A stretch of 63,818 nt of DNA, the filler included, from Collodictyon triciliatum (Eukaryota), in NCBI GenBank assembly GCA_043381765.1. It is 26 parts of 26 records of this genome, joined end to end, with 100 filler letters (N's around TTAATTAATTAA, not from the genome) between each part and the next. Parts side by side here need not be neighbours in the genome. Positions count along the whole stretch, not along the records: positions 61,469 to 63,818 come from JBHJMP010009047.1; 25 more parts are not named here. One strand, 5' to 3'. Position numbers and translations under genes: made by a program. The notes under the pieces were generated by a model that made no database searches, was not told where the DNA came from, and saw nothing but the letters and a program-made list of their open reading frames with translations. Below are positions 1 to 63,818 of this stretch, one piece after another; position 1 is the stretch's first letter; each line of letters begins with the position of its first letter.

Positions 1-165
1 GAGTCAGTGAGTGAGTGAGTGAGTGAGTGAGTGAGTGAGTGAGTGAGTGAGTGAGTGAGTGAGTGAGTGAGTGAGTGAGTGAGTGAGTGAGTGAGTCAGT
101 GAGTCAGTGAGTGAGTGAGTGAGTCAGTGAGTCAGTGAGTCAGTGAGTCAGTGAGTGAGTCAGTG
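1..165. repeat. (GAGT)n/(GAGTCAGT)n microsatellite, representative of the SSRs at most contig ends
   Basis: Direct tandem repeat. Others include TTTTATC (2268), GAGACT (4933), TTTTGGTC (7178), AAT (14610), CTAT (24445), AAAACAGTAT (29575), AAAAAGACAT-type (36930), TATG (61469) and ATAG (63718). Confidence 0.97.
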
Positions 166-195
166 AAATTATGTACATCGAGTTCCGATTCTTAC

Positions 196-2186
196 TTTCG
201 TTTCAAACTCGCATATTTGAGAAAAGTTCGTCAAATCCCACACACGGATAGTCCCATCCATTCCAAGCTTTCAAGATTAAAAAATATTGTTTTAAAAAAA
301 AGCTGCAAGTGGGTTTTGACAAGATGACAAAATAATACGATTGAAGTAACCAGACTGTGACAAGTTGTCCTTTCACAGCATTCACTGCAGCTGTGTATAT
401 TCCGGCACGGTGCGAACGGATGAATGTCTATTGTAGTTTTTCAATAAAGGGTAAAAACATGGGAATATGTATAATTAACCGCCAAATTCAAAAGTTCAAA
501 ATACACTTACCTCGTGAGTTTGGGACAGCATGTCCAAACAACCTATTGTACCGTGATTAGACCCAACAAAAACCTTGGTAGCGTCATCAGACAGAATACA
601 CGAAACAATACTATCTGTTTGGATTATAGATATCGTATTTCAATTAGTCTTGCAACATCACAACTATGCGCCAGTTTGGTAAAAGTGTATGTGATGGGCA
701 TACTAATCAAGATTATGATGTCATTAGAATTTTTCTTTTTATCTATACGAAGCCTTTAGAAATACATCTCAGTTTAATATTTGACATTATCTTAAAATAA
801 TATTGACGATAGACCTTCATGCTCTGCCTCCAAGATGAAATCAGTGAAATCAAGCGGCCATAGCCTCAATAGTTTATCGGTCGACCCTACCAAATTTATC
901 AACACACGAAAGTCTCAGCAACAATATCTTTGAGTTATGATAAAAGTTTGTGACGACAAACCTGATACAAAATATCCATCAGATACTGCGATTGAGGTTA
1001 TAGGCGCTTCATGAAGCTGGTATATTGTCTCGAGTAAGCGTTGGTCTAAGTGAATCTGGTAAACAGACCCCAACGAAGAACTTGCGTACAGCGTTTGACC
1101 ATGAGCCTTTGAATGTGATTTCAATCATTTTAAAAATGCATGCTTCCTGGTTTCTTTTAATATTGATATAAAGCACTGAAATAAAAAAATCATTCTGGCA
1201 ATTGATTACGAGATACCCCTGCATTAAAATCTATATCAAAAAATTCTGCATTCCAGAAGTCTTCTAATGGAAGAGGTGCACTGTGAAGCGAGCTATCTTT
1301 CAACCTCCATAACCTTCGTTGGTAAGCCATAGAAAATGTGTCAGTATTCTCATGCATATATTTGACGGGGAAAAAAACCGTAAGAATTCTTTCAACCATT
1401 TTTTCGTGCAGGTTTATCGAGTCTATTCACCTTATATTGTCTCGACCACATGATACTATTTGATTATGATCGAAGGGATTGAATTTCATCCGGTTAATGT
1501 GGAAATCAGTCGTGTGCTTCAGAATTACTTTTGGATATCCTAGGATGGAACAAAAAAAAATTAGAAATTATTAGTTCAAGTTCCATATGAACAGACAGAT
1601 GACCAAGGCAGAGGTAAAAGGAGTACATAAATATTAAATTGGTTGATACGTACCTTTGTTGGTGGTAGATGATATATCATATTTTATGATTTCTTGTTTC
1701 CCTTTTGAATCATCGCTAACAGTAATCATCCACGCGACATCGAATGAAAAGCTAATTGAGCGGACTGGTGAGGTGTGTTCTGTAAGTATATTTGTACAGA
1801 AAGCCCCCACTATATCCCATATTCGAATAACTGGCTCTTTTCCTTCTTGGGCGGAGGCCAAAGTAAGACCGTTGTGGCTCAGACCCATTGCACATATGTT
1901 GGATGTATGTCCATGAAGTAGTCTTTGATTTCCTGTATTATGTATCAATATTTTGTTTTTAATCAAAGCATGTAGATGTACAACTTTCAGATGAGTCACG
2001 TTTTGTAAAAGTATACTAGTTTCCAAGTGATGCCAAATGGTATATTCATTCCAAAGAAAGACGTATAAACAAGATAGAACCTTCCCCAATGTTGTAAATG
2101 ACTATAGTTTTAGACGAAGAGAATATCAAGGAATTCAATCTTTGAGACCAAACTAGATTTCGATGTATCGGTGTATAGCCAATGAT
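196..2186 (-). CDS. WDR90: WD40 protein WDR90/POC16-like (centriole), internal fragment, 8 exons
   Basis: GT-AG splicing gives an open frame: IIGYTP..GNQRLLHGHT..SCGRDNIRLWRLKDSSLHSAP..LLRLWPLDFTDFILEAEHE..FIRSHRAGI..DGTIRVWDL. RLWPLDF..LEAEHE is characteristic of WDR90. Confidence 0.85.
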
Positions 2187-2745
2187 CTGTGGCAAACATG
2201 TAAGAGAGAAACCCTCGTAAAGGTCAGATTATTTGATGATTTATAGTGCCGATAGTTTTGTTGATTTTTCTTTTATCTTTTATCTTTTATCTTTTATCTT
2301 TTATCTTTTATCTTTTATCTTTTATCTTTTATCTTTTATCTTTTATCTTTTATCTTTTATCTTTTANNNNNNNNNNNNNNNNNNNNNNNNNNNNNNNNNN
2401 NNNNNNNNNNTTAATTAATTAANNNNNNNNNNNNNNNNNNNNNNNNNNNNNNNNNNNNNNNNNNNNCTTTTCTTCTCTTTTCTTCTCTTTTCTTCTCTTT
2501 TCTTCTCTTTTCTTCTCTTTTCTTCTCTTTTCTTCTCTTTTCTTCTCTTTTCTTCTCTTTTCTTTTCTTCTCTTTTCTTCTCTTCTTTTTTCTTCTCTTT
2601 TCTTCTCTTCTTTTTTCTTTTCTTTTCTTTTCTTTTCTTCTCTTCTCCGATATTCTCCGATATTCTCTGTTCTTTTTCTATACTTTTCTCTTTCTACTCC
2701 ATCGCCTTTCCTTGAACGATGGAAATTCCCACCTGAAAGAGGGCT

Positions 2746-4460
<1,715 letters not shown>

Positions 4461-4932
4461 CTAAGATGGTGATGATAAATGAGAGGGTGGGGTATGTTAG
4501 CGATGCATGTTTTTACTTCTTTTTTTTCCTCATTTTTTCCTCCTTTGTTCATTTCCAATTTTTACAAATCATGGGATATTAACTGTGGATGTTAATCATA
4601 CATGATTATATGTGAATGATTTAAAAATTCCTATATTCGATTCAAAATTTGTATGAAAATATATTAAAATATTGCATGAAAATATTCTGTTTTTTTCCTT
4701 TTTTTTCTTTTTTTCTTTTTTTCTTTTTTTCTTTTTTTCTTTTTTCTTTTTTCTTTTTTCTTTTTTCTTTTTTCTTTTTTTCTTTTTTTCTTTTTTTCTT
4801 TTTTTCTTTTTTTCTTTTTTTCTTTTTTTCTTNNNNNNNNNNNNNNNNNNNNNNNNNNNNNNNNNNNNNNNNNNNNTTAATTAATTAANNNNNNNNNNNN
4901 NNNNNNNNNNNNNNNNNNNNNNNNNNNNNNNN

Positions 4933-6170
4933 AGACTGAGACTGAGACTGAGACTGAGACTGAGACTGAGACTGAGACTGAGACTGAGACTGAGACTGAG
5001 ACTGAGACTGAGACTGAGACTGAGACTGAGACTGAGACTGAGACTGAGACTGAAACTGAGACTGAGACTGAGACTGAGACTGAGACTGAGACTGAGATCT
5101 TGATGGTGGGTGGGAATTTGAGATCAAGTCCTGGATAGACCATATTTTGATTTTTGTATCGAAGCTCCCAGTTATAATTTTTGATCCATCAACAACTAAC
5201 GAAATAGTATGAATCAGGGCTGTGTGACCTGTCCATGTTTCCAATAAACGACCGTCGTTTAAGTCCCAAATTTTTATCGAAAGATCGTCACCTCCTGAAA
5301 TTACTTTAGATTTGTCTTTTGAAAACACTACGCTATGAATAGAATTTACATGACCGAGCAATGTTCGCAGTAGGTAGCCATTTTCAAGGTTCCATATCTT
5401 AATAGAACTATCACTACTCGCTGAAACGATTAAGGTTCCATCTTGAGAAATATCTAATGTACATACGTATCCATTATGGCCGCTCAGAGTTCGAATCAAA
5501 TTACCATTCGAGATATTCCAAATTTTTATCGTTTTATCGGCACTTCCAGAGATAATTTTTGTACCATCCTTGGTCGGAAGCACACTACATACAGCGCTTG
5601 AATGTCCTAATATTGTTCTGATCAATTTTCCATCAGATATATTCCATAATTTCACCGAGATATCCCAGCTACCTGAAATAATCATCGATCCACATGGAGA
5701 AACAGCAACACTGCGTACAACATTGGTATGGCCAGTTATTGTTCTAATTAAAGTACCATTTGAGATGTTCCATAGTTTTATCGTGTTATCATTACTCCCA
5801 GATACTACAATCTTGTCATCTGGAGTAATTGAAACAGTGTATACTTTATTAGTATGACCCGCCAAAGTGCCATTTAAAGACCAATTAGAAACATTCCATA
5901 TTTTAATAGTATAATCACCACTTCCTGATACTAACTTTGTCCCATTTTTTGACACAAAAACACTTCTCACATCTCCATAGTGTCCATCAATTGTATGGAC
6001 AAGATAGTAATCTCCAGCAACAAGGATAACTTTATTTGAAGCTAGAAACTCTAGATTGAAAAATTAATAGATTATTGAATTTTAACGACAAAACATTCAT
6101 CAATTAATGTGTAAAATATCTTACCATATAAAACCAAAGTTAATAGGAATCCTTTTTTCAAAAACATCAT
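4933..6170 (-). CDS. WD40 beta-propeller (7 regular repeats) with predicted signal peptide and (SQ)n tail running off the contig
   Basis: Exon 6125-6170 (MMFLKKGFLLTLVLY) splices in frame across GT-AG intron 6051-6124 into the ORF with GH..V..V....DG..I.SGS.D.TIKIW repeats. Confidence 0.85.
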
Positions 6171-7566
6171 CCTGTATATTAATTTAAGAATCAAATATGT
6201 TCTGATGAATTTCAGTTTGAAATTAAGACAATATTAACCGAACTTATACAGAAAGGATTTTTCTCAATATAATTCCTATATTTTCACTATATTATTTGTA
6301 TATTTATTCATTTATTTATATTTCTTTTTTAATAATACAAATAAACTTATTTGATGTTTTAATATATTCAGATGAGATGAATGAACAATTTGTTCGAGTT
6401 TGGGTGATATTACAATATATGGATAGTATTGATTATTTTGGGTGAAATCAAATATTTACAAAGTTAATTTGCGTTTTATTTTTTCAGATGACCTCAAAGA
6501 GTCATTGATTTGCGTTTTATAAATTTGAGAGACTAATTTATGGAATACTTAAATAGATTTAACTTCACACTAGTTTATGATCCACTTTTTCAAAAAAATC
6601 TAAGTTGTAATATCCTCAATTAGACAGAGTCTCTGATTTTACATTTTTACTTTAAGTATTTCGAATTTCTTCATGGAAAAATTGATTTTGTATTAATAAC
6701 TTCAAATTTATTATAATCTCAAAACAACTTAACTCCTAAGAATCGACAATATTTGGAAGCATCTTTTAATTGATTTGAAATGTAATTATATGATAACATT
6801 TTAATAATTAATGGGTTAATATATACAATAAAGGTAATTCTGAATTTGTAACAGATATTATAATTCAAGGCTTATTATTTTTCAAAATTTTAGAGTGCAA
6901 GAGTTATTAAAAAATTAATTATATACCAAAACCTTCTATCATATAAGACTAAATGTTATCTTTCATAATAAACTAACATATTTTGATGTTTTTAAGTCTT
7001 CATGTCAAGTAATCATATGATTTTCATATTTGGATAATCTTTGGTGGAAAAATTTTAACTGGTAATTTTGGATCTATTAAACGTTTATTTGGATCAAGAT
7101 AGCACAATCTGAACAAATATTTGAATAAAATGGATGTATCAATAATTCGATTATATGTTATTGTGCATTATTTTTCGATTTGGTCTTTTGGTCTTTTGGT
7201 CTTTTGGTCTTTTGGTCTTTTGGTCTTTTGGTCTTTTGGTCTTTTGGTCTTTTGGTCTTTTGGTCTTTTGGTTTTTTGGTTTTTTGGTTTTTTGGTTTNN
7301 NNNNNNNNNNNNNNNNNNNNNNNNNNNNNNNNNNNNNNNNNNTTAATTAATTAANNNNNNNNNNNNNNNNNNNNNNNNNNNNNNNNNNNNNNNNNNNNTT
7401 TCTTTTCTTTTCTTTTCTTTTCTTTTCTTTTCTTTTCTTTTCTTTTCTTTTCTTTTCTTTTCTTTTCTTTTCTTTTCTTTTCTTTTCTTTTCTTTCCTAA
7501 ACATCTAGATAAAATCAATGTTCTCTTGATGTTAGTTAGTCGTATATCAATCACATAACAATCTAC

Positions 7567-9477
7567 CGGTGAATTGTTCAAGGAAGACGACTAGAAAAGG
7601 AGCAAGCAAGTCGTTTATTCCTTGAACATAACCGCTGGCTGGGTGGCGAATAGACCAAACATACAAGACACGCTCACACAACTGATAAATTTGGTACAAA
7701 ATAATAATTAGAATTTGTGACAAACAAGAGAGTGAAATATGTTTAAATGAGCAGAAATAGTATTGCCTAATAATTTCCTTATTGTACATACATACGAATA
7801 TATAGGATGAATGAGAAGCCAAAACTTTATTTTGCACAAACTGAAAGGAATAATAACAATAAAAAAAAATCGGAGGAATGAGAAGAATCACATACTGCTT
7901 GGATCCGCTTTTGTTGAAAAAGAGGGACATTTGGAAGTGTTCGAGGTAAGTCTAGCAGAATCTGTTCAAGAATATCAAATAATTAAAAGAATTAAAAAAA
8001 GTCAAAAGATATTAAAAACGATAACCACGCAATAAACTATTAAATTTGACCGTAAAAAACGTAAACATCTCATGAAAAATAAACAGAGGAAATATGTTTT
8101 ATAAATGATTCAAATATAGTCTCACTTGTCTTGATATATCCTCCTCCTGCTCAGTTTTCGTGGTGTTCGACCCGAAGTACCGATCCACATAGGTTTTGTA
8201 TTCTTGTCGCTTCCTTTCCAATGTATATTGGCGCCTCTCTAGATTAGTAGGCAAGTAATCCTAAAGGCATTGATGCCAAAAAGAAATAAAGGGATGAAAA
8301 TAGCGATAACAGGAGCTATCAAAAAAAAAAAAAGCTATTAAATTTTATTGACTGGACCGTATTTTCAATAAAAGAACAAAAACTTGCCAGTAAATACATC
8401 CATACAACGGCTCTATTCTCCTTTGGTATTCCAGCCCAACTCAGTTTTTTGAGATCCTCTATATATATGTCATGGAAAATATAGCTTAGAATGATGTATT
8501 CTGGAGTATTTTCCCATCTTCAATTTTTTTTTGTTTTTTTTTTAAAAAAAAAAAACGTTCGTCTGTGGATTAGAAAAGTGGTCATTTCATGATGGCATTT
8601 GAACATCGGGATGATACAAATAATACAATTTTTAGTTATTCTTTAGAGTAACAGGTATATACATATCCATAATGGTACCTAGTTCAATCATCGGTTCAGA
8701 TAAAATCCTTTGAAATTTTGTTCTTTTTGAATCATTTGATGATGAAAAAGTTTCCACAGACGCAGCCTCATCAGATTTTGGAGAGTTATCATGACCAGAA
8801 TTCTGTAACAAAAATTCATTGTGATTCTGCTTCATCCCTTGCTCTGATTTTGTTTTGCTTTCTTTTATAAAGACAGTAAAGAAAGTTGCAAGATTTTGAC
8901 TCATAAATCATAATAAGTTACTTTCATAATTAATATTATGGAAGTATACTGTAAAAGGTCGATGAACTACTATGCTTCCAATATCTCGGGGCGTATCTGA
9001 AGAAATTCCATCTGTTGGCGTACTTTATAAAAGAAAAACGTTATACTTGGATTATGTACGTTCTTACATTGTAAAGATAGTCTAGGGTATATTGCAGAAT
9101 TCTGGAAAAATATGTAAAGGGAATATGCCAAAAAAAAAAAAGATGCCCTAATTTAGCGAGGAAAAATGAGGACAAAATAGTTATGCTCGACTGTGAACCA
9201 GAATACCAGTAATTACTTTAAATGTAGAATGCTACTAAATTATCAAAAGGCAGTAGAAGTAGATGTTTTGAAGGCGAAATCAATAGTGAATTGTTCATTG
9301 GTATGAAACACTCATTGGATACTTTTTTGTATGAAGACTGCGACTCCCGCCTGGGTTAGCGACGACGACTTTGATGCCACCAGGTCGCTTTGCAGAGTTT
9401 GGTCTTTGGAAAAGTGAAGGTTGATGAAATGGCACGGCAGAAGGAACATTAGGATGTTTCCCGTTGGTGTCGGCCAT
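7567..9477 (-). CDS. TBC1D22: Rab GTPase-activating protein TBC1D22/Gyp1, 3'-truncated, multi-exon
   Basis: LKKLSWAGIP..RAVVWMYLL, YLPTN..LERKRQEY, ILLDLPRT, ERVLYVWSIRHPASGYVQGINDLLAPF. Confidence 0.92.
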
Positions 9478-10300
9478 AACTTGTGTTTTTTCTCTCCTGC
9501 TGCTTGTTTCATACATATACGTTAAAGTGTTGGCAGTCGCTTGCTTAGAATTAAAAAAATGCGCGCAACAGCTTTGGAAAGCAACCCTGTGTCAGTCAAT
9601 AGTAGAAACACACAAATATACACTTTTTTTCCTTCAAAATAATAATAATAATAATAATAATAATGAAAACGAAAAAGGAAAAGGAAAAGAAAAAGGAAAA
9701 AGGAAAAGGAAAAGGAAAAGGAAAAGGAAAAGGAAAAGGAAAAGGAAAAGGAAAAGGAAAAGGNNNNNNNNNNNNNNNNNNNNNNNNNNNNNNNNNNNNN
9801 NNNNNNNTTAATTAATTAANNNNNNNNNNNNNNNNNNNNNNNNNNNNNNNNNNNNNNNNNNNNCAAGAAATAAACAAGAAATAAAAAAGAAATAAACAAG
9901 AAATAAACAAGAAATAAACAAGAAATAAACAAGAAATAAACAAGAAATAAACAAGAAATAAAAAAGAAAAAAGAAATAAAAAGAAATAAAAAGAAATAAA
10001 AAGAAATAAAAAGAAATAAAAAGAAATAAAAAGAAATAAAAAGAAATAAAAAGGAAATAAAAAAGAAACAAAAAGACAGACGAATTAAGATAGATTAATA
10101 TATTAAAATAGAACAAGAGTGTCGGAAGGTTGCTCAGTCTTCTTCTTTCGCCCTTTTCGGTCGTTCTAAACGCCATGTATGAACGTTATGTGTGATTATG
10201 TGAATCTAAAGAAGACTTCTAATCGCAAGTTTGAATGAATGTTGAATAACAATAATTAAAATACAGCAGATAATAAACAGGAAAATGAGTTGTTTTTAAC

Positions 10301-12206
10301 CTGTGCCGCCGCTTGGGCTTGTGCCTTTGCTTCAGCAGCTCGTTCGGCCTTCTTCAACTGAGCCACNNNNNNNNNNNNNNNNNNNNNNNNNNNNNNNNNN
10401 NNNNNNNNNNNNNNNNNNNNNNNNNNNNNNNNNNNNNNNNNNNNNNNNNNNNNNNNNNNNNNNNNNNNNNNNNNNNNNNNNNNNNNNNNNNNNNNNNNNN
10501 NNNNNNNNNNNNNNNNNNNNNNNNNNNNNNNNNNNNNNNNNNNNNNNNNNNNNNNNNNNNNNNNNNNNNNNNNNNNNNNNNNNNNNNNNNNNNNNNNNNN
10601 NNNNNNNNNNNNNNNNNNNNNNNNNNNNNNNNNNNNNNNNNNNNNNNNNNNNNNNNNNNNNNNNNNNNNNNNNNNNNNNNNNNNNNNNNNNNNNNNNNNN
10701 NNNNNNNNNNNNNNNNNNNNNNNNNNNNNNNNNNNNNNNNNNNNNNNNNNNNNNNNNNNNNNNNNNNNNNNNNNNNNNNNNNNNNNNNNNNNNNNNNNNN
10801 NNNNNNNNNNNNNNNNNNNNNNNNNNNNNNNNNNNNNNNNNNNNNNNNNNNNNNNNNNNNNNNNNNNNNNNNNNNNNNNNNNNNNGTGCAACTGGACCAT
10901 GTGGTTCAACTTTTCATCCATGTCCTTGGACCATTCAAGTTGATCGAATGAGCTGGATGTCTCAACCAAGTTGTCTGGTGGATTTATAAAAGCACATAAT
11001 CAACCAAAGCACGAATGCAACAAAACAGCACGGACATAGGTATCGGATGCCATAAACAAAACAAAACAAAACAAAACAAAACAAAACAAAACAAAACAAA
11101 ACAAAACAAAACAAAACAAAACAAAACAAAACAAAGCAAAACAAGAGAGAATGAAAAGTGGTTGAGTAAACTAAAGGACGAAGATACATACCAACGGAAA
11201 CTGACAAACCTGCATGCCGGACTCGCTTTCTCCTCGATGAGGTTGAGCCTGTGAGGAAGGTTGACACCGCAGGAGTCGGAGAGGACATGTCACTCTGGGC
11301 CACATGTCTTTTGGGGCTATGGTTGAGGTTAACCGCGGGTGGCATTGGGTGAGAGCGCATTCGGGGGCTGTCGCTCGAGTAGACTGGGGATCCAACATCG
11401 CTGGGGATGTCAAAGAGATGGAAGCGATGAAAGTGGCTATGGCTGTGGCTGTGGTTGTGGTTGTGATGCGGCTGTGGTTGTGGTCGTGGCTGTGGTTGTG
11501 ACTCGCGCGACGGGGACTCAGACGAAGGCTGCGAGTGTGTGGCAGTGTCAGTATGCGTCCCAGACTCGACAGACGCAGACTCGGCGGACTCGGACTCAGC
11601 AGAGGCAGAGGCAGAGGCAGAGGCAGAGGCAGAAGGGATTGTGCCGGGGTGCTGCAGAGGGCTTCGTGGTGGTGGAGAAGGCTGGTGCAGTCGCTGCAGG
11701 TGCGCGTGGCGGGCCGCGGCTCGGTGGGTGGCTGTGGCTGTGGCTGTGGCTGGTCGAGGAGATGCTGCGGTGTTGGGGGACTCTCCACGGTGTGGCTGTG
11801 GCTGTGGTTGTGGCAACGAGGCCAGGAAGGAGTATGTGGCAGTGAAGAAGGGGCAGTTGCGGGCGGCGGGCCACTCGTGCAGCATGTGACTCCACATTTC
11901 CACCAGTTGCCGTTGTGTTTCTGCACGCTCATATTGCTGTGACTGTGGTTGCGCCTGATGTGCTTGTTCAGCTTGCTGGGTTTGTTGGGCTTGTTGGGCT
12001 TGTTGGGTTTGTTGGGCTTGTTGGGCTTGTTGGGTTTGTTGGGTTTGTTGGGTTTGTTGGGCTTGTTGAGCGTGTTGAGCGTGTTGAGCGTGTTGAGCGT
12101 GTTGAGCGTGTTGAGCGTGTTGAGCGTGTTGAGCGTGTTGAGCGTGTTGAGCGTGTTGAGCTTGTTGAGCTTGTTGAGCTTGTTGAGCTTGTTGAGGCAT
12201 AACCAT
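10301..12206 (-). CDS. Low-complexity Q/H/S/A-rich protein with the start of a Myb/SANT-like repeat, interrupted by an N gap
   Basis: GC-rich ORF with (QQA/QHA)n. It splices in frame (..RHA|DNLVET..) to EWSKDMDEKLNHMVQLH, which fits Myb W[ST]xxxDxxL. The rest is hidden by gap 10367-10885. Confidence 0.55.
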
Positions 12207-12330
12207 GTGGTAGGCGTGGTATGCGTATGGNNNNNNNNNNNNNNNNNNNNNNNNNNNNNNNNNNNNNNNNNNNNTTAATTAATTAANNNNNNNNNNNNNN
12301 NNNNNNNNNNNNNNNNNNNNNNNNNNNNNN

Positions 12331-12432
12331 GTAAGATATCTCCCACAGCATATCCAACCCCTGCTACCCACGCAACCAATCAACCAGTTGGGACGCCCAC
12401 CTGACCAACTCGCTATCACTGATTTCTTTCCG
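12331..12432 (+). mobile_element. Non-LTR retrotransposon ORF2 C-terminal fragment, cut by the contig edge
   Basis: Near-identical to 17498-17597 and encodes ..GRPPDQLAITDFFP. The downstream tail differs. Confidence 0.8.
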
Positions 12433-12678
12433 ATGTGTGCCATTTTGTCGAACTTCGAATCACAGAATCAATAAAATATGAATAAAATAATCAAGCCAGA
12501 GTTAGAAAAGAATTGGAAAAAGACCAATGAGATCAAGGGTTAAGAATCCATTTTTTAAATGGGTCTGATGAAAACAATTATTTGGTTTATGTCCCCTTCC
12601 TAAATTCACCGGGTAGTATTATTTTTTTTTAATATAAAGTTCAGGTTTATCAGCGGTTTTTTTCTGTCCGGAAATGAG

Positions 12679-37361: not shown

Positions 37362-39109
37362 ATGGATGACGCTGGTTATATAGGGAAATGGGAGTATTTG
37401 TACGAGGCCCCCTTCACATCCTATAACCCAATCACAGTGTTTAATGAAACCCATGTCGTCTGGGTTCAACAGCCGTAAAATTTTTCTATATAAATATGTG
37501 GTCTCATAAAGAGACACTTCATATATTTTCACCCTTATCCTGCCTATTTAAAGAAAATATCTCATCTCAGGAGTCTATCATACAAGTATTTCATGTTCGA
37601 CATAGGTAAAGTGCCCTTTACATGGCAATAATAAAAATCAAACCAAAATATATAAAGAAGAATTAATGAATTAAATTAAGAAATAATTGCATTTTATGTG
37701 TAAAAATAAATTAATGAATGTCACTCTGAAATTTTTGAATTCTTTTTCAAAGAACAAAGGACTGTCTCTAGTTTCCGGACCACAGGAAAACCCCCATCAT
37801 GTATTAGCTACTCCACTCAATCATGGAAAGGAAACATTGTTAGTTCTTTATTTTTCATGCTTTTTTTGAGTTAGCCAAAGTGGATGGGTGTTATTCTCTT
37901 TTACGTACTTGTGGAGTCTTCCTACATTTGTGATGCATATTTCAATCCTAAACCTAAATCAGGTCTATGTTTACACATATTGTGTGGAAGAATCAAAAGT
38001 AGACTTTTATACGCTTGATGTGTCTATTAGTCATTGGACACAACTAGAATGCAACTTACTAGTCTGCCCAGGGAGTGGTGTAAACGCTTACTCCTTTTTT
38101 CACAATGACATATTGCATCTGTACGGAGGCTCGATAGCGCAGTATCTGCCATCCAATGGGCTTCTCTACCATTTCCTTGAAGGTAATACACATCCTGGTT
38201 GGAAATTAATTATTTATTTTATGGGTAAAAATTTAAATATACAATCGTGTATCCTAGGATCTAAGTCTTGGGTGAAAGTAAACTACAAGAACACGCACCC
38301 GGTACTTACAAAGGCATCAAACGTTTATGAATTCAAGAAGCTATATGTATCTGGAGGATACCGGACAGATAACACCCCAAATACTTTGATTTGGATTCTC
38401 GACTGTGGTAATAAATCACTCAGATTTCTCGTAAATTTGTTCCGAAAAGCGTTGACATTGAAAGTTCTGTGCACGCGAATAATTCGATTTATTTATAAAT
38501 GTTTTTTATATCATTCAGATTTATTGTCATGGTATTACGTGGATACAAAGTTTAATTTTGCAGAGTCCCACTCTTCGTTTATACATAAGAGATTGTTTTG
38601 GATTTACAACTACGAAACCAATAGCAGACCGAAATTATCATGCATGACATCTTTCTATGGACTAGAGTGTAAAAACAGATTTTATGATTCGTATTCAAAG
38701 TATTTCATACCGTGTTTAAAATTAAATGATTAGTAAAACTTAGAGTAATAAAAGTGTCAACAATCCATCTCGTACTGATTTTTTTAAAAAAATATAATAT
38801 ATCTCTAAAATTAGCCATACATGATACGCTCTATTTTTAAATATTTTTACACCACTCTTAATCTAGGGTAAGTATACTGATGAAAAAAGGGTATCCGTCG
38901 ATTTACTTAATTTTTTCAATTATACACTCTAGCGAAGTCATTGAATATCACGACGGATACCAGGACATGCACTACAGCATCCTATGATATACCACTACTA
39001 AGCCCACTGGCTAGGAAGATGACTAAAATATATGCCACTCGAGATGATTTAATTCTAGTCGGTGGCGGGGACTATATTTCATACGATGACATGTGGATAT
39101 TTAACACAG
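37362..39109 (+). CDS. Divergent Kelch-repeat beta-propeller protein, multi-exon, 3'-truncated
   Basis: LHLYGG, LYVSGG..IWILDC..SW, LILVGG..DDMWIFNT. Confidence 0.7.
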
Positions 39110-40213
39110 GTTTTGTTCGGTTGATATTAGAACAATGATTAATTCATAGATACTAATAAATACATTAAAACAAAATTCAAATTGCGAAGGCGGTTTCCTC
39201 GGCTTTGTTTTCTCTCAATAAACTGTTGAAAAGAAACCAAAAAAAAAAAACAAAAAACAAAATTCAAATTCTCACATACTTTTTNNNNNNNNNNNNNNNN
39301 NNNNNNNNNNNNNNNNNNNNNNNNNNNNTTAATTAATTAANNNNNNNNNNNNNNNNNNNNNNNNNNNNNNNNNNNNNNNNNNNNAAAGAAAAAAAGAAAA
39401 AAAGAAAAAAAGAAAAAAAGAAAAAAAGAAAAAAAGAAAAAAAGAAAAAAAGAAAAAAAGAAAAAAGAAAAAAAAGAAAAAAAAGAAAAAAAGAAAAAAA
39501 GAAAAAAAGAAAAAAAGAAAAAAAGAAAAGAAGGAAAAAAGAAAAGAAGGAAAAAAGAAAAGAAAAAAAGAAAAGAAAATGAAAAGTGAATCAAGCAAGG
39601 AACTTGTTGCAAGATAAAATTACAAGCTTCATGAGCCAAAGAAAGCGCAGGGATGGACAAGCGGACCGCATGCGATTGCATCCAGCGAGACAGACATGCC
39701 ACGTCTTGTTTCTTGATCCGCTTGAACCAAAAAGAGCTTCCGTTTGACTTTGCTGCCGTGTCCTTCCAAGAAATAATCATGAATCGTGCGGTTCGAATCC
39801 CGGACGATGCGCAGTATTTGGGTGTTTGTGGTGTCGGACGGAGGCAGCCGCAGCACTTTAGGCCGTAGCAAAGGATGTGCATCACACCGAGAAAGTGGGA
39901 TGCGGATATTTGAGCTGAGCATGAGTATTATCACCCTTTGGTATTACAGACCAACAACACCTCAAAAGATATAATAGATATGATGGTTAATGTTAGTTTA
40001 CCGGCAACTTTTTTTCTCTCCTTAGAATGTCGTACAGATATTGCATAACAGGATTGTCATTTTATTGTTGAGAGAGGCGATGAAGGCGTTTTAAAAGATG
40101 AAAAGTTTGATATGCATCCATGTTATTCTGGATGAACTAATTTTCTTTTTTTTTCTCCATTTCGTGGGAGACCCAAACAGGTGGTGATGGTGCTTTGGCA
40201 AATACCCGTTCGT

Positions 40214-40928
40214 CTATACAGCGCTTATGATGATTGTGATTAAAAGCAGGACACAGAAGGAGGCCACATCAACACGTGCCCAGAAGCGAACCCTCTTGTT
40301 GGGGTGATTCAGGTAGCAGAGACCGCCAAGACAGACGGGAGTACAGAAGATGCCGACGATAAACCTTAGGGGAAAAATGCTAAGTGCATACAGGATGAAA
40401 AGAAAAACACAGCACTTAAAAGAGGAAAAGGAAAGAAAAAAGTAACACTGAGATAGACTTTAAGGCAATCAGCAGGATGTGGTTTCAAATGATGTGGAGT
40501 TGATGGTAGTATATGAATGCACTCCGTAATTACAGTATAAGTGGAATGTTGTTGCATCCATCCACTCTCCCAGAGGAAGACGACGAGTTTGAGTGCCTAC
40601 GGACAACAACAACATGTGCAGGTTGGACCACCACATTCGCAGGCATGACAGCCTGGTTGGGTGGGATGTATCCGGGTGGGTGAACAGCATTCGGATCATT
40701 GTACGGATTATAACCAAGAGCAATTGGCTGTTGAGGCGGATACATTCCCGGTTGTTGGGGTGGATACATTCCTGGTTGTTGAGGCGGATACATTCCTGGT
40801 TGTTGAGGTGGATACATGCATTGTTGTTGGGGTGGATACATTCCCGGTTGTTGGGGTGGGTACATTCCTGGTTGTTGGGGTGGATAAGCGCCTTGTTTTA
40901 CAGGGTACGCTCCTTGCTGAGGATGCAT
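40214..40928 (-). CDS. Small Pro/Gln/Tyr-rich membrane protein: (YPPQQPGM)n N-terminus and two C-terminal hydrophobic segments, 2 exons
   Basis: 24-bp coding tandem repeat. In-frame splice IPLIL|FIVGIFCTPVCLGGLCYLNHPNKRVRFWARVDVASFCVLLLITIIISAV*. Confidence 0.8.
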
Positions 40929-42933
40929 GCTTTTCGTCCTAGGCTGGGTTGGCTATGGAGCGTGGCAAGGTGAGTTTGGGATTAATATAGGCAAGACGAG
41001 TTCTAGGTGAAGAATGGACTGGATATGCGAGTGGAGTGGCTGTGGAGATCGCCTGTTTCCTTGGGCGTCTTGTTTGGTGGGACAGGACGAGTGCGAAGGA
41101 ATGCATGGGTTAAGTCTGTGTGCTGGTGAAAGTTCTTGTTGTTTTGTGGGACTGCTGTGAGGCATTGATTGACTTTGTCCCTTATCTCTTTGGAATCCAG
41201 GTTAAATTAGCCAATTGTTCGACTCTGCAACGACGAGCGATTTGCACTGGGTTTGTTCTTAAAACATATATGGACAGTGTTCGTAAGGCTTTCTTGGGCA
41301 ACTGAAAATTTGATTTGGAAGTGGTTGTGCTTATTTTGGAGTTACACATATCCTGTGTGGAAAAAAGGTTCCATCGGCTTTGTCAAAGAACTCGATTTGC
41401 CAAAGGGAAAAAAAAGGAGGTTTCTCCATACTTCTTGCGATGGATATACCGATGGATAGTGAGCAGGGAAACCCCACAATGAAGGTGGAATATGTTAGAT
41501 AGCATGGCATCAGGCTTAACGTTTGTGGCTATGCGTGCATCCAAACCTGACGGCTGTTTGTGAAATGTGCATAAAAATGAAAATCGAATCACTAACTTGA
41601 TTTAATTTCTCTTGTAAACAAAAACAAAAAAACAAAACCAACTGCACAAATTCGACACTGCATGCATGTTTCTCTCCTTGTTTTGCTGCGTTTCACAATA
41701 AGAAAAAAAAAACAAGAGGAAACATTAAATGGCAGTCTGNNNNNNNNNNNNNNNNNNNNNNNNNNNNNNNNNNNNNNNNNNNNTTAATTAATTAANNNNN
41801 NNNNNNNNNNNNNNNNNNNNNNNNNNNNNNNNNNNNNNNTTTTTTTTTTTTTTTTTGTTTTTTGTTTTTTGTTTTTTGTTTTTTGTTTTTTGTTTTTTGT
41901 TTTTTTGTTTTTTGTTTTTTGTTTCTTTGTTTTGTTATTATTATTTCTCTTTGGCCTGTATTTGGTGAAGAGCTTGTATCATTTGGCACGAAGCTATTAT
42001 TACATTTCATTTTTATTTAATCTATAATATTAGTCTCCTTCGCCGCTTTATGCCTGAGATCAAAAGAAGGCAGCTGTTTTAAAAAAAGCTTATTGAGCAT
42101 TCTTTTTCCTTTGCCAGTTTTTTGAGTCTTCCTTTATTCTTTATATTTTACTAGAGCAAGAATTAAGCAAAACAAAAGTGCTAAGGACGTGCACCTAAGT
42201 GAAATGTGGTTTTTTTTCTTTTTGTTTTTTATTTTCACTCTTACCGATATAATGATGAATAAGGAAGAAAGGTATTCCTTCCAAAAGCATTTTTAAGTTG
42301 ATGTGTTTGTGTAATTCTTTGGAAGGTCGCATAAGAGAAAAATTGAATGGGTTTTTTAACTGAGATGAATTGGAAAAAAAAAATTGCGATACTATAATAT
42401 TGGACTAAACCTTTAATAATTCAAACGGAATTTCACTGTATTTTCAGGAATTGCACCTTTTTTTCAAAATGCAGATTCAATAAACAAAAAGCTTTTTTTT
42501 TTTTTTTTGGTCTTCCTCCAGTTTTTTTCCAGATTCTCTTCGGTGCGTGTGACAAGCATGTCACGAATTCAAAATTTAAGCTATATCCATACTTTTCGCG
42601 ACAATCAAAGATTTTTTTCTACTGGTTTGGAATATATATGAGCCGTGGTCAAATGCAGAGTAAGTTTTGTATGGAAAATGAAAGTGGTTGGGTGAAGATG
42701 TCATCGCTAGATTCTTTCGATGAAAAATTGTGCTACGTTGTGATAGCGATTTAAATGTCGAAGTCCTTGTCTTCCGATTGTTGGAGGCATCACCGCAGAG
42801 CATTGTTCTGGGCGCCCAGGCCAAGAGGCTAACTGCAACTTAATTTTGTGGGCTCACACGATCATAATAAAGCACCGAAAATACAGGGAATTATAAGAGT
42901 TGTTCAGATGAGATGTGTGTGGTAGGTGTAATG

Positions 42934-43275
42934 TTTTTTCTTTACAGTTTCAAACTAAAGTCGATTCAACTGTTCAAGGGGCAAGAAAAGTGCGCGTGGT
43001 AGAGAACAGATATGAGTAGGAGAGACTAGCGGGAAAGGCTGACGCCGGAAAGTAATCTATGACAGTGAGTGGGTCGGATGGGCGGCCGAACTGGTCGATT
43101 GGTTGCGTGGGTAGTAGTGGTGGAATATGTTGTGGGAGATAACTCATGACACGTTCCCACATCTCTCTTCGCTTGCGGTCAGAGTAACGAAGAATGCAGG
43201 CGTGTTTCAGCAAGCTGCTCAAGAGGTGGTCTTGCACGTTCGGTCGACTTATTCGAGTGAGAGAATACACGCGCA
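42934..43275 (-). mobile_element. Diverged, 5'-truncated copy of the same LINE 3' end
   Basis: SLLKHACILRYSDRKRREMWERVMSYLPQHIPPLLPTQPIDQFGRPSDPLTVIDYFP aligns to 17338-17600, with a ~30 bp internal deletion. Confidence 0.8.
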
Positions 43276-43874
43276 TCACAAGAATATAACGTTGGTATGC
43301 AAAGATATAGCACAATGTATGCTCACAAGGAAAGAAGAGAAAAAAAAAGTATATTATCCCTTTATTCGATTAAGAGAAGTAACAGTAAATTGCAAAATGA
43401 TATTTTCATCTGTTCAGAAGGACAATAGAAAGATAAAGAGCTTGAAAGCTCAGGCAGAAAAATTCGCTTCAGATGAATACTACACCGATAGGGTTTGGAC
43501 ATAGGGAGGAAAACACGTATCTTAACTATGATAATAAAGGGGCGGGAGCAAATGATAAAGCCATAACTGACTGGTCATGAGAAGGGGCGGAAAATGGTGT
43601 CTTGGAAAAACGAGGCACGACGATATATGGATAAGTATAGGCACTTGGGGCTATGATGCAACAAGAAATGCAACAGTCGATACTTTGCCTTTGTTTAAGA
43701 GAAGAATGAGGGCACCAGATAACCTCTTTAATCTTGCACAATAGTCATTTTTCGAAATATATATAACAGATTTAGACGTATCCAGCACATATCCTAGACA
43801 TAAAATGGGTTAGAGTGCTAAATCCATACAATATTTAGTAATAAGGGTAGAAGGAATCGAAGAAATGTAGAAAA

Positions 43875-44193
43875 TAAGACAAGACATTGTGGACTTCATT
43901 TCCCTACGCTTGTGCTCTGCGGCCTGCTTTGGACCCGCTGCGTGTGGCAAGTCGAGTCTCCGCCGTCGTAAGTCCATGGCTTCTGTTCGGATCGTCTGCC
44001 CCACTGCCGCTGCTCCCTTGTGCGTACGGATCCATCTCTCCGCGTTGCCTTGCCCTCGCTTTTGAGGCCTACGCGTTTTTATTCGCCCTTTTAATTAGTA
44101 TTTTTTTTTTTTTTGCTTTCACTTATAAAAAGAATAGGGGCAGACTTTGAATGAAAGAGCGCAGAAAGAAAAAAAAATAACAACAAGGGGCTT
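43875..44193 (-). repeat. Near-identical duplicate of bZIP coding exon 1 and its upstream flank (57790-58108)
   Basis: ~315 bp match with few substitutions. The ATG (44035) and splice donor are kept, but downstream bZIP exons are absent. Confidence 0.9.
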
Positions 44194-44349
44194 NNNNNNN
44201 NNNNNNNNNNNNNNNNNNNNNNNNNNNNNNNNNNNNNTTAATTAATTAANNNNNNNNNNNNNNNNNNNNNNNNNNNNNNNNNNNNNNNNNNNNATTTTTT
44301 TATTTTTTTTATTTTTTTATTTTTTTATTTTTTTTATTTTTTATTTTTT

Positions 44350-44393
<44 letters not shown>

Positions 44394-44499
44394 TTTTTTA
44401 TTTTTTTATTTTTTTATTTTTTTGTTTGTTTGTTTTTTTTGTTTTTTTGTTTGTTTCACTTCGCCTATTTCGACGTCAGCCTAACATTTTTACACAGTC

Positions 44500-44934
44500 A
44501 TGAAAGGACTTCGTCTCGTCGGCCAGCTTCAAAATGGTGCTGGGCAAGTGCAAGTTACGAAGCGAATCCACACCGTCCCGTAAGTCAATATTCTAGAAAT
44601 CTGCCCATTTGTATATAATTACTTGGACGGAAGCGAATTTGTTGACTCGGTTGTTTGTTGAATCTATTCCGTTTGACAAAGGACAGAGGCAAACAAAGAA
44701 GCAAATTGTAACTTATGAAAAGTTATTTTTCCACTTTTTATTGCCATCTCTCACAGAAGCCTTTTTTTTTTCATCGCTTTATGGTATACACATATTTTTG
44801 CTCTAGTCTGGGATCGACATATGTCTATCAAAAATCAATGCCTCGCTTGCCCATTCCCGCGTTGGACAGCACGCTGAAAAAGTACTTGGCCGTAGTTGAG
44901 CCGATCTTGACCCCAGAGCAGGTTTATCTTTTCC

Positions 44935-45028
<94 letters not shown>

Positions 45029-46596
45029 GCCTCATTGTTGCTTGTTTATTTCCCTCCAGTTTTCAGAGACGACGAGAAAAGTTCAGAGTTTTTTGAAAGA
45101 GGACGGACCAGCACTGCAAGCAGAGCTTCTTGCCCGCGATAAAGTATCTTCTTTTCCATCCCCTTACATTATAATATTGTGGCTCTATTTTTATTATGAA
45201 GTCACATATTTAATGCATATTGTAACTTTTCTTTTTCTCTGAAAACAAAATGTGATACCAACAATGAAATCAAATGTATCAGGCCAATCCCGAGTCCAGC
45301 TACATTTATCCCTTCTGGGACACTATGTACTACACATCGCGTGCGCCGCTTCCAATTAATATCAATCCGTTTCTCCAGTTTAAGGTTTGTGGGTGCATCC
45401 ATCTCCAATAATATGTTTGCCAAATATCAAGTCTGGCCGTATCACTTTTATCTTTATGAGTTGTGGGTATCTATGAGGCATACAAATTGATGCATTTTAT
45501 TTTTAATAAATTGGATATACAAGATATATAGATTGGATGCTTTTGTTGTAGGTCGACCCCAGGGCTCGTTTCAACACTCAATCACGTCGTGCTGCTACTC
45601 TAATTGCATCGTCGCTTAAATTCTACGATGCCCTCAAGAAGGAGACGTTGGAACCCGACGTTTTTCACATGGGAGAGATTGCCACAAAACCTTGGTTTAA
45701 GGCACTCGTCAACTACATTCCCAGGTTTTCTTTTAAGATAGCATCAAAGGCTCTTTGTTAATATCCAAGCTTCTTTTTCCTTTTTTTTCCTTTTTTTCCT
45801 TTCTTTTCCTTTCTTTTCCTTTCTTTTCCTTTCTTTTCCTTTCTTTTCCTTTCTTTTCCTCTCTTTTCCTCTCTTTTCCTCTCTTTTCCTCTCTTTTCCT
45901 CTCTTTTCCTCTCTTTTCTTTTGTTTCTTTTGTTTCTTTTCTTTTTTCTTTTTTCTTTTCTTCTTTTTTTCTTTTTTCTTTTTTTGAACGTCAAAATACA
46001 TTGAATCTCCATCAATAAGGAATAAAACAACGCAACGTTTGATATAGTTCGATAGCATATTATGCCGCCTATGCTGTACAATCTTATCCCTTAGATATGA
46101 GTCAGTACAACAAGCTCTTCTCCACCACAAGAATACCAAAGTAGTTGTCTCTCTTTGTCCCAAAATTTCATACCTTAGCATGACCTATCCGTTTTTCATT
46201 GAAATAATCATTGTTTTCGAAAAAAAAAAACGAAATTGATACATTTGATTTAGCCTGTAACAATTGATTTGATTGACATTAGGGTTGGGCGTGATGATAT
46301 CAAGATTCCGAGCAATCCCTCAACGTATGTATTCTATATTCTGTTTCTACCATTTTTAATTAAGTTTCCCTATGACCATTATAAAATCAGTTAGTATTTG
46401 AATACTAACACTAAACCATACAACATAAATAATTGTCTCGTGATTTATGAATTGTATGCCATCTAAGTACATGCATTTTAACAGAAACATAATTGTGATG
46501 TCAAAAAATCGCTTCTTCAAAATCGATGGCCTGGGTACTTACGGTCAATGGAAGACTGAAGCCGAGCTAGAAAGTGAAATTCTTGGGATTTTGAAG
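44500..46596 (+). CDS. CPT2: Carnitine O-palmitoyltransferase 2-like acyltransferase, 3'-truncated
   Basis: [71 protein letters not shown]. Confidence 0.9.
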
Positions 46597-47976
46597 GTTG
46601 CTACATGTCCCCGAATGTCAAATTATGTGATTGATATCCTTTTCCTTNNNNNNNNNNNNNNNNNNNNNNNNNNNNNNNNNNNNNNNNNNNNTTAATTAAT
46701 TAANNNNNNNNNNNNNNNNNNNNNNNNNNNNNNNNNNNNNNNNNNNNTGCATCATGTGTTGTTTTTGGGTGTTTTTATTGTTTGTTTTTATTGTTTGTTT
46801 TTATTGTGTGTTTTTATTGTGTGTTTTTATTGTGTGTTTTTATTGTGTGTTTTTATTGTGTGTTTTTATTGTGTGTTTTTATTGTGTGTTTTTATTGTGT
46901 GTTTTTATTGTGTGTTTTTATTGGGTGTTTTTATTGGGTGTTTTTATTGGGTGTTTTTATTGGGTGTTTTTATTGGGTGTTTTTATTGGGTGTTTTTATT
47001 GGGTGTTTTGGGTGTTTTTTTGGGTGTTTTTTTGGGTGTTTTTCTTCCTTTTTTTTCCCCCCTTTCTTATGCAAAGGTACGCAACCTCACAGAAAGTCTG
47101 CGGAGGCTTGGGTTGGACACGATCGCCCCAACGCGAAGGGCTTTGTTTACACACTTTGGATTTCGCCTCGCATGAACCGCTGGGTTGTTGCGGCGGAGTG
47201 GAACATTCTAGAATGCGATGCTTCTCGAGGAATTCCGTTTCGTGCTTTTGTTGCGGCTGCTTTTAACGGATTTTGTTTGCAGTCTGGAAATGGAAACCGT
47301 TGTCCAAATATATGTGTGAATTTCATCAAATGACTTTATTCACATGTGGAAATTAACATAATATATATTTTTTTCAGTAATATATTCTTACTTCTATAAT
47401 TGCATGTAATAATAGCTTCATTTATATGATATTTTATATCATAAATAATAAGGTATCGATGCGGTATTTTGATGCCTTAATCAGCATAGCTCGATTGCTG
47501 CCAGGCGCACATCCGGCCACGATCGAACGAGCCTTCTTTGAAAACACCAAAACCTTCCTCACACACCGTCCTTTCCGTCCTTCTTGTGGGTCGCTTGCAA
47601 CNNNNNNNNNNNNNNNNNNNNNNNNNNNNNNNNNNNNNNNNNNNNNNNNNNNNNNNNNNNNNNNNNNNNNNNNNNNNNNNNNNNNNNNNNNNNNNNNNNN
47701 NNNNNNNNNNNNNNNNNNNNNNNNNNNNNNNNNNNNNNNNNNNNNNNNNNNNNNNNNNNNNNNNNNNNNGAAAAAGAAAAAAGAAAAAAGAAAAAAGAAA
47801 AAAGAAAAAAGGAAAAAAGGAAAAGGAAAAGGAGAGGACAAAAATAAGCAAAAGTAAAATCCTTTTGCCACACGGCACTTATGTGATTTCATAAATAAAT
47901 GATTTAAAAATGAAACAATTGGTTGTAATCAAACGAAAAACAAAAACAAAGTAGCAGAAGTCAATAAAGTGAAACC

Positions 47977-49101
47977 ATGGCCACCGGACGATCGCGCTGG
48001 GATTCCCTTCCCGAGTACCTCAGAGAATATCGTTTCCCTTCCGAGGCAAAAGAGCAACTTTTAAGGGTTCAGACGCGCTACCAAAACCTGCAACCAGAGA
48101 TTCAACCATATGGTATTTTTCCAAGTTTGCATATGGTTAAAATATGTCGGCTGATACCGCCGATTCTTGTGACTTTTTCTTAATTTCCTTTATTTCTTTG
48201 TCATTTTTTGAAGTTGACTTGTGACATCAACAAGAGAATCAAATATACCAAAGCGTTTCGACGTTAACATTTTACACCTGGCTTTCTTTCCATTCCTTGT
48301 AATTCATTTACTCTGTTGGTTTTTTTTTTAAAATGTATTTGAATAGCATCATGTACCTTCCATAGAACATATCATCCAAAAAAAACATTTGTCCCATTAC
48401 CAAAGCATAGCTTTGTACACTTTGTTATATATCTTTTTAACGGTAATAATGAGATGAAAATTTATATTTGGTTGGTAAACTTTCATTTTTTTAAATGGGG
48501 TTCATTTTCTTAGTGATGAAAGGTCAATCGAAGCCCCAGAACCTGATTGCTTTAGTCGGAACTGTTCCTGTCTATAATCAAGGTTCGTGTAGTTCAATCG
48601 GCTTCTTGGATATTTTGATTTTTAAATTTGTTTCAATATTCAGTTCTGTTCATTTCGGGAAACAACAAGTGGGTATGAAATCAAAGATATGTTCAATCTC
48701 TTAAGATTTCTACCTGAATACTCTACATAGGAAAACAATATAACATACCCGTGAAGATTTATTTACCGGATATTTTCCCTCGCGCCAGTCCTATCATTTA
48801 TTTGAATCCTACCCCAGGTTTCCTTCATATTCCCATGCTTTTTCTCTCCCAAATAAATATGTTTGATTTTATGCATAAGGAAAAAAAATGTTTGATTTTA
48901 TGCATATGTTTAGTGATAAGCCATTCCGTACCTTTTTATATATATACTGTACATATCTTGTTCATTTTTAATTGATCATCCATTAAACAAACAACATATA
49001 TTGCATCATATAGACATGACATTCAACTCTGCGAACCGAATGGTCGCAGCCAACGGAGAGTTTATTTTTCCAGAATTACAAAGTTGGGGTCCCTCAAAGA
49101 A
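47977..49101 (+). CDS. UEV-domain protein, TSG101/Vps23-like, 3'-truncated
   Basis: LIALVGTVPVYNQ|GKQYNIPVKIYLPDIFPRASPIIYLNPTP|DM..VAANG..FPELQSW. Confidence 0.85.
48859..48906 (+). mobile_element. 10 bp micro-insertion (AGG-A7) with a perfect 19 bp duplication, inside an intron
   Basis: ATGTTTGATTTTATGCATA-[AGGAAAAAAA]-ATGTTTGATTTTATGCATA. Confidence 0.75.
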
Positions 49102-49387
49102 NNNNNNNNNNNNNNNNNNNNNNNNNNNNNNNNNNNNNNNNNNNNTTAATTAATTAANNNNNNNNNNNNNNNNNNNNNNNNNNNNNNNNNNNNNNNNNNN
49201 NAATAATAAATCAAATAATAAATCGAATAATAAATCGAATAATAAATCGAATAATAAATCAAATAATAAATCAAATAATAAATCAAATAATAAATCAAAT
49301 AATAAATCAAATAATAAATCAAATAATAAATCAAATAATAAATCAAATAATAAATCAAATAATAAATCAAATAATAAATCAACCGTA

Positions 49388-51443
49388 CCGGAAGAAAGCT
49401 ATCAGGGTCAGGAAAATACTTAGGATTCCTGTGGCTCCAATAGGGGCTCACCATCAGCAAATCTCCTGCAGGGACGATAAAGTTACCAAACTTTTGGTCT
49501 TTCATGACCTTTCTTGTGATCATCCCAGGAGATCGAAGACGAATTGCCTCCAATACACATCTAATGCGGTACATATGTATATTTGCTACCTTCACTAAAT
49601 AAAGTGCGCACTGACAATAACAAGATATAGTTCGATGGTCTAGCAATATTCGAATAAAGCATACTGAAACGATCCAACTTCAAATTTAATTTTTTTTTTT
49701 TGGCCTTAAAGCATTTTATTAACATAACCAACTATTTCCATTCCCTTTTTATGTTATTCATAATTGTATACATCTAAACCTCTTGATAAAAGGAGTCTTT
49801 CGCAGATGGTCAGCAGTAGCTATTTCTCCTGGCTGCAGAGTAGAACGAACTTCATCTATAGCACGACTATACATGGGAGGGTCATTCAAGAGAAAAACCA
49901 TAGTCCAAAAGACAGCTGGTATAGTATTGGCTTGTGAAGCCCATAACATCAACAGAGCATAATTCACAGCGTTCTTTTCATCGGAAGTCTGCACGATACT
50001 TTGGAAGAGCGCAGTAGATCCCTCCCTAAAATTTGTATGTTTGATAAAGCTCAATCAATTTAGCCAATATGCAAGAGATACTTTTAGATAATATCTATTT
50101 ATTTTTAATTTTATTACAAAATTACAGTCATGTAAAAAAATGAGTTCAATTTTCAAAAGAATTAGGAGATAATACTAGTACCAATACCAATAATAAAAAA
50201 AAATAAAAAAATAAAAAAATAAAAAAATAAAAAAATAAAAAAATAAAAAAATAAAAAAATAAAAAATAAAAAAATAAAAAAATAAAAAAATAAAAAAATA
50301 AAAAATAAAAAAATAAAAAAATAAAAAAATAAAAAAATAAAAAATAAAAAAATAAAAATAAAAAATATGAAAAAAAAATACGGATTCTGTCGAATTTTGT
50401 CGACTCCAGGTTTCAGGACAGATATGAGATGTGCTCTGGCTTTGGCCCAACTCTTCAAAAAAATAGGAGGCAGTTGGCACCCATATTCAAAATCATGATC
50501 GAAAGCAAAGAAGGACCGCGCAATTAGCCTTGGGTTGTCAATGGCGCTTCCAAAGAGGCAACTAACAGCAGCGTTGAAGACAATCTCCCGCGATACGTGA
50601 AGTAGATTCTGCTGGTCCCATTCATTCGAATAATCAGCCAAACGCTTTTGAATGTGTTTGGAGAGTGAAGGGACATATTGGTCCAAACAGTTTGGAGAAA
50701 GAGAGCCTTTGACCATATCGTGGATTTGCCGATGACAGGTATCAAAAGATGTTGAATCAATCCCCGCTATTTTTTTCTTTAGATTAGTTAAATCAGTTTT
50801 TTCTTCTTCTCTCCAACAAATTTAAACGATGTTTCACTCTTTCCTCTTATTTTGGTTGGAATCGAAAGGCGGGTGCATTCTGAGCTGCTCATAACTACCT
50901 GCATTCTTGGTGAATGGTTTCACAGCCTCTTGAAAGTTGATGATGGGCTCTCCATTAAAAAAGGAGTCGTAATCCGCTGGGTCGAACAGATATGTCATGC
51001 GCTTTCCTGCGATGTACAGAGTGAAGATATTTCCCATCTAGAAGCATATGTAAAGTTAGGGAAAAATGTGCAAGGGTGACTCAAGGAATGCGTACAAATA
51101 AATGAAGTAGAAAGTGAAGATATGGCACTAAAAAGAAATAGTGAAAAGAAATTATACAATCAGACAATGGTGGCACATCATGGGCAGCAGATATAAGAAA
51201 TAAGTCATACACAATTAAAAGCGTAGAACCATGGAATACCTTGTTATGACTTTCTTTAATGTACAATAAAGGAGCCCTTCCAAAGTCAATAGCGCTCCCT
51301 AGAAATGGCAGCCAATACTGTTGCATGGGTGGGTGGCTTTTGGACTTTGAAAAGAGTAGCCTTCCGAGGAAGATAACTGCGACAGATAGAATGGCCGCCT
51401 GGACCGCAAAATACCCGCCCCATTCAACCGACTCCTGGCTCAT
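49388..51443 (-). CDS. Cytochrome P450, CYP39A1-like (clan 7), 3'-truncated
   Basis: WLPFLGSAIDFGRAPL, FDHDFEYGCQLP, LWASQANTIPAVFW, CVLEAIRLRSPGMITRKV, PAGDLLMVSPYWSHRNPKYFPDP. Confidence 0.88.
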
Positions 51444-51749
51444 CCTTGTGTAAAAAATAAAATAGAAATAAAATAGAAATAAAATAGAAATAAAATAGAA
51501 ATAAAATAGAAATAAAATAGAAATAAAATAGAAATAAAATAGAAATAAAATAGAANNNNNNNNNNNNNNNNNNNNNNNNNNNNNNNNNNNNNNNNNNNNT
51601 TAATTAATTAANNNNNNNNNNNNNNNNNNNNNNNNNNNNNNNNNNNNNNNNNNNNAAAAAAAAAAAACTAAAAAAAAAAAAAAAAAAAAATTATTTAAAA
51701 AAAGGGGATAAGATTAAAAAAAAAAAAAAAAAAAAAAAAAAAGTATACC

Positions 51750-53409
51750 CCGATTACGAAGACAAGAGTAATCAGGGAGAATCAACAACTTCTCAGCTGC
51801 ATAATAGCCTGTCCAAAATACTGCCTTCATGACTGACACAAGACCCCTTTTGAAAGGATAAACTCATATTACAATTAATCGACAGAGTATATGCGGAATA
51901 TCAAGATGTTTATATATATACGTATTCTGACAGTATTCATCATGTAAATGAGGCTGTTGATTACTTGACGTTTCTTTTTGCCAGTCGTGTAACAGGGTCC
52001 GCCTTATTAAGGAGCAATTCAGAATAAAATGGATGATTTAGAGTGAATAGATATAGCTTGATTAAAAATAAATTATGAGTACTTCACAAATTTACATCTG
52101 CTAATAAACAAGCAATCATGGTTCCATCATAAATTACTTTGTCTTGAGGCTCTTCATCCATTAATTTTTGAAGGAGAATTTGAACCAAAGATACGCCATC
52201 AGCCATGGAGTGGTGTATTCGAAATAATATTAAACTGCGACTTTTCCACAAGGAGTCTATGTTCATCAAATTGATTGTTACATGGGTATATTGGAAGGCA
52301 AAATAGAGCATACAATGGGGAAAAGAAAACTAATGATTGTTTAAATCAGTAACGTGTGCTTCTAGGAAAATATTTTCGGAAAAGACTACCAGATGATGCA
52401 CCAGAGTATGATAAAAGCTGCATTTGCCAACGAGGCCGCTCCTCTGAAAGTGGCCGAACCATCTCGGCCTCAACATATGATATGACATCTTCAGGTGCTT
52501 CGAAAACAGATGTGTGGTTGGCTTCAAATACATGATTTCTCACATCAAACCCTGAGTCTTGTTCCCAATATATTGATTGTCCATCCTTGTAAGGGTACGT
52601 GAATTCATCAAACTCTGAAGTAAACACAAAAACAATTCATCAAGTCATAGCCTTTTAAAAGTTTGTTAAAATTAGAATTAATTTAACTAGGAGATGAAAG
52701 TTACAAACTGCTTAAAAATATATTAAAAAAAATACATCACAAATAGTGTTTGTAGGCTTGATTCGGACTGAACCTTGATAATTTTTTTGGTGAACCTGGG
52801 CATCAAGGGCTTCCCAGTTCTCGGCTCCACTCTTTTTATAATCCTATGGTGTAGTTGGAAAGTTAAATGATACTTCCTTTTTCTTTTTTCTTTTTTGTAA
52901 GATAATCCGCTATAGTCAGTAGCATAACTATTTCTTTCATATTAAAGATAAAGGGTGTGTTTCATAGTGATATATAATATATAAAAACGTCAATAGAAAG
53001 AGAAATAAGAAAAATGAGCATAAAGGTTTACATACCTTTCTGAGACAATATGTTGTAAAGCCTCTTCCTGTATGTGTTCATCCAACCAAAGAACGACATT
53101 GATAATCATCAAATTCTTTGGCGAGTCGCCCATCCAGACTGAATCCTGAGGACTCATTTCCTTACGATTCAACAGCTCAGCATCCTTACATGTGATTGTG
53201 CGATAAGCCAACCGCAAAGCCCACTTCACAGCACCTAAAAGTTGCCCGAATCCAAAGCAGAGTGGAAACAAAACAATTGCAACAATCAGGAACAGGATCA
53301 ATGCCACAAAAAAGCGGCAGAGAGACGAGGCATTTCGCCAGCGAGGACGGGCCGTGAGGATTTGTTGGTACCGTTTCACAAACTCGCTGGAAGCGGGTGG
53401 CACAAACAT
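51750..53409 (-). CDS. Wax ester synthase/diacylglycerol acyltransferase (WS/DGAT), 3'-truncated
   Basis: MSPQDSVW, NLMIIN, PRF, W..D..FDVRNHV, PLSEERPRWQ and catalytic FRIHHSMADGVS. Confidence 0.9.
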
Positions 53410-54108
53410 GGCTCCTGTATCTTAACCAATACAAAGTTAATCGAAGAAAAAGTAATAATAACAGCAGTAGTTATAGAAATAGCAATGGCAAGAAAATACG
53501 ACGATCAGGGAGGCGTGCGAGTTAGGAGAATACAGAACAAAGATGGTTCCGTTTTTTCTTTCTCAGTTCCTAAGTTCCACCAGTCAAACAAAACATGGCG
53601 GAGTACCAGACAGTAGCGGGCAGAGTTGTGAGGGATAAAAAAAAAAGAGTTTAATTTTTGATTCTGGTGTGGTGGCCGTTTTTCTTTTTCTGGAAAATCA
53701 TTATTTCGAAGCTGGAAGTTTTGTGTTCGTCCTTTTCTCTGTGTTGGGTGGTTTTGCTAATGCCGAGGGCTGAAGGCAAAGGGACTTTAGACGATGCGGG
53801 GGTGTTGTGTTTGGAATTGAGCATAGGAGCTCATAGATGGGCGAAATACATGAGTTATACGTTCTTCCCTTCTATGCCGTTCATTTTTTGTTCTTTTTTT
53901 CTTTTTTTCTTTTTTCTTTTTTTCTTTTTTTCTTTTTTTCTTTTTTTCTTTTTTTCTTTTTTTCTTTTTTTCTTTTTTTTCTTTTTTTCTTTTTTTCTTT
54001 TTTTCTTTNNNNNNNNNNNNNNNNNNNNNNNNNNNNNNNNNNNNNNNNNNNNTTAATTAATTAANNNNNNNNNNNNNNNNNNNNNNNNNNNNNNNNNNNN
54101 NNNNNNNN

Positions 54109-54206
<98 letters not shown>

Positions 54207-54425
54207 GAAATCCTCCATAGTAGTTATACTGTGAATTTTTTTAAACAATAATAGAACTATTTATGAAAGAAATAAGACCCAAAACGCGTTAAAATTTAGG
54301 ATTTGGATGAAATTTTCTTGCATTCAGAAACGAAAGAGGCACTACATTTCAAAATCAGAACGTTCCTTGGTAATAAACCTGCATGAATTTTTTTTGATAT
54401 TTATTCTAGTTTTAACACTTATATC

Positions 54426-54476
54426 AACATTTCACATGAGAAGAATAAAGGGAAAAAAAAACATTTCACATGAGAA
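54426..54476 (+). mobile_element. 17 bp micro-insertion with a perfect 17 bp TSD
   Basis: AACATTTCACATGAGAA-[GAATAAAGGGAAAAAAA]-AACATTTCACATGAGAA. Confidence 0.8.
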
Positions 54477-57082
54477 AATCGTGGGTTGTCCATAGGTTGA
54501 ATGTTATTTCAGAAATTGGAAGTCGCGACTATATTATGAAATCTCCGCTCGAAAAAAACTACAAACCCAACTATCTAAAAAGTCGAACACACTCCTAGCA
54601 TCATGTTTTTCGACTTGGTAAGCATTTCCTCAATTTTTTTACACATATTTTTATTCTCTAAACTCCTCAACATGTGAAATTCATGATGCTAAAGTTCAGA
54701 TAAAAACTTTGAAACTATGAAAAATAGGCGACTTTTTATTAGTCAACGTATCATCGAGGAAAAACTTGTCCGATACTCTATTTTAAAAAATGAGGCACAA
54801 ATGTACGTTCATGCAATAATCATAATTGGACTTAAGCTATTCGCCCAGCTCGTTCGTATATGTGATATTCTTTTTTGTGACTGTTTGATTTTCAATAATA
54901 ACTCGCATCACAGAAAACGTGATACATTTGCGATATGGAAAAGAATCGCTGAATGGTCTACGCAAACTAATCGTGCCGCTTATAGCCACTTAATCGCCAT
55001 TCAAAGGTAAATTCTAATGGAACGTGTAGCCATTAAAACATTTATTTTTATTTCACTCTCAAATGTTCTGATAAAAGGAAAAGGCAAGAGAATATATTCA
55101 GACTTTGGTTGAATTTCACACACCTGTCCAAGGTTTCTTATTTAATACATACAACTTAAGAAAATGCTATGTCGTTTATCGAAAGAGTGTGATTTTTTAT
55201 CAAAGTATTTAGTTGATCAACTTTTCGGCTTTACAGTTTTTAATTTGATTGAAATAATGATGTTATTTAAAAGACAAAGAAACAGAAAAGTGAGTCATCA
55301 GTTCGTCACAGAAAGAAATCTTTGATGAGAAAGGTTTGTCGTGACTTTTAAATTGAACGCTACGATGGAACTAATCGCGCAATTCTTCATAATGACAGTC
55401 TTTCCTCGAGCTATATAAACAAGCACATCAGAATCGACGCATGCGCAGTGTCCTGAGTGGTTGGAAAAATGTATTCTATTTTAATGTATCCCATTATTGG
55501 ATATTCCTTTCATTTCTGTATCGCGCGTTTTGATAAATCTGCATCGGTAACAACAGTTAAGACATTTTTTGGTGCGATCGCTTCTTTAAATTTAAAAACC
55601 AAAATAAAACACAGGTAGTGGATAGAAACAAAAATTATCGGTATTTAACAAAGGTTTTGCTTCCGGGAAGCGAAGCCAGACTTAAATATGCAATGTTTAT
55701 GAGATGGAAGCAGCAGATTCAAGCCACAGTTTATTTTCAGCATCGCCTTATTTCTTTACTATTTAAGGTTAGCCTTGCGCTTCTTATTCAGAAAGCAAGA
55801 TAATACTCATGCGTGGATATTGCCACAAAAAATACATTTTCAAACCTCAAAACACATAGTCCTGGCGACTTTATGCGATTCAAAATGTGAAAAAAGAGGC
55901 TTTTATTCGTCGAGCAATAAATAAAATACGGTATGGTCTAATGCAAAGAACATTTACAGCATGGAGAATTCAATCAAGGTGACCATTAGATAGGATATAT
56001 TTGATATTTCTATCAATATCGACATAATATGTTGCATTTTTTTTTTTGTGTGTGTTATCATTCCTCATACTTGCTCTCATAACTTGCATGTAAATTAGTA
56101 AACAGTGGTCAAAGGAACTTCCTTTCCCCGCCAAGATGACTCGCTGGGTTGCATTTGAATCCCAGTAAGAATCATATTTAGCTGAAATTGATGGATACCA
56201 TTTTTTTAACGAAGTTTTTTTTTTTCATTATTTCGCCCTGCAGCGTCCGTCACCAACGATTCAAACTGATGACCGTCACATTTAATGTGTATGAATATAT
56301 ATATCGATTGGTTATTCTATAATTGAGACAGTGCCTTTCTTTATTATTATTTTTTGTTGCTATAAATGAGGAAAAAGTGTCACTATTTCGATTGAACCAT
56401 TTCTTTTTATTTATTTTTTATATAAAAAAGGTGGAGGAACCTTGCGTATTTCAAGAAAACNNNNNNNNNNNNNNNNNNNNNNNNNNNNNNNNNNNNNNNN
56501 NNNNTTAATTAATTAANNNNNNNNNNNNNNNNNNNNNNNNNNNNNNNNNNNNNNNNNNNNGACTAAAAGACTAAAAGACTAAAAGACTAAAAGACTAAAA
56601 GACTAAAAGACTAAAAGACTAAAAGACTAAAAGACTAAAAGACTAAAAGACTAAAAGACAAAAAGACAAAAGAGAGGTTCAGCAAGAGGAAATACGTCGG
56701 CCAGAAGGTCGGGAATGGGAGGAGAGGCCGTGTTGGCCAAAAGCCTGCAGCATGGGAGGTACAGCTGCCGGGTGAGCACTTTGCGACAATGATGCGAGAC
56801 TCGTCAGAACAGGAAAGCCCTCAAACGCAACAATGCAAGGAGCAGCCTCTCAGCCGGATCTATGAGTCTTGCGCTGTCTCTCTTTATTCGGGGCTTTCAG
56901 ACTCGCACAGAGCCATACAACAGAGGGGAGAAAAGGAAAGGAGAGAAAAAGAAAATAAAGGAGAGATAGAAAAAGAAAAAAACGAGCACAAAAAAAAGAG
57001 AAAAGAGAAAAAAAAAAGAGAAAAAAAATAGGAGCGCGAGGCAAAATGCAGGAATAGTACACTAGGCGCCGACTCTGAGCTG

Positions 57083-57949
57083 CTACTTGCGCGGAGGCAG
57101 CGAACCGCCAGGATTTGTACTGCTGCCAGAGACTGCGGGGTGGTCAAAGGGGCTGGGCGGGTACGGTATCTGCATCTGCATGGGCATCTGCATCTGCATC
57201 TGGGGCTGCATCTGAGGCTGGGGCTGGTAGACATTGGTGGCCGCCTGGGACAGGACGACGCGCAGGTACGAGAGCTGGTCCTTCAGCAGCTTGTTCTCCG
57301 TGGTCAGCGTGTTCACCCGTGTTTGCAGGTCTGCGTTCGCCCCCGTCAGCTCCGACGTCCGCTTTTCGAGCTCCGTGATGTAGTTTTTCTTGCGAATTCG
57401 CGATTGGTGCGCAGACTCCCTGTTCTTCAGCAGCCTGGGATGTGGTTAATATATCTGCTAGTGAACTTGATTGCTTGTTTGTTTGTTTGTTTGTTTGTTT
57501 GTTTGTTTGTTTGTTTGTTTGTTTGTTTGTTTGTTTGTTTGTTTGTTTGTTTGTTTGTTTGTTTGAAAATGCGACTCATTCATCCATGTAGAGTCTGACT
57601 CTACCTGCGCAACTTCTTGTCTTGCTCGTTGCCAATCCCGTCGGCCTCCCGCGAGTCCGAATCATCTTCTCCGTCGCTGGATTCATCGTGTGATGTGCCC
57701 CTATTCGCGTTGTGGGAAAATTAAGCTATCAGCGCCTCTGCCAAGGAGTTGAGGCAAATAATCAAAGCGATGGGAATAAAAAAAAACAAGACAAAAGACA
57801 TAGTGGACTTCATTTCCCTACGCTTGTGCTCTGCGGCCTGCTTTGGATCCGCTGCGTGTGGCAAGTCGAGTCTCCGCCGTCGTAAGTCCATGGTCTCTGT
57901 TCGGATCGTCTGCCCCACTGCCGCTGCTCCCTTGTGCGTACGGATCCAT
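57083..57949 (-). CDS. bZIP transcription factor, complete, 191 aa, exons 57822-57949, 57605-57700 and 57083-57434
   Basis: Exons total 576 nt in frame. DKKLRRLLKNRESAHQSRIRKKNYITELE, then a leucine zipper and a Q/M/P-rich tail. Confidence 0.92.
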
Positions 57950-58364
57950 CTCTCCGCGTTGCCTTGTCCTCGCTTTTGAGGCCTAGCGTTTTTATTCGCC
58001 CTTTTAATTAATTTTTTTTTTATTTTTTTGCTTTCACTTATAAAAAGAATAGGGGCAGACTTTGAATGAAAGAGCGCAGAAAGAAAAAAAAATAACAACA
58101 AGGGGCTTCACAGGCTTTCGCCTTTCCACCAGAGTCCCAAACACAACCGCGCAACACCTCACAGAAGAACAAGCCTCCTCAATCACACAAACATCACTCT
58201 CCTGCGCATGAAGCCGCTCACGCCCAAAGGAAACAAAGAGTCGTTCACATCGAGAAAGGAAGCGAGCAAAGTGCGCTGCAACAGTCGCCAGCGAAGGTCG
58301 AAGGGCGCAGTGCTTGTGTGGACTTTCTTCCCTCTGTTTTGTGCAGCTCGGGTGGCTGTAACCA

Positions 58365-58472
58365 TTCGTGACGATTGCGCACGTCCGCGTGACGACATGT
58401 ACACGTCATCACTCATCACACTTCGTCATAGCCGCAGGATGTGGTGCAGTGTGTGACGGGCGGTGACGTGGA
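58365..58472. promoter_or_regulatory. Cluster of six TGACG (CRE half-site) motifs upstream of the bZIP gene
   Basis: TGACG/CGTCA at 58369, 58390, 58404, 58424, 58454 and 58464 (the last is TGACGTGG). Confidence 0.5.
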
Positions 58473-59174
58473 GTCTTGAGATCTGTATGTGGAATATATA
58501 GAGTGTGTGCATAAACGCACCATTGAATATCGAGGTGCTTTCGATTAGGACAATTTATCGGTATGCTGTAGCAAGTGCAGCAACTTGAGGTCGCAAAGAG
58601 TGCAATGGAAGAATCCCCTTGCCGTCAACTGCATTAATGCCGCAAAAAGTTACTAATCCTCGCATCGCTTTCGAGCTCACAAAATCGCGAGGTTCGAGGC
58701 AAGGTTCGGAAAAAATAATCTGCATGAAGTCTTTATTAGTTTTGATTAGTTCTTTCGCAGTCAATTTGTTGGGGTGGTTGCTGTCTCATAGAATCGGTTT
58801 AAAATGAGCTGCAATTTGCCTACACCAGGGCATCCGCTCAGATGATGTCCAGCCCATCCCACTTCTCTGGCGGTGCAACTTGTTGATAATACCTGTGAAC
58901 CAAACACAAGATATTAANNNNNNNNNNNNNNNNNNNNNNNNNNNNNNNNNNNNNNNNNNNNTTAATTAATTAANNNNNNNNNNNNNNNNNNNNNNNNNNN
59001 NNNNNNNNNNNNNNNNNATAATCATAATAATAATCATAATAATAATCATAATAATAATCATAATAATAATCATAATAATAATCATAATAATAATCATAAT
59101 AATAATCATAATAATAAATAATAGTGTTATACTTCAATATCAAGTGGTCATTGATACCTTTTCAAAATGCTTAG

Positions 59175-60397
59175 TAAAAAGAAGATCCGAAAAACATCTA
59201 TCGAGCTAGTGTTGGCTACAGATATGTCAAAGCACGCTGACATTATGGGTGCCTTGAAGAACTCGATCACTGTCGGAGGTACCTATTCGATTTTCGTTTC
59301 CTGTAATATCTTCCAGAACTACTTCCTTTATTTCCCTTTATTTCCCTTTATTTCCCTTTATATTCTTCTTTGTACTTATGCAATTGATCATACAACTTCA
59401 GCAAATATTATCAACTTATCTTTTTGAATTATCATCCTCTTCCTTTCTGGAAACAAAACAAAGAAATCGACCACAGTATCAAGAACCATAGAATTAACTA
59501 AATCATCATCTTATTTCTTCGACACCAGAGTTGACGGGATCCACATTCGACAGTCGGCTTTTGATGATGAAGATGGCTGTAAAACTATCGGATGTATCCA
59601 ATCCTGCCAAACTCCCTCACATCGCACAAGAATGGACTCGACGTATCACAGACGAGTTTTACAATCAAGTACCTTGCTTACATTTTTTTCCATGAATAAT
59701 ATTGACTGCCAGGACGCGTTTACTCGAATAAAATTTTGGCTGAGCAAAGTTTGCATATGTGTTCTAAATCACAGCATAATTACTATAGGGGGATAAAGAA
59801 AAAGAGCGTACCCTCCCAATAAGTCCGTTCATGGATAGAACACAACCTGTCTTGTCTAAATCGCAGATAGGCTTCATTTCTTTTGTAGTACAACCACTGG
59901 CAGAACTTTGGCATTCTGCCCTGAACACAGGAGATGAGTGCTTACACAACCTGAATGTGAACTTGGAATATTGGAAATCTAGGGTATACTTCTATCCACA
60001 TTTATTCCCTTGTAGATTAACCACAAGAAAGATAAGGGATAAAAATTGTACTCTTTTGGTCCTATTTAAATGTTACGTTATATTTTGTTATGTATTCAAG
60101 AAAATACGCCAACAAAAAAACAATTTTACTGAAACGAACATTCACATCAAGGCGGAAATGGAGCAGAATGGTGCACAGCAAGCGCAGTCATCACAACCCC
60201 AATCGAACCCAAACCCAAATCCAAACCCACCCCCACCCCCATCTCCAATGCTCGGCAAGCGTCCCATACCTTCCATTAACACCAGCGATACTACTCCACC
60301 CTCCCCAAACCAAACTCTGAAGCCAACCGCTTCCATGGAAATTCGCCCAGTTTCTCCTGGTGGGGGTGATGCCAAGCCCAAAGTGATTCCAAATTAG
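59175..60397 (+). CDS. Class I cyclic-nucleotide phosphodiesterase, C-terminal part
   Basis: LVLATDMSKH, KLSDVSNPAK, WTRRITDEFYNQ|GDKE, SPFMDR, SQIGFI, followed by a Pro-rich tail. Confidence 0.93.
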
Positions 60398-61050
60398 TTA
60401 TACCAGGGCCTCTCCGTACCAGTAAATTGAGAGCTGGTAGTTGAAATAGCATAGAGAAAGCAGGAAGAGTAATTGGTACTAATCCAGCTCTCTCGTCAGT
60501 ATCAATGTCCAGTTTATTAAACCATCGCAGAAAATGATTTCCTCCTCCAAGCGTTTCGAGATACACCTCGGCCGGTTGGGGTGCTTGGGATTCTGCACAG
60601 CCCACTACCCCGCCGACTTTCCATTCCAGAACAAAGCCGTTCGTGCGTATATCTCTGTATGTATCCATCTGCATCCGGACGTGCTACATGACAAGGACAA
60701 GCTCAATTATCACTCCGCGATTGCTTCATGTGGGGAACCTGGGTTGAGGGTTGGCAATGCGCGGGACAAGGGAGATAATGGTCATTGGTTTTATTTTCCA
60801 CAATAAGAAATGAGATTGGTCAGCCTATTTTAGTTTGGCGGCTTCTCTGGCTTTTCCCACGCAATATTCCCCTGATTCAACAAATCACAAAGGCCAACTA
60901 CACGGGACATTATTCTTTCTTTGTTTGCCCATCGCATCCTTGCAACACCCCGCCTCACGTGTCTAAAACTATCGGCTGCTCTGTTTCATTTCTTTCCTTC
61001 TTCTCTCCTTCTTCTTCTCTCTCTCTTTCTTTCCTTCACTCCCCCAACAA

Positions 61051-61084
<34 letters not shown>

Positions 61085-61264
61085 GTGCTCTCCTCACTTT
61101 TTGTGGATCATCAACTGAGCACACCACACAACCCTGACAATCACTGGCTCTTAAGATCTATATTTTATTTCCCCTTTTTATTTCCCTTTCCTCGTAGTGG
61201 CCAACCCGTTTTTTTTCTTTTTTTTTTCTGTAGAAAAAAAAGGAAATAGCAGCCTCTCCTGTAA

Positions 61265-61315
<51 letters not shown>

Positions 61316-61704
61316 CTCTTCCCTTTCCAAACGTCCCCTTTTTTCCCCTTTTTTTTTTTTTCCCCATTNNNNNNNNNNNNNNNNNNNNNNNNNNNNNNNN
61401 NNNNNNNNNNNNTTAATTAATTAANNNNNNNNNNNNNNNNNNNNNNNNNNNNNNNNNNNNNNNNNNNNTGTATGTATGTATGTATGTATGTATGTATGTA
61501 TGTATGTATGTATGTATGTATGTATGTATGTATGTATGTATGTATGTATGTATGTATGTATGTATGAAGGTATGTTATCCTATTTTGTCTACAATAAGTG
61601 TAGCTGACAAAATGAAATGGAGAAATCGAGAAATGGAGAAATGGAGCGTGCATGAAGTATGGCTTATTTTAATAAAAAAAAACCTTGAATTTTATATCCG
61701 CCAC

Positions 61705-62774
61705 CTATGCTTATTATCTGAATCATGGATATGTTTGCAAAATTTGGAATTGTTCCATACATAATGTTCCCATCCATATGTAAAATTGATATCAATGGAA
61801 TTGACTTGAAGTCTGGTATTGTGCCAGATATTTCGTTTGTAAACAAGTTTAAATGCTTCAGAAGAGGTAAATTGAGGTCCACCATATCTCCACTTATCTT
61901 ATTAAAGTTTATTCTTAGTTCCTCTAAAAAAGGAAGATGACTCAGAATGTCACTCAATTCACTTATCTTTCCCTTAACATTGTTTTTCTCCAAATTAATC
62001 CATTTAATGGGACAGTTATTCATCTATTTAATAATATGATAAAAAAAGCTTTGAAAATGGATAAAATCAATAACTAATTTTTTATTGGAATTAATATTAC
62101 TATTGGAGAAAAATTGGAGAATAGATATTAAAATCAACTATACCTCTACATCGATTAAAGGGCATGCATCACATTTGATTCCAAACCAATTACAAACCGA
62201 TATTGACTCGTTCATCCACCCATAATTATTTATCCATTCATCTCCATCGAATCTCAGGTAAAACTCAGATAAGGTTTTGTAATCATCCGATTTTATCTTT
62301 TCTACTTTTGATGTTGAGCTTATTGCCTGATATATGCTATCTTTTTTGTAGCCGTTGTAGAAGCCAATCTCGTCATCGTGATATTCGGGCAAGTGCGATG
62401 TTTTTATCTCAGATGATTCAGGACCGGATGTGTATTCGTCGCATTCAGTGCATGATACATCAGATCGAAGACAATTGTACTTAATTATGGATGAGCAAGT
62501 ATTCAGATAGTGGCCCATCAGTATGTTAAATGCATCATCTCTATCCATTGATAACAAATCTGCCTGACTGTAGCCACACGTTCCCCTACTATGAACCATT
62601 CACAAAAGTACAGAATAAGGGACGATATTGTGTATTGCAGATTTTTTTTATGAATATCGTAGAAATACATTTTTCATAAAAAAAACTTTTAATATTACGT
62701 CTATCCTGATTATACCTCGAGCCACCTTTCGAAATACCAAGGCAAAATGTAAGAAGAATCAGAGTAGCAAACAT
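61705..62774 (-). CDS. Secreted/receptor-type LRR protein with plant-type N-cap, 3'-truncated
   Basis: Signal-like MFATLILLTFCLGISKG, N-cap LSEFY..G..W...GW..VCNWFGIKC, and repeats LNLFTNEISGTIP. Confidence 0.8.
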
Positions 62775-63547
62775 TTTTCTTCCATTTTGCTTTCCTTTAG
62801 GAGAAGTGTCCCTTGGAATTTCACATATTACATTATCGATTACAATAATATAAAAATAGAAGAAAAGCCTGATCAATAAATTAGAGAAAATAATACCAAG
62901 CTACAATATTTTTGGATGACGATATCTGTGGAAAATTAAGAGACCATACCCGCTCAATAGACAATTCTTATGTAATGCTGGTGTGCAATCTAAAAGTAAT
63001 TAATTTATTTGGTATATGAATGCAAAATCAGTAGTTGAGCTTCCATTGTTTAAGTCTACATCATAACAAATTAGTTAAATGAGGGGAAATATCAACATTA
63101 TAATTATTAAAATGTATTGAAGCGTTTTATTCAAACCTTTAATTGAGAAGGATGTTTTATCTCTAAATCAATCGAAAAATATTTTGTTAAAAAAATTGCG
63201 AGCCAAGAGAGGAATATGTAAGAAAGCTACGCACAAGAAGAACGAGAAGATAATCTGTAATTGACATAAAATTTTTGTCTCATTAAAACAATTTTACTAC
63301 TATTTTATCAATAATGTGATTATTCATAAAACAATGAACATACCCAGCTTAGACCCAACGCTTTATGTAAATTTTGTGTGGGCAATTAAATAAAATTTAG
63401 AAATGTTGCTAGGTAGATGGTATTTGGTTACGTTGGTTTATTTATTAAATATCTATAATTTAACTACCCTTGCTGTAGAAATGCTGAAGAACTTGGCTGG
63501 CACTCTTTATTTCCCCAAATGGATGTCAAAATATCTTAGTTAATGTT

Positions 63548-63602
63548 ATCTTACTGCAGTCATTAATCGAATAAAGGAAAAAAAAATCTTACTGCAGTCA
63601 TT
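63548..63602 (+). mobile_element. 21 bp micro-insertion with a perfect 17 bp TSD
   Basis: ATCTTACTGCAGTCATT-[AATCGAATAAAGGAAAAAAAA]-ATCTTACTGCAGTCATT. The insert matches the element terminus at 17700-17718. Confidence 0.85.
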
Positions 63603-63717
63603 GAATTAAAATTTTACCATAGGCTGTTTCCTTAGATTCTTGACAGATTTAGTCCGTGTGCTATTATAATTGAATAATACTGAACATCGACACTAATTTT
63701 TCTAACAAATACAAAAC

Positions 63718-63818
<101 letters not shown>

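Follow-up and report, generated by a model that had tools for sequence, protein, structure and literature searches.

The locus at positions 63548–63602 raises the question of how a few nucleotides from the very end of a LINE, followed by a short run of A residues, came to lie between two copies of one and the same unrelated sequence, and whether this reflects a single accident or a process that recurs in the genome. It was examined within a window of 63,818 nucleotides from Collodictyon triciliatum, by which we mean the whole stretch of DNA that was analysed. The window comprises 26 contigs, each of ~2.36 kb, with spacers of the form N44-TTAATTAATTAA-N44 between them, and the “~60 kb” over which the initial annotation counted its events is not contiguous genome.

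The G+C content of the window is 36%. It is eukaryotic, and its open frames match the Pfam families WD40, NHL, Kelch, bZIP, LRR, zinc-dehydrogenase and cyclic-nucleotide phosphodiesterase. Scans of the window for Rfam families and tRNAs gave no matches. Microsatellites or short-period arrays are found at the start or end of most contigs (for example 1–166, 2269–2366, 2467–2646, 4700–4832, 54109–54206, 56561–56659, 61469–61566 and 63718–63818). Microsatellites are abundant across this genome generally, and simple repeats appear to be what breaks the assembly. Several long open frames were also seen. One of 670 codons (12682–14691, minus strand) is intronless, has a hydrophobic middle part and no Pfam match, and enters an (ATT)n-type repeat at a contig end. 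Two others (10962–12230 and 22344–23102) contain many Gln/Ala, Thr or Pro-Gln repeats and have overlapping open frames on both strands; they are low-complexity coding or pseudo-coding sequence.

Five inserts with a common tail

The locus itself (scar A, plus strand) begins with a 17-bp sequence (ATCTTACTGCAGTCATT, 63548–63564), continues with AATCGAATAAAGG (63565–63577) and eight A residues (63578–63585), and closes with the same 17-mer (63586–63602). This target-site duplication (TSD) is perfect, and the nick context is TT|ATCT. The 13-nt insert is exactly the last 13 nt of the LINE copy described below as the parent, the agreement extending to 19 of 19 positions when the A residues are included. 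This 13-mer has no other occurrence in its own contig and is identical to the LINE tail on another contig.

Two further sites on the plus strand are built in the same way. Scar B (54426–54476) consists of GAATAAAGGG (54443–54452) and A7 (54453–54459) between perfect 17-bp TSDs (54426–54442 and 54460–54476), with nick context TC|AACA; its extra G agrees with a subfamily ending ...AATCGAATAAAGGG at 43358–43371. Scar C (48859–48906) has the longest duplication, a perfect 19-mer (48859–48877 and 48888–48906; nick context AT|ATGT), enclosing just AGG (48878–48880) and A7 (48881–48887). As the insert of scar C has only AGG, or perhaps AAGG, in common with the LINE tail (3–4 nt), its assignment to the family is made by analogy with the other sites, and any A-tailed RNA could be its source. 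Taken together, the inserts of scars A–C are nested suffixes of AATCGAATAAAGG(G), followed by A7–A8.

The remaining two sites are older. Scar D (16097–16142) lies on the minus strand, where its 16-nt insert (16112–16127) is ATAAAGG followed by A9; its TSDs are imperfect (16097–16111 vs 16128–16142, 13 of 15 positions identical). Scar E (16315–16426, plus strand) contains an 80-bp 3′ end (16331–16410) with 86% identity to parent positions 378–463, flanked by 16-mers (16315–16330 vs 16411–16426) identical at 14 of 16 positions, with nick context TT|AAAA. The five sites, which share the same tail, have nested 5′ ends and retain 3, 7, 10, 13 and ~75 nt of element sequence, the range being 3–13 nt in scars A–D. 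Two source subfamilies, ending ...AAAGG and ...AAAGGG, agree with their respective inserts.

All five sites of the initial annotation were confirmed by reading, including the perfect repeats of 17, 17 and 19 bp at three of them. Also supported is its view that the inserts are LINE 3′ ends truncated to nested lengths, A-tailed and flanked by TSDs of 15–19 bp, as left by target-primed reverse transcription (TPRT).

The LINE family that supplies the tail

The parent (17257–17718, plus strand) is the longest copy with a tail, 462 bp in length, with its 5′ end cut by the contig start. It carries the C-terminal part of ORF2 (17257–17619, stop included; open frame 17257–17616), a 3′ UTR of ~93 nt, GAATCGAATAAAGG, and six A residues (17713–17718), the stop lying ~100 bp upstream of the tail. 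A related LINE family is present at 42930–43275 (minus strand), with 76% DNA identity; it shares the C-terminal ORF and differs in its tail (...CTGTAAAG plus A6). The open frame of the parent and that at 42977–43369 (minus strand) are 56% identical at the amino-acid level (E 5e-29), which, at 76% DNA identity between the two families, indicates that the C-terminal region is coding and conserved.

A third subfamily is represented by a 3′ end at 43346–43620 (minus strand), which ends TTAATCGAATAAAGGG and continues into a degenerate tail. Its portion at 43346–43371 had been considered as a further ultra-short scar and was rejected, as collinear matches to the parent UTR identify it as the end of a longer third-subfamily copy. 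An internal fragment of the family (12332–12431, plus strand; 100 bp, 96% identity) lies at a contig start.

An old copy at 36405–36829 (minus strand) connects the tail region to a reverse transcriptase (RT). Here, a fragment coding for 93 residues of the RT thumb (36551–36829, starting KYLGIIF...) is fused out of frame to the family 3′ region (36471–36557), which has a degenerate tail. The join falls in a CCCACC microhomology (36548–36560, minus strand), where this copy has probably suffered an internal deletion.

Public protein records supply more of the element. P0020 overlaps the window ORF 17257–17616 at 96% identity and has, directly upstream of the overlap, a zf-RVT domain (PF13966; 33 bits vs a cut-off of 27.5), a domain that is typical of L1-like elements; it is present in P0005 and P0008 as well. 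The RT-thumb fragment shows 92% identity to both P0001 and P0011, and 59–61% to P0012 and P0013, the latter two of which have a complete RVT_1 domain (E 3e-30). In a comparison with solved structures, the best match of P0003 was human L1 ORF2p (5e-12 to 9e-12), R2 reverse transcriptases scoring 1.6e-9 or weaker. The nearest relative of full length, P0005 (33% identity over 92 residues), combines Exo_endo_phos, RVT_1 and zf-RVT domains and matches L1 ORF2p at 3e-57.

Given that the family has an RT-thumb fragment and a zf-RVT domain just ahead of the tail-proximal ORF, and that its relatives match L1 ORF2p best among solved structures, the tail donor is, on sequence comparison, a genuine non-LTR retrotransposon with L1-like affinities. 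An element-encoded RT is represented by the thumb fragment, which shares a copy with the family 3′ region, and by the RVT_1 relatives. The A tails (A5–A12), the variable TSDs (13–19 bp) and the nested 5′ truncations (3 to at least 462 nt retained) are those of a non-LTR element, and the C-terminal zinc-binding domain that follows the RT in L1-like elements was found via P0020. The L1-like placement was made via solved structures, and the RTE, CR1, Jockey, I and Tad groups, which are without solved structures, could be alternatives.

None of the three LINE fragments of the window matched a Pfam family in its own right, and all copies in the window stop short of the 5′ half of the element, where ORF1 would lie. 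Neither the window nor the close relatives showed an endonuclease domain of the tail-donor family. P0012, the longest of these relatives, begins in the linker; a protein search with its residues 1–150 gave no match, and a search for longer proteins carrying the C-terminal ORF found none. The APE-type domain (Exo_endo_phos) was seen only in the distant relative P0005, with which the C-terminal ORF gave no significant alignment.

In an all-against-all comparison of the contigs, the tail-donor family accounts for five of the seven inter-contig matches, and one other interspersed repeat for one. The second interspersed repeat of the window is found on two contigs (43871–44193 and 57783–58108; 327 bp, 96% identity). 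It has a minus-strand open frame without a Pfam match, and one of its copies enters a contig end.

Departure from chance expectation

Direct repeats were surveyed as exact pairs of at least 12 bp with a gap of at most 500 bp, filtered for complexity, and 80 pairs were kept. An array of 13-bp period (46.8 kb) contributes 67 of these, and a minisatellite of 24-bp period (40.7 kb; 40729–40886) another five. The rest are scars A–C and five pairs of 12–14 bp, a number roughly at chance level that includes the site at 6467 described below. Exact pairs of at least 15 bp with a gap of at most 500 bp occur outside the minisatellite only at scars A, B and C, while ~0.09 such pairs would be expected by chance (our own estimate at the base composition of the window).

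The orientation of the inserts is also uniform. Among repeats of at least 10 bp with a gap of 4–150, filtered for tandem arrays, four inserts end in at least five A residues abutting the second copy, vs none in the mirror arrangement. A regular expression combining repeat, tail suffix and A run, which the initial annotation had proposed to set against shuffled controls, gave four matches, namely scars A–C and one inside an (A8GG)n array, and no match in any of 200 dinucleotide shuffles. The pattern of tail suffixes between direct repeats exceeds chance.

With up to one mismatch, AATAAAGGAAAAA occurs 17 times in the window vs 1.07 expected, 11 of the 17 occurrences being in purine-rich tandem arrays. 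Purine arrays such as (A8GG)n are located, for example, at 26860–26999 and 45774–45900. A tail-derived origin of these and of a related array at 47805 was considered and found no support, since they are without adjoining LINE sequence and lie in a genome that is microsatellite-rich throughout.

It had also been suggested that the scars could be a major source of both small duplications and poly-A seeds. For duplications this is borne out, as all five dispersed duplications of at least 13 bp in the window are of this kind. The suggestion fails for poly-A seeds, as only 7 of 393 A runs of six or more residues can be attributed to scars.

Inserts from other RNAs and further candidates

Two additional sites carry A-tailed inserts that have no resemblance to the LINE. 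The first (39167–39270, plus strand; nick TT|AAAA) has a 70-bp insert between perfect 17-bp TSDs (39167–39183 and 39254–39270), and an AATAAA motif lies 17 nt upstream of its terminal A12CAA. The insert has the appearance of a polyadenylated RNA other than the LINE, whose 3′ end was inserted in trans. The second (6467–6520, minus strand; nick TT|ATAAAA) has a perfect 13-bp TSD and a 28-bp insert (6480–6507) ending ...CATCTG plus A5–6 on the minus strand. As both are unlike the LINE, they suggest that other A-tailed RNAs are inserted in trans and are likewise cut very short.

Two weaker A-tailed candidates were noted, one with a 28-bp insert between low-complexity repeats of 12–13 bp (29727–29779), the other with a 51-bp insert between 16-mers that differ by two mismatches (7803–7883). 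No relatives or parents of the inserts at 39184, 6480, 29740 and 7819 were found in the window.

Sequences of 19–20 nt that match the end of the LINE 3′ UTR at 90–95% identity occur at 4628–4646 and 55869–55888 (both minus strand; E 0.024 and 0.085). They have no A tail and no recognisable duplication, and may be old, decayed scars. A further candidate at 21054–21080 (GAATAAAGGAGAAAAAA) was rejected, as it has no TSD and its 9-mer match would be expected ~0.75 times by chance (our own estimate).

An external protein record, P0021, reads ...SPEREINIF-FSFIQFK-EREINIF-RLESP at residues 100–125. The segment FSFIQFK differs at one of seven residues from FSFIRFK, the frame-2 translation of the reverse complement of the tail. 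Read back from the protein sequence, this looks like an antisense tail insert of ~18 nt with its TSD, visible as EREINI(F) repeated on either side, located inside another copy of the same LINE.

Target sites and the length of the inserted copies

The nick contexts at seven sites are TT|AT, TC|AA, AT|AT, TT|AAAA, TT|AT, TT|AAAA, and TT|AA or AT|TT. T is found at position −1 in six of the seven and A at +1 in six or seven, a signal that is partly forced by delimiting a repeat beside an A tail. Position −2 is unaffected by this, and has T in five or six of the seven sites, for which the binomial probability is ~0.005–0.03 at 32% T (our own estimate, from a small sample). The nick sites lean towards TT|A, which upholds, with the reservation just made for −1 and +1, the earlier link between the TSD starts and TT|AAAA-like nicking, and within this small sample of seven sites they resemble the 5′-TT|AAAA preference of L1-like elements.

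The TSDs are perfect at five sites (83 of 83 positions) and decayed at two, and the presence of both states side by side indicates that the insertion process has recurred over time. Microhomology at the junctions is 0–2 nt, and would amount to 2 nt (TT) in scar A if the donor was the subfamily ending TTAATCGAATAAAGGG.

Nine LINE 3′ ends are present in the window, of which four have at most 13 nt, one has ~75 nt and four have ~275 nt or more. Copies are either up to 80 bp or several hundred bp long, with none found between, and no TSD-flanked A-tailed inserts of 100–2000 bp were found in the window. Of the longer copies, three (17257, 12332 and 36829) touch the end of a contig, so that the assembly shapes the length spectrum. 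Long young copies tend to break contigs, and the apparent lack of lengths from 80 bp to several hundred bp may stem from the assembly. Ultra-short insertions look unusually frequent here, a statement that applies to 26 short contigs of a fragmentary assembly and is not generalisable.

Structure in the 3′ UTR was considered as a possible stall site and rejected: the fold of 17600–17724 has a z-score of −0.79, and the alignment fold has six pairs, none of them covarying.

Origin of the scars

In all likelihood, the scars result from retrotransposition by an L1-like, poly(A)-tailed LINE family, through TPRT that ended almost at once. It is their anatomy that leads to TPRT, with a TSD, a nested suffix of the tail, an A run and the second TSD following each other in this order. 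The element endonuclease would nick one strand, preferably at TT|A, and the T-rich 3′ end, once exposed, would anneal to the A tail of the RNA. The RT would then copy the A tail and only 3–13 nt of the 3′ UTR (~75 nt in one case). The nascent cDNA would be joined to the other target end using 0–2 nt of microhomology, the second end having been cut 13–19 bp away, so that fill-in of the stagger yields the duplication, and the abortive intermediate would be sealed by host repair. The same machinery would act in trans on other polyadenylated RNAs and insert their 3′ ends, as at 39167 and 6467. We infer that the nick is made by an APE-type endonuclease.

To account for the shortness of the inserts, we favour the idea that cDNA synthesis is prone to abort in its first phase, rather than template run-off, because of the break in the length distribution, where copies of up to 80 bp and of several hundred bp are not linked in the window by any of intermediate size. 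A stronger proposal, which we make tentatively and consider possible rather than probable, is that TPRT has a distinct abort-prone start in this organism. About half of the integration attempts would then be sealed after at most 30 nt, leaving scars, roughly one in every 9 kb, from which most dispersed short duplications would derive and which would form a mutational signature missed by repeat annotation, possibly in many LINE-bearing genomes.

The main rival explanation also invokes TPRT, and assumes that the RT, with no abort of the enzyme, ran off the 5′ end of short templates, these being 3′-terminal RNA fragments left when LINE transcripts decay or are sliced by host small RNAs. Such templates would explain why the 5′ ends are scattered (3, 7, 10, 13 and ~75 nt) with no pile-up at one stall site, why little or no microhomology is needed at the junctions, why the inserts from other RNAs are short too (28 and 70 bp), and why the 3′ UTR is without a stalling structure. 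However, low processivity in the early phase equally predicts scattered, roughly geometric end points, and run-off and abortion cannot be separated by sequence. We consider the use of short templates rather unlikely, and retain early abortion of cDNA synthesis as the preferred reading.

Alternatively, longer LINE insertions may have been integrated and later deleted down to their last few bases. Internal deletions do occur in the family, as in the 36.5-kb copy, where the RT thumb is joined to the 3′ region at CCCACC. Nevertheless, at least three independent deletions would have had to end exactly at the inner edge of a perfect 5′ TSD, and a 5′ remnant of the element has been kept at no site, which makes this course of events very improbable.

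We give equally little credence to an artefact of assembly or sequencing, by which false short duplications and A-rich filler were created in a low-quality draft. The contigs are indeed short and end in microsatellites, but an artefact cannot explain correctly oriented suffixes of one tail between 17–19 bp repeats of unique sequence at several loci, nor the older copies with decayed TSDs, nor the recurrence of the pattern in an independent public protein record (P0021). Finally, tandem duplication with templated end-joining filler (polymerase-theta type), to which the short junction microhomology and the commonness of small duplications as an insertion class might point, or a mere chance resemblance, can practically be dismissed, as the fillers are without a local template and match the LINE tail on other contigs, the A run abuts the second repeat in all inserts (4 vs 0 in the mirror arrangement), and 200 shuffles produced no match. 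The scars are best read as TPRT that ended within 3–80 nt.

Relation to known L1 insertions

Severely 5′-truncated L1 events are described in human; the extreme cases are pure poly(A) tracts with TSDs, and such events are said to escape detection (PMC3219598, PMC3812793). Of 48 disease events, three are cited as simple poly(A) insertions, and a single poly(T) insertion in NF1 is interpreted as a severely truncated Alu, L1 or pseudogene (PMC3219598). Median lengths of human L1 inserts are 335–445 bp for somatic insertions (tumours) and 968–1520 bp for germline insertions (PMC13009371).

Like the scars reported here, the human severely truncated or simple poly(A) insertions combine a TSD (6–19 bp) and an A tail with a nick site of the L1-endonuclease type, and retain little or nothing of the element. 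The human events are recognised as products of L1-type TPRT. With their 3–13 nt of element sequence, scars A–D belong to this class as characterised in the two articles (PMC3219598, PMC3812793). They differ in that the human simple poly(A) insertions are described there as rare and have tails of 60–178 bp, whereas the tails here are A5–A12 and four of nine LINE 3′ ends carry at most 13 nt of element sequence. The scars are a clear further example of a known phenomenon, that of severely 5′-truncated or simple poly(A) L1 insertions. A literature search for organisms dominated by ultra-short LINE copies yielded nothing relevant, which is weak evidence of absence from print.

With L1-like elements in general (APE, RT and zf-RVT), the family shares the RT thumb, the C-terminal zf-RVT domain, the poly(A) tail, variable TSDs, the TT|A nick preference, 5′ truncation and the trans-mobilisation of other A-tailed RNAs. 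It differs in that an APE domain and ORF1 were not seen here, and in the distance to its nearest full-length relative. The inserts at 39167 and 6467 resemble processed-pseudogene fragments and orphan 3′ transductions, as these are described elsewhere (PMC3812793), in being A-tailed non-LINE 3′ ends with TSDs that are severely 5′-truncated and inserted in trans, but they are only 70 and 28 bp long.

Implications

If the window is representative, standard repeat annotation overlooks most integrations of this LINE family, although about one scar per 9 kb would each time duplicate 13–19 bp of the host sequence and contribute a short A run. In that case, estimates would change for the rate of retrotransposition, for the share of LINEs in small insertions and duplications, and for processivity in vivo. 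The same regular expression is applicable to any genome with a known LINE tail. The apparent two-class length spectrum would be a genomic read-out of either an abort-prone early phase of TPRT or host cleavage of LINE RNA.
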